A model generated the notes under the pieces. It ran no database searches, was not told the DNA's origin, and was given only the letters and a program-made list of their open reading frames with translations. 64,000 nt of DNA from a bacterium (GTDB taxonomy: Bacteria > Bacillota > Clostridia > Lachnospirales > Lachnospiraceae): positions 40,242 through 104,241 of the forward strand of contig JAUNSO010000006.1 in the NCBI GenBank assembly GCA_030539165.1. The letters run 5' to 3'. This document shows positions 1 through 64,000 of this stretch, in pieces. The translations under genes were made by a program, and so were the position numbers. Numbering within the stretch: position 1 is the stretch's first letter; the number at the start of each line of letters is the position of its first letter.

Positions 1-58
1 TCGAACTCACGACCCCTTCATTACGAGTGAAGTGCTCTACCAACTGAGCTATTTCAGC
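1..58 (-). tRNA. tRNA-Thr (anticodon CGU), 5' 58 nt only; the 3' end lies outside the window
   Basis: Reverse complement reads GCTGAAA-TA-GCTCAGTTGGTAGAGC-A-CTTCA-CTCGTAA-TGAAG-GGGTC-GTGAGTTCGA. This gives a 7-nt acceptor arm, a canonical D-arm, an anticodon loop with CGT at positions 34-36 and the start of the T-arm (GTTCGA). Confidence 0.85.
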
Positions 59-229
59 ACCTGTCTTGGACTACCTTTGATATTATATTAGATTTGCTTT
101 GGTTTTGCAACCTATAAATTTGTGTGGATGGAATATATTTACGAATCAGCAGAATTCAGCCAATTTGTCGGTAATTCTATCATGGGAATTGCAATTATTA
201 CAAAAGTTTGGTAAAATGAACTAAATATC

Positions 230-3064
230 ATGCAATTCAGAAACAACACAGAAAAATGTCAGAACAACTGCGGCAGAGGTACTTATATGGACAATATGAG
301 CAACATCAATGAACAATTGAGTTTTGAACATGAGAAACGGATCAAGGATTTAATTCCGAAGAAACTGATTGCGACCTGTATTGTGAATTTAACCAAAAAT
401 GAAGTGGTAGAGATCATCGCGCCGGAGATACCGGAGGAACAGCGCGCGAAGATTAAGACATTTGAAGATACTCCTAAGTATACACTCAATGCAATACTAT
501 CAGATGATGAACGGGTACGGTATCAGGAACTGACAAAAAGAGAATACTGGCTGAATGCGTATCAGGAGGGAAAGACAGATTTTTCACTTGACTATCGTAT
601 CAAGAATAAAGACGGGAAGATCAATTGGGTATCGGAGATGCGGAATGTCATACGCGATCCGAGAACAGGAGATATCTATTTCTTTGGATATATTGGTGAT
701 GCAGATGAACGGAAAAAGCGGGAACTGGCTTATCCGGAACGTATAGAATATGATAAGTATACCGGACTCTATAGAGATACAACGGCATTTGGCATGATTG
801 ACATGATGTTGAAGGAGCCGCTGGAGCCGGGGAAAACCCGTGCATTTTTAAACTGTATTCTGGTGGATTATGAGAAAATAAAGGCAAAGTATGGTACGGT
901 GAATTCTCACAAGATTCTGGCGGAGCTGGGACGAATCGTGAGACTGTATCTCGGCAACAGGTTTATATTGACCTATCGCGGGGATGGATTACTTTCTGTA
1001 TTTATTACAACAGCCCAAAATGAACAGGAGATCAAGGAAGGCGTAGACAGACTGATCAGCATCCTGAGCCTGCGGCATGTATTTGAATACGAGGACATGC
1101 AGCTGAAATACAGGATTAATCTTGTCTTTTGCGAAAAGGAAGACGATTCCTTTAATAAACTGGATGAAAAGGCTAAGTATATAGACAGAACTGCCAATCC
1201 TGCAAGCAGGAAAGTATGCGAGATCTATAAAAGCAAATCTGTCGAGTATTTAGGAAATTACCACAATAATATGGAGTTCATGCAGGAACTGAGCAGCTGT
1301 GATGAAACGATGGCAATGGCTATCTTGAAAGCAACTGCAGCACTTGTTTCTGCTGAAACGTTGAAGGAAGCGATTGACTGTGTATTAGAGATGCTGTGCG
1401 ATTTTTATGAAGCAGACCGGTCACAGGTTTTTGAGATGGGAAATGATCTGTGCTCCTTTAACGGAACCTATGATTACTGCAGAGAAGGGGTTGAATCCCT
1501 GACTGATGATGTGTGTAACACCAGAATAGAGAATGCACCATCATTTCTTCGGGCTTTTGAATCAAAACAGACACTGGTACTGAATAACATCGCAGATGTT
1601 GAGATGGAAAGTGATACAGAAGGCGAATTCTTAAATTCTCACGGCATCAGTTCACTCTACATGGCTCCATTCCATATCAAGGGCAAGATGATGGGCTTTG
1701 TCAGTGTAGACAATGTGGCAGCTCATCTGGGCGAAGTGATTTTTCTGAATGCCATGGCATATTTTATTCCGAATGAGATCGTCAAAAGACGTCTGATGTC
1801 AGAGCAGGACTATGTGAAACACTATGATATGCTGACGGAGCTGGAAAACAGAAACAGCTATCAGAAATATGTCAATGCAGTGAAACAGGAGACATTTTCG
1901 ACCTTCGGTGTTATCAGCATAGACATCAACGGTCTAAAGGACATCAATACACACTTTGGATCAAAGGTAGGCGATAACAGTGTACGGTATGTGGCAGATA
2001 TGCTGCGCAGATTTTTCGGCGACAGTAAATTATATCGTCTGAGCGGCGGCTTGTTTCTTGTGCTGTGTGGTGATTATGCACAGGAGGCATTTGAAGATAC
2101 AGTGATAGAGTTTAAGAAGGCGGCTGCCAAAAATGAAGAAATATCCTTGTCAATCGGGCACTGCTGGTCAAGCAATGACATTGATATTGAAAAGATGGTC
2201 GGACATGCAGAGGATCTGATGCAGATTGCAAAACAGGAATACTATCAGCAGGAGGAAAAATCCAATCAGTTCTTCCACAATAAGCTGCAGCAGGAACTCA
2301 AACAGACAATCCTGAACGGGGAGTTTGTGATGTATCTGCAGCCAAAGGCCGATATTGCAACGAAACGAATCAACGGTGCAGAAGCATTGGTGCGCAGGAT
2401 CCATCCGCAGCATGGAGTGATACCTCCGAACAAGTTTATTCCGCTGCTGGAAAGAGAAAACCTGATCCGTTACATAGATATCTTCATGTTTGAGGAAGTA
2501 TTAAAAACATTGAAAAAGTGGCTGGATGAAGGAAAGAGAGTATTTCCGATCTCACTGAATTTTTCCAGGGCGACCATGCTGGAGCCGGATATCATCAACA
2601 GCATGGAAAGGGTACATGAAAAGTATAATGTACCGCATGATCTGATTGAAATAGAAATCACAGAGACGCTGGGTAATATGGAGCGTGCGACGATAGAAGC
2701 GATTGGCTGTAAAATAGTCAAAAACGGTTATCGACTGTCTCTGGACGATTTCGGAGCCAGCTTTTCCAATCTGTCGATTCTAAATACGATGCAGTTTGAT
2801 GTATTGAAGCTCGATAAAAGCATTATTAATAATATCGTGACGGCTGATAAGAGCAGGATTATCATCAAAAAGGTGCTGGAGCTTTGCAACGAACTGGGAA
2901 TAGAGAGTATTGCAGAGGGAGTGGAAACAGAGGAGCAGCTGGACGTATTGAAAAAGATGGGGTGCGCACAGGCTCAGGGATATCTGTTCAACAAACCGAT
3001 TCCGATGCTGGATTTTGAAGAAAAATATATGCAGGAGAATACACAGGAAGAAATCACTGACTGA
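230..3064 (+). CDS. Multidomain c-di-GMP signalling protein: PAS-like and GAF-like sensor regions, degenerate GGDEF, intact EAL (phosphodiesterase type)
   Basis: 944-aa ORF. EAL-domain motifs are present (EALVRR, EIEITET, LSLDDFGASFSNLS, LKLDKS, IAEGVETEEQ, QGYLFNKP). The GGDEF signature position reads YRLSGGLFLVL, so it is degenerate. An alternative start at ATG 287 (MDNMSN) is preceded by AGAGG. Confidence 0.85.
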   Translation: MQFRNNTEKCQNNCGRGTYMDNMSNINEQLSFEHEKRIKDLIPKKLIATCIVNLTKNEVVEIIAPEIPEEQRAKIKTFEDTPKYTLNAILSDDERVRYQELTKREYWLNAYQEGKTDFSLDYRIKNKDGKINWVSEMRNVIRDPRTGDIYFFGYIGDADERKKRELAYPERIEYDKYTGLYRDTTAFGMIDMMLKEPLEPGKTRAFLNCILVDYEKIKAKYGTVNSHKILAELGRIVRLYLGNRFILTYRGDGLLSVFITTAQNEQEIKEGVDRLISILSLRHVFEYEDMQLKYRINLVFCEKEDDSFNKLDEKAKYIDRTANPASRKVCEIYKSKSVEYLGNYHNNMEFMQELSSCDETMAMAILKATAALVSAETLKEAIDCVLEMLCDFYEADRSQVFEMGNDLCSFNGTYDYCREGVESLTDDVCNTRIENAPSFLRAFESKQTLVLNNIADVEMESDTEGEFLNSHGISSLYMAPFHIKGKMMGFVSVDNVAAHLGEVIFLNAMAYFIPNEIVKRRLMSEQDYVKHYDMLTELENRNSYQKYVNAVKQETFSTFGVISIDINGLKDINTHFGSKVGDNSVRYVADMLRRFFGDSKLYRLSGGLFLVLCGDYAQEAFEDTVIEFKKAAAKNEEISLSIGHCWSSNDIDIEKMVGHAEDLMQIAKQEYYQQEEKSNQFFHNKLQQELKQTILNGEFVMYLQPKADIATKRINGAEALVRRIHPQHGVIPPNKFIPLLERENLIRYIDIFMFEEVLKTLKKWLDEGKRVFPISLNFSRATMLEPDIINSMERVHEKYNVPHDLIEIEITETLGNMERATIEAIGCKIVKNGYRLSLDDFGASFSNLSILNTMQFDVLKLDKSIINNIVTADKSRIIIKKVLELCNELGIESIAEGVETEEQLDVLKKMGCAQAQGYLFNKPIPMLDFEEKYMQENTQEEITD

Positions 3065-3076
3065 TTGTGACAAAAA

Positions 3077-3121
3077 AGAGGGCAAAAGACGCAGAAAAAT
3101 AAGCGAATTGCTCTCTTTTTA
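3077..3121 (+). terminator. Probable intrinsic terminator after the GGDEF/EAL gene
   Basis: AGAGGGCAA (3077-3085) pairs with TTGCTCTCT (3108-3116) with one mismatch. The loop is 22 nt and is followed by TTTT. The long loop makes it weak. Confidence 0.4.
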
Positions 3122-3200
3122 TGATTGAAATCCATAGAAGGATGTGTTAAAATCAAATTTAGTTTTAACTTATCAGAGACAAGTATGCGGAGGTCATATC

Positions 3201-4619
3201 ATGGCACAGTTATGGGGCGGAAGATTTACAAAGGAAACGGATCAGCTGGTATATCAGTTCAATGCCTCTATTACGTTTGACCAAAAGTTTTACAGACAGG
3301 ATATAGAAGGCAGTATCGCTCATGTAGCCATGCTGCATAAACAGGGAATCCTGACGAAGGATGAGCAGGATCAGATCATAGAGGGACTGACAGGGATCCG
3401 GGAGGATATCGAAAACGGCACATTGCAGATCACGGAGGAATATGAGGATATACACAGCTTTGTGGAGGCCAATCTGACAGAACGGATCGGAGAGGCAGGC
3501 AAGAAGCTGCATACCGGCAGGAGCCGTAATGATCAGGTCGCTCTGGACATGAGATTGTATACACGTCTGGAAGTATTATATGTGGATGAGCTGGTCAATG
3601 ATCTGCTGAAGGTGATTTTAAAGATCATGGAGGAGCACCTCGATACATATATGCCCGGCTTTACACACTTACAAAAGGCACAGCCGATCACACTGGCACA
3701 CCATATGGGTGCTTATTTCGAAATGTTCAAGCGGGATCGCCTGAGACTGAAGGATATTTATCACAGGATGAATTATTGTCCGCTGGGAGCAGGTGCACTG
3801 GCAGGAACGACATATCCACTTGACAGAGCCTATACAGCGAAGCTGATGGGATTTGACGGACCGACGCTGAACAGCATTGATTCTGTAGCTGACAGGGATT
3901 ATGTGATAGAGTTTTTGTCTGCATTGTCTACCATTATGATGCACCTGAGCCGCTTTTCAGAGGAAGTCATCATCTGGAATACAAATGAGTATCAGTTTGT
4001 AGAGATTGATGATGCATACAGTACCGGAAGCAGTATTATGCCGCAGAAAAAAAATCCTGATATTGCAGAGCTGGTCAGAGGCAAGACCGGACGTGTCTAC
4101 GGAGCCTTGATGAGCATCCTGACGACCATGAAAGGACTGCCGCTTGCATATAATAAAGATATGCAGGAAGATAAAGAGCTGACATTTGATGCAATTGATA
4201 CAGTCAAGGGATGTCTGGCTTTATTTACAGGGATGCTGGATACGATGAAGTTCAATCAGGCACGTATGGAGCAGAGTGCGAAAGGCGGATTTACCAATGC
4301 CACAGATGCAGCAGATTATCTGGTTGGGAAGGGTGTACCGTTCCGTGATGCACACGGTATCGTTGGAAGACTCGTATTATATTGCATAGATCATCAAAAG
4401 TCACTGGATGATATGACGATAGAAGAGTATCAGGCGATCAATCCTGTATTTGATGAGGATATTTATGATGCCATCAGTCTCGAAACCTGTGTCAATAAAC
4501 GTCTGACAACAGGAGCACCCGGCAGGGAGGCTATGCAGTCAGTAATAGAAGCATGTAAAAATTATCTTGCACATGACTGGCAGGATGAAGATAAAGAGGA
4601 GAGAAAAAAAGATGAGTGA
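3201..4619 (+). CDS. argH: Argininosuccinate lyase
   Basis: MAQLWGGRF... N-terminus, with fumarate-lyase family motifs (GSSIMPQKKNPD, HTGRSRNDQ). GGAGG lies upstream of ATG 3201; the ORF-track start at 3144 is an upstream extension. Confidence 0.95.
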   Translation: MAQLWGGRFTKETDQLVYQFNASITFDQKFYRQDIEGSIAHVAMLHKQGILTKDEQDQIIEGLTGIREDIENGTLQITEEYEDIHSFVEANLTERIGEAGKKLHTGRSRNDQVALDMRLYTRLEVLYVDELVNDLLKVILKIMEEHLDTYMPGFTHLQKAQPITLAHHMGAYFEMFKRDRLRLKDIYHRMNYCPLGAGALAGTTYPLDRAYTAKLMGFDGPTLNSIDSVADRDYVIEFLSALSTIMMHLSRFSEEVIIWNTNEYQFVEIDDAYSTGSSIMPQKKNPDIAELVRGKTGRVYGALMSILTTMKGLPLAYNKDMQEDKELTFDAIDTVKGCLALFTGMLDTMKFNQARMEQSAKGGFTNATDAADYLVGKGVPFRDAHGIVGRLVLYCIDHQKSLDDMTIEEYQAINPVFDEDIYDAISLETCVNKRLTTGAPGREAMQSVIEACKNYLAHDWQDEDKEERKKDE

Positions 4620-5694
4620 AAAATTAAGAGCAGGTATTTTAGGAGCAACCGGTATGGTCGGACAGAGATTTATTTCGCTGTTAGAGAATCATCCGTGGTT
4701 TGAGGTGACTCTGGTGGCAGCAAGCCCGAGAAGCGCCGGAAAGAGTTATGAGGAAGCTGTAGGCGGCAGATGGAAGATGACAACTCCCATGCCTGAGGCA
4801 GTGAAAAAGATGATCGTTAAAAATGTAAATGATGTCAAGGAAATTGCATCTCAGGTTGACTTTGTATTCAGCGCAGTGGATATGACAAAGGATGAGATCC
4901 GTGCAATCGAAGAGGAATATGCAAAGGCAGAGGTTCCTGTAGTGTCAAATAACAGTGCACACAGATGGACTCCGGATGTACCTATGGTCGTACCGGAACT
5001 GAATCCTGAGCACATGGAAGTCATCGAATTTCAGAAGAAGAGACTGGGAACCAAGAGAGGCTTTATCGCAGTGAAACCGAACTGCTCGATTCAGAGCTAT
5101 GCGCCGCTGCTTGTCGCATGGAAGGAGTTTGAACCCACAGAGGTCGTAGCAACTACCTATCAGGCAATCTCAGGTGCAGGCAAGACCTTCAAGGACTGGC
5201 CGGAGATGGTCGAGAATGTGATTCCCTATATCGGTGGTGAGGAAGAAAAGAGCGAGCAGGAGCCGCTCCGTATCCTTGGAAAAATAGAAAATGGTGTCAT
5301 TGTAAAAGCTGATTCACCGAAGATTACGACACAGTGCATCAGAGTACCTGTACTGAACGGACATACCGCTGCTGTATTTATTAATTTTGCAAAGAAACCG
5401 ACCAAGGAGCAATTGATCGAGAAGATGGTGAACTTCAAGGGACTGCCGCAGGAACTGAACCTGCCCAGCGCACCAAAGCAGTTCATCAGATATATGGAAG
5501 AGGACAATCGTCCGCAGGTCGTTCTGGATGTCGATTATGAGAATGGAATGGGAATCAGCATCGGCCGTCTCAGAGAAGACAATATCGGACTGTTCGATTA
5601 TAAATTTGTGGGTCTTTCCCACAACACGGTACGCGGAGCAGCCGGTGGAGCCGTATTGTGTGCAGAGCTGCTGAAAGCAAAAGGATATATTTAA
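4612..5694 (+). CDS. asd: Aspartate-semialdehyde dehydrogenase
   Basis: N-terminus LRAGILGATGMVGQRF (NAD(P) fold), an active-site-like KPNCSIQ and a C-terminal SHNTVRGAAGGAV. ATG 4612 overlaps the argH stop by 8 nt. Confidence 0.92.
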   Translation: MSEKLRAGILGATGMVGQRFISLLENHPWFEVTLVAASPRSAGKSYEEAVGGRWKMTTPMPEAVKKMIVKNVNDVKEIASQVDFVFSAVDMTKDEIRAIEEEYAKAEVPVVSNNSAHRWTPDVPMVVPELNPEHMEVIEFQKKRLGTKRGFIAVKPNCSIQSYAPLLVAWKEFEPTEVVATTYQAISGAGKTFKDWPEMVENVIPYIGGEEEKSEQEPLRILGKIENGVIVKADSPKITTQCIRVPVLNGHTAAVFINFAKKPTKEQLIEKMVNFKGLPQELNLPSAPKQFIRYMEEDNRPQVVLDVDYENGMGISIGRLREDNIGLFDYKFVGLSHNTVRGAAGGAVLCAELLKAKGYI

Positions 5695-5723
5695 AAAGTA
5701 CACGGGATAAGGGAATAGCACTT

Positions 5724-7463
5724 ATGGATGAACTGAGATATCAGCTTGATTTATTAAATGCTTTAAATGAAAAACTGAACGGAAATGATCGGATCTATAA
5801 AATGATATCCGACATTTCCGGCTATTCTTATATTTACATTAACTTCATGGAAGAAACGACCGAGATGCTCGGCTGCTGGGATGAGGTACTGGGCGAGAGA
5901 ATCGGCAACAGTCTGGATCAGGATCGTATGATGTCCTATATTCATGAGGACGATCGTGAAAAATTCAAAAATACAATTGCAGATATGCGCAGAAACCAGG
6001 CTGAGGATGCAGTCTGTGAGTTCAGGACAGCGCAGGGAAAAAACTGGGTCGAGTGCCGGTCACATGTATTTTACAATGACTATATGGAAGCGCAGGAGCA
6101 GATCATGTGTTTCAGGCAGACCACCAAGGAACGTGCACAGAATGAAGAATTGCGTTATCTGGCCTATAACGACTCGCTGACAGGCTTGTATAACCGCAAT
6201 TATTTTGTGAAATGTCTGCGTGATTTTTTGGAAAAGGCTGAATCAGAGAATGCAAATGTAGCATTGATGTTTGTGGACATAGACGATTTTAAAAAGATCA
6301 ATGACAGTCTGGGACTCCTGTTTGGTGATGAACTGGTACAGGACTTCGGGTTATTCATTAAGAGTCTGCAAAATGATCATATCATTGCAGGAAGATTCGG
6401 AAGTGATGTGTTCTGCATTGCCATATATGATCCTTATGGTTCCAGAAGTGTAGAAATGATATACAGAAATATGCATGACAGACTGCGTAAGCCGTTTGTC
6501 CTGAGCAACAAAGCGGAGATCGTCTTCAGTGTCAGCGTCGGTGTTGCAACCTATCCGGAGGCCGGTAATACAGCACTTGAGCTGATTAAGAATGCTGAAA
6601 TTGTATTGTTCCGCGCAAAAGAGACAGGCAAGAATAACCTGCAGTATTTTGAGAAGGATATCTTAAATGAGTTTTTGGATAATGTCACGATAGAACAGCA
6701 GTTGAAAAGTGCTGTGGATCATGAGGACTTTCTATTGTATTATCAGCCGCAGTTCTATGCAAACAGTGGGAAACTAAGAGGCGTAGAGGCACTGATCCGG
6801 TGGCCGGGCGCTGATGGCAAGTTTATCAGCCCGACTGACTTTATCCCCATTGCGGAAAAGAATGGTGCAATCATACCAATCGGTAACTGGGTCATGAAGG
6901 AAGCGTTAAGGGTATATGCCGCATGGACTGCCAAATATGAATATCCGGTCGTGCTGTCGATCAACATATCGGCAATACAGTTAAAGAAAGACAACTTTAC
7001 AGATCAGCTGCTGCATCTGATCAATTTGTATGATATCAATCCCAAGATGCTGGAGCTGGAAATTACAGAGAGTATTTTTATTGATGATTTTGAAGAGGTA
7101 ATCGATAAGATGAAATCACTGCGTATGCTTGGAATCAGAGTATCGCTGGATGATTTCGGGACAGGCTTCTCATCTTTATCTTATTTAAAGGATCTGCCGA
7201 TCGATACGCTCAAGATTGATAAATCCTTTATCGATACAGCGATTCATGACCGTTCTACGAATATCATAACGGAATCAGTTGTCAATATGGTGAAGAAGCT
7301 GGGACTGGAAACGGTCGCAGAAGGAGTAGAGACGCAGGAACAGTATGATTTCCTGAAAAAAATCGAATGTGATAACATTCAGGGCTTCCTGACAGGAAGA
7401 CCAATGACGAAAACAGACATTGAAAAGCTTCTGCTGGAAACTGAAAAAGAGCTCGGGGAATAA
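5724..7463 (+). CDS. PAS-GGDEF(degenerate)-EAL protein, phosphodiesterase type
   Basis: The GGDEF position reads RFGSDVFCI (GSDVF). EAL motifs are intact (EALIRW, ELEITES, VSLDDFGTGFSSLSYL, LKIDKSF, VAEGVETQEQ, QGFLTGRP). Start taken at ATG 5724 (MDELRYQ). Confidence 0.88.
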   Translation: MDELRYQLDLLNALNEKLNGNDRIYKMISDISGYSYIYINFMEETTEMLGCWDEVLGERIGNSLDQDRMMSYIHEDDREKFKNTIADMRRNQAEDAVCEFRTAQGKNWVECRSHVFYNDYMEAQEQIMCFRQTTKERAQNEELRYLAYNDSLTGLYNRNYFVKCLRDFLEKAESENANVALMFVDIDDFKKINDSLGLLFGDELVQDFGLFIKSLQNDHIIAGRFGSDVFCIAIYDPYGSRSVEMIYRNMHDRLRKPFVLSNKAEIVFSVSVGVATYPEAGNTALELIKNAEIVLFRAKETGKNNLQYFEKDILNEFLDNVTIEQQLKSAVDHEDFLLYYQPQFYANSGKLRGVEALIRWPGADGKFISPTDFIPIAEKNGAIIPIGNWVMKEALRVYAAWTAKYEYPVVLSINISAIQLKKDNFTDQLLHLINLYDINPKMLELEITESIFIDDFEEVIDKMKSLRMLGIRVSLDDFGTGFSSLSYLKDLPIDTLKIDKSFIDTAIHDRSTNIITESVVNMVKKLGLETVAEGVETQEQYDFLKKIECDNIQGFLTGRPMTKTDIEKLLLETEKELGE

Positions 7464-7474
7464 TAGGTGAAAAT

Positions 7475-8842
7475 ATGTTACTCGGAAGAACTGCCGAACT
7501 GAAATATCTAAAAAACAATTACGAAAAAGAGGGAAGTCAGCTGGTGATCCTTTATGGACGTAAAAATATTGGCAAGACGGAACTGATCAAAGAGTTTTGT
7601 TCAGATAAGTCCTATTCGTATTATCTTGCAAAGCAGTGCTCCGAGTATGAACAGATCTGTCAGTGGAGCAGTGAGCTGTCAGAGGAAAGAAGTCACCAGT
7701 CGCCTGTGGAGCGCAGATTTGACGCTATTTTTCAGACCATTATAGAAGTAAAATCACAAAAGCGTGTCATTGTGATTGATGAATTCCAATACATAGTCAA
7801 GAACAGTGATATCTTCATGGATGAGGTCGTCAGACTGATTCATGATAAATGGAATAACCAGCCTGTCATGATCATCATGTGTTCTTCTGCCATCGGATGG
7901 GTTGAGAATTCCATGGTGTCCAGAATGGGTGAAAATGCATATGAGATTACCGGATTATTGAAGATCAGTGAGCTTAAATTTTTGGATGTTGTCAGAAGAT
8001 TTCCGAAGTATTCCATGGAACAATGCGTAGAGGCATATGCGATTCTCGGTGGGGTGCCGGGACTGTGGAGATATTGGAATGAGGAACTTGATATACAGGA
8101 AAATATACAGCAGAATATCATCAGACCCGGGTTGTTTCTGAGCGAGGAAGGCAGTCGTTATGTAGCAGAGGAACTACGGGAAACATCGGTTTATCATACC
8201 ATACTGGCAACCATAGCATCAGGAAAATCCAAATTAAATGATCTTCATAACCATACAGGATATAATCGTGCTAAAATCAGTGTATATCTCAAAAATCTGA
8301 TTGAACTGGAAATTGTCGAAAAGGTATTCTCCTACGACACAGCAGGTAAAGACAATACACAAAAGGGCATCTACAAAATCAGCAACCACTATGTACATTT
8401 CTGGTTCAAATATATCTTCCCCCATGTGTCCAGACAGGGAATGATCAGTGAAGAGCAGTTCTATAATCAATATATAGCACCTTCCTTCCGGGCATATACG
8501 GCGACATACTTTACCAAGGTATGCTCTGAGTATCTGGATCTGATGAATCAGATGGGAAAGCTGCATTTCAAATATGAAAAAAGTGGTTCCTGGGTCGGCA
8601 AAGTAGGTACGATTGATATCGTGGCACAGGACGAAGAAGGTCATACTCTGGTGGGTATGTGCAGCTGGGAAAGAAGTCTGATGACCTATAATGATTATGA
8701 ATGGCTGCTGTTCTGCGTAGAAAAGGCAAAGTTAAATGCAGATTATATTTATTTGTTCTCAGTTGACGGATTTGACGAGAAGTTAAATCTGGAAGCAAAA
8801 GTGAAGAAAAATATCATTTTAATAGATATTTCTCAATTATAA
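7475..8842 (+). CDS. AAA-type ATPase of the archaeal-ATPase/DUF234 kind
   Basis: Walker A-like LYGRKNIGKTELI, Walker B-like VIVIDEFQY, and a C-terminal region typical of DUF234-containing ATP-binding proteins. Function unknown. Confidence 0.65.
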   Translation: MLLGRTAELKYLKNNYEKEGSQLVILYGRKNIGKTELIKEFCSDKSYSYYLAKQCSEYEQICQWSSELSEERSHQSPVERRFDAIFQTIIEVKSQKRVIVIDEFQYIVKNSDIFMDEVVRLIHDKWNNQPVMIIMCSSAIGWVENSMVSRMGENAYEITGLLKISELKFLDVVRRFPKYSMEQCVEAYAILGGVPGLWRYWNEELDIQENIQQNIIRPGLFLSEEGSRYVAEELRETSVYHTILATIASGKSKLNDLHNHTGYNRAKISVYLKNLIELEIVEKVFSYDTAGKDNTQKGIYKISNHYVHFWFKYIFPHVSRQGMISEEQFYNQYIAPSFRAYTATYFTKVCSEYLDLMNQMGKLHFKYEKSGSWVGKVGTIDIVAQDEEGHTLVGMCSWERSLMTYNDYEWLLFCVEKAKLNADYIYLFSVDGFDEKLNLEAKVKKNIILIDISQL

Positions 8843-8865
8843 ATTTATTCCAGGAGGAAAGAGTT

Positions 8866-9603
8866 ATGAAAAAGTTTTTAGCAGTAGTGATGGTTGCAGT
8901 ATGCGCAATGGGACTGGCAGCATGCGGCAGCAAAGGAAGCAGTGACAAGACACTGGTTATGGCAACAAATGCAGAGTTTCCGCCGTATGAATTCTATGAA
9001 GGCGATAAGGTAGTCGGAATTGATGCAGAGATGGCAGCTGCGGTTGCAGAAGAGCTTGGGATGGAACTCAAGATTGAGGATATGGCGTTTGACTCCATCA
9101 TCGCAGCAGTACAGTCAGGCAAGGCAGATATGGGCGTAGCAGGCATGACAGTGAATGAGGATCGTCTGAAAAATGTTAATTTCTCTACACCTTATACAGA
9201 GGCGGCTCAGGTCATTATTATAAAAGATGGCAGTACTGTAGCAACACCGGATGATCTGACAGGAAAGAAGATCGGTGTTCAGCTTGGAACAACAGGTGAT
9301 ATTTATGCAGGTGATATCGCTGATGCAACGATCGAGCGTTACAACAAGGGCTTTGAGGCTGTTCAGGCTTTATTACAGGATAAAATAGATGCTGTTATTA
9401 TTGACAGAGAACCGGCAAAGGTCTTTGTATCACAGAATGAAGGACTCGTTATCGTGGATGAAGAGTTTACAGTTGAGGACTATGCAATCGCAATTGCAAA
9501 GGACAATGAAGAGCTGCTGACAAAGATCAATGAGGCACTTGCCAAGCTTGAGGCATCAGGAAAACTGCAGGAAATCAAAGACAAATATATCACAGCAGAA
9601 TAG
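8866..9603 (+). CDS. Polar amino-acid ABC transporter substrate-binding lipoprotein
   Basis: Signal peptide with lipobox GLAAC. Family-3 SBP pattern (FPPYEF, GIDAEMA, DMGVAGMT, ST PY). Confidence 0.9.
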   Translation: MKKFLAVVMVAVCAMGLAACGSKGSSDKTLVMATNAEFPPYEFYEGDKVVGIDAEMAAAVAEELGMELKIEDMAFDSIIAAVQSGKADMGVAGMTVNEDRLKNVNFSTPYTEAAQVIIIKDGSTVATPDDLTGKKIGVQLGTTGDIYAGDIADATIERYNKGFEAVQALLQDKIDAVIIDREPAKVFVSQNEGLVIVDEEFTVEDYAIAIAKDNEELLTKINEALAKLEASGKLQEIKDKYITAE

Positions 9604-9611
9604 GAAAAATT

Positions 9612-10301
9612 ATGGGAAGCTTTGCAGACAACTTTTATCAGAATTTCATAGAGGATAACAGATATGAATATATATTGAATGGCTTGGGTGTGACTCTGAT
9701 CATTACACTTTTCTCTGTTATGATTGGTATTATCCTTGGTTTCATAGTAGCCATGGTACGTTCAACCTATGATAAAACAGGAAAAGGCCTGATATTGAAT
9801 ATCATTTGTAATATCTATCTGACCGTTATCAGAGGAACACCGGTTGTTCTGCAGCTTCTGATTACTTACTTTGTCATATTTGCATCAGTGGATGTGAATA
9901 AAGTATTTGTGGCCGTCATAGCATTCGGCATCAATTCCGGTGCTTACGTTGCCGAAATCATACGAAGCGGAATCATGTCAATTGATAATGGACAGTTTGA
10001 AGCCGGCAGAAGCCTTGGATTCAGCTATGTACAGACCATGATTCACTTTATCCTGCCGCAGGCATTTAAAAATATACTGCCTGCACTGGGAAATGAGTTC
10101 ATCGTATTACTGAAGGAGACCTCTGTAGCCGGCTATATAGCCCTGCAGGATCTGACAAAGGGTGCGGATATTATCAGAAGCCGTACTTATAATGCTTTTA
10201 TGCCTTTGATGGCAGTCGCTGTCATTTATCTTGTACTGGTCATGATCTTTGACAAGCTTGTAAAGAACTTAGAGAGGAGGCTTCGTAACAGTGATCACTG
10301 A
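9612..10301 (+). CDS. Polar amino-acid ABC transporter permease
   Basis: Multi-TM protein with the EAA-type loop ([10 protein letters not shown]...ILPQA) typical of the His/Glu/Gln/Arg permease family. Confidence 0.9.
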
Positions 10302-11043
10302 TGATTATAATCAGAAACCTCTGATAGAAGTTCGGGATTTAAAGAAAAGTTTTGGTGGGATTGATGCACTGAACGGAATTACAACAGATTTCCATAAAGG
10401 AGATGTGGCATTTATTGTTGGTCCGTCCGGTTCGGGAAAGAGCACTTTTTTACGCTGTCTGAACCGTCTGGAAATGCCGACCGGAGGCAGTATCATGTTT
10501 GAGGGCGTGGATATTTGCAATCCCAAGAGCAATATTGATGCGCAGCGCCAGAAGATGGGGATGGTTTTTCAGCAGTTTAATTTGTTCCCGCATATGACGG
10601 TTATGAAAAATCTGACCATAGCACCGATCAAGCTGCAGCATAAAACGAAAGAAGATGCGGAACAACAGGCAATGCAGCTATTGGAGCGTGTCGGACTGGC
10701 AGACAGATATGATGCCTATCCGAGTCAGCTCTCCGGGGGACAGAAGCAGAGAATCGCCATCGTACGATCCCTGTGTATGACACCTGATGTGATGCTGTTT
10801 GATGAGCCTACATCAGCACTGGATCCGGAAATGGTCGGAGAGGTACTGAATGTTATGCGTGACCTGGCACAGGTCAAGATGACGATGATTGTCGTTACAC
10901 ATGAGATGAGCTTTGCCAGAGAAGTGGCAAATAGAGTGATGTTCATGGCAGATGGTGTGGTCATGGAAGAAAATAACCCCAAGGATTTTTTTGAACATCC
11001 ACAGAGTGAACGTTTGCAGAGCTTTCTGGACAAGGTATTATAA
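10291..11043 (+). CDS. Polar amino-acid ABC transporter ATP-binding protein (GlnQ-like)
   Basis: Walker [10 protein letters not shown], signature LSGGQKQR, Walker [13 protein letters not shown]-loop VTHEM. GTG start at 10291 with GAGAGGAGG upstream; overlaps the permease stop. Confidence 0.93.
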
Positions 11044-11046
11044 GGT

Positions 11047-13086
11047 ATGGGTAAAACTGTTTTTATAGCGGAAAAGCCAAGCGTGGCAAGAGAATTTGCC
11101 AATGCTTTAAAATTAAATACGAAAAAATATGATGGATATCTGGAATCAGAAAATACGATTGTGACTTGGTGTGTAGGACATCTGGTGACCATGAGCTACC
11201 CGGATGCATATGATCCCAAATATAAGAAGTGGAGCTTTACAACACTTCCGTTTTTGCCGCAGGAATACCTGTATGAGGTGATTCCATCGGCTGCAAAGCA
11301 GTATCAGATCGTAAGCGGACTCCTGAACCGGGAAGATGTGGATACCATTTATGTATGCACTGACTCAGGGCGTGAGGGAGAGTACATATACAGACTGGTA
11401 GAACGACAGGCAAATGTGACAGGGAAAACGAGACGCAGAGTATGGATTGATTCACAGACCGAAGAAGAAATTGTACGGGGGATCAAGGAAGCCAAGGATC
11501 TGTCAGCCTATGATAATCTTTCAGAAGCCGCCTATCTTCGCGCAAAAGAAGACTATCTGATGGGCATCAATTTTTCACGTGCTCTGACTCTGAAATATGG
11601 TGATTCTATCTCTAACTTTCTGCAGATGAAATATGCGGTTGTATCTGTTGGACGTGTCATGACCTGTGTACTTGGAATGGTCGTGAAAAGAGAACGGGAG
11701 ATCAGGGAATTCGTCAAGACTCCATTTTACAGAGTGATCGCAAACCTGAAGCTGTCTGCAGGCGGAAACGGATTTGAAGCAGAGTGGAAAGCAATAGAAG
11801 GGTCTGCATATTACCAGTCTCCTTTGCTTTATAAAGAAAACGGTTTCAAAGAACAGAAGGATGCAGAGGCACTGATTGAAAACCTAAAGGGCGTACAGCC
11901 TTTTGAGGCAGTTATAGCATCTCTGGAAAAGAAAAAAGAAAATAAAAATGCACCGCTGCTGTATAATCTGGCTGAACTGCAAAATGACTGTTCCAAGTTC
12001 TTCAAGATCAGCCCGGATGAAACATTACGTATCGTTCAGGAATTGTATGAAAGAAAAGCGGTTACTTATCCGAGAACAGATGCCAGAGTATTATCCACTG
12101 CTGTCGCAAAGGAGATTCACAAGAATATCTCAGGCTTGAAAAATTACGGTCATGTTTCTTCATTTGCAGCAGAAATACTGGAAAAGGGATCTTATAAGGA
12201 CATTGCAAAGACCCGATATGTCAATGACAAGCAGATCACGGATCACTATGCCATCGTGCCGACCGGACAGGGCTTAGACGGACTGAGAAGTCTGTCAGAG
12301 CTGTCGAATAAGGTTTACGAGGTCATAGCCCGGAGATTCCTGAGCATCTTTTATCCTGCAGCTGTTTATCAAAAGACCGGAATCACGGCAAGGATAGGCA
12401 TTGAAACATTTCAGGCTAATTTTAAGGTACTGCTGGAGGAAGGCTATCTGCAGGTGACCACATTTTCCTTTGCCAAAAAGAAGGCGGAGCAGGAAGCAGC
12501 AGAGGACAGTCCGGCAGAGGACGGAAATGAAGATGAAAACCAATGTGATGCCAATTTCCTGACAGCACTGCAGACACTAAAAAAGGGTGACTCGCTGCAG
12601 GTCGGACAACTGTCAGTCAAGGAAGGTGAGACATCACCGCCGAAACGATATACCTCCGGTTCCATGATTTTGGCGATGGAAAATGCGGGGCAGCTGATCG
12701 AGGACGAGGAGCTGCGTGCCCAAATAAAAGGAAGCGGTATCGGAACGTCTGCCACCAGAGCAGAAATCCTGAAAAAACTAGTCGGTAACAAATACCTGAA
12801 TCTGAACAAAAAGACACAGGTGATCACACCGGCCCTGATGGGCGAGATGATTTATGATGTGGTAGATGCATCCATCAGACCGTTACTGGATCCCAAGCTG
12901 ACAGCCAGCTGGGAGAAGGGACTGACAGGGGTTGCAGAGGGTGAGATTACGGCAGACGAGTACATGAATAAACTGAATGATTATGTGTCCAGAAGAACAA
13001 ATGCAGTACGCGGGCTGAACAACCAGTCGGCACTGCGCGGACAGTTCATGAAAGCAAAGCAGTTTTATAAAACAAATACAAAATAG
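11047..13086 (+). CDS. topB: DNA topoisomerase III (type IA)
   Basis: TOPRIM N-terminus (VFIAEKPS...WCVGHL), DxD region (CTDSGREGE) and active-site Tyr context (VTYPRTD). Confidence 0.88.
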   Translation: MGKTVFIAEKPSVAREFANALKLNTKKYDGYLESENTIVTWCVGHLVTMSYPDAYDPKYKKWSFTTLPFLPQEYLYEVIPSAAKQYQIVSGLLNREDVDTIYVCTDSGREGEYIYRLVERQANVTGKTRRRVWIDSQTEEEIVRGIKEAKDLSAYDNLSEAAYLRAKEDYLMGINFSRALTLKYGDSISNFLQMKYAVVSVGRVMTCVLGMVVKREREIREFVKTPFYRVIANLKLSAGGNGFEAEWKAIEGSAYYQSPLLYKENGFKEQKDAEALIENLKGVQPFEAVIASLEKKKENKNAPLLYNLAELQNDCSKFFKISPDETLRIVQELYERKAVTYPRTDARVLSTAVAKEIHKNISGLKNYGHVSSFAAEILEKGSYKDIAKTRYVNDKQITDHYAIVPTGQGLDGLRSLSELSNKVYEVIARRFLSIFYPAAVYQKTGITARIGIETFQANFKVLLEEGYLQVTTFSFAKKKAEQEAAEDSPAEDGNEDENQCDANFLTALQTLKKGDSLQVGQLSVKEGETSPPKRYTSGSMILAMENAGQLIEDEELRAQIKGSGIGTSATRAEILKKLVGNKYLNLNKKTQVITPALMGEMIYDVVDASIRPLLDPKLTASWEKGLTGVAEGEITADEYMNKLNDYVSRRTNAVRGLNNQSALRGQFMKAKQFYKTNTK

Positions 13087-13097
13087 ACAGGAGATCG

Positions 13098-13769
13098 ATG
13101 ATCATGGAAGAAATGAAAATCAAAAATTTATACAATCTGAATGAGACGATTGCAGCAGATCTGTTTGAGGGTCTGACATATCCGTGGGAGGCATTGCCAA
13201 GGATCAGTGCGTTCATTAAGGAACTGGGAGCAAAGCTTCCGAAGGATGAGTATGATGAGGTCAGCGAAAATGTATGGATTGCAAAGAGTGCCAAGGTAGC
13301 ACCGACAGCCAATGTCAACGGGCCGGCAATCATCGGCAGGGACGCGGAGGTGCGTCACTGTGCATTTATCAGAGGCAATGCAATCGTAGGAGAGGGCGCA
13401 GTGGTAGGAAACTCAACAGAATTAAAGAATGTGGTACTGTTCAACAAGGTACAGGTTCCTCATTATAATTATGTCGGCGATTCTATACTTGGTTATAAAT
13501 CACATATGGGAGCGGGCTCTATCACATCAAATGTAAAATCAGATAAAACATTAGTTGTTGTAAAGAGCAGTGAAGAAAATATAGAGACCGGACTGAAGAA
13601 GTTCGGAGCCATGCTGGGAGATGAGGTTGAGGTCGGATGTAATTCCGTTTTAAATCCCGGAACGGTAATCGGCAGACATACCAATATTTATCCGACATCA
13701 ATGGTACGTGGTTTCATCCCTGCAAACAGTATTTATAAAAAACAAGGAGAAGTTGCAGGCAAGAGATAA
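13098..13769 (+). CDS. Left-handed beta-helix (hexapeptide-repeat) acyltransferase, GlmU C-terminal-like
   Basis: Repeated [LIV]-G-x-x-x-x hexapeptides (IIGRDAEV, IVGEGAVVGNS, VGDSILG, MGAGSITSN, VGCNSVLNPGTVIG). Start could also be an internal Met a few codons in. Confidence 0.6.
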   Translation: MIMEEMKIKNLYNLNETIAADLFEGLTYPWEALPRISAFIKELGAKLPKDEYDEVSENVWIAKSAKVAPTANVNGPAIIGRDAEVRHCAFIRGNAIVGEGAVVGNSTELKNVVLFNKVQVPHYNYVGDSILGYKSHMGAGSITSNVKSDKTLVVVKSSEENIETGLKKFGAMLGDEVEVGCNSVLNPGTVIGRHTNIYPTSMVRGFIPANSIYKKQGEVAGKR

Positions 13770-13784
13770 AAGAGGAGGACACAC

Positions 13785-15110
13785 ATGGGAAGTAGTGATA
13801 CGGGGCAGGATGTATTCGGATCCATTGAAACAGTCATAGACAATATCATCGGCGGTATCTTGATTCTGGAGGTACGTGCGGGAGATCATGCTGTAAAGCC
13901 GTTATATATCAATGATGGATTTTACAGGATGCTTGGCTATGGTAAAAAAGAAGCTGAGATACTGTTTAAAAATATGATGGCGAATATAGTCGTCGAGGAT
14001 AGAACCATTGTAGATCAGGCAATCACGGATGTACTCAAGGACGATGGCTCGGTCGAGGTAGAATTCAGGACGGTTACCAAGGACGGCGGAATACGATGGC
14101 TGCAGGTACGTGCCAATCTGTTCTCACGAGATGCAGATCGAAGTGTATGCGCAGCTATGATGCTGGATGCCACAGAACGTAAGAACATGGAAGAGGAATG
14201 GTCCCGACAGGCAGAACGGATGAGTCTGTTATCCGAGGTCGAGGGAGAGCATATTCTGGACTACAATGCGAAGACGGATGCGCTGATCTTTAAGACGGCA
14301 CATGACTCAGGCTATCAGCATGATATTGTGCGGCAGAACTATATAGAACGCGGTGATTTTGAAAATATCTATTTTGAGGATAAAGAGAAGCTGCAGGAGA
14401 TCATGAAGGATGCACTCAAATCCCCAAAGCGTGATTCTGTTGATATCCGTATCAAACTGTTTGATGATGAGTACAGATGGTACAGGTTAGTCATCTCAAG
14501 TATTATGGGTAATGAAGGCTATGTCACAAGAGTGGTAGGCAGGATAACAGATATACACAGCGCCAAATTAAAGGAATTGGAATTAGAGGTAAAGGCAGAG
14601 ATCGATCTGCTGACCGGTGTGTTCAATCGTGGAGCTACAGAACAGCTGATTATGCAGTCATTAAAGGAAGAACAAAAAGAAAATTCCAGCAGAATCCATG
14701 CCTTTATGGAGCTGGATCTGGATAATTTCAAAGCAATCAATGATCATCTTGGGCATGCGTATGGAGATCTTGTGCTGAGTGAGACCGCAGAGAAGCTGAA
14801 GAACATGTTTAAGGGCAGAGATATCGTAGGACGTTTTGGCGGCGATGAATTTATCATTTTCATGTATGATATTGAAGATATCAGAAATGCAGGGATTCTG
14901 GCAGGAAAACTATGCCGTATGATCCAGAAATCCTATCCTTGTGTAGACGGGGACATCAATGTGACGGCCAGCATCGGTATTGCAGTATGCAAATCTCCTT
15001 TTATGGAGTATCAGGAGCTGTTTGACATAGCGGATAAGGCACTTTATACGACAAAAAACAACGGTAAGAACGGCTATACAATCTATACAGATGATACGCA
15101 GAGCTCATGA
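13785..15110 (+). CDS. PAS-PAS-GGDEF diguanylate cyclase (intact active site)
   Basis: GGDEF domain with LTGVFNRG, DLDNFKAINDHLGHAYGD and RFGGDEFIIF. Two PAS-like segments lie upstream. Confidence 0.88.
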   Translation: MGSSDTGQDVFGSIETVIDNIIGGILILEVRAGDHAVKPLYINDGFYRMLGYGKKEAEILFKNMMANIVVEDRTIVDQAITDVLKDDGSVEVEFRTVTKDGGIRWLQVRANLFSRDADRSVCAAMMLDATERKNMEEEWSRQAERMSLLSEVEGEHILDYNAKTDALIFKTAHDSGYQHDIVRQNYIERGDFENIYFEDKEKLQEIMKDALKSPKRDSVDIRIKLFDDEYRWYRLVISSIMGNEGYVTRVVGRITDIHSAKLKELELEVKAEIDLLTGVFNRGATEQLIMQSLKEEQKENSSRIHAFMELDLDNFKAINDHLGHAYGDLVLSETAEKLKNMFKGRDIVGRFGGDEFIIFMYDIEDIRNAGILAGKLCRMIQKSYPCVDGDINVTASIGIAVCKSPFMEYQELFDIADKALYTTKNNGKNGYTIYTDDTQSS

Positions 15111-15226
15111 ACCGCAAAAAATACAAAAAACGACTGGATTTTTCGACAGGATTATGAGACAATAACAGATGGTAAAAATGTTTTATGAATGAAATAAAAA
15201 TATAAGTTATTGAAAGGAGTTTTCAC

Positions 15227-15919
15227 ATGATTTATTCACACGAAGTAGAAATGATGTGTCCGGTAGCGCAGGGCGTTAACCATGGCGCAGCACCTATTCC
15301 GGAAGAAGCGAAATGGGTAAAAGCAAAAGAAATTAAGGATATCTCAGGCCTGACACACGGTATTGGCTGGTGTGCACCTCAGCAGGGTGCCTGCAAGCTG
15401 ACACTGAACGTAAAGGAAGGTATCATCCAGGAGGCACTCGTAGAAACAATCGGATGCTCAGGTATGACACACTCAGCTGCTATGGCATCTGAAATCTTAC
15501 CGGGCAGAACCTTGCTCGAGGCACTCAATACAGACCTTGTATGTGATGCAATCAATACTGCAATGAGAGAGTTATTCTTACAGATCGTATACGGCAGAAC
15601 ACAGTCCGCATTCTCTGAGGATGGTCTTGCAATCGGAGCAGGTCTTGAGGATCTTGGAAAGGGTCTTCGTTCACAGGTTGGTACGATGTACGGTACATTA
15701 AAGAAGGGTCCCCGTTATCTTGAGATGGCAGAGGGCTATGTAACAGGTATTGCTCTGGATGCAGAGGACAATATCATCGGTTACAAGTTCGTCAGCCTTG
15801 GAAAGATGACAGACTTCATGAAAAAGGGTGATGATGCGAATACTGCATATGAGAAGGCTTGCGGTCAGTATGGTCGTGTAGACGATGCAGTGAAGATCAT
15901 CGATCCGAGAAAAGAATAG
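15227..15919 (+). CDS. NifU/IscU-N-terminal-like protein, the usual partner of the GGGtGRT protein
   Basis: Cys pattern GWCAPQQGAC ... IGCSGM resembles an Fe-S scaffold N-domain. It lies directly upstream of the GGGtGRT gene. Confidence 0.6.
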   Translation: MIYSHEVEMMCPVAQGVNHGAAPIPEEAKWVKAKEIKDISGLTHGIGWCAPQQGACKLTLNVKEGIIQEALVETIGCSGMTHSAAMASEILPGRTLLEALNTDLVCDAINTAMRELFLQIVYGRTQSAFSEDGLAIGAGLEDLGKGLRSQVGTMYGTLKKGPRYLEMAEGYVTGIALDAEDNIIGYKFVSLGKMTDFMKKGDDANTAYEKACGQYGRVDDAVKIIDPRKE

Positions 15920-15937
15920 AAGAGGAGGAAATGAATA

Positions 15938-16948
15938 ATGGCTTTATTTGAATCATATGAAAGACGTATCAAACAAATTAACGAAGCATTGAACAGCTGT
16001 GGAATTTCTTCCATCGAGGAAGCTGAGAAGATCACAAAAGACGCTGGTCTTGATGTATACAGCATGGTTGAGAAGATCCAGCCGATCTGCTTTGAAAATG
16101 CAAAATGGGCTTACACAGTAGGCGCAGCAATGGCAATCAAGAAAGGCTGCAAGAGAGCAGCAGATGCAGCAGCAGTGATTGGTGAAGGCCTTCAGGCTTT
16201 CTGTATTCCGGGATCAGTTGCTGATACACGTAAGGTTGGTCTTGGACATGGTAACCTTGGCAAGATGCTTCTGGAAGAAGAGACAGAGTGCTTCTGCTTC
16301 TTAGCAGGACATGAGTCATTCGCAGCAGCAGAGGGCGCTATCGGTATCGCTGAGAAGGCAAACAAGGTTCGCCAGAAACCACTGAGAGTTATCTTAAACG
16401 GTCTTGGAAAGGATGCAGCACAGATCATTTCCAGAATCAATGGATTTACTTTTGTAGAGACAGAGTACGATCCGTATACAAATACAGTAAAAGAAGTTTT
16501 CAGAAAATCCTATTCAGAGGGACTTCGTGCCAAGGTTAACTGCTATGGCGCGAACGATGTATGCGAAGGTGTTGCAATCATGTGGAAGGAAGGCGTTGAT
16601 GTGTCTATCACAGGTAACTCAACCAATCCGACCAGATTCCAGCATCCTGTTGCAGGTACTTACAAGAAGGAATGTAACGAGAAGGGCAAGAAGTACTTCT
16701 CAGTTGCTTCAGGCGGTGGTACAGGACGTACACTTCATCCTGATAACATGGCTGCAGGCCCGGCTTCTTATGGTATGACAGATACTATGGGACGTATGCA
16801 TTCAGATGCACAGTTCGCAGGTTCTTCATCTGTTCCGGCTCACGTAGAGATGATGGGTCTGATCGGTGCAGGAAACAATCCGATGGTCGGCATGACAGTT
16901 GCTGTTGCAGTAGCTGTACAGGAAGCTGCTGACGCTGGCAAATTTTAA
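15938..16948 (+). CDS. GGGtGRT-family protein (function unknown)
   Basis: Contains the eponymous motif in ...SVASGGGTGRTLHPDNMAAGPASYGMTD... Confidence 0.8.
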   Translation: MALFESYERRIKQINEALNSCGISSIEEAEKITKDAGLDVYSMVEKIQPICFENAKWAYTVGAAMAIKKGCKRAADAAAVIGEGLQAFCIPGSVADTRKVGLGHGNLGKMLLEEETECFCFLAGHESFAAAEGAIGIAEKANKVRQKPLRVILNGLGKDAAQIISRINGFTFVETEYDPYTNTVKEVFRKSYSEGLRAKVNCYGANDVCEGVAIMWKEGVDVSITGNSTNPTRFQHPVAGTYKKECNEKGKKYFSVASGGGTGRTLHPDNMAAGPASYGMTDTMGRMHSDAQFAGSSSVPAHVEMMGLIGAGNNPMVGMTVAVAVAVQEAADAGKF

Positions 16949-16997
16949 GTAACTATTCATTTGAGGGGCCTCATAAGAGGCAGAAGGAGGTAGTAGT

Positions 16998-17315
16998 ATG
17001 AAGTTAGTAGACAGCTATAAGGAAGCATTTACAAGATACGTGGACTTCAGTGGTGTAACAGACAGAGCAGGTTATTGGTTCTTTGTACTGGCGAATTTCA
17101 TTGTTGCCATTGTGATCGGAATTATTGCAGGTATTATAGGATTCACACCTCTTTCCTACCTGTATAGTCTTGCAGTTTTGGTTCCGTCAATTGCAATCAC
17201 TTGCAGAAGACTCAGAGATGCCGGATACAATCCGCTACTCATTCTTCTTTGTCTGACAGGTATCGGAAGCATTGTTGTTCTGGTATTTACATGTATGCCG
17301 ACTAAGAATGCATAA
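16998..17315 (+). CDS. DUF805-family small inner-membrane protein
   Basis: 105 aa with GRxxRAGYWFF-type N-terminus (DRAGYWFFVLANF), three hydrophobic helices and RRLRDAGYN, all typical of DUF805. Confidence 0.7.
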   Translation: MKLVDSYKEAFTRYVDFSGVTDRAGYWFFVLANFIVAIVIGIIAGIIGFTPLSYLYSLAVLVPSIAITCRRLRDAGYNPLLILLCLTGIGSIVVLVFTCMPTKNA

Positions 17316-17341
17316 TTTTTAAAGAAACAATCTATTTGAAA

Positions 17342-17373
17342 TACCCCTGATGAACAGTCAGGGGTATTTTTTA
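17342..17373 (+). terminator. Intrinsic terminator
   Basis: ATACCCCTGA (17342-17351) pairs with TCAGGGGTAT (17359-17368). The loop is 7 nt and is followed by TTTTT. Confidence 0.85.
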
Positions 17374-17419
17374 TGCAGGAAAGCACATACTAAGCTTATC
17401 AATGTAAAAAGGCAGGTAA

Positions 17420-18871
<1,452 letters not shown>

Positions 18872-18892
18872 AGTGTATACACACCATTATAT

Positions 18893-20179
18893 TTAATTTT
18901 GTATGAGTGACTCCAGATCCTGATAAAATCCCGGATAGGAGATCTTCACACATTCACTTCCGATGATCTCTGTATTTCCCTCGGCCCCGAGTGCAGCAAT
19001 TGCAAATGACATTGCGATACGGTGATCCAGTCTGGAACCAATCACAGTACCCTTGACGGGCTTACCGCCATTGATGATCATACCGTCAGGAGTTGGTGTA
19101 ATATCTACCTCCATGGATGAAAGATTGTCTACAATGGCCTCCAGACGATCAGATTCCTTGACTCTGAGCTCTGCTGCATCCCGTATCACGGTCTGTCCGT
19201 CTGCATAGGCTGCCAGTACGGAGATGATCGGCAGTTCATCGATCAGAGTCGGCACGATGGCTCCCTCGATGGTGACGCCGTGCAGAGCAGAAGATTTCAC
19301 CAGGATATCAGCAAAAGGTTCGCCGTCAAACTGTTCATTTAGAATTTCAATGTGTCCGCCCATTTCTTTCACAACACGCAGCATACCATCCCGGGTAGGA
19401 TTGATGCCGACATTTTTGATCAGTATCTCAGAGTTGGGAACGATCAGAGCAGCAGCGATAAAATATGCGGCAGAGGAGAGGTCACCGGGAACTACGACAC
19501 GCTGTCCAATCAGAGTCGGCTCAGGGCAGACTGTAATGGTCGTATCCTCCATATAGATTTCTCCACCAAAATAATCAATCATTAATTCTGAGTGATTTCG
19601 TGATACATTTTTTTCAGTTACCGAAGTACGGCTGTCGGCATAAAGTCCTGCAAAGAGGACAGCTGACTTTACCTGTGCAGAATTATAAGGACTGATGTAA
19701 TGAATGCCGTTTAACAGCTTGCCCTTGATCTGCAGAGGAGCACAATTATTGTCTAATGTACTGGATATATCAGCACCCATCATGGAAAGAGGCTCGATAA
19801 TACGCAGCATCGGACGTCTTTGGATAGAGCCGTCGCCGGTCAGCATAGAGTCAAATTCCTGTCCTGCCAGAATTCCTGACATCAGACGGATGGTAGTGCC
19901 GCTGTTGCCTACATCAAGAGAAGCAGACGGAGCCTGCAGACCATGCAGACCGACACCATGAATCGTCACGATGCCTTCCGGCTCAGATGAGGACTCCACC
20001 TGTACGCCAAGCTTTTCGAAGCAATCAATGGTAGACAGGCAGTCTGCACCATATAAAAAATTATGAATTTCAGTCTTGCCTGTGGCAAGCGCACCCAGCA
20101 TAACTGCTCTGTGTGTAATAGATTTATCGCCGGGAACAGTGATTTCTCCGCTCAGACGATTTGCTTTTTTAAATATCAT
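18893..20179 (-). CDS. aroA: 3-phosphoshikimate 1-carboxyvinyltransferase (EPSP synthase)
   Basis: PGDKSITHR, VGNSGTTIRL, RVKESDR and DHRIAMSF motifs. Confidence 0.93.
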   Translation of the reverse strand: MIFKKANRLSGEITVPGDKSITHRAVMLGALATGKTEIHNFLYGADCLSTIDCFEKLGVQVESSSEPEGIVTIHGVGLHGLQAPSASLDVGNSGTTIRLMSGILAGQEFDSMLTGDGSIQRRPMLRIIEPLSMMGADISSTLDNNCAPLQIKGKLLNGIHYISPYNSAQVKSAVLFAGLYADSRTSVTEKNVSRNHSELMIDYFGGEIYMEDTTITVCPEPTLIGQRVVVPGDLSSAAYFIAAALIVPNSEILIKNVGINPTRDGMLRVVKEMGGHIEILNEQFDGEPFADILVKSSALHGVTIEGAIVPTLIDELPIISVLAAYADGQTVIRDAAELRVKESDRLEAIVDNLSSMEVDITPTPDGMIINGGKPVKGTVIGSRLDHRIAMSFAIAALGAEGNTEIIGSECVKISYPGFYQDLESLIQN

Positions 20180-20204
20180 GAGAAAATCCTTTCAAATCAC
20201 ATAC

Positions 20205-21305
20205 TTAATGACGTTCATATACTGTATAGTTCTCATCTCGGAGCATCCATCCGGCGGCATGCAGTGCATTTTCCTCATAAAACTCTATCCTGAGTGCACC
20301 CTCTTCAAATTCACGGTTGTGAATGATACCGATATTCTTGATACTGATCTCATGCTCCGCAAGCAGAGTGGCGATCGTAGCAATGATACCGGTCTGATCC
20401 GGAATGTCGCAGTATAATACATAGACCTTCTGAATCGGCCCGAGAGATGCATCCTGCATAGAATCCCGATAATCCTTTGCTTCCGCAAAAAAATCAAACA
20501 GCATAGCAGCATCGTGTGATAAGATGCCTTGTCTGATCCGGTCTAGTTTTGCAGTATATTCCTCTAATAATGTACAAATTTGAGCACTGTTTGTCAAGCA
20601 GATATCCTGCCACATCTCTGGAGATGAGGATGCAATCCGCGTAATATCCTTGAATCCGCCGGCTGCCAGAGTGCGCATGATTTCATCCTCTGTATCATGC
20701 TCTTTTACAAAATCCACAAGTGACGCGGCAAGAATATGCGGCAGATGGGAGATAGCAGCGGTGGCCTGATCATGCTCTGTGGCATCCAGTATAATCGGAA
20801 TTGCATTCAGCGATGATACAAGCTGTTGCATACGTGTGATAAGCTCTGGTCTGGTATGTTTGCTTGGAGTCAGAATATAGTATGCATTTTCCAGCAGTCT
20901 GGCATTGGAATGCAGATAGCCTGATTTCTCCGAGCCGGTCATGGGATGTCCGCCTATGAAATGCTCTGAGAGACCGCTTGCAAGGACACTGTGCATGATA
21001 TTTTCCTTCACACTGCCGACATCTGTCAGGATACAGTCATCTGAGATGCGTGAAGTCAGATGACACAATGCCTGTGCATTTTTCAGAACAGGAGCACATA
21101 AAAATATAATGCTGCATTGACTGAAGGAATCATCAATATCTGTGCACAGGACATCGACAATGCCTTCATTCTGTGCAGTTAACAGTGACCGCAGATCCAG
21201 ATCATATGCCGTGATGACGGCATCCGGATATGCTTTTTTATATGCCTTGGCGATCGAACCGCCAATCAGACCGAGGCCGATAAAGCCGATGGTTGTATGT
21301 TCCAT
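20205..21305 (-). CDS. tyrA: Prephenate dehydrogenase with C-terminal ACT-like domain
   Basis: NAD fold IGFIGLGLIGGSIA, GGHPMTGSE motif and a C-terminal roughly 70-aa ACT-like region. Confidence 0.87.
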   Translation of the reverse strand: MEHTTIGFIGLGLIGGSIAKAYKKAYPDAVITAYDLDLRSLLTAQNEGIVDVLCTDIDDSFSQCSIIFLCAPVLKNAQALCHLTSRISDDCILTDVGSVKENIMHSVLASGLSEHFIGGHPMTGSEKSGYLHSNARLLENAYYILTPSKHTRPELITRMQQLVSSLNAIPIILDATEHDQATAAISHLPHILAASLVDFVKEHDTEDEIMRTLAAGGFKDITRIASSSPEMWQDICLTNSAQICTLLEEYTAKLDRIRQGILSHDAAMLFDFFAEAKDYRDSMQDASLGPIQKVYVLYCDIPDQTGIIATIATLLAEHEISIKNIGIIHNREFEEGALRIEFYEENALHAAGWMLRDENYTVYERH

Positions 21306-21306
21306 T

Positions 21307-22320
21307 TTAAAAGCTCCTGTTCATCAGACCGCAGAAGGGCTTGATTTCATCACATAATGTGTTAAACTGCGCGAAAGTCAGAGACTGAGGACCGTCTGAC
21401 AATGCATTTGCAGGATCATTGTGCACCTCAATCATCAGTCCGTCGGCGCCTGCAGCGATTGCAGACTTGGCAAGCGGTGAGACATAGGCTCTGACACCGG
21501 TGGCATGTGACGGATCGACAATGACAGGCAGATAGGTTTTGGATTTCAGTACAGGAACCGCACTGATGTCCAGTGTATTCCGGGTAGCTGTTTCAAAGGT
21601 ACGGATACCGCGTTCACACAGTATGACATTCGGATTGCCTTCTGAAATAATATACTCTGCAGCATTCAGCCATTCATCAATGGTAGCAGATAATCCACGC
21701 TTCAGCAGTACCGGCAGTCCGGCCCGTCCGGCCTCCTTGAGCAGAAAGAAGTTCTGCATATTGCGTGCACCGATCTGGATCATATCGACATATTTGACAG
21801 CTGTATTAATGGCATCCAGACTGATGACCTCACTGATCGTTGCCAGCCCGGTTTCTTTGCCTGCCTCCTGCAGATAGCGTAATCCGTCCTCACCAAGACC
21901 CTGGAAAGCATAAGGTGAAGTACGGGGCTTATAAGCACCGCCGCGCAAAATCGTAGCACCTGCCTTTTTGACATTCTGTGCAATCAGATGCATCTGTTCT
22001 TCTGTTTCGACTGCACATGGGCCAGCCATGATGGTCAGTGTATCGGGGCCGATGGATGTATTGCCGACCTGAATACGGATGGGCTCCGGATGAAACTTTT
22101 TGTTAGATAGTTTATAACTTTCTGTTACCGGTACGATCTTATCTACACCTTCAAAGATTTCAAGGTTGTCATATGCCAGCTTGGATTTGTCACCGACTAC
22201 GCCGATGATGGTGACCTCCTTACCTTGTGAGAGATGAGTCTCCAGACCCTTTCTTTGTATGGTATTTACAACACTGCTGATATTTTCAGAGGATGCCCCC
22301 GGTTTCATTACAATAATCAT
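21307..22320 (-). CDS. aroF: 3-deoxy-7-phosphoheptulonate (DAHP) synthase, class I-beta with N-terminal regulatory domain
   Basis: GPCAVE, LRGGAYKPRTSPYAFQGLG, IGARNMQNF and VDPSH motifs. The stop of this gene abuts the tyrA start. Confidence 0.9.
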   Translation of the reverse strand: MIIVMKPGASSENISSVVNTIQRKGLETHLSQGKEVTIIGVVGDKSKLAYDNLEIFEGVDKIVPVTESYKLSNKKFHPEPIRIQVGNTSIGPDTLTIMAGPCAVETEEQMHLIAQNVKKAGATILRGGAYKPRTSPYAFQGLGEDGLRYLQEAGKETGLATISEVISLDAINTAVKYVDMIQIGARNMQNFFLLKEAGRAGLPVLLKRGLSATIDEWLNAAEYIISEGNPNVILCERGIRTFETATRNTLDISAVPVLKSKTYLPVIVDPSHATGVRAYVSPLAKSAIAAGADGLMIEVHNDPANALSDGPQSLTFAQFNTLCDEIKPFCGLMNRSF

Positions 22321-22471
22321 GATTGTTGTCCTTTCTTTCTGTAATAGTGATGAAAATCTGTAACGTAATTTATTGTAGCGAGTTCAGTTACAGTTGTCAA
22401 CACTTAAATGCATTAAAGCGCAACGCTTTAAAGTGATAAATTATTAACTTTGTTAAAAGTGTATAAAGAAC

Positions 22472-22500
22472 TTGCATTTTGTCTTTCTTTTTATTACAAT
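22472..22500 (+). promoter_or_regulatory. Sigma-A-like promoter for the EF-G2 gene
   Basis: TTGCAT (22472-22477), 17-nt spacer, TACAAT (22495-22500). Confidence 0.45.
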
Positions 22501-22573
22501 ATTACCATGGGTAGAAACCAAATGACTGAGAATTTCAAGAGGTCATAACAAACAGTATTGGAGGAACTTGAAT

Positions 22574-24667
22574 ATGAATGTTTACACAACTGACAAGATT
22601 CGAAACGTGGTGCTCCTGGGACACGGGGGTGCCGGCAAGACCAGCTTAGTCGAGGCAATGGCATATCTTTCAGGAATTACGAGCCGCATGGGCAAGATCG
22701 CGGACGGTAACACAATCAGTGATTACGATAAAGAAGAGCAGAAAAGACAGTTCTCTATCGGTACGTCAGTCGTTCCAATCGAATGGGAAGGCACAAAGAT
22801 CAATGTGCTGGATACTCCGGGTTATTTTGATTTTGTAGGTGAAGTAGAAGAAGCAGTCGGTGCAGCAGCAGGGGCTATCATTGTTGTATCAGGCAAGGCA
22901 GGTATAGAAGTAGGAACAGAAAAAGCATGGGATTTATGCGAAAAATATAAATTACCAAGAATGTTTTTCGTTACAGATATGGACGTTGATAATGCAAGCT
23001 ATAGACAGGTGGTAGAAGATCTGACCGAGAGATACGGCAAGAGGATCGCTCCGTTCCATCTGCCAATCAGAGAAAATGAGAAGTTTGTAGGTTATGTCAA
23101 TGTAGTCAGCGAGACAGGAAACAGATGGACAGACAAGGGTGAGGTCGTACCCTGTGATATTCCTGAGTATTCAGAGCCAAATCTGCAGATTTGCAGAGAT
23201 GCACTGCTGGAAGCTGTAGCAGAGACAAGTGAAGACTTCATGGAGAGATATTTCGGAGGAGAGACCTTTTCTGAGGCAGAGATCCGTTCTGCACTGCGTG
23301 TCAGTGTATTTGACGGCAGCATTGTTCCGATTTCCATGGGTTCTAATGTATTGTGTCAGGGTGTCTTTACACTGATCGACGATATCATCAAATATTTTCC
23401 GAGTCCTGATATGCGTAAGGTAGCAGGCATCAATATGAAGACAAACGAGATCTTTGAAGCAGATTATGACTTCTCAAAACCGAAGTCAGCTTATATCTGG
23501 AAGACCATTGTCGATCCTTTCATTGGTAAATACTCTTTGATTAAGGTTTGCTCCGGTGTATTTAAGTCTGATGATACGATTTTCAATGAGGATAAGGATA
23601 CAGAGGAAAGAGTATCAAAGCTGTTTGTCCTGCAGGGAAACAAGCCGATTGAAGTGAAGGAACTGCATGCCGGAGACATCGGCGCTATCCAGAAACTGTC
23701 AGCGGCCAGAACCGGTGACACGCTGTGTACAAAGGCTACACCGATCAAATACGGCAAGACAGAGATCAGCAGACCTTACACATGTATGAGATATAAGGCT
23801 AAAAATAAGGCTGATATCGATAAGATCTCAGGTGCATTATCAAAGATGATGAATGAGGATCTGACACTGTTGAATGTCAATGACGGCGAGAACAGACAGA
23901 CATTGCTCTATGGTATGGGAGACCAGCATCTCGAGGTAGTGGCAAGCAAGCTGATGAACGTCTATAAGGTTGAGATCGAACTGTCACAGCCGAAGGTAGC
24001 ATTCCGTGAGACCATCAAGAAAAATTCTGATGTAGAGAGTAAGTTCAAAAAACAGTCAGGCGGACACGGACAGTACGGACACGTTAAGATGAGATTTGAG
24101 CCTCTCGGAGATCTGGAGAAGGCATATGAGTTTGAACAGGTCGTAGTCGGCGGAGCCGTTCCAAAGAACTTCTTCCCGGCAGTGGAAAAGGGACTTGCAG
24201 AGTCAGTCCTGAAGGGACCTCTGGCAGCATATCCTGTAGTCGGTGTGAAGGCGATCCTGTATGATGGAAGCTATCATCCGGTAGACTCTTCTGAGCAGGC
24301 ATTTAAGATGGCAACGATCCAGGCATTCAAGAAGGGCTTCATGGAAGCAGGCCCTATCCTGATGGAGCCGATCGCGAAGCTGAAGGTCACTGTTCCGGAT
24401 AACTATACCGGAGATGTTATGGGTGATTTGAACAAGCGTCGTGGCCGTGTACTCGGCATGAACCCGATCGGCAACGGCAAGCAGACCATCGAGGCAGACA
24501 TTCCGATGACAGGCTTGCATGGATACTGCACAGATCTTCGCTCCATGACTGGCGGACGCGGCGATTTCGAGTATGAGTTCACCCGTTATGAGCAGGCTCC
24601 TTCAGATGTACAGGAGAAGGAAATCATAGCGAGAGCTGATAAACTGGTAGACAGTGCAGATGCATAA
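22574..24667 (+). CDS. Elongation factor G paralogue (EF-G2 type)
   Basis: Five-domain EF-G architecture but G1 is GHGGAGKTS and the switch II region is DTPGYFDFVGE, where canonical EF-G has AHIDAGKTT and DTPGHVDF. It is stand-alone, not in an rpsL-rpsG-fusA-tuf context. ATG 22574 is preceded by GGAGGA. Confidence 0.87.
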   Translation: MNVYTTDKIRNVVLLGHGGAGKTSLVEAMAYLSGITSRMGKIADGNTISDYDKEEQKRQFSIGTSVVPIEWEGTKINVLDTPGYFDFVGEVEEAVGAAAGAIIVVSGKAGIEVGTEKAWDLCEKYKLPRMFFVTDMDVDNASYRQVVEDLTERYGKRIAPFHLPIRENEKFVGYVNVVSETGNRWTDKGEVVPCDIPEYSEPNLQICRDALLEAVAETSEDFMERYFGGETFSEAEIRSALRVSVFDGSIVPISMGSNVLCQGVFTLIDDIIKYFPSPDMRKVAGINMKTNEIFEADYDFSKPKSAYIWKTIVDPFIGKYSLIKVCSGVFKSDDTIFNEDKDTEERVSKLFVLQGNKPIEVKELHAGDIGAIQKLSAARTGDTLCTKATPIKYGKTEISRPYTCMRYKAKNKADIDKISGALSKMMNEDLTLLNVNDGENRQTLLYGMGDQHLEVVASKLMNVYKVEIELSQPKVAFRETIKKNSDVESKFKKQSGGHGQYGHVKMRFEPLGDLEKAYEFEQVVVGGAVPKNFFPAVEKGLAESVLKGPLAAYPVVGVKAILYDGSYHPVDSSEQAFKMATIQAFKKGFMEAGPILMEPIAKLKVTVPDNYTGDVMGDLNKRRGRVLGMNPIGNGKQTIEADIPMTGLHGYCTDLRSMTGGRGDFEYEFTRYEQAPSDVQEKEIIARADKLVDSADA

Positions 24668-24688
24668 ATAAATAGGATAAGCGAAAAA

Positions 24689-24734
24689 GGACTGCAGTAC
24701 ATTCGATATCACTCGATAGACTGCAGTTCTTTTT
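24689..24734 (+). terminator. Intrinsic terminator after the EF-G2 gene
   Basis: GGACTGCAG (24689-24697) pairs with CTGCAGTTC (24721-24729), followed by TTTTT. The loop is 23 nt. Confidence 0.65.
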
Positions 24735-24770
24735 ACGCCCTTTCATATGATATGAAAAGGGTTGTTTTCC

Positions 24771-24799
24771 TTGACAAAAGGGAATAATATGAGTAGAAT
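24771..24799 (+). promoter_or_regulatory. Sigma-A-like promoter for leuS
   Basis: TTGACA (24771-24776), 17-nt spacer, TAGAAT (24794-24799). Confidence 0.6.
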
Positions 24800-24837
24800 T
24801 TTAGGGACTAGACGAAATACTATTGGAGGAATGTAAC

Positions 24838-27273
24838 ATGGCAGTACCATATAATCACAGAGAAGTAGAACAAAAATGGCAGAAGGTATGGGATGATGAA
24901 CATGCATTTCAGACTTCAGATGATTACTCAAAGCCGAAATATTATGCACTGGTTGAGTTCCCATATCCGTCAGGACAGGGACTTCATGTAGGACATCCGA
25001 GACCATACACGGCACTCGATATCGTTGCCCGTAAGAAGAGAATGCAGGGCTACAACGTGCTGTATCCGATGGGATGGGATGCATTTGGTCTGCCGACTGA
25101 AAACTATGCCATCAAGAACCATATCCATCCGAGAATCGTAACCAAGAATAATGTGGAGCGCTTCAAGGGTCAGTTACATTCGCTCGGTTATTCCTTCGAC
25201 TGGGAAAGAGAAGTGAATACGACCGATATCAATTATTATAAATGGACACAGTGGATCTTCCTCAAATTATTCAATGCAGGACTTGCCTACAAGTCAGAGA
25301 TGCCGATTAACTGGTGTACCTCATGCAAGGTCGGACTGGCAAATGAAGAGGTGGTGAACGGTGTCTGTGAACGCTGCGGCAGTGAGGTTGTCCGTAAGGT
25401 CAAGAGCCAATGGATGTTGAAAATCACAGAGTATGCAGATAAGCTTTTAGAGGGACTGGATACAGTCGATTATGTGGAACGTGTCAAGGTGTCACAGAAG
25501 AACTGGATCGGACGTTCGGAGGGCGCAGAGGTTGACTTTGCACTGAAGGATAAAGAGGACAAGCTGCGTATCTATACAACCAGACCGGATACACTTTTTG
25601 GCGCAACCTACATGGTTGTATCACCGGAGCATCCGTTCCTTGACAAATATAAGGATACCATCAAAAACTGGAATGAGATTATTGCTTATCGTGAGATGGC
25701 AGCCAAGAAGTCTGATTTCGAGCGTACAGAGCTTGCAAAAGAGAAGACAGGTGTCAATATTGACGGATTTACGGCAATCAATCCCGTTAACGGAAAAGAG
25801 ATTCCGGTATGGGTATCTGATTATGTATTAATGACATACGGAACCGGAGCAATTATGGCAGTTCCGGCTCATGATGACCGTGACTGGGAATTTGCCAAGA
25901 AATTCAATCTTCCGCTCATTCAGGTAGTGGCAAAGAACGGAGAAGAAGTAGACATCAATGAAGCAGCATTTACAGATGTTGCAACAGGCGTGCTTGTGAA
26001 TTCAGACTTCTTAAACGGTCTTGAAGTAACAGATGCCAAAAAGAAGATTACAGAATTCCTGACAGAGAAGGGAATCGGAGAGAAGAAGGTCAACTTCAAG
26101 CTGCGTGACTGGGTATTCTCCAGACAGCGTTACTGGGGAGAGCCGATTCCGATTGTTAAATGTGATAAATGCGGTTATGTAGCACTTCCGGAATCAGCAC
26201 TTCCGCTGGAACTTCCTGAGGTAGAGAGCTATATGCCAACAGACAATGGAGAATCACCGCTTGCTGCCATGACAGACTGGGTTAATACAACATGTCCGTG
26301 CTGTGGAGGTCCTGCAAAGCGTGAGACCGATACCATGCCTCAGTGGGCTGGTTCTTCATGGTATTTCTTAAGATACACAGACCCGAAGAATACAGAAGCA
26401 CTGGCAAGTCCGGAAGCATTAAAATACTGGATGCCGGTAGACTGGTATAACGGCGGTATGGAGCATACCACATTGCATCTGCTGTACTCAAGATTCTGGC
26501 ACAGATTCCTCTATGATGAGGGTGTGGTTCCGTGTCCGGAGCCGTATCAGAAGCGTACCTCACATGGTATGATTCTCGGCGAGAATGGAGAGAAAATGTC
26601 CAAGTCCCGCGGCAATGTTGTGAACCCGGATGACATCGTAAGAGATTACGGTGCGGATACGCTGCGTACTTATGAAATGTTCATTGGAGCCTTTGAGTTA
26701 AGTGCTTCATGGTCAGAGGACGGAGTGAAGGGCTGCAGAAGGTTCCTTGAGAGAGTATGGAAGCTGCAGGATATTATGACTGACGAGGCAGGCTATTCCA
26801 AGGATCTCGAGACGAAGATGCATCAGACGATTAAGAAGGTCAGCTACGATTTTGAGAATCTGAAATACAATACGGCAATTGCTGCCATGATGGCACTGAT
26901 CAATGAATTTTATAAGAAGAATTCTGTGACAAAAGGCGAATTTATTACATTGCTGAAGTTATTGAATCCGGTTGCTCCGCATATTACGGAGGAGCTCTGG
27001 AGTACAGTCGGCTGTGAAGGAAGAGTATACCAGAGTACATGGCCGGAGTATGAAGAAGAGAAGACTGTGGAAAGCACGGTTGAGGTTGCTGTCCAGATCA
27101 ACGGAAAGATTAAGGGCACCATCATGATCGAGAAGGATGCGGATAAGGACAGCGTGATTGCAGCAGGTAAAGAAGCAGTCGCAGACAAGCTGACTGGAAT
27201 GGTGATTAAGAAGGAAATCTATGTTCCAGGAAGAATCGTGAATCTGGTGGCAGTATCCAAAAATCTCGTTTAG
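24838..27273 (+). CDS. leuS: Leucyl-tRNA synthetase
   Basis: HVGHPRPY (HIGH-type), KMSKSRGN (KMSKS), and a CP1 editing-domain region ([12 protein letters not shown]). Confidence 0.95.
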
Positions 27274-27281
27274 AAACGGAC

Positions 27282-27362
27282 GCCGCGTGAACATATATGG
27301 TACGCTCAGCGCCCACCACCCCAATACCGCCCTGCTTCGCATACCATATATGTCCACGCGGC
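27282..27362 (+). repeat. 24-nt imperfect inverted repeat (hairpin) with 33-nt C-rich loop, directly after the leuS stop
   Basis: GCCGCGTGAACATATATGGTACGC (27282-27305) pairs with GCATACCATATATGTCCACGCGGC (27339-27362) with two A/C mismatches. There is no downstream T-run. Confidence 0.8.
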
Positions 27363-27405
27363 TGTTGGTTTAAGGTTATAATTAGCTATTTCGATAAAGT
27401 AGATG

Positions 27406-27641
27406 AGACAGATTGTATGATGGACAATTGGATTCTGTGAATATGAAGGATATTAGAACCACTTAGTATTCCGTACGCTTTCAGCAATGTCGGAACACGA
27501 TGTTCCGACAAGAATCAGCTGAGCCATGGATGGCGAATCTGATTCGGTTGCGTCCGAATTCAATATACCATCCGGAATACTTAGTGGTTCTTATATCCGA
27601 AATTCTGAATAGAATACAATTGTCCATCATACAATCTGTCT
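27406..27641 (+). repeat. 236-nt long imperfect inverted repeat / extended hairpin in the mgtC-family 5' region
   Basis: 27406-27438 pairs with 27609-27641 (33 positions, 1 mismatch, 1 G-T). After an internal loop, 27448-27473 pairs with 27573-27598 (26 positions, 2 mismatches). The central 99 nt contain two nested hairpins (27488-27510, 27512-27545). Confidence 0.85.
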
Positions 27642-27664
27642 TTCACAGTATAAGGAGTAAATTC

Positions 27665-28357
27665 ATGAGTGATTTCTTGACCTATATACAAGATGTGAAT
27701 ATTGCCTCAGTCAGCTGCCGATTGCTGTTTGCACTGGTGGCTGGGGTGATTATCGGGATCGACCGGGCGAGGAAGAGACGGGGCGCGGGGATCAAGACGC
27801 ATGTACTGGTGTGTATGGGATCGGCACTTGTGATGCTGACGGCACAGTATGTATGTGACGTGTTTGATGCGTCCAAGATTGATATGACCAGAATGGGGGC
27901 ACAGGTCATCAGTGGTGTCGGCTTTCTTGGAGTCGGAACGATCGTAGTGACCGGACGGAATCAGGTACGTGGACTGACGACTGCGGCAGGACTATGGGCA
28001 TGCGCCTGTCTGGGACTGGCGGCAGGTATCGGATTTTGGGAAGGCGCCATCGTGATGCTGGTTCTGGTGGTAATCACATTTGGTGTACTGGCAAAGCTGG
28101 ATCAGTATGTTACACATCATTCCAAGGTACTGGACTTGTATGTAGAAGTGGATTCTCTGAAGCATGCATCGGAATTCCTGAAAACAGTCAGAGCGATGAA
28201 TGTCAGAGTCAATAACTTTGAAATCAATAAAACAAAGATAAAGAACGACTTCGTCACTGCCTTGATCACCGTGGAAATGAACCACAGCGGTGATCGCGAG
28301 GAGGTACTCGGTATCTGCAGAGATATGGAAGGCGTTCTTTATCTGGAAGAGATCTGA
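27665..28357 (+). CDS. MgtC/SapB-family membrane protein
   Basis: LLFALVAGVIIGIDRARKRRGAGIKTHVLVCMGSAL is typical of the MgtC N-domain, and a C-terminal ACT-like domain follows. AAGGAG lies upstream of ATG 27665; the ORF-track start at 27500 runs through the hairpin element. Confidence 0.85.
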   Translation: MSDFLTYIQDVNIASVSCRLLFALVAGVIIGIDRARKRRGAGIKTHVLVCMGSALVMLTAQYVCDVFDASKIDMTRMGAQVISGVGFLGVGTIVVTGRNQVRGLTTAAGLWACACLGLAAGIGFWEGAIVMLVLVVITFGVLAKLDQYVTHHSKVLDLYVEVDSLKHASEFLKTVRAMNVRVNNFEINKTKIKNDFVTALITVEMNHSGDREEVLGICRDMEGVLYLEEI

Positions 28358-28383
28358 TGACAGATCAGATCATACAAACGGCG

Positions 28384-28659
28384 CTACTTGAACATTGTAT
28401 ACATCTGCAGGAGCTGATCCATCCGGGCGTGTTCGTCCGGTGAACTGTGCTTTTTCAGTGTGGTGATGATCCTGTCAGTTTCATCAGTTGTAAATGAAAT
28501 GTTGCTGCTTTTGGCTTTCGAAGCGAGAGCCAGAAGAAACGGCATTTTTTCTTTGTCTGTGATTCTGCCGGAATCGACAACCAGCTTTTGCAGAAACATC
28601 AGCTTCTCACGATTGATACCGGCAAGTGACGGATCATTGATCCATTGGTCATTAATCAT
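28384..28659 (-). CDS. Hypothetical 91-aa helical protein, paralogous in pattern to the upstream 173-aa protein
   Basis: ORF abuts the previous gene with a 3-nt gap. Shared C-terminal pattern (...DQLLQMYTMF versus ...DQILQMMQAFEMY). Confidence 0.55.
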   Translation of the reverse strand: MINDQWINDPSLAGINREKLMFLQKLVVDSGRITDKEKMPFLLALASKAKSSNISFTTDETDRIITTLKKHSSPDEHARMDQLLQMYTMFK

Positions 28660-28662
28660 AGT

Positions 28663-29184
28663 TTACATCTCCTTAAACATCTCAAACATTTTTAATTGCT
28701 CCGGTGACAGCATTCCCATCAGAGAGGACAGCGGATCCTTTCCGGAAGCAGAAGCAGACCCAGCGGCAGAGGCTCCGTCAGCATTTTCAGAGTCATTGCC
28801 CATAGAGGCAAAGGGCTGCAGAAATGCACTGTATTTCTGATACATTTCAAAGGCCTGCATCATCTGGAGTATCTGGTCTACAGACGCCTGCTCACTTTTG
28901 GAACAGTATTTCTTCAGCCCTTTCATGACTTCACGGGGATCATTGCTCTTGCATTTTGAAAATCTGGCAGCAAATTTCTGAGGTTCATTTCTAAAGTAGC
29001 TAATGATATACATGAGTTCCAGCAGCTTGATATAGATGGCCATATATTTTTGCATGCTGATCTCTACATATGGAAGCGCGGATTTTAACATACGAATCCG
29101 GTCAGTGGTCGTCATCTCGTCAAATTCAGATACAAATTCCTGCTTCATGTCACTCATATGCACAGTTCCCTCGATATCATTCAC
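28663..29184 (-). CDS. Hypothetical 173-aa protein with Gly/Ser/Ala-rich linker
   Basis: ORF with coding-like composition. A possible alternative start is ATG 29157 (GAGGGA upstream). I recognise no family. Confidence 0.6.
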   Translation of the reverse strand: MNDIEGTVHMSDMKQEFVSEFDEMTTTDRIRMLKSALPYVEISMQKYMAIYIKLLELMYIISYFRNEPQKFAARFSKCKSNDPREVMKGLKKYCSKSEQASVDQILQMMQAFEMYQKYSAFLQPFASMGNDSENADGASAAGSASASGKDPLSSLMGMLSPEQLKMFEMFKEM

Positions 29185-29318
29185 CTATATGTATGAAAGA
29201 AAAATAGAAAATATTCGGACAAAGCAGATCCAAAATCAGCAGGAGAGAAGGCAGACCGATACAAAGAAAAGACGGCGACTGACCGCCATATTGGCAGTCA
29301 ACCGCCTTTCAAGATGAA

Positions 29319-29561
29319 TCAGCAGAAAGAATTTCCACCACAGCAGCAAAGTAACAAAAGAATGATGATAATACAACCGCAGCCGTCACCATCACCGCCG
29401 AATAATCCGGAAAGTCCGGAACCGCCGCCACAGCCACAGCTGTCGCCGCCATTGTTGCAAAGACAAAGAATCAGGATAATCCAAATAATAGAACCACAGC
29501 CACCGCTGTTATGACGTCCACAATCATTTGGGATACCGCATCCGCAATTTATTTCGCCCAT
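29319..29561 (-). CDS. Cys/Gly-rich 80-aa mini-protein with two hydrophobic segments
   Basis: Sequence MGEINCGCG...GGCGSIIWIILILCLCNNGGDSCGCGGGSG...DGCGCIIIILLLLCCCGGNSFC, an internally duplicated [G/C-rich]-[hydrophobic] module. A strong RBS (GGAGGA) lies 6 nt upstream of ATG 29561 on the minus strand. Confidence 0.65.
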   Translation of the reverse strand: MGEINCGCGIPNDCGRHNSGGCGSIIWIILILCLCNNGGDSCGCGGGSGLSGLFGGDGDGCGCIIIILLLLCCCGGNSFC

Positions 29562-29715
29562 GTGTCATCCTCCAATATTGGTTATGCTATATATTATGTG
29601 AGTTCATCAAAAGTGTTCAACCGGATTGGAAAACAAATTTAAGCAAGATTTTCAGGGTGGAGAGAAAAAAACTGAAATGCATAACTTCAAACTTCGATCA
29701 ATAATATCAGAATGA

Positions 29716-29744
29716 TTACAAAGTAAGGTCTCCTATGTTATAAT
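29716..29744 (+). promoter_or_regulatory. Extended -10 promoter for the RelA/SpoT-domain gene
   Basis: TTACAA (29716-29721), 17-nt spacer ending in TGT, TATAAT (29739-29744). Confidence 0.5.
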
Positions 29745-29787
29745 CAGAGAAAGGTGGAGTATAATAAGACAAAAGGAGGTTCGGATT

Positions 29788-30402
29788 GTGTCAGATATTT
29801 TGCATAGAGATGGATTGACAATAGATATGCTTAAGCAGCTATCTTACCAATCAGATTTAGGTATTAATTTAAAGAAAAATTTACATTATTTTGATAAAGA
29901 AGAACTATTTAAAGAATTGATAGATGTAAACAGTTGGTATGATTCATTTAATCAGCTACACGAATTAGCGTTGGATTACAGGATTAAAAGTGTACAATCA
30001 GCGATATTAAAATATGAGAGGTATTATCCAGATCGTCAGGCAAGAAAAGTATTTGATGACTTATTAGGATTCCGTTCGTTATGCGATAACTATGAGGATG
30101 TTCTGCAATTAAAAGAAATACCAGAGTTAAGAGTTGCGGATATGTCAAAAGGAAAAGCAAATGATGATGGGTACAGAGGAATTCATGTATATTTTCAGCT
30201 GGATGGAAACCATTACCCGATTGAAATACAATATAATACATATTATGATAGGCAGTTCAATAACTGGCTTCATAAATATGTATATAAGAAAAAATATGAT
30301 GATTCTGTAGGATATCGCTTGCGTGAATTATATGAGAGTGCTAAAATTCTATCAGAAAAAGATTTTAAGGAGGCGTTAGAACATGTGTTACTTGATTGCT
30401 AA
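29788..30402 (+). CDS. Stand-alone RelA/SpoT-domain (alarmone-synthetase fold) nucleotide pyrophosphotransferase, toxSAS-like
   Basis: Motif series YRIKSVQSAILKYER, DLLGFRSL, DGYRGIHVYF, PIEIQYNTYYDRQFNNWLHKYVYKK matches the RelA/SpoT synthetase core. No HD hydrolase, TGS or ACT domains; 204 aa. GTG start with AAAGGAGG upstream. Confidence 0.85.
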   Translation: MSDILHRDGLTIDMLKQLSYQSDLGINLKKNLHYFDKEELFKELIDVNSWYDSFNQLHELALDYRIKSVQSAILKYERYYPDRQARKVFDDLLGFRSLCDNYEDVLQLKEIPELRVADMSKGKANDDGYRGIHVYFQLDGNHYPIEIQYNTYYDRQFNNWLHKYVYKKKYDDSVGYRLRELYESAKILSEKDFKEALEHVLLDC

Positions 30403-30607
30403 GAGTATAGACGATGTTGGCTGTGTTGCTCTAAAAACAACACATGGAAAACATCTTTCAGATTTTAAAAGAAAAGTGGAAGCACAGGTTGGATATGAAA
30501 AGATTCAACTCGTTACAATTAGTAGACCATCTGCTTATGGAGAATATGAACCATATCATTTTGCTGATACAGAAGATGAATTTGAAAAAATGGTTGTGAA
30601 TATGTAA
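30383..30607 (+). CDS. 74-aa acidic-tailed protein overlapping the RelA/SpoT gene by 20 nt (candidate cognate partner/antitoxin)
   Basis: The ATG lies inside the upstream gene's 3' end, and the terminator follows directly. I recognise no family. Confidence 0.55.
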   Translation: MCYLIAKSIDDVGCVALKTTHGKHLSDFKRKVEAQVGYEKIQLVTISRPSAYGEYEPYHFADTEDEFEKMVVNM

Positions 30608-30626
30608 TTTATTAAGAAATGAAGAG

Positions 30627-30665
30627 AATCGGGATTACACGAATTTTTGTATCCCGATTTTTTAT
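30627..30665 (+). terminator. Intrinsic terminator of the two-gene module
   Basis: AATCGGGAT (30627-30635) pairs with ATCCCGATT (30651-30659), followed by TTTTTTATT. Confidence 0.8.
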
Positions 30666-30708
30666 TGCTTAAAAATCGAATAAATCTAACAAATGTATGC
30701 ACAGCGTA

Positions 30709-30738
30709 TTTACATTTTTAAATGTCTTGTGATATTAT
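30709..30738 (+). promoter_or_regulatory. Orphan extended -10 promoter
   Basis: TTTACA (30709-30714), 18-nt spacer ending in TGA, TATTAT (30733-30738). No convincing ORF follows for about 260 nt. Confidence 0.4.
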
Positions 30739-30744
30739 GAATGA

Positions 30745-30990
30745 CGTAAAGAAATCGGCGGACTCGTGGATGGAGAATACAAACGAGATTGGCATTTGAG
30801 AGAGAACGGTAGCTGAAATAAAGAATTACCAGAAACAGATTAAAAACAATGACATATACTATATTAGCTGTAGAAAGTGCTTGATATAAACTTTAAAGTC
30901 AAGATCACTGAATACAGTGATCGCGTTGCAGAAACCTGTGAGGTCTGCGACCGGGGGGAGAACCTGCGGGGGCTTCTCTTTTTTATTTTG
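30745..30990 (+). ncRNA. Candidate untranslated structured transcript or leader (unclassified)
   Basis: Lies between the orphan promoter and a T-run (30979-30989) that is preceded by a weak GGGGAGAA/TTCTCTTT hairpin. It contains a perfect 8-bp hairpin (30903-30922) and a GCAGA..TCTGC helix (30938-30958). Confidence 0.3.
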
Positions 30991-31004
30991 AGGAGATATT
31001 GTGC

Positions 31005-31109
31005 ATGTTAAGCCTCAAGAAACATGATAGTATATCAGAACAGGAATTATATGAAAAAATGGGTTTCCCGGAAAACTGGAGGAAGATAACCCGATACAGG
31101 AAACAGTAA
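31005..31109 (+). CDS. Possible 34-aa small ORF (MLSLKKHDSISEQELYEKMGFPENWRKITRYRKQ)
   Basis: GAGGAG lies 8 nt upstream of ATG 31005. Too short to assess coding potential. Confidence 0.3.
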   Translation: MLSLKKHDSISEQELYEKMGFPENWRKITRYRKQ

Positions 31110-31177
31110 AATGGTTGGAATCAAGCCTTCAAGTCTTCTCAAAGATTTGGAGGTTTTCTTATATTCATTTATCCAAA

Positions 31178-31207
31178 TTAGAAACATTAGAAACAAAATT
31201 AGAAACA
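31178..31207 (+). promoter_or_regulatory. Three direct repeats of TTAGAAACA just upstream of the REC/sortase operon promoter
   Basis: TTAGAAACA at 31178-31186, 31187-31195 and 31199-31207. The last repeat ends 18 nt before the -35 hexamer. Confidence 0.5.
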
Positions 31208-31224
31208 ATATGTAGCAAAATAAC

Positions 31225-31252
31225 TTGAAATTTTGTCAAGATATAGTACAAT
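31225..31252 (+). promoter_or_regulatory. Sigma-A-like promoter for the REC/sortase/LRR operon
   Basis: TTGAAA (31225-31230), 16-nt spacer, TACAAT (31247-31252). Confidence 0.45.
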
Positions 31253-31300
31253 GTAGATATATGTGTAACTATGCCTTGCGAACAGAAAGGTCAGAACCGG

Positions 31301-32323
31301 ATGCGCACGATTTTATTTGTAAATGATGACGAGAATCTGCTGAACAGACTGAGGGCAATCGTACTGGATAAGACGGTTCAGTGCTTCTTTGCTTCGAATG
31401 TCGAGGCGGCGCTTGGCATCATGGAGACACGTGAGATCGCGCTGGTAGTGGCGGATGTAGAGATGGCAGCACTGTCCGGCAGAGAGTTTCTGGAGATTAT
31501 CTATGCCAGATATCCGCAGACCATCCTGATGATCATGTCGGATGAGGAACATGTGCGAGAAGCCATATCGATTCACAATGATCTGCATACCAATAAACTG
31601 ATCATGAAGCCTTGGCAGTCAGCAGATGAGTTCATCAAATGGCTCATGAACGGTCTGGAGGCCTACAACAAGGCTGAGCAGCAGCGACAGATGGCTGCTG
31701 AGCTGGCAGAACGTTCTGAGAAATATAAGCAGGTATTGTTTGATATGTCCAACGTCCTGAATGACCGGATGGAGGGCTACCGCAAGATCGAAGAAGTATA
31801 TGAAAAGGCACTGGCAACCATGCTGCAGGAATGCAGTACGGAAATGACCGCAGATGAAATGAAGTGCGTCACGGATTTTGAAAACTATCTGACAAAATGT
31901 TTTACGCAGACGTACTTTGAAGGTATAGCAGAACAGGCATCCTTTGGTAAGGCGATGGAAAACAGATATCACGAGGTATCCGATAACCGTTATTTCAAGT
32001 TTGAAAATCAGGTAGACGGAGAGATTGCCAAGGAAAGCTTTCAGGATATTCGCTTTCTGATACAGGCAATCGCGGAGTATTACGGACTGCTGTATCCGAC
32101 ATTTCGTGCAAAGGTGAGTATACAGAGACATTCAGACACATTATACGTAGTGAATACACTGTATGAACTGCCGGGCTATGAGATTATGGAAAAGGCAGGT
32201 ACACTGATTAAGAAGCTGCTGAAACAGCTGTTGGATAACTATACAGCAAAAAATGTATATGGTGAAAAAAATAATATACAGCAATACAAGTTCTATATTT
32301 ATCAAAAAGATGAAAATGTGTGA
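31301..32323 (+). CDS. Orphan response-regulator receiver (REC) protein with uncharacterised roughly 230-aa C-terminal domain
   Basis: REC hallmarks are present: NDDE acidic pocket, phospho-acceptor context LVVADVEM, and LIMKPW (conserved Lys). No DNA-binding or enzymatic output domain that I recognise, and no kinase gene nearby. Confidence 0.8.
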   Translation: MRTILFVNDDENLLNRLRAIVLDKTVQCFFASNVEAALGIMETREIALVVADVEMAALSGREFLEIIYARYPQTILMIMSDEEHVREAISIHNDLHTNKLIMKPWQSADEFIKWLMNGLEAYNKAEQQRQMAAELAERSEKYKQVLFDMSNVLNDRMEGYRKIEEVYEKALATMLQECSTEMTADEMKCVTDFENYLTKCFTQTYFEGIAEQASFGKAMENRYHEVSDNRYFKFENQVDGEIAKESFQDIRFLIQAIAEYYGLLYPTFRAKVSIQRHSDTLYVVNTLYELPGYEIMEKAGTLIKKLLKQLLDNYTAKNVYGEKNNIQQYKFYIYQKDENV

Positions 32324-33144
32324 GGAACAGAACCTTGAGTAAGAAGAAACAGAAAGCGATGAGTCCGGCGGAGAAGGGTCGCAGGGCTGTTATGATACTG
32401 ATGGCATTCATCGCGGCGGGAAGCCTTGGATATTTTGCTTATTATTGTTATCAGGCATCCCATACGGAACAGGCGTCTCACCAGCTGGCTGAGTTAAAAG
32501 ATAAGGATATTGCCGTAAATCCGGAGCGGTTCTTTACCCGACCGGAGGAGGAAGCAGCACCGGATATCCTAGATGAATACAAAGCACTGTATAATAAGAA
32601 TAAAAGTCTAATCGGATGGCTCAAAATTGACGATACTAATATTGATTACCCCGTGATGCAGTCAAAGAATGAGGAATATTATCTGGAGCATGATTTTGAT
32701 CAGAATTATGATAAAAACGGCACACTCTTTATCAGTGCCGATGCCAAGATCTGGCCGAGAAGCCAGAATATTATCGTGTTCGGACATAATATGAAGTCCG
32801 GTAAGATGTTTGGCTCTCTGGGCAAGTACAAGGATCAGAGTTATTACGAAAAGCATAAGCAGATCAAGTTCGATACATTATACGAAAAGGGCACCTATGA
32901 GGTTATGTATGTTTTTTTGTCAAAGGTGTATGATGAGGACGAGATTGCATTTAAGTATTACCAGTTTATAGATGCAATATCTGAGGAAGAATTTAATTCA
33001 CATATGGAAGATATGAAGAATATGTCTTTGTACGATACAGGCGTGACGGCAGCATTTGGAGACCAGCTGTTGACATTATCCACCTGTGATCATGACACTG
33101 CAGATGCAGAGCGTTTTGTAGTGGTGGCAAAGAGAATCCAATAA
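32320..33144 (+). CDS. srtB: Class B sortase
   Basis: N-terminal TM anchor, IGWLKIDDTNIDYPVMQ, catalytic His context VFGHNM, catalytic Cys LTLSTCDHD and Arg ERFVVVAKR. The GTG start overlaps the upstream stop (GTGTGA); an alternative ATG is at 32359. Confidence 0.87.
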   Translation: MRNRTLSKKKQKAMSPAEKGRRAVMILMAFIAAGSLGYFAYYCYQASHTEQASHQLAELKDKDIAVNPERFFTRPEEEAAPDILDEYKALYNKNKSLIGWLKIDDTNIDYPVMQSKNEEYYLEHDFDQNYDKNGTLFISADAKIWPRSQNIIVFGHNMKSGKMFGSLGKYKDQSYYEKHKQIKFDTLYEKGTYEVMYVFLSKVYDEDEIAFKYYQFIDAISEEEFNSHMEDMKNMSLYDTGVTAAFGDQLLTLSTCDHDTADAERFVVVAKRIQ

Positions 33145-33214
33145 AGAGAAATATGTATGTCTATGACGATTAAGCCTAAACCGGACAGAACCGGCGATAT
33201 ACGGAGGAGATCAT

Positions 33215-36200
33215 ATGGGAGCAGCACCTAAAAAAGTAAAGAGAAGACTGAAGAAAAGTGCACGAAGAACAATCGCAGCACTCCTTTTGGTGACCGCACT
33301 CATCGTAGCAGCGATTCCGGTGCAGGACTTATCAGCAGGTAATGGAAGTGCTTCAACGGGTGCCTCATATGAAGACTTTAGTTTAGATAAATTTAAAGAT
33401 GATTATGACGCGACATCAAATAATAAATATCGGACGGCGTCAGATCCCAATAATGCGTCTTTGAGTGTAACGAACCATTATACCAGTGCGGATGATCTGG
33501 TACCAAAAACATATGGATATCTGATTAATCAGAATACAGGAGTCTGTGAACTGGACAGCCAGTATCACCTGCCGATACCGCTATACTATATTGACTATTT
33601 TAATACCGGATATTCTCCGAACAGTGCTTCCATGGCTGGCTTTAATGATAATGCAATTTATACAATCACAAATGGAGTATTGCCTTTCTATAATAAAATG
33701 GGATATGATTCTGCTGCAACATATGACACAACCAAAGCCAAGAATGTTGGAACAATCTTTCAGACGGTTACCTACAAAGTACCGGTTGTATATACTGCTG
33801 ACAGGTCAAAGACAATTCCTGAAGGCTTGGTTGATCCACCCTATCAGGGTGTTCTGCAAGGGGAAACAACCAATACTGATGGTACCATCACGAAAACATA
33901 TCATGTTGTAGTGATGTTTGATCAGTTTGGAAATAAATATCTGAGTAATGGTACAATGGTCAATGATGGCGATCAGGATCCTGTACCAGATGCATCTTAT
34001 CCAAATGTAACATCAGAAATTACAATTCCATATACATGTGATTCAAGCAGACAGGCATTGATTACCTGTATTGCCGATAATGCATTGGCAGGAAAGACAA
34101 ATTTCTCAAAGCTTGCAATACCGACCTATATCAGTAGAATTGGAAATGAATCTTTTAAGGGATGCACAGCTTTAACGGCAGCTTCCTTTGAAAGCGGATT
34201 ATCTTCCATCGGTACGATGGCTTTTGCAGAATGCGGAAATCTGGGGTCTGTGGATTTTGCACCCTCCAATTCACCGAGTGCCTGTGCCACATTAGGAGTC
34301 GGAGCGTTTGGCAATTGTTATACACTGTCTTCTTTTGAGTTTCCATCGGGTATACAGAATGCAAGCTCTGCCGTATTATATGGCTGCGCTGCACTCAGAA
34401 ATCTGGAGATGAGTAAAACGTCGAAGACAAGTACAGAAATTACAGGCTTTAATACCTTAGGTAATTATGCATTTATGGGGTGCAGTTCCCTGACGGATGT
34501 TGTGATGAATCCGTATTTAAGTACGGTGGGTAAGGGTTCTTTTGTCAATAACTCCAGTCTCGCCCACGCCACCATGAAGAACAATCATGGAATTACATAT
34601 CCTGACACAACATTTGATAATTGCGGATTACTGGCATGGGTCAAGGTTATGGATGCCGCCACGACCTTTAATGATACTTCGGAGCTGACCAATATGTCAG
34701 AGGATTTTTATATCTGGGGTGCAACACCAGCAGCGACTCCGACAGCATCCTCTCAGGCATATCAGTTCGCATTTAAGAACAGTATTACATATTACTATGA
34801 GGAACCGGCAGGATCAGGGCATTATGAAAGAGCATCAGATGGTTATGTATTTACGGTAGATGCGGGCTCAAGCTCAGAGGTAACCCTAAGTAATTTTAAG
34901 AAGACGAGTGCAGCCGGAACGGATCTGGAGATTCCGAGTAAGCTCGGCCCCTTCACGATTGTGGCAATCGGAGAAAACTGCTTTAATAAAGACGATGCGG
35001 ATTTGATAGAAAATCTGAAGATTCCCAAAACGGTGAGAGCAATCGGAAGCAAGGCATTTTATGGAATGAATAGTCTGGCAACAGTAGATATTTCTACTTA
35101 TGGTGTATCAATCGGCAGCGAAGCATTTGCAGAATGTCCTCTTCTGAATACGGTTACTTTTGATCAGGATGAGGCAATGAGTGACACGCTGGTTGGAGAC
35201 TCCTGTTTCAAAAATGATTCAGCGCTTCGATTGATTTCATTTAGAAATGATGATTATACGCGTGGTGCGATTTATGATACACAGGTAAAGTCAGTCGGAG
35301 TGGATGCATTTAAAACCGGCGGACCGAAGCTGACGGTTAAGGGCAAGATGGAAGTGGGCTACCCTCCATTTGATTATGCCATCAATCCGGAAAACAAGAT
35401 TAATACATCTACTGTGAACCAGTATATTATTTATGAAACAGGAAACCCATATAACCTGATCGCACAGTATGATCCGGATATTGATCGCGATCCCTTGACG
35501 GAGGATGGAGCAGTTTCATTGTTCTCTTTCCCCGAATTAACAACTGTTGTAGGAACTTATGACAACGGTGGTGTTCCTGCTGATGTTACCGTAGATGATG
35601 TAATTCAAGGCCGCCATATTTCTAATCCGATTTCACAGGTACAGGCGGATATTCAGACATATTCAATGAATATCACCGCACCTGCAGGTATAAAGTCTAT
35701 TGTGGACACGACTCATGCTGATACCAGTACACCAGCCAGTGAAAAGTATTTTATTAATCTGGAGGTGGATGAGCAGGCGTGCCAGACAGTGACGCTGGGC
35801 GGAGTAACGAGTCTGCCAACCGTGACAGGAGGAGTTGGAGGCTTTGATACAGGTGCTTTTGCATATAATTATGAAACTGCAACAAGCAGTTCTGAAAAAT
35901 CGCCACTTAAAAATGTGATATTCAATGCAGATATGACAGACATCGGAACGCTTCCATTCTATGATTCAACGAGTATAGAAAGTGTTACTTTTAATGGAGA
36001 AACCAATCCAGGAACGATCGACAATCCATTTTACTGGTGTGAGAAGGGCATTATATTCAGTTCCTATATAGACGCTAACAACAAGGAAATTGTAACCTTG
36101 GAGGAAGTACTCCCGAGTAGGGGCTCAGCAAGTGTAGAAGATCAGTATATTACATCCGATGAGACTGCAGCGATTGACAATATCAATCCGAGAGCATTCC

Positions 36201-37543
36201 AGAACTGTGATAATATTAAGAGCGTAGATCTTTCTTCCTCCTCTGATCTGACATCCATACCGGATAATTGTTTTCTGGAGTGTGACAATCTGAGAACGGT
36301 TTATCTGCCGGATACAGTTACAGACATTGGAGAATATGCGTTTTCAGAGTGTTTTGATGGCATTGAAGTAACGATACCGGGCAAGGAAGTAGATATCGAT
36401 GATACCGCTTTTACAGGTACCGGTTCGGCTACTTTGAAGAGCTATAAAAACAGTGCTGTAGAAAGATATGCAAAGCGCTTCAGTAATCTGAGATTTGAAC
36501 CGCTTGGCGATACCTTTACTGTCATCTTTGCAGACTATAACGGCGATATCTTGGATACGCAGACTGTTACCAGCGGCAAGGATGCGACACCGCCGGCATC
36601 TCCGACTCGTACCGGCTATACCTTTACCGGATGGAGACCGAACTATACGGGCATTACGGCAAATGTGACCTGTATTGCGCAGTATACAGCAAACTCAACG
36701 ACCAGTACGACGTCAAGCACGAGCAGGACATCAACTACCAGCTCCACCAGCAGGACATCGACAACCAGTACGACCAGATCCAGCAGCAGCTCCAGCAGCA
36801 GTTCATCGTCCAGTAGTTCCTCCAGCAGCTCGTCGAGCAGCTCCAGCAACAGCTCATCCAGTAGCTCAACATCAACGATCGCTTCGACTGTGAAGTCAGG
36901 AACAGGAACGGGGACAGGCAGTACAGGCGGAAAGACATCGACAGGATCAACGAGTAAGCCGGCTGGAAACACCAGAGTCGTAGCGAACACCTCAGGCATT
37001 ACCGATATCGGAAAGGTGTCTGCAACAGTGAATGGCTCTACAGACAGCTATGTCATTAAGATTACGGATACACCGGAGGCTGATGCAGCGGCTGAGCAGG
37101 CATTGCTTGCAAAGTTTGGCTCATTGGATGCGCTCAGGTATCTGCCAATCGATATTAGTCTGTATGACAGTACGGGAACGACCAAGATTTCACCGATACC
37201 GGATGGAGTGACAGTCAGTCTGACGATGCCGATACCGGATCCTCTGGCAATCTATGGTGGTAATGCAAAGCCGGCACTGACAGAGGATGGAAAGCTGAGA
37301 GTGCTGAATCCGAGATTTACAGTGATCAACGGCATTCCTTGTATGAACTTTACGATCGATCATTTGTCACCATATGTGATCTATGTGGATACATCGAATC
37401 TGTCTGCATCAGGTTCTCAGGACGCGACCCCTGTGACCGGCGATCCGATCCATCCGAAGTGGTTCTTAGTCATCGGACTGGCTGCATTTGCAGTGGTACT
37501 GTTCCTCAAGAGAGACCCGGAGGAGAAGGTCAGAACTGCGTAG
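33215..37543 (+). CDS. 1442-aa cell-surface protein: BspA-type leucine-rich repeats, Listeria-Bacteroides (Flg_new-like) repeat, Ser/Thr-rich stalk, C-terminal module and membrane-anchor/sorting tail
   Basis: N-terminal signal/TM. Recurrent LRR_5-type units (IPxxVxxIGxxAFxxCxxLxxV). TVIFADYNGDILDTQTVTSGKDATPPASPTRTGYTFTGW. Poly-S/T. Tail TPVTGDPIHPKWFLVIGLAAFAVVLFLKRDPEE. Confidence 0.85.
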   Translation: MGAAPKKVKRRLKKSARRTIAALLLVTALIVAAIPVQDLSAGNGSASTGASYEDFSLDKFKDDYDATSNNKYRTASDPNNASLSVTNHYTSADDLVPKTYGYLINQNTGVCELDSQYHLPIPLYYIDYFNTGYSPNSASMAGFNDNAIYTITNGVLPFYNKMGYDSAATYDTTKAKNVGTIFQTVTYKVPVVYTADRSKTIPEGLVDPPYQGVLQGETTNTDGTITKTYHVVVMFDQFGNKYLSNGTMVNDGDQDPVPDASYPNVTSEITIPYTCDSSRQALITCIADNALAGKTNFSKLAIPTYISRIGNESFKGCTALTAASFESGLSSIGTMAFAECGNLGSVDFAPSNSPSACATLGVGAFGNCYTLSSFEFPSGIQNASSAVLYGCAALRNLEMSKTSKTSTEITGFNTLGNYAFMGCSSLTDVVMNPYLSTVGKGSFVNNSSLAHATMKNNHGITYPDTTFDNCGLLAWVKVMDAATTFNDTSELTNMSEDFYIWGATPAATPTASSQAYQFAFKNSITYYYEEPAGSGHYERASDGYVFTVDAGSSSEVTLSNFKKTSAAGTDLEIPSKLGPFTIVAIGENCFNKDDADLIENLKIPKTVRAIGSKAFYGMNSLATVDISTYGVSIGSEAFAECPLLNTVTFDQDEAMSDTLVGDSCFKNDSALRLISFRNDDYTRGAIYDTQVKSVGVDAFKTGGPKLTVKGKMEVGYPPFDYAINPENKINTSTVNQYIIYETGNPYNLIAQYDPDIDRDPLTEDGAVSLFSFPELTTVVGTYDNGGVPADVTVDDVIQGRHISNPISQVQADIQTYSMNITAPAGIKSIVDTTHADTSTPASEKYFINLEVDEQACQTVTLGGVTSLPTVTGGVGGFDTGAFAYNYETATSSSEKSPLKNVIFNADMTDIGTLPFYDSTSIESVTFNGETNPGTIDNPFYWCEKGIIFSSYIDANNKEIVTLEEVLPSRGSASVEDQYITSDETAAIDNINPRAFQNCDNIKSVDLSSSSDLTSIPDNCFLECDNLRTVYLPDTVTDIGEYAFSECFDGIEVTIPGKEVDIDDTAFTGTGSATLKSYKNSAVERYAKRFSNLRFEPLGDTFTVIFADYNGDILDTQTVTSGKDATPPASPTRTGYTFTGWRPNYTGITANVTCIAQYTANSTTSTTSSTSRTSTTSSTSRTSTTSTTRSSSSSSSSSSSSSSSSSSSSSSSNSSSSSSTSTIASTVKSGTGTGTGSTGGKTSTGSTSKPAGNTRVVANTSGITDIGKVSATVNGSTDSYVIKITDTPEADAAAEQALLAKFGSLDALRYLPIDISLYDSTGTTKISPIPDGVTVSLTMPIPDPLAIYGGNAKPALTEDGKLRVLNPRFTVINGIPCMNFTIDHLSPYVIYVDTSNLSASGSQDATPVTGDPIHPKWFLVIGLAAFAVVLFLKRDPEEKVRTA
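36689..36965 (+). repeat. Low-complexity Ser/Thr-rich coding tract, including a run of about 30 Ser in mixed codons
   Basis: Encodes ANSTTSTTSSTSRTSTTSSTSRTSTTSTTRSSSS...SSSTSTIASTVKSGTGTGTGSTGGKTSTGSTSKPAGN. It produces several spurious ORFs in other frames and on the other strand. Confidence 0.9.
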
Positions 37544-37567
37544 TACGTTGGAGACCGGAGGAAGTAT

Positions 37568-40510
37568 ATGGCTCGATATGTGAGAAAACTGATAGCCGCT
37601 CTCTTGATGGTAACGGCACTGATCGTCACACAGATCCCGGCAGTGAATGTAGATGCTGCCAGGGTAGATGTCGGTGACTATACCATGGACGGCGATACAC
37701 TTGTAAAATATAATGGGACCGAAACATCTGTGACGGTCCCTAATTCTGTGCGTACCATCGGACACGAGGCCTTTTCCGGCAATACCACGATGACAGAGGT
37801 CGTGATACCGGACAATGTGACGAATGTAGATTTTTCTTCCTTTGAAAACTGCAAGAATTTGCAGAAGGTAACGATGGGGAGCAATGTGAAGTCCATCGGC
37901 GCAGCTGCATTTTCCGGCTGTACCAGTCTGAAATCCATATCTATACCGGCTAAGACGGCAGAGATTGGAGCAGGTGCCTTTGCCAAGTGTTCCTCTCTAT
38001 CAAATATCCCTGTAGATTATCAAAATCAAAACTATATATGTGAGTCCGGAGTTCTGTATACTCAGGATCAGACACAGATCATACAGTATCTGGCAGGAAA
38101 GCCGTCAACCTCTTATACCATGCCAGATACCGTAGAGAAAATCGGTGCATATGCCTTTTGGGGTGCTGAGCAGCTGACAGGTGTCACGATTTCATCTGGA
38201 GTGAAGGACATCCCGGAATATGCATTTGATAATTGTAATGGCTTGTCTACTGTTACAATTCCGGGTTCAGTGGAGTCGCTGCAGGCATATTCGTTTGGCG
38301 ACTGTGTGAATCTGTCCAAGATCTATATTCCGAAATCAGTGGGCTTTATAGATGATCTTGCATTTGCCTGCAGCAACAATGTAAATATCCAGTTTACAGA
38401 TGGCAACGGCAGTCCGGATGGGCAGCCTGTACAGACAGTCAGTGGCAATGCGGCGGGAACGGGTACAGTCAGTGGGAATACTGCCGATAAAACGCAGACG
38501 GATAACAGTGATCCCTATTCTCTTTATGATACAGTTGATTTTAGTGAAAATGTCATGCCAGGCGAGCTCGGTTCAGGTAAGATCGTAGGAGGCAGTGTCG
38601 TTGTCATGATGTCATCTGATCAGGCAGTCAGAGGAGCCAATATGGGTCTGGCAGAATCAGAGGATGGAATTGCAGGCAGCGGTAGTCATGGCACATACAG
38701 TGCCGGAGACTATGAGATCTTAGCCGGAACACTGGCAGAGTATCTGGGAAGTGAAAATGATGTAGCACTTCCGGTCAATGTCAGCAGGATCGGAGAGAGA
38801 GCTTTCTATAAAAATGAGAATCTGAATACGGTTACGATGCCGTCCAGAGTGACCTCCATAGGTGACTTTGCATTTGCACGCTCAGGTCTCAGTTCTGTGA
38901 ATATACCGGAGGGCGTGACAGACATCGGCTATGCAGCATTTTATCACTGCAACAACCTGTCAGACGTAACGATACCATCAACAGTGAGCCATATAGATCT
39001 GGGTGCTTTTGAGGGAACTCCATGGCTCAATCAGTGGAAGAGTAATGGCGGCGATGGAAATGATTTTCTGATCGTTGGCGATGGGATATTACTTGCTTAC
39101 AGGGGAGCAGGCGGAGATGTAGTGATTCCTGACGGCGTGAAGACAATCGGAGCGGAGTGCTTTAAAGGAAACGGCGCAGTCTCACAGCTTACGATACCGG
39201 AAGGTGTGACAACAATCGGAGAGGATGCATGTAATGGGTGCAGTATGTTGTATTCTGTAAATCTGCCTCAGAGTCTTATCAAGCTGGAAGACAGAGCATT
39301 TGCAGACTGTCCGTTCCAACAGGTCAGTATCCCGCAGGGAGTACAGGAGATCGGACTGGGAGCATTTGATGCGACAGCAATCGGTTCTCCGATGCAGACG
39401 ATTATCCTGGAGGGCAGCACTCTGCCCAATGTGACCTATAACACGACAGCAACCAGATTATCAGGTGCAAACCTGAGAAAACTGGCATTAGAGGGGATTG
39501 GAAAGGTGATTCTGCGTCAGGATGCAGAAATCACATCCGGATCAGTGCTGGATCCAAACTATTATGGTTTCCGTGGACTGGTCTACAAGATGACAGGCGA
39601 GCCTACGGATACGGCTGCAGGCACTCTGGAACTGCAGAGCTGTACGATATTACCGAATGCATCAACAGGGCAGGTGTCCATCGATCCGCATGCGACAGTA
39701 GATGGAAAAGAATATATCATGACGGGAGTCAAGGCATCCGCATTTGACCCGTATCATACAGTAGAGACCTGGAGCGGACGCAGGCTGACAGGTATACAGA
39801 TACAGGGCAATGCTTCTGATTCCCTGAAAAATCTGATCTCACAGATTACGTTTTCTGATGCAGGAGGAGCTGTGAATGCAGCGCGTACTGCGGCGGATTC
39901 GATTTTTGTATATTCCACGAAGGCGGGTATGGAGGATACGAGTAAGATATCAGCTGTAATCCCGGATAGCACGGATTCCTATATGCTGATGATCTCAGAT
40001 GGTGAGGATACAGCTGCCAGAGTCAGTCAGGCTCTTTCTGCACAGTATTCTGCGATAGGCGGCATCACATCCTATCCGATGGAGATGCAGCTGTATGACG
40101 CGCTGGCCATGGTACCGATCACAAAGTTAGCGACTGATAAGATGGAGATCTGCATGCCGATACCTGCTTTATTTACCGGAACAGACGGACTGGAGGTAGG
40201 TGCAGTCAATGCAAACGGTACACTGGATCGTCTGGCCTCGGAAATCACGGATGTAGGCGGAACGCCATGCATCAGATTTGTAGCAAGTCATTTTTCACCC
40301 TATGTGATCTACCGACTGCCCGATACAGCAGCAGGAGGAACAGCCAGTATCTCAAAAAGTGTATCAACAGCGGCAGGCGGTCCGGCCCAGTATGTGGTCA
40401 GTACACTGACAAAGGGGACAGGCAGGATACAGCCGAAATGGTATATTGCAGGCATACTTGCCCTGCTTTCGATCTTATTGTTCTGTTTTAAGCGCAAGAA
40501 AAGAAGTTGA
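37568..40510 (+). CDS. 980-aa cell-surface BspA-type LRR protein with the same C-terminal module and anchor tail as the upstream gene
   Basis: Signal peptide, many LRR_5-type units, C-terminal module (STDSY..QAL..LYD..MPIP..SPYVIY). Tail LTKGTGRIQPKWYIAGILALLSILLFCFKRKKRS. Confidence 0.85.
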   Translation: MARYVRKLIAALLMVTALIVTQIPAVNVDAARVDVGDYTMDGDTLVKYNGTETSVTVPNSVRTIGHEAFSGNTTMTEVVIPDNVTNVDFSSFENCKNLQKVTMGSNVKSIGAAAFSGCTSLKSISIPAKTAEIGAGAFAKCSSLSNIPVDYQNQNYICESGVLYTQDQTQIIQYLAGKPSTSYTMPDTVEKIGAYAFWGAEQLTGVTISSGVKDIPEYAFDNCNGLSTVTIPGSVESLQAYSFGDCVNLSKIYIPKSVGFIDDLAFACSNNVNIQFTDGNGSPDGQPVQTVSGNAAGTGTVSGNTADKTQTDNSDPYSLYDTVDFSENVMPGELGSGKIVGGSVVVMMSSDQAVRGANMGLAESEDGIAGSGSHGTYSAGDYEILAGTLAEYLGSENDVALPVNVSRIGERAFYKNENLNTVTMPSRVTSIGDFAFARSGLSSVNIPEGVTDIGYAAFYHCNNLSDVTIPSTVSHIDLGAFEGTPWLNQWKSNGGDGNDFLIVGDGILLAYRGAGGDVVIPDGVKTIGAECFKGNGAVSQLTIPEGVTTIGEDACNGCSMLYSVNLPQSLIKLEDRAFADCPFQQVSIPQGVQEIGLGAFDATAIGSPMQTIILEGSTLPNVTYNTTATRLSGANLRKLALEGIGKVILRQDAEITSGSVLDPNYYGFRGLVYKMTGEPTDTAAGTLELQSCTILPNASTGQVSIDPHATVDGKEYIMTGVKASAFDPYHTVETWSGRRLTGIQIQGNASDSLKNLISQITFSDAGGAVNAARTAADSIFVYSTKAGMEDTSKISAVIPDSTDSYMLMISDGEDTAARVSQALSAQYSAIGGITSYPMEMQLYDALAMVPITKLATDKMEICMPIPALFTGTDGLEVGAVNANGTLDRLASEITDVGGTPCIRFVASHFSPYVIYRLPDTAAGGTASISKSVSTAAGGPAQYVVSTLTKGTGRIQPKWYIAGILALLSILLFCFKRKKRS

Positions 40511-40534
40511 TTTTTTCGCAAACACTAGTATAAT
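40507..40534 (+). promoter_or_regulatory. Possible promoter for the citrate-synthase-like/icd pair
   Basis: TTGATT (40507-40512), 16-nt spacer, TATAAT (40529-40534). Confidence 0.4.
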
Positions 40535-40584
40535 GAAATAGATTGTACCAGTGTTTTGCTTTTTAAGCAGGAAGGAGCGGTTTT

Positions 40585-41988
40585 ATGGCTATGATGAATA
40601 AAGAAAACAGAGCAGTACAGATGAACGAGCATAATAATCTTCTGGAGCTGGAGGAACCGATGTATACACTGGCGGATGTAGAGACTCCGAATGTATTCCG
40701 TAATCTGTTTCCTTATGATGAAGTACCGAAGATTGCATTTAATGACAGGATTGTACCGCACAATATGCCAAAGGAGATCTGGATCACAGATACGACCTTT
40801 CGGGATGGACAGCAGTCAAGAGCTCCGTATTCGACACAGCAGATCGTGACTTTATATGATTATATGCATCAGCTGGGCGGACCGAATGGTATGATCCGGG
40901 CATGTGAGTTCTTTCTATACAGTAAAAAGGACAGAGATGCAGTGTATAAATGTATGGAGCGCGGCTATCGTTTTCCTGAGATTACGAGCTGGATCCGGGC
41001 AAGCAAGGAAGATTTCAAGCTGGTAAAGGAAATCGGCATGAAAGAGACAGGAATCTTAGTCAGCTGCTCCGATTATCATATATTCTATAAACTGAAAATG
41101 AACCGCAGACAGGCGATGGATCATTATCTCAGTATCGTCAGGGATTGTCTGGAGGAGGGTATCAGCCCAAGATGTCATTTGGAAGATATCACAAGAGCAG
41201 ATATTTATGGATATGTGATTCCGTTTTGTCTGGAGCTGATGAGACTGATGGATGAGTACAAGATTCCGATCAAGGTACGTGCATGTGATACGATGGGATA
41301 TGGTGTGAATTATCCGGGTGCAGTGATTCCGCGTTCCGTACAGGGTATTATCTATGGTCTGCATAAGCACGCAGGTGTTCCGGCTCATCTGATGGAGTGG
41401 CATGGACACAATGATTTCTATAAAGCAGTCGCAAACTCCACAACAGCATGGCTCTATGGCTGTGCAGGTGTGAATACATCTCTGTTCGGTATCGGTGAGA
41501 GAACAGGAAATACACCTCTTGAGGCAATGGTATTTGAGTATGCCCAGTTAAAGGGTGATCTGAATGGTATGAACACAAGAGTCATCACAGAGATGGCAGA
41601 GTACTATGAGAAAGAAATCGGATACAAGGTGCCGTCCAGAACGCCGTTCGTAGGTGAGAACTTTAATGTGACAAGAGCCGGCATCCATGCTGACGGACTA
41701 CTGAAAAATGAAGAAATCTATAATATATTTGATACAGACAAATTCCTGAACAGACCGGTACTGTGTGCAGTATCCAATACCTCCGGACTGGCAGGCATCG
41801 CTCACTGGATTAATACATACTATAAGCTTCCGGAGGACAGACAGGTAGATAAGAATTCGAAGCTTGTCAAGAGAATCAAGGAAGAGGTAGATGCAGAGTA
41901 TGAGAGCGGCAGAGTCACGGTTATGACCAATAACGAACTGACCAGCATGATCACACAGACCTGCATGGATTTGAAAATTACATTATAA
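40585..41988 (+). CDS. HMGL-like (isopropylmalate/homocitrate synthase family) enzyme, probable Re-face citrate synthase
   Basis: DRE-TIM metallolyase motifs ([18 protein letters not shown]). It lacks the LeuA C-terminal regulatory domain and lies directly upstream of icd. Confidence 0.65.
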
Positions 41989-41999
41989 AAGGGGACAAC

Positions 42000-43208
42000 A
42001 TGGAAAAGATAATGATGACGACTCCACTCGTTGAGATGGATGGAGATGAAATGACCAGAATTTTATGGCAGATGATCAAGGATGAGCTGTTACTGCCGTT
42101 CATTGATCTGAAGACAGAGTATTATGATCTGGGACTGGAGCATAGAAACGAGACAGATGATCAGGTGACTGTAGAGTCTGCAGAAGCGACAAAGAAGTAC
42201 GGTGTTGCTGTCAAGTGTGCGACGATCACACCCAATGCTGCCAGAATGGACGAATACCATCTGAAGGAAATGTGGAAGAGCCCGAATGGTACGATCCGTG
42301 CGATACTGGACGGGACCGTATTTCGTACGCCGATTACCGTGAAGGGAATCGAGCCCTGCGTGAAGAACTGGAAGAAACCGATCACACTGGCGAGACATGC
42401 ATATGGAGATGTTTATAAGAATGCCGAAATCAAGGTACCCGGTGCTGGTAAGGCAGAGCTTGTATTTACTGCGGCTGACGGCACTGAAACCCGTGAGCTG
42501 ATTCATAACTTCAAGGGTGCAGGCATCATACAGGGTATGCATAATACAGATGAGTCGATCACCAACTTTGCAAAGTGCTGTTTTAACTATGCACTGGATA
42601 CGAAACAGGATCTTTGGTTTGCAACAAAGGATACGATTTCCAAGAAATATGACCATAACTTCAAGGATATCTTTCAAGAGATCTTTGACCGTGATTATGC
42701 GGAGAAGTTTAAAGAAGCCGGCATTGAGTATTTCTATACTCTGATCGATGATGCAGTCGCAAGAGTCATGAAAGCAGAGGGTGGATTTATCTGGGCATGC
42801 AAGAACTATGACGGTGATGTCATGAGTGATATGGTTTCATCTGCGTTTGGTTCACTGGCGATGATGACATCTGTTTTGGTATCTCCGACAGGGGTCTATG
42901 AGTATGAGGCGGCGCATGGAACTGTACAGCGTCATTATTATAAGCATCTGAAGGGAGAGGAGACCTCTACAAACTCAGTGGCTACGATCTTTGCATGGTC
43001 AGGCGCGCTCAGAAAGCGCGGAGAGTTGGACGGCAACGAGGCTTTGGTCAAGTTTGCAAACAAACTGGAGCGTTCTACTCTGCAGACGATTCAAGAGGGA
43101 AAGATGACAAAGGATCTGGCTCTGATTACGACCATGGATGAGATTGTGACCTTGAATTCACAGGATTTCATCAAGGCAATCCGTAAGACTCTGGAGACCT
43201 ATATCTGA
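42000..43208 (+). CDS. icd: NADP-dependent isocitrate dehydrogenase (dimeric, eukaryote-like subtype)
   Basis: [36 protein letters not shown]. Confidence 0.92.
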
Positions 43209-43223
43209 AAGTGAGTATATAGA

Positions 43224-44918
43224 ATGGAACTACTCGTTTATCTTGGCATTATCATAGTAGGTATACTTGTTATATTTGTGAATGGCGCTATCTCAGAAAG
43301 AAAGCGCTATCGCCTTTTTTTGTGGTCATTAGATGAGAAGTACGGCAAGTTTCCTGACCGGAAGTATGAAGACGGAGATATGACGAAGGCGGCAGCATAC
43401 TACAGGAGCCAGCCTGTACAGGAGTCTGAGATTGATGATATTACCTGGAATGATCTGGACATGGACAGGATCTATCAGAGGATAAACTCGACATTTACCT
43501 CTGCAGGCGAGGAATATCTCTATTATCTGCTGAGAATGCCTTTACTGGATCAAAACGAACTGGAAAAACGGGATCAGCTGATCAGATTTACCATGGAAAA
43601 TGCTGAAAAGCGAAAGACATTGCAGAAGATCCTGTATGGTGTCGGGAAGGTGCAGAGAATCTCTTTGACAGAATATTTGATTTTGTTAGGCGATGTAGAC
43701 AGAGAAAGCAATTTCAAGCATTATCTGATGGATGCTTTGATTGTGATTACATTTTGCCTGATCTTTGTATCACCGGGCTGGGGAGCACTGGCATTCATGA
43801 TTTCTCTGGCATATTCGATCATCTGGTATTACAGAAGAAGAGGCTCCATATCACCATATATTACGACATTTAATTACATCATCAAGATGCTGGGCGCAGT
43901 CAATACCGTAAATGGTCTGAACTATGAGGAACTGAAGCCATACTGTGAGCAGACCAGCCAGACAAGAGAAACCTTTAAGAATTTTAAGAGAAATTCATTT
44001 CTGATCGCAGCAGGCGTCAGGATGTCTGATAATATTATAGACCTGATGCTCGATTATCTGCGCATGATTTTTCATCTGGATATTATAAAGTTTAATTCCA
44101 TGTTGAAGCAGCTGCAGGATCATTATGACCAGATCTATATTCTGAGAGATGTCATCGGACTACTGGACAGTGCCATAGCAGTCGGTTCTTATCGTGAGGC
44201 ACTGACATATTATTCAAAGCCGGATTTTGTGGAGTGGGATGAACACTCAGAAAATAAGGTATATCTGTCCGCAGAGGATGTATATCATCCGTTAATTGAT
44301 GAACCCGTGGTTAACTCCATTACAGAGGAACGGGGTGTACTGCTGACGGGCTCGAACGCATCCGGTAAATCAACATTTTTAAAGACGATAGCGATTAATG
44401 CGATTTTGTCACAGACGATTGATACTGCACTTGCAAAGACCTATAAGGCGAATATGTTCTATATTTATTCCTCGATGGCACTGAGGGACGATATCATGAG
44501 CAGTGAAAGCTATTTTATTGTAGAGATCAAGTCCCTGAAACGCATCCTGGATGCCGGAAGGACACAGGGGCCGGTATTATGCTTTATTGATGAGGTACTA
44601 CGCGGCACAAATACCGTTGAGAGAATCGCTGCATCTGCAAAAATCATGGAAAGTCTGGCGAAGGATCATATACTGTGCTTTGCGGCTACGCATGATATTG
44701 AACTGACACAGCTGTTGGAGCAGCAGTACAGCAATTATCATTTTCAGGAGGAAATCGAGGAAAATGATATTCATTTTAACTATCAGCTGTTTCAGGGCAG
44801 GGCAACCACCAGAAATGCGATTAAGCTGTTAAGTGTCATCGGGTATGACAGTGAGATTATAGAAGCCGCCGAAAGGGTTGCAGAGAACTTTGTCCATACG
44901 GGCAATTGGAAGATGTGA
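43224..44918 (+). CDS. Membrane-anchored MutS-family (domain V ATPase) protein lacking the mismatch-recognition domain
   Basis: Hydrophobic helices at the N-terminus and near residues 170-200. MutS ATPase motifs GSNASGKSTFLK, FIDEVLRGTNTVER and ATHD. Confidence 0.75.
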   Translation: MELLVYLGIIIVGILVIFVNGAISERKRYRLFLWSLDEKYGKFPDRKYEDGDMTKAAAYYRSQPVQESEIDDITWNDLDMDRIYQRINSTFTSAGEEYLYYLLRMPLLDQNELEKRDQLIRFTMENAEKRKTLQKILYGVGKVQRISLTEYLILLGDVDRESNFKHYLMDALIVITFCLIFVSPGWGALAFMISLAYSIIWYYRRRGSISPYITTFNYIIKMLGAVNTVNGLNYEELKPYCEQTSQTRETFKNFKRNSFLIAAGVRMSDNIIDLMLDYLRMIFHLDIIKFNSMLKQLQDHYDQIYILRDVIGLLDSAIAVGSYREALTYYSKPDFVEWDEHSENKVYLSAEDVYHPLIDEPVVNSITEERGVLLTGSNASGKSTFLKTIAINAILSQTIDTALAKTYKANMFYIYSSMALRDDIMSSESYFIVEIKSLKRILDAGRTQGPVLCFIDEVLRGTNTVERIAASAKIMESLAKDHILCFAATHDIELTQLLEQQYSNYHFQEEIEENDIHFNYQLFQGRATTRNAIKLLSVIGYDSEIIEAAERVAENFVHTGNWKM

Positions 44919-45011
44919 GGCAGATCAGGACTGGTGATATCCTACTTGACGATATTACAGCAGAAATGATATGATATTTTTCTAGGAATAAACCTGCTAA
45001 GGAGGAGCAAA

Positions 45012-45206
45012 ATGATTTTATTTTTTAATCAGTTTATCAGTTATTTATTGATTGTATTGGTGAGCATGGGCATTATCGTCCTTGCAGTTTTTCTTGGTAA
45101 ACAATGGAGAGATGCCAAGGACAGAAAGGATGCCGGTAAGCTGGATGCTCAGATTGCTGACCATATGAGTATGCAGGAGAATGAACAGCAGGCGGAGGAA
45201 GTATAA
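45012..45206 (+). CDS. 64-aa single-pass membrane protein
   Basis: AAGGAGGAG lies upstream of the ATG, and there is one TM helix. Its stop overlaps the thrC start (TAATG). Confidence 0.5.
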   Translation: MILFFNQFISYLLIVLVSMGIIVLAVFLGKQWRDAKDRKDAGKLDAQIADHMSMQENEQQAEEV

Positions 45207-46696
45207 TGGATTTATTATATAGAAGCACAAGAGGCGAGAAACAGCAGGTGACAGCATCACAGGCGATTATCAAGGGACTGGCGGACGACGGAGGTCTATA
45301 TGTGCCGTTGTCATTACCAAAGCTGTCTGTAGAGCCGGAGGCACTGGTCGGACTGCCGTATCAGGAAGTGGCCTATCTGGTTATGAAGGAGTTTCTGACT
45401 GATTTTACAGAGGCAGAACTCAGAGCATGTATCAAAAGAGCATATGATGATAAATTTGATGATCAGGCGATTGCGCCGCTTGTGAAAAGAGATGGACAGT
45501 ATTTTCTGGAACTGTTTCACGGGGCAACTATTGCGTTTAAAGATATGGCACTTTCTATTTTGCCGCATTTACTGACCACTTCTTTAAAGAAAAATCATGT
45601 GGACAAAGAAATCGTGATTTTGACAGCGACATCAGGGGATACAGGAAAGGCAGCACTGGCAGGATTTGCAGATGTACCCGGAACCAGCATCATTGTATTC
45701 TATCCAAAGGGTGGAGTCAGCCCGATTCAGGAAAAACAGATGCTGACACAGAAGGGTCAAAATACGACAGTCATAGGTGTCGAAGGTAACTTTGATGATT
45801 GCCAGACCGGCGTCAAGAAGATGTTTGCTGATGTGAAGCTGAAGGAGGATCTGGCAGCACATGGATATCAGTTCTCCTCTGCCAACTCTATCAATATAGG
45901 AAGACTGGTACCGCAGGTGGCCTATTATGCATACGCATATGCATGTATGCGTGCGCAGGGCGAACTGAAGTCCGGTCAGAAAATGAATGTAGTCGTTCCG
46001 ACAGGCAACTTTGGAAATATTCTGGCAGCCTATTATGCAAAACAGATGGGGATTCCCATTGACCAGCTGATCTGTGCATCGAATGAGAATAGAGTATTGT
46101 TTGATTTCTTTCAGAGTGGATGCTATGACAGAAACAGAGACTTTATCCTGACAAGTTCTCCGTCTATGGATATTCTGATTTCCAGCAATCTGGAGAGACT
46201 GATTTATCTGATCGCAGGAGAGAGTACGGAAAAGAATGCTGCCATGATGGCAGAGCTGCAGACAAAGGGTTCTTATACAATCACAGCTAAGATGAAAGAG
46301 AAGCTGGCTGATTTCTGTGGTATCTACGCGGATGAATCAGAGGTCTTTGGTGTGATCAGAGAGATACAGGAAAGATCGGGATATGTGATCGATACGCACA
46401 CAGCGGTTGCAGCGGCCGCCTTAAAGAAATATTGTGACAATACCGCAGATCAGAATCCATGCGTGATCATATCAACAGCAAGTCCCTATAAATTTGCCAG
46501 AAGTGTTATGAATGCGATTGATTCTAAGTATGATGCGTTAGAGGATTTTGCATTGATTGATGAGCTGAGCAGACTATCAGGTGTCAAGGTTCCAAAGGCT
46601 ATAGAGGAAATCAGAACCGCACCGATCCTGCATCATACCGTATGTGCAAAAGAAATGATGGAAGACAGCGTCAGAAATGTATTAAGCATATCATGA
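45206..46696 (+). CDS. thrC: Threonine synthase (long form)
   Basis: PLP-lysine context GATIAFKDMAL, TATSGDTGKA, VPTGNFGN. Confidence 0.92.
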   Translation: MDLLYRSTRGEKQQVTASQAIIKGLADDGGLYVPLSLPKLSVEPEALVGLPYQEVAYLVMKEFLTDFTEAELRACIKRAYDDKFDDQAIAPLVKRDGQYFLELFHGATIAFKDMALSILPHLLTTSLKKNHVDKEIVILTATSGDTGKAALAGFADVPGTSIIVFYPKGGVSPIQEKQMLTQKGQNTTVIGVEGNFDDCQTGVKKMFADVKLKEDLAAHGYQFSSANSINIGRLVPQVAYYAYAYACMRAQGELKSGQKMNVVVPTGNFGNILAAYYAKQMGIPIDQLICASNENRVLFDFFQSGCYDRNRDFILTSSPSMDILISSNLERLIYLIAGESTEKNAAMMAELQTKGSYTITAKMKEKLADFCGIYADESEVFGVIREIQERSGYVIDTHTAVAAAALKKYCDNTADQNPCVIISTASPYKFARSVMNAIDSKYDALEDFALIDELSRLSGVKVPKAIEEIRTAPILHHTVCAKEMMEDSVRNVLSIS

Positions 46697-46708
46697 TGAT
46701 ATACAAAA

Positions 46709-46746
46709 TAAAAACTCCCGCCCAAATCAAAGGGCGGGAGTTTTTA
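46709..46746. terminator. Bidirectional intrinsic terminator (thrC + / CheX-like gene -)
   Basis: ACTCCCGCCC (46714-46723) pairs with GGGCGGGAGT (46732-46741), flanked by an A-run and a T-run. Confidence 0.85.
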
Positions 46747-46752
46747 TTTGGA

Positions 46753-47256
46753 TCAATCTAATTCAACTAAGTAAAACAGTAATTCACCAAATGTGAAACG
46801 AACAGGAATCGTGGCAACATTGCCAAGAGCCAGCTCAAAATCCACATCTTCATGAATCGGTGGTTCCAGACTCAGTTCTATGGCATCTTCCTTGGACAGA
46901 TCTACTACGAACAACCCATTGTGCAGATTCATAAAATCAACAATCGCGTCCTTTGCAACTGCATCATATTGCGTGATTTCAACGTGGGAATACTTCTCAG
47001 CAAATCGAATCAGTACCTCTACATCACCGTCAATACCGGTAAACGCAGAAGGAATACCGATGATTTTCTGCATCAGCTCATGTCCGGCAGCATAGGAGTG
47101 CGTGATATTGATCTGACCGAGCTTGATATCGGGCTCTACAAAAAGAGAAAGATCATGTAACAGTTTGACGATATATTTGAGAAAAAAATCTGAAGGATTT
47201 GTATCTGCTAGCTGTGGATTATTAGGTATCTGGCTTAGATATTCTTCTTTGACCAT
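46753..47256 (-). CDS. CheX/CheC-like phosphatase-fold protein (tentative)
   Basis: 167 aa, immediately downstream of a single-domain CheY-like gene. The pattern DAVAKDAIVDFMNLHNGLF...LSLEPP resembles the CheX family, but the match is weak. Confidence 0.4.
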   Translation of the reverse strand: MVKEEYLSQIPNNPQLADTNPSDFFLKYIVKLLHDLSLFVEPDIKLGQINITHSYAAGHELMQKIIGIPSAFTGIDGDVEVLIRFAEKYSHVEITQYDAVAKDAIVDFMNLHNGLFVVDLSKEDAIELSLEPPIHEDVDFELALGNVATIPVRFTFGELLFYLVELD

Positions 47257-47260
47257 AACA

Positions 47261-47635
47261 TCAGTCTCCTATACAGTGGTTGAGAATCTGCTTTAACTGT
47301 TCCGGATCCACAGGCTTCTGGATAAAATCCTTCGCCCCGGATTTGATGGCTTCCTTCAGATGCGTCTGTGTGCCGACAGAGGAAACCATGATGATACATG
47401 CCTTGGAGTCAAACTGGATGATCTCCTTAACAGCAGTAATACCATCCTTGACAGGCATGACAATGTCGAGAAATACGATATCAGGTTTCAGTATTTTGTA
47501 TGTATCAATGACTGTCTGTCCGTCAGCGACTTCGACAATATCCTCATAATTAAAACTGTTCAGTATTTCTTTCAGGCTTTTCCGGGCCAGAATGGAATCG
47601 TCACATATCAGAATTTTTGTTTCATTATCAGCCAT
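47261..47635 (-). CDS. Single-domain CheY-like response regulator
   Basis: ILICDDS, phospho-acceptor VFLDIVMP, VSSVG and KPV motifs. 124 aa. Confidence 0.88.
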   Translation of the reverse strand: MADNETKILICDDSILARKSLKEILNSFNYEDIVEVADGQTVIDTYKILKPDIVFLDIVMPVKDGITAVKEIIQFDSKACIIMVSSVGTQTHLKEAIKSGAKDFIQKPVDPEQLKQILNHCIGD

Positions 47636-47770
47636 ACTACCATCCTCTCATAAGTAAATATTCTGATTCGCAAAGATTAAATACGAATTATATATATTTT
47701 ACAATAAGATAGAATATTTTTCAATATTTATCAGCATTTTGACTAATTTTTTGATGAATTAAAACCAATA

Positions 47771-49135
47771 TTATCGGCTGCAAAGAGGAACATAGTCTTC
47801 ATCTGTACCGATGGGCTTGTACGCAGGTCTGATAATCTTGCCGTTATTAGCAAGCTCTTCCATACGATGAGCACTCCAGCCGACGATACGTGCGATGGCA
47901 AAGATCGGAGTGTAAAGTTCCGGTGGAAGATCCAGCATGTCATAAACAAAGCCGGAATAGAAATCGACATTACAGCAAACACCTTTGTATATTTTGCGTT
48001 CCTCACCGATCACCTGTGGTGCAAGTCTTTCTACTAGGGAATAAAGAGCAAATTCCTTTTCAAGGCCCTTTTCAACACATAACTTTTCCACGAAAGATTT
48101 GAAGATCACCTTTCTTGGATCGGATAAAGAGTAGACTGCATGCCCCATACCATAGATCAGTCCCTGCTGATCAAAGGCCTCTTTATGAAGAAGTGCTGCC
48201 AGATAACGGGATACCTCTTCCTCATCCGTCCAGTCCTGAACAACCTCTTTCATATCAGCAAACATCTTGACAACCTTAATGTTGGCACCACCATGCTTGG
48301 GCCCCTTCAGAGAACCGATGGCGGAAGCGATGACGGAGTATGTATCAGTACCGGAAGAAGAAACAACATGGGTTGTGAAGGACGAATTGTTACCGCCGCC
48401 GTGTTCCATGTGCAGTACCAGTGCTACATCTAAAATCTTTGCCTCCAGTGGTGTATATTTTTTGTTAGGGCGAAGAATACGCAGTATATTTTCAGCGGTT
48501 GAGAGCTCTTGGCGTGGAGAATGGATGTATAGGCTCTTGCCATCATGATAATGACGGTAAGCCTGATATCCGTATACAGACAGCAGTGGAAAAAGACTGA
48601 TCAGCTGCAGACTTTGACGCAGTACATTGGGAAGTGATATATCATCAGCACGGTCATCATAGGAGTATAATGTCAGCACACTGCGGGCAAGCGTATTCAT
48701 CATATCCTGGCTGGGAGCCTTCATGATGATGTCACGGACAAAGCTGGTGGGAAGTGTACGGTAGGATGCTAACAACTCCTGAAATCCCTTTAGCTCGATC
48801 GGAGTCGGCAGTACATCGAAAAGCAGAAGATATGCAACCTCCTCAAAACCAAAGCGCTCATCAGATGTAAAGCCTTTGACCAGATCCTTGACATTATAGC
48901 CACGATAAAATAATTCTCCATCGGCAGGCACAGAAACCCCATCGACGATCTGGGTGGTGCGAATATCGGAAATGGAGGTGAGACCGGTCAGTACACCCTT
49001 GCCGTTGATATCACGCAGTCCGCGTTTGACCTCATATTTTGTATATAACTCCGGGTCAATTTCACTTGCTTTCCGGCTAAGCTCAGATAATGCAAGAATT
49101 TCGGGTGTAATTTCACAAAAAACATTATGATCCAT
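47771..49135 (-). CDS. Citrate synthase (classical Si-type fold)
   Basis: HGGGNNSSF, GSLKGPKHGGAN, GMGHAVYSLSDPR and a conserved C-terminal GWSAHRMEE-type segment. Confidence 0.9.
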   Translation of the reverse strand: MDHNVFCEITPEILALSELSRKASEIDPELYTKYEVKRGLRDINGKGVLTGLTSISDIRTTQIVDGVSVPADGELFYRGYNVKDLVKGFTSDERFGFEEVAYLLLFDVLPTPIELKGFQELLASYRTLPTSFVRDIIMKAPSQDMMNTLARSVLTLYSYDDRADDISLPNVLRQSLQLISLFPLLSVYGYQAYRHYHDGKSLYIHSPRQELSTAENILRILRPNKKYTPLEAKILDVALVLHMEHGGGNNSSFTTHVVSSSGTDTYSVIASAIGSLKGPKHGGANIKVVKMFADMKEVVQDWTDEEEVSRYLAALLHKEAFDQQGLIYGMGHAVYSLSDPRKVIFKSFVEKLCVEKGLEKEFALYSLVERLAPQVIGEERKIYKGVCCNVDFYSGFVYDMLDLPPELYTPIFAIARIVGWSAHRMEELANNGKIIRPAYKPIGTDEDYVPLCSR

Positions 49136-49375
49136 ATGGTACCTCCGTTCAAAACAGTTGCCGTGTTACAATTCAAATAAATCCAAATTATATCTTACCA
49201 TGAGAAAGTGTCCGTGTACAAGTAAAAAAACAATAAACTAGCCATTATATTACATAATATGGGTCATAAAGGAGAAGGAAATGAGCAGGACACAGGGAAA
49301 ACAGCATGGACATCACATAGGAAAACAATTATAATGATTCTATATGATAAAGACTACAAATCAGGAGGTAACGAA

Positions 49376-50041
49376 ATGAATAAGAAAGAGATGCTGAGTC
49401 ATATCGATCATACACTGCTCAAACCATTTGCAGCATGGGAGGATATTCAGAAGCTGTGTGAAGAAGCAATTGAATATCAGACTGCGTCAGTATGCATTCC
49501 ACCTGCGTACATCAAGAGAATTCATGATCAGTACGGGGACAAAATCAATATCTGTACCGTTGTCGGATTTCCGCTGGGATATGCAGTGACAGAAGCCAAG
49601 GTGGCTGAGGTAAAGCAGGCCTTGAAGGATGGTGTCAATGAAGTGGATATGGTCATCAATATAACGGACGTTAAGAATGGTGATTATGATAAGGTGGAGC
49701 AGGAAATCCGGACTCTGAAAAAAGAGGTCGGTGACAAGGTACTGAAGGTCATCATCGAGACCTGTTTCCTGACAGAGGATGAAAAAATCGCCATGTGCAA
49801 GGCTGTTACAGATGCCGGAGCAGACTATATCAAGACATCGACAGGGTTTGGCACAGGCGGGGCAACGATAGAAGACATCAGACTGTTCAAACAGAATATT
49901 GGAAAGAATGTCAAGATCAAGGCTGCCGGAGGGATCAAGACCATTGACGATCTGCAGGCTTTTCTGGATGAAGGCTGTGACAGGATCGGGACGAGCTCTG
50001 CAGTCAGCCTGCTGAAAGGCAAAGAGGCCGGAGACTATTAA
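49376..50041 (+). CDS. deoC: Deoxyribose-phosphate aldolase
   Basis: IDHTLLKP, VCIPP, VVGFPLG, Schiff-base Lys context DYIKTSTGF, and IKAAGGI. AGGAGG lies upstream of ATG 49376. Confidence 0.92.
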   Translation: MNKKEMLSHIDHTLLKPFAAWEDIQKLCEEAIEYQTASVCIPPAYIKRIHDQYGDKINICTVVGFPLGYAVTEAKVAEVKQALKDGVNEVDMVINITDVKNGDYDKVEQEIRTLKKEVGDKVLKVIIETCFLTEDEKIAMCKAVTDAGADYIKTSTGFGTGGATIEDIRLFKQNIGKNVKIKAAGGIKTIDDLQAFLDEGCDRIGTSSAVSLLKGKEAGDY

Positions 50042-50042
50042 A

Positions 50043-51863
50043 ATGGATCAGACCGACAAAATGCAAAATCATATCATACGCTCGCGGCTTGATGCGCTCA
50101 GAATACTCATGAAGCAGAAACAGATAGACTTTTATCTGGTGCCGACAGGAGATGACCATCAGTCAGAATATATAGGGGATCATTATAAAGCAAGAGAGTA
50201 TCTGTCAGGCTTTACAGGATCGGCGGGTACCTTGCTGGTATCAGCAGAAATGGCAGGGCTGTGGACAGACGGGCGGTACTTTATACAGGCTGAAAAGGAG
50301 CTGGAGGGAACCTCGATCGAACTGTTCAGGATGCAGGAGGATGGCGTTCCGGGACTGACGGAGTATCTGGCCGGACAGGTATGGGATGGAGCCACGATAG
50401 GCTTTGATGGGAGAGTGGTATCTGCCGCCTTTCAAAAAGGACTGTTGCATGCGATGCCTAAGATCATACAGATCTGCTCAGATGTCGATCTTGCAGATCA
50501 GGTATGGACGGACAGACCGGACAGATCAGCAGATCAGATTTACCCGCTGGAGAAATCCCTATCCGGCATGGATACAGCTGCAAAGCTTGGGATGCTCAGG
50601 AAATGCATTGATGAAATGACGGCAGATGCAGTACTGCTGTCGACACTGGATGATATTATGTGGCTGTATAATCTGCGCGGCAATGATGTACTGTATACAC
50701 CGGTCGCATTGACATTTGCATATATCACAAAAGAGTCTGCATGGCTGTTTGCAGAGAAATCTGCGGTGCCGGAGGAAACGAATCGGTATCTGACGACAAA
50801 TAAAATCACATTGGAGTCCTATGATCAAATCTATGAGTTCTTGATGAAAGTGCATCAGGAGAGAAAGAAAAAGTTGCTCCTCGATACAGCGGCAGTCAGT
50901 CTGACCCTCTATGAGGCGGCAGCTGCAGGACATGAGATCATTGATCTGCCAAACTACAGATTGATTCCAAAGGCAGTTAAGAATCAGACTGAGCTGGAGC
51001 TATGCAGGAACTATCATCTTGCTGATGCGGTGGCAGTTACAAAGCTGATCTGCTGGCTCAAGACTCATCCGGATATTTCAGAAGAGACAGAGCTCTCTGT
51101 TGCGGATCGGCTGGAAGGATACCGTAAACAACAGAAGGGCTATACAGAGCCTTCGTTTGAAACGATTGCTGCATTTGGAGAGCATGCTGCCATGATTCAC
51201 TTTACGGCAGATACGGAAACAAATGCGGTACTAAGGCGAGAGGGTATGCTGCTGCTGGATTCCGGAGGACAGTATGTCGGTGCCACAACAGATATTACGA
51301 GAACCATCGTATTGGGAAATCTGACTGATGAGCAAAAGCAGCAATACACAGCTGTTGCATGTGGTATGCTGAAACTGGCGAATACAGAATTTCTATATGG
51401 ATGTACGGGTCGAAATCTGGACATACTGGCCAGAGAGCCTTTATGGAAGCTGGGTCTGGACTATAGGCACGGAACAGGTCATGGCGTCGGGAGTTTTCTG
51501 AGCGTGCATGAGGGACCACAGGCATTTCGATGGAAAATGAGTGAGACACAGCCGGAGGTCGTTCTGGAGCCGGGCATGATCATTACGGATGAGCCGGGTA
51601 TTTATATAGAAGGAAGCCATGGAATCAGAATAGAAAACGAACTGCTTTGTATAGAAAAGAGAGCAAACGAATGGGGCAGATTTCTTGGATTTGAGGTGTT
51701 GACACATGTACCGATCGACCTGGATGCCATTCTTCCTGAGCAAATGTCAGATGAATGTAAGAAAATGTTAAATGTATACCACACAGAAGTATATGAACTG
51801 CTTTGTCCGTACCTCACAGACAATGAGCAAAAATGGCTGTTTACGCAGACTCGTGAAATCTAA
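50043..51863 (+). CDS. M24-family Xaa-Pro aminopeptidase (aminopeptidase P-like)
   Basis: Creatinase-like N-domains plus pita-bread metal-ligand motifs (DSGGQY, TDITRT, HGTGHGVG, ITDEPGIY, IRIENE). Confidence 0.87.
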   Translation: MDQTDKMQNHIIRSRLDALRILMKQKQIDFYLVPTGDDHQSEYIGDHYKAREYLSGFTGSAGTLLVSAEMAGLWTDGRYFIQAEKELEGTSIELFRMQEDGVPGLTEYLAGQVWDGATIGFDGRVVSAAFQKGLLHAMPKIIQICSDVDLADQVWTDRPDRSADQIYPLEKSLSGMDTAAKLGMLRKCIDEMTADAVLLSTLDDIMWLYNLRGNDVLYTPVALTFAYITKESAWLFAEKSAVPEETNRYLTTNKITLESYDQIYEFLMKVHQERKKKLLLDTAAVSLTLYEAAAAGHEIIDLPNYRLIPKAVKNQTELELCRNYHLADAVAVTKLICWLKTHPDISEETELSVADRLEGYRKQQKGYTEPSFETIAAFGEHAAMIHFTADTETNAVLRREGMLLLDSGGQYVGATTDITRTIVLGNLTDEQKQQYTAVACGMLKLANTEFLYGCTGRNLDILAREPLWKLGLDYRHGTGHGVGSFLSVHEGPQAFRWKMSETQPEVVLEPGMIITDEPGIYIEGSHGIRIENELLCIEKRANEWGRFLGFEVLTHVPIDLDAILPEQMSDECKKMLNVYHTEVYELLCPYLTDNEQKWLFTQTREI

Positions 51864-51994
51864 AAAATCAATTAAAATGGCGTTTTACAACTTGACTTTT
51901 AATAGTAGGTCTGAGATAATAGCCCATGGATGCGCAAAAGCGCACAACTGGAACTCATAATTAATATTTTTTAAATAAAGAAGGAGGACGTAAT

Positions 51995-53710
51995 ATGTCA
52001 ACAAAAGCTTATTATCCGATTTCAGAAATCGGAGCCGGAAAAGTAGGATTTTCCAAAACTCGTTCCATCATCGAAGCACCTTTCTATGGCAACAATGTCA
52101 TTAAGGTAAATACTCTGAAGGAAGCATATGAGTTAGCTAAGAATTCACCGGGAACCATCGTAACAGATATGCCGATCAAAGACGGCGAGACATTTGGTCT
52201 TGAGAAGGACGCAAAGGTTCTGTTATTCAATGATGGTGCCGTTACAGGCCGTTATGCAGCAGCACGCCGTATCAAGGGCGAGCCGGGCGTAGATGCTACA
52301 AAGCTTGACAAAGTAGTTATGGATGCAGTTTATGAGACTCGCTGGAAGACAATGTATCATGCAGAGTGCTTCATCGGTCTTGATCCTGAATTTATGGCTA
52401 AGGCTCATCTGTTAATTCCGGAAGGTGAAGAGAACATTCTGTACAACTGGATGTTAAACTTCCAGTACATGTCTGATGAGTATGTTAAGATGTACAAGAA
52501 CTCTAAGCCGATCGCAGACGGCAAAGAGCCGGATATCTACATTTTCTCAGATCCTCAGTGGGCTCCGCACGATGCACCGGATGTTGATTACAGCTGCTTA
52601 AGCGATCCTCTGACACTTTGCTATTTTGATACAGAGCAGAACTGCGCAGCAATCCTTGGTATGAGATACTTTGGTGAGCACAAGAAGGGAACTCTGACAA
52701 TGGCTTGGGCACTTGCTAACAGAAATGGTTATGCATCATGCCACGGCGGACAGAAAGAGTATTCACTGGAAGACGGTTCTAAGTTCGTTGCATCAGTATA
52801 TGGTCTGTCAGGCTCAGGTAAGTCTACACTGACACATGCTAAGCACAACAACAAGTATCCTGCAATCAAGGTACTTCATGATGATGCATTCATCATCAAT
52901 ACAGATACATGTTCTTCAATCGCTCTTGAGCCGACTTACTTTGACAAGACAGCAGATTATCCTACAGGATGTCCTGATAATGAATATCTGTTATCCGCTC
53001 AGAACTGCTCAGCTACATTAGATGAGGACGGAAAGCTTCAGCTTGTTACAGAAGATATCAGAAATGGTAACGGACGTGCCATCAAGTCTAAGTTATGGTC
53101 ACCGAACCGTGTAGACAAGATTGATGCTCCTGTTAATGCAATCTTCTGGATTATGAAGGATCCTACCATTCCTCCTGTAGTAAGATTAAAGGGTGCAGCA
53201 CTTGCATCTGTTATGGGCGCTACACTGGCAACTAAGACTTCAACAGCAGAGCGTGTTGCAGCAGGTACTGACCTGAATGCACTTCGTATCGTTCCTTACG
53301 CTAACCCGTTCAGAACTTACCCTCTGGTAAATGACTATGTGAAGTTCAAGAAGCTCGTTGAAGAGAAGAACGTAGAGTGCTATATCGTTAACACAGGTGA
53401 TTTCATGGGCGCTAAGGTAAAACCGGCTGATACACTCGGAATCCTTGAGACCATCGTTGAGAAGAAGGCTAACTTCGAGAAGTGGGGACCTTTTGAAGAC
53501 ATCGAAATCATGTATGACTGGTCTGGCAAGACAGGCGACTTCAAGCCAAATCTGGATGACAAGGATTATGTAGCAGCATTAAAGAATGCTATGCAGAACC
53601 GTGTCAGCGCAGTAGAAGGCTTCGCTACCAAGAAGGAAGGCTATGACAAGCTTCCGGATGAGGCTCTTGCAGCACTGAAGAAGATCGTTGATGAGGCAGC
53701 TTCTCTGTAA
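51995..53710 (+). CDS. pckA: Phosphoenolpyruvate carboxykinase (ATP)
   Basis: Kinase-1a GLSGSGKSTLT, with RAIKS- and NTGDF-type motifs. 571 aa. Confidence 0.92.
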   Translation: MSTKAYYPISEIGAGKVGFSKTRSIIEAPFYGNNVIKVNTLKEAYELAKNSPGTIVTDMPIKDGETFGLEKDAKVLLFNDGAVTGRYAAARRIKGEPGVDATKLDKVVMDAVYETRWKTMYHAECFIGLDPEFMAKAHLLIPEGEENILYNWMLNFQYMSDEYVKMYKNSKPIADGKEPDIYIFSDPQWAPHDAPDVDYSCLSDPLTLCYFDTEQNCAAILGMRYFGEHKKGTLTMAWALANRNGYASCHGGQKEYSLEDGSKFVASVYGLSGSGKSTLTHAKHNNKYPAIKVLHDDAFIINTDTCSSIALEPTYFDKTADYPTGCPDNEYLLSAQNCSATLDEDGKLQLVTEDIRNGNGRAIKSKLWSPNRVDKIDAPVNAIFWIMKDPTIPPVVRLKGAALASVMGATLATKTSTAERVAAGTDLNALRIVPYANPFRTYPLVNDYVKFKKLVEEKNVECYIVNTGDFMGAKVKPADTLGILETIVEKKANFEKWGPFEDIEIMYDWSGKTGDFKPNLDDKDYVAALKNAMQNRVSAVEGFATKKEGYDKLPDEALAALKKIVDEAASL

Positions 53711-53731
53711 TCATCATCAGTATAAAAACAT

Positions 53732-53767
53732 CACCCCTGAGTCTATCGGATTCAGGGGTGTTTTGTT
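53732..53767 (+). terminator. Intrinsic terminator after pckA
   Basis: CACCCCTGA (53732-53740) pairs with TCAGGGGTG (53752-53760), followed by TTTTGTT. Confidence 0.85.
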
Positions 53768-53852
53768 GACTTATGAAGTTGAAAATGATATAATTCCATT
53801 TGCTATTGTAATGCCGGAAAGAAATGGATGTCCGGTATTGACGGAGATGAAT

Positions 53853-55376
53853 ATGGTGACGAATATATTAGAATATCTGGAGTTATCTGCCGGACGTTTC
53901 CCTGAAAAAACAGCATATTTTGATGAAGAGTCAGAGTATACCTATGGAGCAGTCCTGAAGGATGCAAAGGCAGTCGGTACAGCACTTGCTGCACTTGATC
54001 AGACCGGAGTTCCGGTCGTAATCTATATGGAAAAAACACCGCTTAATATGGCGGCATTCTGGGGTGTGCTGTACAGCCGTAATTTCTATGTGCCTGTAGA
54101 CACGAAGATGCCCGGATACCGTATCAGTCTGATCCAGGAGAATCTGGATCCGTATGCGGTCATTACTGATGAAACAAACGCAGAGGCGGCGAGAGAGAAG
54201 TTCCAGGGACGAAACATACTGCTGTTTTCAGACCTGATACTGACCATACCGGATGACCGGCTGCTGCAGGATATACGAAACAGCGCTCTGGATACCGATC
54301 CGATTTATGTACTGTATACATCGGGATCTACAGGAGTGCCAAAGGGTGTCGTGGTATGCCATCGCTCCTTGATAGATTATGTAGAGCACTTTTGCAGAGA
54401 GGTAGGAATCACAGATCAGGATGTGATAGCAAATCAGGCACCATTTTACTTTGATGCATCCCTGATTGATATTTACTGTACACTCTACAGTGGTGCTACG
54501 ATGGGAATCGTTCCAGCTGATTACTTTACCATACCGATCAAGCTGTTACAGTTCATGCAGGATCATCACATCACTACGATACGATGGGTTCCGTCTGCCA
54601 TGAAGATGATCTCCACACTCAGAGGCTTTAAAACCTTACGGCCGGATGCACTGCGCAAGGTGATATTCGGAGCGGAGGCTATGCCGACAAAGTGTTATAA
54701 CTACTGGAGAGACAACTATCCGGAGGCAGTGTTTGTACAGATCTACGGTCCGACTGAGATTACAGGTGTATGTACTTATTATATAGTAGACAGAGAATTC
54801 ACAAATGATGAGACGATTCCGATCGGCAGAGCATTTGGGAATACAGAGGTATTTCTGCTGGATGAACAGGATCGTTTGATCAGAGAAGCCAATACCATCG
54901 GAGAGATCTGTGTGAAGGGCACCTGTCTGGCACATGGATATTACAATGCGTCAGAGAAGACGAGTGAGGTATTTACCCAGAATCCGCTGCAGCATCACTA
55001 TCCGGAGAGAATCTACAGAACGGGAGATCTGGCACAGTATAATAATCTGGGAGAGCTGATCTTCTCATCCCGTAAGGATTCCCAGATTAAGCATATGGGA
55101 CACCGGATCGAGCTTGGAGAGATAGAAGCAGTCGTGAACAGTCTGCCGGGTATCCGTACGGCATGTTGTCTGTTCCATAAAGAGAAAGAGAAGATCGTAC
55201 TGTTTTATGAATCTGATGAGTACGATGATGTTACACTGATAGAGGCGCTGCAGGAAAAGCTGCTGCGGTATATGATGCCAAATGTGATGCACAGGCTGGA
55301 ATCACTGCCTCAGACACAAAATGGCAAGGTAGACAGAATGAAATTAAAAAGACAATACCTTGAGGGAGGAGAATAG
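53853..55376 (+). CDS. DltA-like amino-acid adenylation enzyme (carrier-protein ligase)
   Basis: ANL-superfamily motifs LYTSGSTGVPKG, NQAPFYFDASLIDIY, YGPTE, YRTGD and NGKVDR. About 507 aa, as in DltA. The start is set after the pckA terminator (GGAG upstream of ATG 53853). Confidence 0.85.
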   Translation: MVTNILEYLELSAGRFPEKTAYFDEESEYTYGAVLKDAKAVGTALAALDQTGVPVVIYMEKTPLNMAAFWGVLYSRNFYVPVDTKMPGYRISLIQENLDPYAVITDETNAEAAREKFQGRNILLFSDLILTIPDDRLLQDIRNSALDTDPIYVLYTSGSTGVPKGVVVCHRSLIDYVEHFCREVGITDQDVIANQAPFYFDASLIDIYCTLYSGATMGIVPADYFTIPIKLLQFMQDHHITTIRWVPSAMKMISTLRGFKTLRPDALRKVIFGAEAMPTKCYNYWRDNYPEAVFVQIYGPTEITGVCTYYIVDREFTNDETIPIGRAFGNTEVFLLDEQDRLIREANTIGEICVKGTCLAHGYYNASEKTSEVFTQNPLQHHYPERIYRTGDLAQYNNLGELIFSSRKDSQIKHMGHRIELGEIEAVVNSLPGIRTACCLFHKEKEKIVLFYESDEYDDVTLIEALQEKLLRYMMPNVMHRLESLPQTQNGKVDRMKLKRQYLEGGE

Positions 55377-55378
55377 AT

Positions 55379-55606
55379 ATGGAAAAATTAATGGAGTTAT
55401 TATCAGAGCTGCATCCGGAAGTGGATTTTGCAAGTGAGACAGGTCTGATTGATAAGAAAATACTGACATCCTTTGATGTCGTCAATCTGGTCGGAGAACT
55501 GATGGATGAGTATGATATTGAGATCAACGCAGAGCATCTGATCCCGGAAAATTTTAATTCAGCACAGGCAATCTTTGATCTGATTACCAGACTGGAAGAG
55601 GAATAG
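55379..55606 (+). CDS. DltC-like small carrier protein
   Basis: 75 aa, acidic. The phosphopantetheine-Ser context KILTSFDVVNLVGEL resembles DltC LLDSFGTVELL. Confidence 0.8.
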   Translation: MEKLMELLSELHPEVDFASETGLIDKKILTSFDVVNLVGELMDEYDIEINAEHLIPENFNSAQAIFDLITRLEEE

Positions 55607-55622
55607 GTAGGGCACGAAAACC

Positions 55623-57209
55623 ATGTCTTTCGTTTCATTGAGATTCGCGGCTTTTGTGATAGGTGTACTGCTCGTATATTATCTGGTTCCAAAGAAGATA
55701 CAGTGGTTTGTACTGCTGTGTGCCAGTTATCTGTTTTATTTTGCAACAGGCTTTGGCAACGGGTTTTATATTGTGGTTACAACAGTAACAACATTTTTCT
55801 GTGCTATTTTGATTTCTGAAGAGCATAAACATCAGAAGGAATATCTGCAGGAACATAAGGAACACCTTACAAAAGAAGAAAAAAAGTCATATAAATCACA
55901 GGTAAAGAAGAGACAGCGGGTCATATTGATCCTGTGTCTTGTTTTGAACTTTGGAATTCTTGCATTTTTGAAATACAATGATTTTATCATATCAAATCTC
56001 AACTTGTTCAGACTGACCTTTTATGGCGAGACTGACTTCATTGATTTCTTTATGCTGCCGCTTGGAATATCATTTTATACATTCCAGTCCATGGGTTATC
56101 TGGTCGATGTTTATTACGGTAAGTATGATGCTGACAGGCATTTGGGTAAATTCGCTCTGTTTGTGTCATTTTTCCCACAGATCATTCAGGGCCCCATCAG
56201 CAGATTTGGAGAGCTGTCAAAAGAGTTATATGATGGACAATCATTTTCATGGTATGCAATCAAAAGCGGTTTTGTGAGAATCGTCTGGGGACTGTTTAAG
56301 AAGTTGATCATTGCTGATCGTGTCGCTGCCTATGTCAAGCTGGTGGCTGATCCGGTCAATGAATATGAGGGGCTCTATGTCCTGATTGCAGTATTTCTAT
56401 ACTCCATGCAGATTTATGCTGATTTCTCCGGAGGCATTGACGTGTCGATCGGAGTGGCAGAGATGCTCGGCATCAAAATGACGGAGAACTTTGAACGTCC
56501 TTTCTTCTCTAAGAGTATATCGGAGTATTGGAGAAGATGGCATATCACACTGGGTACATGGTTCAAGGACTATATCTTCTATCCCTTGTCCATATGCAAA
56601 CCTGTTATTAACCTTGGCAAATGGACCAAGAAGAATATCCATGAGGGTCTTGGTAAGAGGCTGCCTATTTATCTGCCGATGCTTGCTGTATGGGCACTGA
56701 CCGGTGTATGGCACGGCTCTGAAAACAGATATGTGGTATGGGGACTGCTGAACTGCTTTTTCATTATCCTCGGTGAGGAGTTTGCGCCGGTATCCGGCAG
56801 ACTGAGAGAGTATTTCAAGGTGAATCCCTCAGGTACAGCCTTTAAGGCCTTTCAGATCTTTAGGACATTCTGGCTGATGGCATTGCTTCGGGTATTTGAT
56901 ATTGCACCGAGTATTAAGGCAGGATTTCGCATGATTTTCAATCTGTTTCGAAACTGGAGCAGCTTCAGCAGAGAAGAGTTTTATTCTATGGATCTGCCAA
57001 AGGATGATCTGAAAATCGCATTGATTGCCTGTCTGGTGATACTGATCGTGAGCCTGCTTCAAAGAAAAAAGAGTATCAGAGAGCGTCTGTTTGCACTGCC
57101 GGGAGCCGTACAGGTGGTATTGTGCACTTTATTTGTATTGTCTGTAGCAATCTACGGATATTATGGCTTTGGATATGATGCAAGCCAGTTTATATATATT
57201 CAATTTTGA
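55623..57209 (+). CDS. MBOAT-family membrane O-acyltransferase (DltB/AlgI-like)
   Basis: About 11 TM helices. Conserved segments FYTFQSMGYLVDVY, FWRRWHITLGTWFKDYIF and GVWHGS (conserved His). Confidence 0.88.
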   Translation: MSFVSLRFAAFVIGVLLVYYLVPKKIQWFVLLCASYLFYFATGFGNGFYIVVTTVTTFFCAILISEEHKHQKEYLQEHKEHLTKEEKKSYKSQVKKRQRVILILCLVLNFGILAFLKYNDFIISNLNLFRLTFYGETDFIDFFMLPLGISFYTFQSMGYLVDVYYGKYDADRHLGKFALFVSFFPQIIQGPISRFGELSKELYDGQSFSWYAIKSGFVRIVWGLFKKLIIADRVAAYVKLVADPVNEYEGLYVLIAVFLYSMQIYADFSGGIDVSIGVAEMLGIKMTENFERPFFSKSISEYWRRWHITLGTWFKDYIFYPLSICKPVINLGKWTKKNIHEGLGKRLPIYLPMLAVWALTGVWHGSENRYVVWGLLNCFFIILGEEFAPVSGRLREYFKVNPSGTAFKAFQIFRTFWLMALLRVFDIAPSIKAGFRMIFNLFRNWSSFSREEFYSMDLPKDDLKIALIACLVILIVSLLQRKKSIRERLFALPGAVQVVLCTLFVLSVAIYGYYGFGYDASQFIYIQF

Positions 57210-57223
57210 GGTCGTGGAACCAT

Positions 57224-58297
57224 ATGAAAGTTCAGTTAAAGAAAATCTTTATCGTTTTGCTGGAAATTGCATTTATCATCTGTGCAGTATTATTTACGAA
57301 CAAATTGTTTATGCCGAAATATGTTTCTGAAAACCAGGACGGCAGGATCGCAGAAGAGTTTTATGATGAAAAGCTGCCGTTAGATGTGGTTTTTGTAGGT
57401 CCCAGCACGATCTATAATGCCGTTTCACCGGTATGGCTTTGGGAGCAGTACGGATTTACCTCCTATGTGCGTGGGAATGCTTCTCAGACAATGTGGCAAT
57501 CCTACTATATGGTTGCAGATGCAATACAGTATAACAAGCCGAAGGTCGTAGTCGTAGACGTGACATTTATCCGGCATGCTGACGATTTTGTGGAGGAGCC
57601 GTCTAACCGTAAAGCACTGGATGGCATGAAGCTGTCCAAGGTAAAGCTGGATGCCATCAAGGACTCAAAGGCTGAAGTGGAAAAAACGGGAGATTATCTG
57701 TTCCCTTTATTTCGTTTTCACTCCAGATGGAACGAGCTGTCGATGGAAGATCTGATATGGTGCTTTAAGGACGATCCGGTTACTTACAACGGACATCTGA
57801 TGCAGTTTGGAACTTCCCCTACCGCATTTGGCTTCACAGGCTATGATGCAAGAGAAGAGTATATGCTAGGTGATAAAAGTGTTGCCTATTTGAGAAAGCT
57901 GATCGAACTGTGTCAGGATAATGACATCACAGTCATCTTGATGAAGACACCTGCAGGAACGCCAAACTGGGCACTGCAGTATGATGCACAGATTATGACT
58001 GTTGCGTCTGAATACAATGTAGGCTATGTCAATTTTGATATGCTGGCTGATGAGATGGGACTGAACTACAAGGCTCATTCACCGGATGAGGGCAGACATC
58101 TGAACACTGTCGGAGCAGAGATCTTTACTAATTATCTCGGACAGATACTGAAAACATCCTGTTCCACACTGATCGATCATAAGTGGGATGCACACTATAC
58201 AGATGTATGGAACGAAAAGGTTTCTCGATACGAATATGATAAGGCTGTCGGTATGGTTGAATATGCTGCAGAACTCGAAAAAATCAGAAAAGAGTGA
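57224..58297 (+). CDS. Membrane-anchored extracytoplasmic SGNH/DltD-like protein
   Basis: N-terminal TM. A block-I-like VVFVGPSTIYN and a block-V-like SPDEGRHLNTVGAEIF. The ORF track begins at TTG 57206, overlapping the MBOAT stop. Confidence 0.6.
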   Translation: MKVQLKKIFIVLLEIAFIICAVLFTNKLFMPKYVSENQDGRIAEEFYDEKLPLDVVFVGPSTIYNAVSPVWLWEQYGFTSYVRGNASQTMWQSYYMVADAIQYNKPKVVVVDVTFIRHADDFVEEPSNRKALDGMKLSKVKLDAIKDSKAEVEKTGDYLFPLFRFHSRWNELSMEDLIWCFKDDPVTYNGHLMQFGTSPTAFGFTGYDAREEYMLGDKSVAYLRKLIELCQDNDITVILMKTPAGTPNWALQYDAQIMTVASEYNVGYVNFDMLADEMGLNYKAHSPDEGRHLNTVGAEIFTNYLGQILKTSCSTLIDHKWDAHYTDVWNEKVSRYEYDKAVGMVEYAAELEKIRKE

Positions 58298-59526
58298 ATC
58301 GCATGGATGAAAAAAGAAAAATATCCCTGGACAGGGCAGAGGAACTAAAAGACTCTATCGGGAATTTCCTCGAATTCAAACAGAAGTTTTTGGAGGAGAT
58401 GGAGACGAAGAGAAATATCAAACGAAAAGAGCATAAACAGGCGATTCTGGATTATTTTGAAGCGGATGAGAATGACTGGAATGACTGGAAATGGCAGATC
58501 AGAAACAGAATCAGCTCCGAGGAGATTCTGGGTCATTTTCTGCACCTTTCTGAAGAAGAAAAAGAAACAATCCGTAATATTTCTCACAAATACAGATGGG
58601 CAACGACACCGTATTATCTGTCCCTGATGGATTTCAACAATCAGAACTATCCGATTAACAAGATGGCCATTCCCTCTGTTTTTGAGAATGATGAGAGAGG
58701 CAAACTGGATCCGATGAAGGAGGAGTACACCAATCCTGCACCCTGTATTACCAGAAGATACCCGAATCGTCTGATCATCAATGTGACGAGTTCCTGTCCG
58801 ATGTTCTGCAGGCACTGCCAGCGCAGAAGGCGGATCGGTGAAGTGGATCAGCATGCAAAGTGGGAGGATATCGAGGCAGCCATCGAGTATATCCGCCAAA
58901 ACGAGGAGATACGTGATGTGCTGATTACAGGCGGAGATCCTTTGACCCTGTCCGATGAGACACTCGAAAAAGTAATTTCAGGCGTATATCATATTCCGCA
59001 TGTGGAAATCATAAGAATAGGTACAAGGGTTCCGGTGACGATGCCGCAGCGTATTACAGATGATCTGGCAAATATGCTGAAAAAATACCATCCACTGTTT
59101 ATCAATGTACAGTTTAATCATCCGGGAGAAATGACAGAAGAGTCCAAAGCAGCCTGCAGCAAGCTGGCTGATGCGGGTATTCCTCTTGGAAATCAGATGG
59201 TATTCCTGCGTGGAGTCAATGACAATAAATATGTTGTGCAGCTGTTAAATGAAGAATTGCTGCAGGCACGTGTCAGACCGTATTATATCTTTCATCCGAA
59301 GCAGGTTGTCGGAACTAAGCATTTTCAGATTACGGTGGATGAAGGTCTTCGTATTATGAAGTATTTGAGAGGACATACATCCGGTCTGGCGATACCGCAG
59401 TATATCCTGAATGCATCAGGTGGTCTCGGCAAGGTGCCTCTGCTGCCGAAGTACATCGAGGAAAGTGATGAGACTCATGTGAAATTAACGACATGGGAAG
59501 GCAAGGAAGTCTGTATCTTTTATTAA
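58294..59526 (+). CDS. KamA-family radical-SAM amino-acid 2,3-aminomutase with a glutamate-2,3-aminomutase-type signature
   Basis: WNDWKWQIRNRI, radical-SAM CPMFCRHCQRRR, LITGGDPL, and a PLP-Lys region. Reads FHPKQVVG and ILNASGGLGK where lysine 2,3-aminomutase (as I recall it) has YQCDLSLG and VVDAPGGGGK. The start overlaps the upstream stop (GTGA). Confidence 0.85.
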   Translation: MNRMDEKRKISLDRAEELKDSIGNFLEFKQKFLEEMETKRNIKRKEHKQAILDYFEADENDWNDWKWQIRNRISSEEILGHFLHLSEEEKETIRNISHKYRWATTPYYLSLMDFNNQNYPINKMAIPSVFENDERGKLDPMKEEYTNPAPCITRRYPNRLIINVTSSCPMFCRHCQRRRRIGEVDQHAKWEDIEAAIEYIRQNEEIRDVLITGGDPLTLSDETLEKVISGVYHIPHVEIIRIGTRVPVTMPQRITDDLANMLKKYHPLFINVQFNHPGEMTEESKAACSKLADAGIPLGNQMVFLRGVNDNKYVVQLLNEELLQARVRPYYIFHPKQVVGTKHFQITVDEGLRIMKYLRGHTSGLAIPQYILNASGGLGKVPLLPKYIEESDETHVKLTTWEGKEVCIFY

Positions 59527-59622
59527 GTGACAGCATAGACATAGTAACCTTTGTCAATTGTATCAATAAATGGAAATTAGTGTGAATACAATCAAAAAAT
59601 ATCAATAAAATCAGACAATAGT

Positions 59623-59651
59623 ATTGCGTTTTTGGATATAAACAGTTATAA
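59623..59651 (+). promoter_or_regulatory. Sigma-A-like promoter with no ORF immediately downstream
   Basis: TTGCGT (59623-59628), 17-nt spacer, TATAAT (59646-59651). Confidence 0.4.
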
Positions 59652-59657
59652 TAAAGA

Positions 59658-59854
59658 TAGATTTCCTGGGGTGTTCGATAATTCTTGTATTTTGAACCTA
59701 CATTTACTTTAAACGGGATTCCTATATTACCGTCTCCTATGTCAGGCCTCATTTGCAGTGGAAGGCAGAAGAGCGGCTGCGGTCACCCACCTAGCATTAG
59801 CTAGGAGTCAAAAAACAAGAACCGGCATCTCTGGGATATTCACAAAAGAGGAAA
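59658..59854 (+). ncRNA. Candidate structured RNA / cis-regulatory leader upstream of the SpoIID-domain gene (unclassified)
   Basis: Long-range helices: 59661-59666 pairs with 59848-59853, and 59681-59694 pairs with 59807-59820 (14 positions, 1 mismatch). Local hairpin at 59789-59804. Followed by a terminator. Confidence 0.3.
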
Positions 59855-59882
59855 AGCAGTCTCGACAGAGGCTGCCTTTTAT
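59855..59882 (+). terminator. Intrinsic terminator/attenuator 35 nt upstream of the SpoIID-domain gene start
   Basis: GCAGTCTC (59855-59862) pairs with GAGGCTGC (59867-59874) with one G-T. The loop is GACA, followed by CTTTTATT. Confidence 0.6.
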
Positions 59883-59917
59883 TGTCTGTACCAAATCCGC
59901 AAAGGCAGGAGAGGCGC

Positions 59918-61384
59918 ATGAACAAGCTCAAAGTGATATTCATTCTTACAGGACTGTTGTTTCTGATCTTTTTGCTGCTGCAGCAAAGAAAACCCGCAAA
60001 AGAAGAAATACAGACGGAAGAACCGCCTGCTATCATAAAAGAAGAGCCTGACAGGACAGCAGAAAGAATCAGGGTTGTATTAAAGGATTACTCCGAGAAT
60101 GATATCCATCATCAGGAGGTGACTTTGATTCCGGATACCTCCTATGAGGTGATCAGAGACTCTCAATCGGTTTTACATGAAGCTGGTGAGCCTGTCACGG
60201 TATGCTATACAGCCGGTGACAGCCAGTACAGCCTGTTCCTGATTCCATCAAAAGAAACTGCCAGAACAGCGATCCCATCCCTGCAAAGAAGTCAGGGGAC
60301 GCCGTTATACAGGGGGATGTTTGAACTGCAATGTACAGAAAACGGCATTGTAATCATCAATGATCTGCCGCTTGAGGAATATCTCTATGCTGTAGTACCG
60401 AGTGAAATGCCATCAGATTATCCGTTTGAAGCCCTGAAGGCACAGGCAATCTGTGCAAGAACATACGCAGTCAAGCAGATGCAGTACTCAAAATATACAG
60501 ATCTGGGTGCAGATGTAGATGACAGTACGAGCTATCAGGTCTATAACAATACATGTGAAAGTGACGCTGTCAACAGGGCTGTTGATGCAACAAGAGGGAA
60601 GGTTGCAACCTATGACGGCAAGGTGAAGGATACATATTACTTTTCAACATCCTGCGGATATACGACTGACGGAGGCTCATGGAAAGAGGATTCAAAAGAG
60701 GATATGTCCTATCTGACCTCCAGAAAGCTGTCTGAGGAAGCAATAGAGGCCTGGGCGGTACAGGGTGAAACAGACAACATCACAGAGGAAGACTTTGAAG
60801 CGTTTATCCGATCCGCAGATGCAGCTGACTATGAAAGCAAGGAACCATGGTATCGATGGACGATGCAGATCGAGGGTGCGGCACTGGGGAGGATAGATGA
60901 AAAAATCAAAGAACGGTATCAGGTGAATCCTGATAAAATCCTGACTCAAAACGAGAAAGGTATTTATCAGTCCGTCAAACCTCCGGAAATAGGAGAGCTC
61001 CAGGATATCCAGGTCGCCATGAGAGGGGACGGCGGTGTGATAGAAAGTTTGATTATCGTGGGAAGCCATGCTACAATACAGATATTAACAGAGTATAATG
61101 TCCGGTATGTGATGTCGACAGAGGGAGCCTCCATCAGAAGACAGGACGGGTCAGATACAGCCTGTGGCATGCTGCTTCCGAGTGCATTTTTTACGATGGA
61201 TATAGAATATCAGGATGACAGGCTGGAAAGTATGATGCTCTATGGCGGCGGCTATGGGCATGGTACCGGCATGTCACAGAACTGTGCCCGCAGCATGGCA
61301 CTCAAGGGGATGACAGCAGAAAATATCATCAGGAGCTTTTATCAGGAGCTTGAAATAGGAGATTTATCAGCAGATATGCTGTGA
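59918..61384 (+). CDS. SpoIID/LytB-domain protein (lytic transglycosylase/amidase-enhancer family)
   Basis: Signal/TM N-terminus. SpoIID motifs LEEYLYAVVPSEMP, EALKAQAICARTYA, YFSTSCGYT and GHGTGMSQ. AGGAGAGG lies upstream of ATG 59918. Confidence 0.85.
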   Translation: MNKLKVIFILTGLLFLIFLLLQQRKPAKEEIQTEEPPAIIKEEPDRTAERIRVVLKDYSENDIHHQEVTLIPDTSYEVIRDSQSVLHEAGEPVTVCYTAGDSQYSLFLIPSKETARTAIPSLQRSQGTPLYRGMFELQCTENGIVIINDLPLEEYLYAVVPSEMPSDYPFEALKAQAICARTYAVKQMQYSKYTDLGADVDDSTSYQVYNNTCESDAVNRAVDATRGKVATYDGKVKDTYYFSTSCGYTTDGGSWKEDSKEDMSYLTSRKLSEEAIEAWAVQGETDNITEEDFEAFIRSADAADYESKEPWYRWTMQIEGAALGRIDEKIKERYQVNPDKILTQNEKGIYQSVKPPEIGELQDIQVAMRGDGGVIESLIIVGSHATIQILTEYNVRYVMSTEGASIRRQDGSDTACGMLLPSAFFTMDIEYQDDRLESMMLYGGGYGHGTGMSQNCARSMALKGMTAENIIRSFYQELEIGDLSADML

Positions 61385-61407
61385 TCAGAAACAGCCTGGA
61401 GGATTTC

Positions 61408-62277
61408 ATGAAGGAAAAGATAAAGAGAGTATATGATTTGTTTTATGGTTTTTCCGCGGAGATGCAGGAGGATAATGTCCGGGCATTTGCATCCAGTGCT
61501 GCTTTTTTTGTCTTTTTATCACTGATCCCTTATGTGATACTGATCCTTGCCATCATCCCGTATACCCCGCTGACCAAGGCAGATGTACTGGCAGCGATAG
61601 TGGAAATACTGCCCAATGCACTGGATGGGTATGCCATTATGATCATCGACCAGTTATACGCGAATACATTTGCCGCCTTGTCCATTTCCATCATAGCGGT
61701 TGTATGGTCATCGGCACAGGGCTTTTTATCCATTACGACGGGACTGAATGCGATATATGGCATCCATGAAAAGCATAATTACTTTTTCATGCGTGCAAGA
61801 GCTGGTGTCTATACAGTGATCCTTGCTGTGATCATGGTGGCTTCCCTGATCTTGTCCGGTTTTGGAAAAACATTAAGAAAGTTCGCTGAGGAAAAGCTGA
61901 TATCGTTACCGGTACCGTTTCAGACCATCATTGATTTTCGCATTATTCTGACGCTGGCGATCATGACACTGATGTTTACACTGATGTACACGACACTGCC
62001 TTATCAAAGACAGAAGTTTAGACAGCAGATTCCGGGGGCTCTGTTTACGGCTGTTGTATGGAGCATTTACTCATGGGCGTTTTCACTGTATATCAGTAAC
62101 TTTAATGCATTCAGCATGTATGGGAGTCTGACAACGGTAGTGATCATCATGCTGTGGCTTTATATGTGCATGTACATTATGTTTGTAGGTGCGCAGCTGA
62201 ATGATTATTTTCATGAGGGACTGGAAAAGCTGCATCAGAAAAGACATTTCAAGCACGATCAAGGCAGAAAAGGGTAA
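61408..62277 (+). CDS. YihY/BrkB-family integral membrane protein
   Basis: Six hydrophobic helices with a family-typical N-terminus (AFASSAAFFVFLSLIP). GGAGGA lies 6 nt upstream of ATG 61408; the ORF track starts at GTG 61381. Confidence 0.8.
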   Translation: MKEKIKRVYDLFYGFSAEMQEDNVRAFASSAAFFVFLSLIPYVILILAIIPYTPLTKADVLAAIVEILPNALDGYAIMIIDQLYANTFAALSISIIAVVWSSAQGFLSITTGLNAIYGIHEKHNYFFMRARAGVYTVILAVIMVASLILSGFGKTLRKFAEEKLISLPVPFQTIIDFRIILTLAIMTLMFTLMYTTLPYQRQKFRQQIPGALFTAVVWSIYSWAFSLYISNFNAFSMYGSLTTVVIIMLWLYMCMYIMFVGAQLNDYFHEGLEKLHQKRHFKHDQGRKG

Positions 62278-62284
62278 ATTTTGC

Positions 62285-62313
62285 TTGACAATCCGTACAG
62301 AATTGCCTAGAAT
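62285..62313 (+). promoter_or_regulatory. Sigma-A-like promoter of the pheST T-box leader
   Basis: TTGACA (62285-62290), 17-nt spacer, TAGAAT (62308-62313). Confidence 0.55.
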
Positions 62314-62319
62314 AAATAC

Positions 62320-62601
62320 AATTGAAACAGATCTAAATGCTATGAAGGTGCAGGCAGTCATTCTGCCGCAGAATATAATCTTCTTACAGAGAGGGGAAGC
62401 CACCGGCTGCAAGCTTCCTTAAGTTCAGATGATATTCGACATTCACACCGGAGCAGTTCTTCTGAAGGCTTATGTGCTTGTAGGAAGAGACGTAAGATGC
62501 ACGTTACGCATGAGAATGAGTGCTTAAGACCATGGTCTTAGGAATCTGGGTGGTACCGCGAATAGATTCGTCCCTCTGCTAATTTTAGTAGAGGGATTTT
62601 T
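62320..62601 (+). promoter_or_regulatory. T-box riboswitch leader, Phe-specific
   Basis: Conserved T-box sequence AATCTGGGTGGTACCGCG (62543-62560). Stem-I AGAGA element at about 62388. Candidate specifier UUC (62424-62426) followed by A. Terminator 62572-62595 plus a T-run. Confidence 0.85.
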
Positions 62602-62626
62602 AATACCCATAAAGGAGGATGATGTT

Positions 62627-63646
62627 ATGAAAGACAAATTGCAGCAGATTAAAGAAGAAGCGTACAAACAGATTCAGGCTTCTGATGCCCTTGAGAAATT
62701 AAATGAGGTGAGAGTAAACTTTCTCGGGAAGAAGGGTCAGCTGACAGAAGTGCTGAAAAGTATGAAGGATGTAGCAGCAGAGGACAGACCGAAGGTAGGA
62801 CAGATGGTAAACGATGCCCGTGCCGAGATTGAGAAGGCACTGGAAGAGACCAGAACCAAAATGGAGCGTGCTGTGCGCGAGCAGCAGATGAAGATGGAGA
62901 CCATTGATGTCACACTTCCTGCGAAGAAGGATGAACTCGGACACCGTCATCCGGATACGATTGCTCTGGAAGAGGTGGAGAGAATCTTCATCGGTATGGG
63001 CTATGAGGTCGTAGAAGGCCCTGAAGTAGAGACGGATTATTATAATTTTGAGGCACTCAATATTCCTGCAGACCATCCGGCAAAGGATGAACAGGATACC
63101 TTCTATATCAGCGGTGATTTCCTGCTTCGTACACAGACCTCAGGAACGCAGGTACATGAAATGGAGAAGGGAAAGCTGCCAATCAGAATGATTGCACCCG
63201 GAAGAGTGTTCCGCTCGGATGAAGTGGATGCGACACATTCTCCGTCCTTCCATCAGGTTGAGGGACTTGTTGTTGATCAACACATTACGTTCGCAGACTT
63301 AAAGGGAACGCTTGCTGAATTTGCCAAGGAGCTCTTCGGAGAGGATACGAGGGTACGTTTTAGACCGCATCACTTTAACTTTACAGAGCCAAGTGCCGAA
63401 GTGGATGTGTCCTGCTTCAAGTGTGGCGGCAAGGGCTGTCGTTTCTGTAAGGGAACAGGCTGGATTGAGATACTGGGCTGTGGTATGGTGCATCCGAATG
63501 TGCTTCGTATGAGCAACATTGACCCGGAGGAGTATTCGGGCTTCGCATTTGGTATGGGACTTGAGAGAATCAGCTTATTAAAATACGAAATTGATGATAT
63601 GCGTCTCCTTTACGAGAATGATATCAGATTTCTGAAACAGTTTTAG
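62627..63646 (+). CDS. pheS: Phenylalanyl-tRNA synthetase alpha subunit
   Basis: Class II motifs (FRSDEVDATHSPSFHQVEG, GFAFGMGLERI). 339 aa. Confidence 0.95.
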   Translation: MKDKLQQIKEEAYKQIQASDALEKLNEVRVNFLGKKGQLTEVLKSMKDVAAEDRPKVGQMVNDARAEIEKALEETRTKMERAVREQQMKMETIDVTLPAKKDELGHRHPDTIALEEVERIFIGMGYEVVEGPEVETDYYNFEALNIPADHPAKDEQDTFYISGDFLLRTQTSGTQVHEMEKGKLPIRMIAPGRVFRSDEVDATHSPSFHQVEGLVVDQHITFADLKGTLAEFAKELFGEDTRVRFRPHHFNFTEPSAEVDVSCFKCGGKGCRFCKGTGWIEILGCGMVHPNVLRMSNIDPEEYSGFAFGMGLERISLLKYEIDDMRLLYENDIRFLKQF

Positions 63647-63662
63647 GGAGGGGGAAACGAAT

Positions 63663-64000
63663 ATGAATACATCTATATCATGGATTAAGGCGTATGTACC
63701 GGAGCTTGACTGTACACCGCAGGAATATACAGACCAGATGACATTAACCGGCACGAAGGTAGAGACCTTTGAATGTCTGGATAAGAACCTTGAGAGGATT
63801 TATGTCGGACAGATTGAGTCGATTGAGAAGCACCCAGATGCGGACAAGCTGATTGTATGTCAGGTGAATCTGGGAAATCAAAAGCTGCAGATCGTAACCG
63901 GTGCACATAATGTCAAGGTTGGTGACAAGGTTCCGGTCGTCATCGACGGAGGCAAGGTCGCAGGCGGTCATGACGGCGGCCCGCTGCCGGAAGACGGAAT
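63663..64000 (+). CDS. pheT: Phenylalanyl-tRNA synthetase beta subunit, N-terminal part (runs off the window)
   Basis: ATG 63663 follows GGAGGGGG. It translates to MNTSISWIKAYVPELDCTPQEYTDQMTLTGTKVE...HPDADKLIVCQVNLG, the typical PheT tRNA-binding N-domain. Open to the window end. Confidence 0.9.
   Translation, partial: MNTSISWIKAYVPELDCTPQEYTDQMTLTGTKVETFECLDKNLERIYVGQIESIEKHPDADKLIVCQVNLGNQKLQIVTGAHNVKVGDKVPVVIDGGKVAGGHDGGPLPEDG

Follow-up and report, generated by a model that had tools for sequence, protein, structure and literature searches.

A probable FaRel2/ATfaRel2-type toxin–antitoxin pair in an AT-rich insert of a gut Lachnospiraceae chromosome

The closest described system to the locus analysed here is the FaRel2/ATfaRel2 pair of Coprobacillus sp. 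D7 (Thomasclavelia ramosa; PDB 8PU1-8PU4), which has been the subject of several studies (Jimmy 2020, PMC7229694; Kurata 2021, bioRxiv 10.1101/2021.04.30.441581; Dominguez-Molina 2024, PMC11782079; Kurata 2024, PMC11559606). Toxicity, neutralisation and complex formation have been reported for this type pair (PMC7229694), and neutralisation via the complex was also described in PMC11782079. FaRel2 pyrophosphorylates tRNA-Gly and tRNA-Thr (PMC11559606); its N-terminal region anchors the tRNA and bears the pair K28/R29 that binds the acceptor stem (PMC11559606), and replacing the G-loop tyrosine by Ala or Phe detoxifies the enzyme (PMC11782079, PMC11559606). The antitoxin ATfaRel2 binds its own upstream DNA with an affinity of about 0.5 µM (PMC10565793), so that autoregulation by the antitoxin is possible.

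Other RelA/SpoT-domain enzymes resemble our locus in some respects. CapRel-SJ46 (PDB 7ZTB), a fused anti-phage toxSAS–antitoxin, pyrophosphorylates the tRNA CCA end, as predicted for the toxin described below, and is likewise neutralised by a YxxY pseudo-zinc-finger domain that blocks the ATP donor site (PMC11782079), but its two parts lie on one chain, neutralisation occurs in cis and a phage capsid protein acts as the activator, whereas our locus encodes a separate toxin and an antitoxin expected to act in trans. FaRel/ATfaRel/AT2faRel and Tas1 are also stand-alone toxic RelA/SpoT-domain enzymes encoded in small operons; these, however, are three-gene systems that include an SAH hydrolase and a Tis1-type antitoxin, and they produce (pp)pApp and deplete ATP. 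Finally, the RelQ/RelP enzymes (e.g., B. subtilis YjbM, PDB 5DEC) are built on the core synthetase fold of RelA/SpoT proteins and carry the motifs that coordinate the donor ATP, both of which our toxin has too. They are encoded by core genes, however, and synthesise (p)ppGpp; no antitoxin accompanies them, the ordered tRNA-binding helices at the N-terminus are missing, and a bundle of C-terminal helices holds them together as homotetramers.

We analysed a 64-kb stretch of DNA from a Lachnospiraceae bacterium (hereafter the window). An initial annotation, based on the sequence itself, had claimed two overlapping ORFs of 204 and 74 aa, with their own extended -10 promoter and a strong terminator, and had proposed a toxSAS toxin–antitoxin pair or anti-phage candidate, leaving the subfamily unnamed. 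We recovered each of these elements, together with a ribosome-binding site and the limits of an insert:

29788 to 30402, plus strand: predicted toxin gene, faRel2 orthologue; GTG start, 204 aa; stand-alone toxSYNTH RelA/SpoT-type pyrophosphokinase (ORF, Pfam and PDB match)
30383 to 30607, plus strand: predicted antitoxin gene, aTfaRel2 orthologue; ATG start, 74 aa; DUF6718, pseudo-zinc-finger domain (Pfam and PDB match)
29715 to 29744, plus strand: putative promoter-like site of the operon; ATTACA, 18-nt spacer, TG-extended TATAAT (consensus scan, 10/12 plus TG)
29773 to 29779, plus strand: ribosome-binding site AAGGAGG, 8 nt upstream of the toxin GTG (direct sequence reading)
30623 to 30665, plus strand: intrinsic terminator; 16-bp hairpin with one bulge (13 + 3 bp), then a T-run (RNA fold)
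29621 to 31205, no strand: AT-rich insert containing the module; about 1.58 kb, 33.1% GC (alignments to syntenic relatives)

The two ORFs overlap by 20 nt, the antitoxin ORF being in another frame, and the 74-aa protein ends in the acidic C-terminus FADTEDEFEKMVVNM that had been pointed out previously. Matches like the promoter-like site upstream of the toxin are frequent in DNA as AT-rich as this (17 found versus 9.4 expected); DNA homology between the window and two FaRel2 loci (L002 and L003) starts at about 29735 and thus takes in the -10 element. With its T-run, the terminator hairpin (30623-30663) had a folding energy of -17.7 kcal/mol, and 200 shuffled sequences all gave a weaker fold (z = -4.4). 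A simple terminator scan had missed this hairpin because of the bulge.

When compared with all PDB chains, the 204-aa protein matched FaRel2 of Coprobacillus sp. D7 (8PU1_B, 8PU3_C and 8PU4_A; E 4e-69) with 108 identical residues out of 201 (54%), in a gap-free alignment covering residues 4-204. Pfam recognised a RelA_SpoT domain alone (residues 65-169), in agreement with the initial description of a stand-alone enzyme lacking hydrolase and regulatory domains. The score of this domain, 30 bits for a cut-off of 27, is only just sufficient, which is a caveat to the FaRel2 identity, and it is comparable to the 35 bits obtained by the type FaRel2; NCBIfam contained no family for either the toxin or the antitoxin. 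With a profile built from 21 diverse homologues, we obtained 302 bits for FaRel2 versus 27 bits for RelQ/YjbM, and no other RSH structure was found. Over all our searches, the scores were 236-302 bits for FaRel2 and 16-27 bits, a marginal similarity, for RelQ. The structures of Tas1 and FaRel exhibited no similarity to the toxin profile at E<=1, and CapRel-SJ46 none to the toxin in PDB sequence and profile searches. The toxin stops at residue 204 and the antitoxin is a separate ORF, with no CapRel-type C-terminal fusion. These tools thus place the toxin as a FaRel2 orthologue, away from RelQ, and the synthetase motifs listed by the initial annotation were all found (R65-IKS-x2-S71-x3-K75, D91-x2-G94-x-R96, G128-Y-R-G-x-H133, E146-x-Q148 and H162-x3-Y166-K167).

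The 74-aa partner, which the initial annotation had not recognised, turned out to be a homologue of ATfaRel2 (8PU1_A, 8PU2 and 8PU3_A; E 2e-19; 36/68 residues, or 53%, identical) and a full-length member of the Pfam family DUF6718 (E 9e-34, 116 bits), on which the Coprobacillus ATfaRel2 itself scores 100.8 bits. The window pair and the type pair are thus alike in having two genes with the toxin first, in the length of both proteins (204 versus about 203 aa for the toxin, 74 versus about 73 aa for the antitoxin), in their Pfam families, RelA_SpoT and DUF6718, and in their catalytic, ATP, tRNA-patch, YxxY and interface residues. They differ in their sequences, which are only 54% (toxin) and 53% (antitoxin) identical with the N-terminal region of the toxin being the most diverged, and in the Lachnospiraceae host and the 20-nt gene overlap of the window pair; the window antitoxin also has an additional residue after position 39, and its acidic tail is not that of ATfaRel2.

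We then considered the key residues defined by mutagenesis or ligand contact in the structural (PMC11782079) and tRNA specificity (PMC11559606) studies, and their conservation in 71 toxin and 76 antitoxin homologues drawn from 80 genome loci (toxin numbering in the window is that of FaRel2 plus one). The window toxin retains the triphosphate residues R65, K67, S71, K75 and R78 (FaRel2 R64, K66, S70, K74 and R77), the Mg2+-binding catalytic aspartate D91 (D90), the adenine-site residues G94, R96, E146 and Q148 (G93, R95, E145 and Q147) and the G-loop acceptor tyrosine Y129 (Y128). These catalytic, ATP-site and G-loop positions were invariant or nearly so among the 71 homologues. The tRNA-binding basic pair K28/R29 of FaRel2 corresponds to K29 and K30, the former being invariant and the latter K or R in 65 of the 71 homologues. 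In the antitoxin, we recovered the plug Y52-G-E-Y55 (ATfaRel2 Y51xxY54), its scaffold V44, I46 and A51 (V43, I45 and A50) and the secondary-interface residues R48, Y58 and F60 involved in the tetramer (R47, Y57 and F59), all of them conserved in 70-76 of the 76 homologues. Identity to FaRel2 varied along the toxin, from 71% in the catalytic core (residues 126-170) to 44%, the lowest value, in the N-terminal region (residues 4-60). This difference suggests that the chemistry of tRNA pyrophosphorylation is probably conserved in the window toxin but that the choice of tRNA may not be; judging from the overall identity of 54%, the divergence of the N-terminal region and the replacement of R29 by K30, the tRNA specificity may differ from that of FaRel2.

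By homology with the type system, the toxin would take ATP as pyrophosphate donor through R65, K67, S71, K75, R78, D91 with its Mg2+, R96, E146 and Q148, hold an uncharged tRNA by a CCA groove and by K29 and K30 in a basic patch of its N-terminus, and move the pyrophosphate to the 3'-CCA end with the involvement of Y129, so that the tRNA could no longer be aminoacylated and translation would halt. The antitoxin, presumably produced from the overlapping downstream cistron, would dock by beta-sheet extension, its Y52-x-x-Y55 3-10 helix entering the adenine pocket and excluding ATP while tRNA binding would be left unblocked. The two proteins are expected to form an inert 2:2 heterotetramer held by R48, Y58, F60 and the toxin C-terminus. 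We infer the toxicity of the window pair, its neutralisation and its tRNA substrate and specificity by carrying them over from the type system. Taken on its sequence, the gene pair is very likely an ordinary new member of the characterised FaRel2/ATfaRel2 toxin–antitoxin family, with tRNA 3'-CCA pyrophosphorylation as its inferred mechanism.

Relatives of the toxin are numerous in the protein database (1714, the best being 86% identical), and most of them come from Lachnospiraceae. The exact window toxin was present on 13 assembled contigs from several samples, with an identical context each time. We assembled a set of 80 loci from one-genome-per-species contigs, 77 of which have downstream sequence in which a partner could be sought. 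An antitoxin homologue was detected by tblastn directly downstream of the toxin in 76 of these 77 loci; it starts 7-16 nt before the aligned end of the toxin and overlaps it in all loci except one (L070), where it starts 2 nt after. The apparent antitoxin-less locus, that of C. butyricum (L080), was an artefact of tblastn sensitivity, since ORF and Pfam searches revealed a diverged 74-aa DUF6718 ORF overlapping the toxin end. The partner is thus conserved in 77/77 loci. As in the window, the toxin is the first gene of the Coprobacillus type operon. One Hespellia MAG carries two diverged copies of the module (L002 and L003). Other homologues were found on nine plasmids, from C. perfringens, Clostridioides (C. 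difficile), C. butyricum and Cetobacterium, and three relatives are on IMG/VR viral contigs, one of them located between an endolysin with a Tn916-type integrase and an IS110 transposase with a second integrase. No homologue was detected in the 50,697 GenBank phage records.

The gene pair has a GC content of 31.7%, compared to 44.2% for the window mean; no other 820-bp stretch of the 64 kb is as low, and the deficit amounts to about 4 sd (sd 3.1%, 820-bp windows). Counted per 60-nt line, G+C ranged from 10 to 24 in the module and from 24 to 36 in the neighbouring REC gene; the contrast noticed in the initial annotation therefore holds, and is even stronger than claimed, whereas the exact counts of 15 and 13 given there hinge on how the lines are framed. 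Low GC is general in these loci: the module was below its flanks in 68 of the 70 loci with enough flanking sequence, by 8.4 points on average. For 79 of the 80 loci, the window DNA was similar over the cassette only (about 29735-30741), the flanks being unrelated.

Starting from the flanking REC-domain protein, whose homologues are 65-75% identical, we arrived at syntenic contigs in which the site is empty. In these contigs (L086, L088/L089 and L092/L093), the order leuS, mgtC, three small minus-strand genes (91 aa, about 160 aa and 80 aa), REC and sortase, followed by a large surface protein, is the same, with a bare spacer of 160-220 bp at the site of the module. The insert is placed between two divergent promoters, those of its neighbours, the 80-aa Cys/Gly-rich ORF (minus strand) and the REC-domain gene (plus strand). 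The alignments put the left breakpoint at about 29620, where the divergent promoter of the 80-aa gene has its -35, and the right one at about 31206, a short way upstream of the REC promoter (TTGAAA-16-TACAAT, 31225-31252), which is conserved. The lowest GC of the window and the absence of the insert from syntenic relatives support the view that the module reached the chromosome of this gut Lachnospiraceae horizontally, as a small insert. Horizontal acquisition, already suggested from base composition by the initial annotation, is also in line with the cassette-only similarity and the plasmid- and integrase-associated homologues, and the module is variably present in related genomes rather than part of a universal core. 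No recombinase, inverted repeat or target duplication accounts for the arrival of the insert. A search for direct and inverted repeats at its boundaries (target-site duplication, terminal repeats) yielded short chance-level matches only, and the window contains no homologue of the integrases, IS110 transposase and serine recombinase seen beside relatives; by this crude proxy, such genes are near only 5 of the 80 loci.

Directly downstream of the module, the strain-specific sub-segment 30724-31195 (472 bp) is absent from the closest relative (L001). Rfam searches with a permissive threshold in and around the module gave nothing beyond a chance-level GAIT match, and for this reason we dropped the idea that the AT-rich stretch past the terminator is a known riboswitch or small RNA. 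As a smaller possibility, this segment may encode an unrecognised small RNA or a peptide linked to the module.

Two other biochemical identities can be envisaged for the 204-aa protein. It could be a housekeeping RelQ/RelP-like SAS making (p)ppGpp, next to which the 74-aa ORF would be incidental; its RelA_SpoT domain and the nucleotide-binding motifs that it shares with these enzymes would agree with this, and RelQ/YjbM is the next-best solved structure. We consider this extremely improbable, since the RelQ scores are far below those of FaRel2, a partner homologous to a solved antitoxin accompanies the toxin throughout the loci, and the gene, of foreign base composition, is absent from syntenic relatives. 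The low RelQ scores, the conservation of the partner and the patchy presence of the gene effectively refute this reading in silico. The second possibility is a toxSAS like FaRel or Tas1, which would produce (pp)pApp and deplete ATP: the toxSYNTH fold is the same, and FaRel2 itself was initially assumed to make a toxic alarmone (PMC7229694). According to PMC11782079, however, such producers are neutralised by an SAH hydrolase or by acceptor-site-occluding Tis1-type antitoxins. We found no flanking gene for SAH (HD-domain hydrolase) or of Tis1 type, the only partner being DUF6718, which belongs to the ATP-site-blocking pZFD type. The conserved K29/K30 patch for tRNA binding and the lack of similarity to Tas1 and FaRel structures also argue against a (pp)pApp producer, which we hold to be very improbable, and the FaRel2-type tRNA modifier remains our preferred identity.

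The role of such a module in its host is less certain. It could be an abortive-infection system, in which infection would free or activate the toxin, shutting down translation and blocking phage production; this proposal concerns the role of the pair and is compatible with the tRNA pyrophosphorylation mechanism. Phage defence is on record for other toxSAS that target translation (CapRel-SJ46 and PhRel:ATphRel, cited in PMC11559606). As is usual for defence genes, the module is AT-rich and mobile and its presence varies, and one of the relatives on viral contigs comes just after an endolysin and an integrase. PADLOC gave a weak partial match of the toxin to the candidate family PDC-S33 (E 3.5e-6, 24.7 bits), and no match for the antitoxin. 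On the other hand, E. coli was not protected against the BASEL collection by the Coprobacillus FaRel2:ATfaRel2 pair (PMC11559606), GenBank phages are devoid of homologues, the neighbouring genes of the window locus are housekeeping and cell-surface ones and not those of a defence island or a prophage, and no sensor or trigger is known for the FaRel2 subfamily, all of which makes abortive infection a doubtful, if possible, role. We regard as at least as likely, and as plausible without being probable, that plasmids and integrative elements spread the module as a selfish cassette for addiction or stabilisation, of which the copy seen here would be a chromosomal remnant of no benefit to the host. 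The homologues on plasmids and beside integrases and the IS110 transposase would fit such a cassette, as would the two diverged copies in the Hespellia MAG and the fact that different hosts have only the 1-kb cassette in common. In contrast, no mobile-element genes adjoin the window copy that it could stabilise, and both genes are intact with all their functional residues. Together with the recurrence of the identical protein on 13 contigs, this intactness suggests maintenance, though a toxin–antitoxin pair can maintain itself.

A more specific proposal combines role and substrate: the pair would be a working abortive-infection system in its native gut Lachnospiraceae and, through its diverged N-terminal acceptor-stem reader, would have a tRNA specificity other than tRNA-Gly/Thr. 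This is unlikely on present grounds; if true, defence would be demonstrated for the first time in the FaRel2 subfamily, and the switching of tRNA specificity that has been proposed would have an example.

The genetics, biochemistry and structures of the FaRel2/ATfaRel2 family have already been published. Our locus opens no new question. The clean comparison with the empty site provides a tidy case of a bare toxin–antitoxin cassette of about 1 kb between two divergent promoters, with no recognisable recombinase. The main value of the finding is for annotation. Public records call the toxin a "hypothetical protein" or a "putative GTP pyrophosphokinase" and its partner a "DUF6718 family protein", and the name DUF6718 was not found in the literature that we searched. 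DUF6718 contains the structurally solved ATfaRel2 antitoxin, and this link would make hundreds of loci in Lachnospiraceae, Clostridium and Clostridioides, some of them plasmid-borne, annotatable as FaRel2-type toxin–antitoxin systems.

An AT-rich segment of 472 bp (30724-31195) is located between the terminator of the toxin-antitoxin module and the promoter of the REC-domain gene. This segment is missing in the closest relative (L001), despite a toxin 98% identical to that of the window and the same flanks. It was recovered with 100% identity in the contigs of the same strain (L081-L084), no homologue being found in any other fetched locus, and it had no match in Rfam. The following features were recognized at its start or within it:

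30709-30738, TG-extended promoter-like site at the start of the segment
30744-30995, moderately structured stretch (z -2.7)
31005-31109, possible ORF of 34 aa, MLSLKKHDSISEQELYEKMGFPENWRKITRYRKQ, with a GAGGAG ribosome-binding site
31123-31156, terminator-like hairpin inside the segment

On the other side, the insert carrying the module directly follows a small minus-strand gene:

29319-29561, minus strand, 80-aa Cys/Gly-rich ORF with a hydrophobic centre (MGEINCGCG...CCCGGNSFC)

A counterpart of this ORF (75-80 aa) is kept in all syntenic relatives, as are the two genes (91 aa and about 160 aa) that come after it, also on the minus strand. Pfam provided no annotation for any of these three small proteins.

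RNA features were also detected in the window:

27441-27605, plus strand, full-length TwoAYGGAY RNA (Rfam RF01731, 127 bits) within the leuS-mgtC spacer
59660-59841, plus strand, 6S RNA gene (68 bits)
1-58, minus strand, tRNA gene truncated by the window start

The TwoAYGGAY RNA also looks like a lineage-specific insertion, because the leuS-mgtC spacer measures 391 bp in the window strain, whereas its length in the syntenic relatives (L086, L088, and L092) is no more than 31-74 bp.

The antitoxin family DUF6718 (Pfam PF20476) still carries the label "unknown function" even though it includes ATfaRel2 (100.8 bits), an antitoxin for which both structure and function have been characterised. The term DUF6718 was not found in any of the approximately 8 million papers covered by our literature search, and in RefSeq plasmid records the antitoxin is named "DUF6718 family protein" and the adjoining toxin "hypothetical protein."

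Two FaRel2/ATfaRel2 modules were present on separate contigs of a single Hespellia sp. MAG, STD2_134 (L002, 10001-10754; L003, 3285-4101), their toxins being 90% and 89% identical, respectively, to the window toxin. These could be paralogous copies or reflect a strain mixture within the bin.

Finally, another FaRel2 module was found in the region 5523-17189 of contig L094, the IMG/VR UViG 2588253903_000004, which comes from the same organism as locus L060. The genes directly before this module encode an endolysin, which has amidase, glucosaminidase, and SH3 domains, and an integrase of the Tn916 type; those after it encode a transposase of the IS110 family and another integrase. The module is therefore located at a mobile-element junction.

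What the first reader, a model, noticed from the sequence alone, without database searches (positions are those of the whole stretch)
53853..59526. dlt-like envelope acylation operon fused to a KamA-family aminomutase: candidate pathway for decorating a cell-envelope polymer with a beta-amino acid instead of D-alanine
Five consecutive + strand genes sit between the pckA terminator (53732-53767) and a 390-nt spacer. They encode a DltA-like adenylation enzyme, a DltC-like 75-aa carrier, a DltB/AlgI-like MBOAT, a membrane-anchored SGNH/DltD-like protein and a KamA-family radical-SAM 2,3-aminomutase. The gene junctions are tight or overlapping: a 2-nt gap, a 16-nt gap, TTGA at 57206-57209 and GTGA at 58294-58297. 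That indicates a single translationally coupled unit. Gene order is A-C-B-D-like, not the canonical dltABCD. No alanine racemase is present; the only amino-acid-modifying enzyme in the unit is the aminomutase. In the adenylation enzyme, the segment aligning to the Bacillus DltA motif MFCGEV reads IFGAEA. As I recall it, that motif carries the Cys implicated in D-Ala selection, so the pocket is probably not D-Ala-specific. Inference: the aminomutase makes a beta-amino acid (see the next finding: beta-glutamate by signature). This product would be adenylated, loaded on the carrier and transferred by the MBOAT/SGNH pair onto teichoic acid or another extracytoplasmic polymer. I know of no described dlt-type system using such a substrate.
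Basis: partly seen in the sequence, partly recalled or inferred. Interest (0 to 1): 0.8.

Follow-up and report, generated by a model that had tools for sequence, protein, structure and literature searches.

The report
Beta-glutamate cell-envelope acylation gene cassette
A conserved five-gene operon in rumen and gut Lachnospiraceae combines a glutamate-type radical-SAM aminomutase with an amino-acid-activating enzyme, a carrier protein, a membrane acyltransferase and a surface SGNH enzyme, and probably decorates a cell-envelope component with beta-glutamate, which would be the first carrier-protein-fed envelope acylation of this kind that does not use D-alanine.

Summary
Five tightly packed + strand genes (53853-59526) encode an NRPS-type adenylation enzyme (A), a 75-aa carrier (C), an MBOAT (B), a membrane-anchored SGNH-fold protein (D') and a KamA-family aminomutase (E) with the glutamate-type Lys/Asn signature.

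- **Conservation.** All 30 informative Lachnospiraceae loci carry the cassette next to E, in at least five flanking contexts. None of 45 more distant K/N aminomutases do.
- **Substrate.** The A pocket code (DAIRIGIG[V/I]K) is invariant in 29 A proteins. It has Arg at position 278 and Gly where DltA has its D-Ala-selecting Cys.
- **Sister cassette.** A widespread sister cassette swaps the aminomutase for an Asp/Glu-family racemase. It has a different, Lys/Arg239 code and a Cys nucleophile in D'.
- **Not Dlt.** A, C, B and D' all fail the Dlt equivalog cutoffs. There is no dltX. The MBOAT ends in FIYIQF, the FXYXXF acyl-shuttle motif of acetyl-CoA MBOATs such as PatA.
- **Architecture.** It is a hybrid: Dlt-style donor chemistry on a PatAB-style MBOAT-SGNH pair.

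Beta-glutamate as substrate and the acceptor are inferred, not shown. The "390-nt spacer" holds a 6S RNA gene. I rate it a new variant of a known kind, interest about 0.7.

The parts
53732..53760 (+). Intrinsic terminator of the upstream pckA gene. It marks the 5' boundary of the unit.
   Evidence: 13-bp stem with 7 GC pairs, followed by TTTTGTT; sequence read.
53766..53794 (+). Promoter-like site: TTGACT, 17 nt, TATAAT with an upstream TG. Likely the cassette promoter.
   Evidence: 11 of 12 consensus matches, the best in the region. This is a consensus match only, not a shown function.
53853..55376 (+). A: standalone NRPS-type amino-acid adenylation enzyme (507 aa). Specificity code D201 A I R244 I G273 I G V K492, in GrsA numbering 235/236/239/278/299/301/322/330/331/517.
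   Evidence: TIGR01733 333 bits against cutoff 317; DltA equivalog 276 against 560. Code mapped on PDB-verified GrsA and DltA sequences. Invariant in 29 A proteins. R244 lies at 54582-54584 and G273 at 54669-54671. A GGAG ribosome-binding site at 53842-53845 favours the ATG at 53853.
55379..55606 (+). C: 75-aa acyl/peptidyl carrier protein. The predicted phosphopantetheine serine is S31, in the motif (D/T)SFD.
   Evidence: Weak ACP hits; DltC 20.9 bits against cutoff 68. The conserved serine motif is present across both classes. S31 lies at 55469-55471.
55623..57209 (+). B: MBOAT (528 aa) with catalytic His307 (WRRWHITL), two extra C-terminal hydrophobic helices (461-479 and 492-510) and a terminal FIYIQF acyl-shuttle motif with Tyr525.
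   Evidence: Pfam MBOAT 61 bits; DltB equivalog 153 against 375. It aligns to DltB 6BUG only over residues 146-417. F.Y..F at the exact C-terminus in 38 of 38 and 58 of 59 cassette MBOATs. Full-length 31-34% identity to carrier-independent MBOATs against 25% to the DltB core. The motif is defined.
57189..57206 (+). [quoted passage not shown]
57206..58297 (+). D': membrane-anchored SGNH-fold protein (363 aa from TTG 57206, more likely 357 aa from ATG 57224). N-terminal TM helix and predicted triad Ser67, Asp294, His298.
   Evidence: AlphaFold with a 50-sequence alignment gives pLDDT 92.5 and pTM 0.91. Foldseek matches SGNH/GDSL hydrolases at probability 1.0; DltD and PatB are not in the top 50. 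Position 67 is Ser or Cys, and Asp294 and His298 are invariant. There is no DltD family hit.
58294..59526 (+). E: KamA-family radical-SAM/PLP 2,3-aminomutase of the glutamate type (410 aa from GTG 58294, more likely 407 aa from ATG 58303). It has the CxxxCxxC motif at residues 168-175, an Arg equivalent to LAM R134, Lys336 and Asn373 in place of LAM Asp293 and Asp330, and the PLP Lys380.
   Evidence: TIGR04368 605 bits against cutoff 650. Alignment to 2A5H. Signature found in 79 of 80 relatives. Cassette-linked enzymes score 591-605 and non-cassette ones 670-707.
59660..59841 (+). 6S RNA (ssrS) gene in the 'spacer'. It is a neighbour and not part of the cassette, and it marks the 3' boundary.
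   Evidence: Rfam RF00013, 68.1 bits against gathering score 46.4. It occupies the same position in 5 of 7 related loci. A terminator-like site follows at 59856-59875.

Best explanation
The five genes form one operon that aminoacylates an extracytoplasmic envelope component with beta-glutamate. The proposed steps are:

1. E, a radical-SAM/PLP aminomutase, converts free L-glutamate to beta-glutamate (3-aminoglutarate).
2. A adenylates beta-glutamate and thioesterifies it to the phosphopantetheine arm of carrier C. Asp201 would anchor the amino group and Arg244 (code position 278) the distal carboxylate.
3. The MBOAT B takes the acyl group from the carrier at the cytoplasmic face. Using His307, it transfers the group to Tyr525 of its own C-terminal FIYIQF shuttle at the outer face.
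4. The membrane-anchored SGNH protein D' takes the group onto Ser67 and delivers it to a hydroxyl of the final acceptor. That acceptor could be a teichoic-acid-like polymer, another glycopolymer or peptidoglycan; its identity is unknown.

Shown here: gene content, conservation as a unit, signature residues, fold, motifs, and covariation between the tailoring enzyme and the A-domain code.

Inferred: the substrate, every transfer step, the topology and the acceptor.

In architecture the system is a hybrid. It has a Dlt-like donor module (A plus carrier) feeding a PatAB-like MBOAT-SGNH pair with a fused shuttle. The donor module was probably grafted onto that pair rather than descended from dltABCD.
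For: - **Conserved unit.** A-C-B-D'-E is colinear in 24 non-redundant complete cassettes, with median gene gaps of 5-13 nt. At least C-B-D' lies upstream of E in 30 of 30 informative Lachnospiraceae loci.
- **Moves as a unit.** Flanking genes differ between loci: pckA/6S/SpoIID, tyrS/YihY, Mbeg1/MCP, GreA/GGDEF-kinase, der-plsY-gpsA.
- **Glutamate-type aminomutase.** The K/N signature, Fe-S cysteines, PLP lysine and the Arg that binds the substrate carboxylate are all present. The best curated model is glutamate 2,3-aminomutase. The conserved Arg134 equivalent argues for a free amino acid as substrate rather than a carrier-tethered one.
- **A-domain pocket.** The code DAIRIGIG(V/I)K is invariant in 29 A proteins down to 56% identity. 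It has Gly at the DltA Cys position and an invariant Arg at 278.
- **Sister cassette.** A is 47% identical, B 45% and D' 39%. It replaces E with a TIGR00035 Asp/Glu-type racemase and has the code DA(K/R)C..LG.K in 31 sequences. The A code therefore tracks the tailoring enzyme.
- **MBOAT.** The catalytic His is present, and FXYXXF sits at the exact C-terminus in 38 of 38 and 58 of 59 sequences, on two extra helices outside the DltB core.
- **D'.** It has an SGNH fold, an N-terminal TM anchor, and a Ser/Cys-Asp-His triad that is conserved. Relatives of D' pair with MBOATs in carrier-free modules.
- **Not recently acquired.** Cassette GC content (43.7%) matches the window (44.2%).
Against: - No biochemical data exist for any component.
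- The cassette-linked aminomutases fall just below the curated equivalog cutoff (591-605 against 650). A shifted specificity is therefore possible.
- The reading of Arg278 as a carboxylate binder rests on analogy to Asp-activating NRPS codes, which is my own knowledge. Positions 330 and 331 are ambiguous in the alignment.
- Two class-1 cassettes (L106, L114) lack an adjacent aminomutase, so adjacency is not obligatory.
- In one sub-clade a trpS-like gene sits between D' and E, and A is displaced or absent nearby.
- Most of the evidence comes from related metagenome-assembled genomes of one family. Conservation and the distance correlation are partly explained by vertical inheritance.
- Nothing identifies the acceptor.
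Confidence: 0.55

Rival explanations
1. The A-C-B-D' core transfers an acidic alpha-amino acid such as L-Glu, L-Asp or D-Glu made elsewhere. The aminomutase would be a co-regulated but chemically separate function, for example beta-glutamate as an osmolyte or nitrogen store.
For: The A pocket retains the alpha-amino-acid hallmarks Asp235 and Lys517. L106 and L114 have the class-1 code with no adjacent aminomutase. Aminomutases outside Lachnospiraceae function without any cassette.
Against: The class-1 code occurs with E in every locus where the flank is readable, except L106 and L114. The sister class needs a different code when its tailoring enzyme is a racemase. E forms a cassette-specific clade that diverges in step with A (r = 0.94), and the genes are tightly coupled.
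Confidence: 0.15
2. The donor chemistry is the same (beta-glutamyl carrier, then MBOAT, then SGNH), but the acceptor is not a teichoic-acid-type polymer. It could be peptidoglycan, a secondary wall polysaccharide, a membrane lipid or a surface protein.
For: D' is not DltD-like. The MBOAT is closer to the PatA/AlgI type, whose known targets are peptidoglycan and polysaccharides. Related cassettes sit beside peptidoglycan or surface-protein enzymes: SpoIID/LytB here, YkuD/Peptidase_S11 in L172, and transglutaminase-core proteins in class 2, including a D'-transglutaminase fusion in L176. L087 lies beside glycopolymer genes.
Against: There is no direct evidence for any acceptor. Class-1 flanks vary, which fits a ubiquitous acceptor but does not name one.
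Confidence: 0.2
3. This is a divergent but ordinary D-alanylation (dlt) operon, and the aminomutase is a passenger gene.
For: DltA and DltB are among the named NCBIfam hits. The module logic matches Dlt: A, carrier, MBOAT, extracytoplasmic hydrolase-fold protein.
Against: All four proteins score far below the Dlt equivalog cutoffs. The D-Ala-selecting Cys is replaced by Gly and the pocket carries an invariant Arg. There is no dltX, and the shuttle is fused to the MBOAT. The A protein is no closer to DltA than to NRPS domains. The aminomutase linkage holds in 30 of 30 informative loci.
Confidence: 0.04
4. The cassette makes a secreted or membrane small molecule, such as a beta-amino-acid-containing lipid or natural product, rather than modifying the envelope.
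For: An aminomutase with a standalone A enzyme and a standalone ACP is the established logic for beta-amino-acid starter units in macrolactam pathways. The A protein scores like beta-amino-acid adenylation enzymes such as 5JJQ.
Against: No PKS, NRPS condensation, thioesterase or tailoring genes are nearby in any locus. An MBOAT with an FXYXXF shuttle paired with a membrane-anchored SGNH protein is the signature of envelope polymer acylation.
Confidence: 0.06

Closest known systems
Dlt D-alanylation pathway (DltA, DltC, DltB, DltX, DltD) of Gram-positive bacteria
   Same: A standalone adenylation enzyme loads an amino acid onto a small carrier protein. An MBOAT moves the acyl group across the membrane through an acyl-tyrosine on an FXYXXF motif. 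A membrane-anchored SGNH-fold protein delivers it to an extracytoplasmic acceptor (mechanism as summarised).
   Different: - All four proteins fail the Dlt equivalog cutoffs.
- Gene order is A-C-B-D'.
- There is no DltX; the shuttle motif is fused to the MBOAT on two extra helices.
- The A pocket has Gly in place of the D-Ala-selecting Cys, plus an invariant Arg.
- A dedicated aminomutase replaces the need for D-Ala.
- The predicted adduct is zwitterionic rather than cationic.
PatA/PatB-type MBOAT-SGNH O-acetyltransferases (also AlgI/AlgJ, WssH/WssI, PatA1/PatB1)
   Same: The MBOAT has a fused C-terminal FXYXXF shuttle on two extra TM helices and is paired with a single-pass SGNH protein. The window MBOAT aligns full-length at 31-34% identity to carrier-free MBOATs whose partners are D' relatives.
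   Different: According, those systems use acetyl-CoA and have no carrier protein. This one has a dedicated adenylation enzyme, a carrier and an amino-acid-tailoring enzyme in the operon. The group transferred is predicted to be an aminoacyl group, not acetyl.
Glutamate 2,3-aminomutase (Clostridium difficile Eam; NCBIfam TIGR04368; Ruzicka and Frey 2007, cited as ref 56)
   Same: It shares the KamA fold, the CxxxCxxC radical-SAM cluster, the PLP lysine, and Lys/Asn in place of the two Asp residues that bind the lysine epsilon-amino group in LAM. TIGR04368 is the best-scoring curated model.
   Different: Cassette-linked enzymes form their own clade, at least 61% identical to each other and 45-58% identical to informative non-cassette homologues. 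They score 591-605 bits, below the 650 cutoff that non-cassette homologues pass at 670-707. They are operon-linked to an acylation machine.
Beta-amino-acid starter-unit loading in macrolactam biosynthesis (IdnL4/IdnL3/IdnL1 with ACP; VinN with VinL)
   Same: A mutase or aminomutase makes a beta-amino acid. A dedicated standalone adenylation enzyme then loads it onto a standalone carrier protein. IdnL4 is a putative glutamate 2,3-aminomutase, and VinN and FlvN accept beta-amino acids that carry a carboxy group.
   Different: Those are actinomycete polyketide pathways that decarboxylate and extend the unit on PKS modules. Here the carrier feeds an MBOAT-SGNH pair, there is no PKS, and the host is an anaerobic Firmicute.
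Vibrio cholerae AlmEFG (glycine modification of lipid A). This comparison rests on my own knowledge and was not tested here.
   Same: It is a precedent for a DltA-like and DltC-like pair that activates an amino acid other than D-alanine for envelope modification.
   Different: The transferase AlmG is not an MBOAT and there is no SGNH partner. The substrate is glycine, an alpha-amino acid, and the acceptor is lipid A in a Gram-negative bacterium.

Membership tests
Dlt D-alanylation system | DltA equivalog (TIGR01734, cutoff 559.85; NF003417, cutoff 476) | tested here: not met
   276.2 and 281.9 bits. PDB hits to DltA (164-176 bits) are no better than hits to NRPS A domains.
Dlt D-alanylation system | D-Ala-selecting Cys in the DltA pocket (MFCGEV; specificity-code position 301) | tested here: not met
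   Gly273 in the window and in all 29 class-1 A proteins.
Dlt D-alanylation system | DltC equivalog (NF003464, cutoff 68) | tested here: not met
   20.9 bits.
Dlt D-alanylation system | DltB equivalog (TIGR04091, cutoff 375) | tested here: not met
   153.5 bits. 25% identity to the DltB 6BUG core only.
Dlt D-alanylation system | A separate DltX microprotein carries FXYXXF, and DltB lacks the two extra C-terminal helices | tested here: not met
   There is no small ORF in the unit. The motif is fused to the MBOAT C-terminus.
Dlt D-alanylation system | DltD family protein | tested here: not met
   No Pfam or NCBIfam DltD hit. DltD is not among the top 50 Foldseek matches.
MBOAT-SGNH envelope acyltransferase pair (PatAB type) | MBOAT domain with the universally conserved catalytic His | tested here: met
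   PF03062, 61 bits. His307 in WRRWHITL aligns to the DltB WHMSL histidine.
MBOAT-SGNH envelope acyltransferase pair (PatAB type) | C-terminal FXYXXF acyl-shuttle motif on two extra TM helices | tested here: met
   FIYIQF at the exact C-terminus. Found in 38 of 38 and 58 of 59 orthologues. Hydrophobic segments at 461-479 and 492-510 lie beyond the DltB-aligned core.
MBOAT-SGNH envelope acyltransferase pair (PatAB type) | Adjacent single-pass membrane protein with an SGNH fold and a Ser-His-Asp triad | tested here: met
   Model pLDDT 92.5 with TM helix 2-35. SGNH matches at probability 1.0. Ser/Cys67, Asp294 and His298 are conserved.
MBOAT-SGNH envelope acyltransferase pair (PatAB type) | Acyl-CoA donor with no carrier protein | tested here: not met
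   A and a carrier are encoded in the operon and conserved with it. The actual donor is not testable in silico.
Glutamate 2,3-aminomutase (TIGR04368) | Radical-SAM CxxxCxxC motif, PLP lysine and carboxylate-binding Arg of the KamA family | tested here: met
   Present in the window and in all 80 relatives. KamA subfamily TIGR00238, 335 bits against cutoff 199.
Glutamate 2,3-aminomutase (TIGR04368) | Lys and Asn in place of LAM Asp293 and Asp330 | tested here: met
   Lys336 and Asn373. K/N in 79 of 80 relatives. That this signature defines glutamate specificity is my own knowledge (Ruzicka and Frey 2007; the paper is not held).
Glutamate 2,3-aminomutase (TIGR04368) | Score at or above the curated equivalog cutoff (650 bits) | tested here: not met
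   605 bits for the window and 591-605 for other cassette-linked enzymes. Non-cassette homologues score 670-707.
Glutamate 2,3-aminomutase (TIGR04368) | Converts L-glutamate to beta-glutamate | not testable with these tools
   This needs an anaerobic enzyme assay.
NRPS-type amino-acid adenylation domain (TIGR01733) | Passes the family cutoff and has Asp235 and Lys517 equivalents | tested here: met
   333 bits against cutoff 317.4. Asp201 and Lys492.
[quoted passage not shown] | Sequence or structural determinants of beta-amino-acid selection | tested here: inconclusive
   Scores to 5JJQ (178 bits), 8YYR/7DQ5 (166-169 bits) and 5JJP (157 bits) are similar to those for DltA and NRPS domains. The determinant residues could not be checked because the VinN paper is not held.

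The most novel reading that the evidence does not exclude
This is the founding example of a second, independently evolved class of carrier-protein-dependent envelope aminoacylation. An adenylation-plus-carrier module was grafted onto a PatAB-type MBOAT-SGNH pair with a fused acyl-tyrosine shuttle, and it installs acidic, non-proteinogenic amino acids on the Gram-positive surface. One branch uses beta-glutamate, made in the operon by a radical-SAM aminomutase. A widespread gut branch uses D-Glu or D-Asp, made by a racemase and coupled to transglutaminase-like surface enzymes. Unlike D-alanylation, the adduct would be zwitterionic and would add a free amine and a free carboxylate as handles. That implies a different physiological logic from charge neutralisation.
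Probability: 0.4. Interest if true: 0.85.

Novelty: new variant of a known kind. Interest (0 to 1): 0.72.

Why it matters
D-alanylation by Dlt is the only mechanistically characterised carrier-protein-fed acylation of bacterial envelope polymers that I know of. It is also a drug target and a determinant of resistance to antimicrobial peptides.

If this prediction holds, it would show three things:
- The MBOAT-SGNH platform can be reprogrammed to other amino acids simply by swapping a tailoring enzyme and the adenylation pocket.
- A beta-amino acid can be an envelope substituent.
- Beta-glutamate and glutamate 2,3-aminomutase would gain a physiological role in bacteria beyond use as an osmolyte or a polyketide precursor.

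It would also explain a hybrid architecture (carrier protein plus fused FXYXXF shuttle) that the paper read treats as two separate categories.

The cassette and its racemase-linked sister are common in rumen and human-gut Lachnospiraceae and relatives. The modification could therefore affect host immune recognition and phage or antimicrobial-peptide susceptibility of abundant commensals.

The prediction is directly testable. At least one named strain record, bacterium C-53, carries the cassette.

Tried and rejected
- **Single-sequence AlphaFold of D'** gave an unusable model (pLDDT 44). I repeated it with a 50-sequence alignment.
- **Word-indexed homologue search for D'** suggested a small, Lachnospiraceae-only family of 209 hits. 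The exhaustive profile search overturned that with 13,159 representative clusters, and I corrected the conclusion.
- **A possible third substrate class (L172).** I rejected it because L172 has the class-2 A code, a Cys nucleophile and an upstream transglutaminase-like protein.
- **tRNA synthetase genes as part of the pathway.** I considered whether the flanking tyrS or the embedded trpS-like gene belongs to the pathway, for example by replacing A in L016. tyrS scores as bona fide (407 bits). The trpS-like gene passes its equivalog and keeps HLGH and KMSKS. I treat both as probable housekeeping genes kept in synteny, but this is unresolved.
- **Treponema locus L063.** I considered it as an independent aminomutase-MBOAT link. 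It has no A or carrier, and an unrelated gene intervenes, so the evidence is too weak.
- **DltX-like small ORFs.** I looked for them in the 5' region and the 3' spacer and found none. The spacer holds 6S RNA.
- **Literature searches.** Searches linking aminomutase or beta-glutamate with MBOAT, DltA or teichoic acid, and aspartate racemase with MBOAT, found nothing relevant. One search was too loose to be useful.
- **Papers not held.** The Ruzicka and Frey 2007 paper and the VinN structure paper are not in the library.
- **MAFFT and manual alignments disagree** on code positions 330/331 (GV or VC). I report both and base no argument on them.

Full report
**Observation**

The window carries five consecutive + strand ORFs between the pckA terminator (53732-53760) and a spacer. 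They are A 53853-55376, C 55379-55606, B 55623-57209, D' 57206-58297 and E 58294-59526.

A strong promoter-like site lies directly upstream at 53766-53794 (TTGACT, 17 nt, TGnTATAAT).

The two 4-nt overlaps, however, rely on TTG and GTG starts. Close homologues are 357 aa (D') and 407 aa (E). ATG 57224 and ATG 58303 are therefore the likelier starts, giving gaps of 14 and 5 nt. Either way the genes are tightly packed.

The 390-nt spacer is not empty. It holds a 6S RNA gene at 59660-59841 (68 bits against a gathering score of 46), followed by a terminator-like hairpin.

**What the proteins are**

| Protein | Family result |
|---|---|
| A (507 aa) | Passes the amino-acid adenylation domain model (333 vs 317 bits). 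Scores about half the DltA equivalog cutoff (276 vs 560). PDB hits to DltA (164-176 bits) are no better than hits to NRPS A domains or to beta-amino-acid adenylation enzymes. |
| C (75 aa) | Gives only weak ACP hits (DltC 21 vs 68 bits). It has a conserved (D/T)SFD serine. |
| B (528 aa) | An MBOAT. Its DltB score is 153 against a cutoff of 375. |
| D' (363 aa) | No DltD hit. The alignment-based AlphaFold model (pLDDT 92.5) has an N-terminal TM helix and an SGNH core. It matches GDSL/SGNH hydrolases at Foldseek probability 1.0, and DltD and PatB are not in the top 50. Position 67 is Ser or Cys, and Asp294 and His298 are invariant. |
| E (410 aa) | KamA family. It aligns to lysine 2,3-aminomutase 2A5H with Asp293 replaced by Lys336 and Asp330 by Asn373. 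It keeps the Fe-S cysteines, Arg134 and the PLP lysine. |

**Is the linkage conserved?**

A species-level genome scan with an aminomutase alignment returned the best 80 of 506 relatives. I compared them with the window proteins by tblastn.

- Among 35 Lachnospiraceae loci (63-95% identity to E), all 30 with readable upstream sequence carry C-B-D' directly upstream, usually A-C-B-D'. The other five are cut by contig ends.
- None of the 45 loci from other anaerobes (52-58% identity) carry any cassette gene next to E. These include Clostridium, Thermotogota, Desulfotomaculum relatives, Halanaerobiales and Syntrophomonadaceae. All of them keep the K/N signature.
- Flanking genes differ between cassette loci, so the five genes travel as a unit.
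- Over 24 non-redundant complete cassettes, the median gene gaps are 5-13 nt. Divergence of E tracks that of A (r = 0.94; Mantel r = 0.89, 0 of 2000 permutations reach it). Part of that correlation is expected from vertical inheritance alone.
- Cassette-linked aminomutases score 591-605 bits on the glutamate 2,3-aminomutase equivalog. Non-cassette ones score 670-707, against a cutoff of 650. The cassette-linked enzymes are therefore a distinct sub-clade just outside the curated family. They remain much closer to the Glu model than to the Lys or Arg models.

**Substrate clues**

I verified the GrsA (1AMU) and B. subtilis DltA (3E7W) sequences and numbering against the PDB and aligned them with the cassette A proteins.

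- The specificity code is D-A-I-R-I-G-I-G-(V/I)-K in all 29 class-1 sequences, down to 56% identity.
- Position 278 is an invariant Arg.
- From my own knowledge, Asp-activating NRPS domains place a Lys at 278 to bind the side-chain carboxylate.
- In beta-glutamate, the amine-bearing carbon carries -CH2-COO-, the same arm as in Asp. An Arg at 278 is therefore what one would expect. This is inference.

**A sister cassette**

Distant D' homologues revealed a second cassette. A metagenome scan showed it to be common in gut and bioreactor samples.

- Its gene order is: transglutaminase-core surface protein, Asp/Glu-family racemase (TIGR00035), A, C, B, D', small lipoprotein-like protein.
- Its A code is DA(K/R)C(A/C)(G/A/V)LG(M/V/I)K in 31 sequences. 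From my own knowledge, a basic residue at 239 is the Glu-type hallmark.
- Its D' nucleophile is Cys (GDCE) in all 57 sister sequences that matched my motif pattern; 3 others did not match.

The A code thus switches together with the tailoring enzyme: aminomutase with R278, racemase with K/R239. This is the strongest evidence that the flanking enzyme makes the A enzyme's substrate, and that both substrates are acidic amino acids.

Two class-1 cassettes (L106, L114) lack an adjacent aminomutase but keep the class-1 code.

**Mechanism and architecture**

A 2024/2025 study states three things:
- DltB passes D-Ala to a tyrosine in the C-terminal FXYXXF motif of the microprotein DltX.
- Acetyl-CoA-using MBOATs (PatA, AlgI and others) carry the same motif fused to their own C-terminus, on two extra TM helices absent from DltB.
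- Those pathways lack a carrier protein.

The window MBOAT compares as follows:
- It ends in FIYIQF.
- F.Y..F sits at the exact C-terminus in 38 of 38 cassette MBOATs from the first survey and 58 of 59 from the second.
- It aligns to DltB only over residues 146-417. Two further hydrophobic helices follow that region.
- It aligns full-length at 31-34% identity to MBOATs from carrier-free MBOAT-D' modules, against 25% to the DltB core.

An exhaustive profile search shows that D' belongs to a large family of MBOAT partners, with 13,159 representative clusters.

The cassette is therefore a hybrid. It has Dlt-style donor chemistry (A plus carrier) on a PatAB-style MBOAT-SGNH pair with a fused shuttle. 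This explains the missing dltX and the long MBOAT. The donor module was probably grafted onto an acetyl-type pair, which makes the resemblance to Dlt convergent.

**Best explanation and limits**

The proposed pathway is: E makes beta-glutamate from free L-glutamate. A loads it onto C. B moves it to its own Tyr525. D' (Ser67) delivers it to an extracytoplasmic acceptor.

The substrate, each transfer step and the acceptor are all inferred. I put 0.55 on the statement as a whole. By component, I put about 0.9 on a functional unit, about 0.65 on beta-glutamate and about 0.8 on an extracytoplasmic target. Teichoic acid specifically is no better than a guess.

Neighbouring genes in related cassettes hint at peptidoglycan or surface structures but identify nothing. 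They include SpoIID/LytB, YkuD/Peptidase_S11, transglutaminase-core proteins, glycosyltransferases and an LPG_synthase_TM protein.

**Novelty**

Searches of the held literature found no paper linking an aminomutase or beta-glutamate with an MBOAT, DltA or teichoic acids.

The closest precedents are:
- the Dlt pathway;
- PatAB-type acetyltransferases;
- aminomutase-plus-A-plus-ACP loading of beta-amino-acid starter units in macrolactam pathways;
- Vibrio AlmEFG, from my own knowledge.

I rate the finding as a new variant of a known kind with high specialist interest. It is testable in the named strain record bacterium C-53.

Noticed in passing
window 59660-59841 (+); also L001 11307-11489, L009 11331-11512, L014 11318-11504, L015 11295-11480, L016 11290-11471: A 6S RNA (ssrS) gene fills the 'spacer' after the aminomutase. 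It occupies the same position in 5 of 7 related loci scanned, so aminomutase-6S synteny is ancestral in this group.
   Followed up: partly
window 62333-62578 (+): A T-box leader lies upstream of pheS (85 bits, just under the gathering score of 93). Orthologous T-boxes in L001, L009 and L014 pass the threshold.
   Followed up: partly
L089, L090, L099-L170 (for example L090 2130-9727): A widespread sister cassette in gut and bioreactor metagenomes. Its gene order is transglutaminase-core surface protein, Asp/Glu-family racemase, A (code DA[K/R]C..LG.K), carrier, MBOAT (FXYXXF), D' with a Cys nucleophile (GDCE), and a 184-193-aa lipoprotein-like protein. Some copies lack the racemase. L156, L157 and L164 lack A and the carrier. 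It is likely a D-Glu or D-Asp (or cysteate) acylation system and appears undescribed.
   Followed up: partly
L176 1231-2994: A 587-aa protein that matches the D' profile over its first ~335 residues also carries a transglutaminase-core domain, and a carrier and an MBOAT follow it. This physically links the two activities that are separate neighbours in the sister cassette.
   Followed up: no
L172 1268-9090: A class-2 variant in which D' (501 aa) is followed by a 638-aa fusion of a YkuD L,D-transpeptidase and a Peptidase_S11 carboxypeptidase. This hints that peptidoglycan may be involved.
   Followed up: partly
L016 8716-9822; L019 8871-9980; also L010-L013, L018, L092: A trpS-like gene (369 aa) is embedded between D' and the aminomutase in one sub-clade, with gaps of 72 and 20 nt in L019. 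It passes the trpS equivalog at 227 against 177 bits and has intact HLGH and KMSKS motifs. L016 has no A gene within 10 kb. It is unclear whether this is housekeeping TrpRS or a pathway component.
   Followed up: partly
L001 4159-5379 and 15 other loci: A bona fide tyrS (407 bits) directly abuts the cassette in 16 loci, upstream of A or downstream of E. In L001 its stop is 1 nt from the A start. This is probably conserved synteny.
   Followed up: partly
L019 945-5008 and 7005-7778; L013 1-891: In one lineage extra genes are inserted in the cassette. A 704-aa HAD-like protein and a 650-aa protein with a weak GH43-like hit lie between A and C. An inositol-monophosphatase-family gene lies between B and D'.
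   Followed up: no
L106 3313-14263; L114: A class-1 A-C-B-D' cassette with the same A code has no adjacent aminomutase and is followed by butyrate-pathway genes (thl, crt, hbd, bcd). In L106 a 733-aa PTPS_related/DUF6044 membrane protein overlaps the A start.
   Followed up: partly
L063 5566-15790 (Treponema MAG): A K/N aminomutase sits in a dTDP-rhamnose/ABC-transporter surface-polysaccharide locus, two genes from an MBOAT and a DUF1574 protein. There is no adenylation enzyme or carrier. This may be an independent aminomutase-MBOAT association.
   Followed up: partly
window 61381-62277; L015, L017, L019, L020, L026, L031, L036, L037, L012: A YihY/BrkB-family membrane protein gene lies just downstream of the aminomutase (after 6S RNA, with or without SpoIID) in many cassette loci. 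Its function is unknown and the association was not tested.
   Followed up: no
L087 1-4024: The most divergent intact class-1 cassette lies next to genes for an epimerase, a nucleotidyltransferase, a 628-aa LPG_synthase_TM protein, a GT2 glycosyltransferase and a HAD hydrolase. This is a possible glycopolymer locus and could hint at the acceptor.
   Followed up: no
D' family as a whole: The word-indexed search found 209 D' relatives. The exhaustive profile search found 13,159 representative clusters. Many are about 490 aa and are paired with carrier-free MBOATs (L174, L177). This is a large, apparently unnamed family of SGNH partners of MBOATs in Firmicutes.
   Followed up: partly
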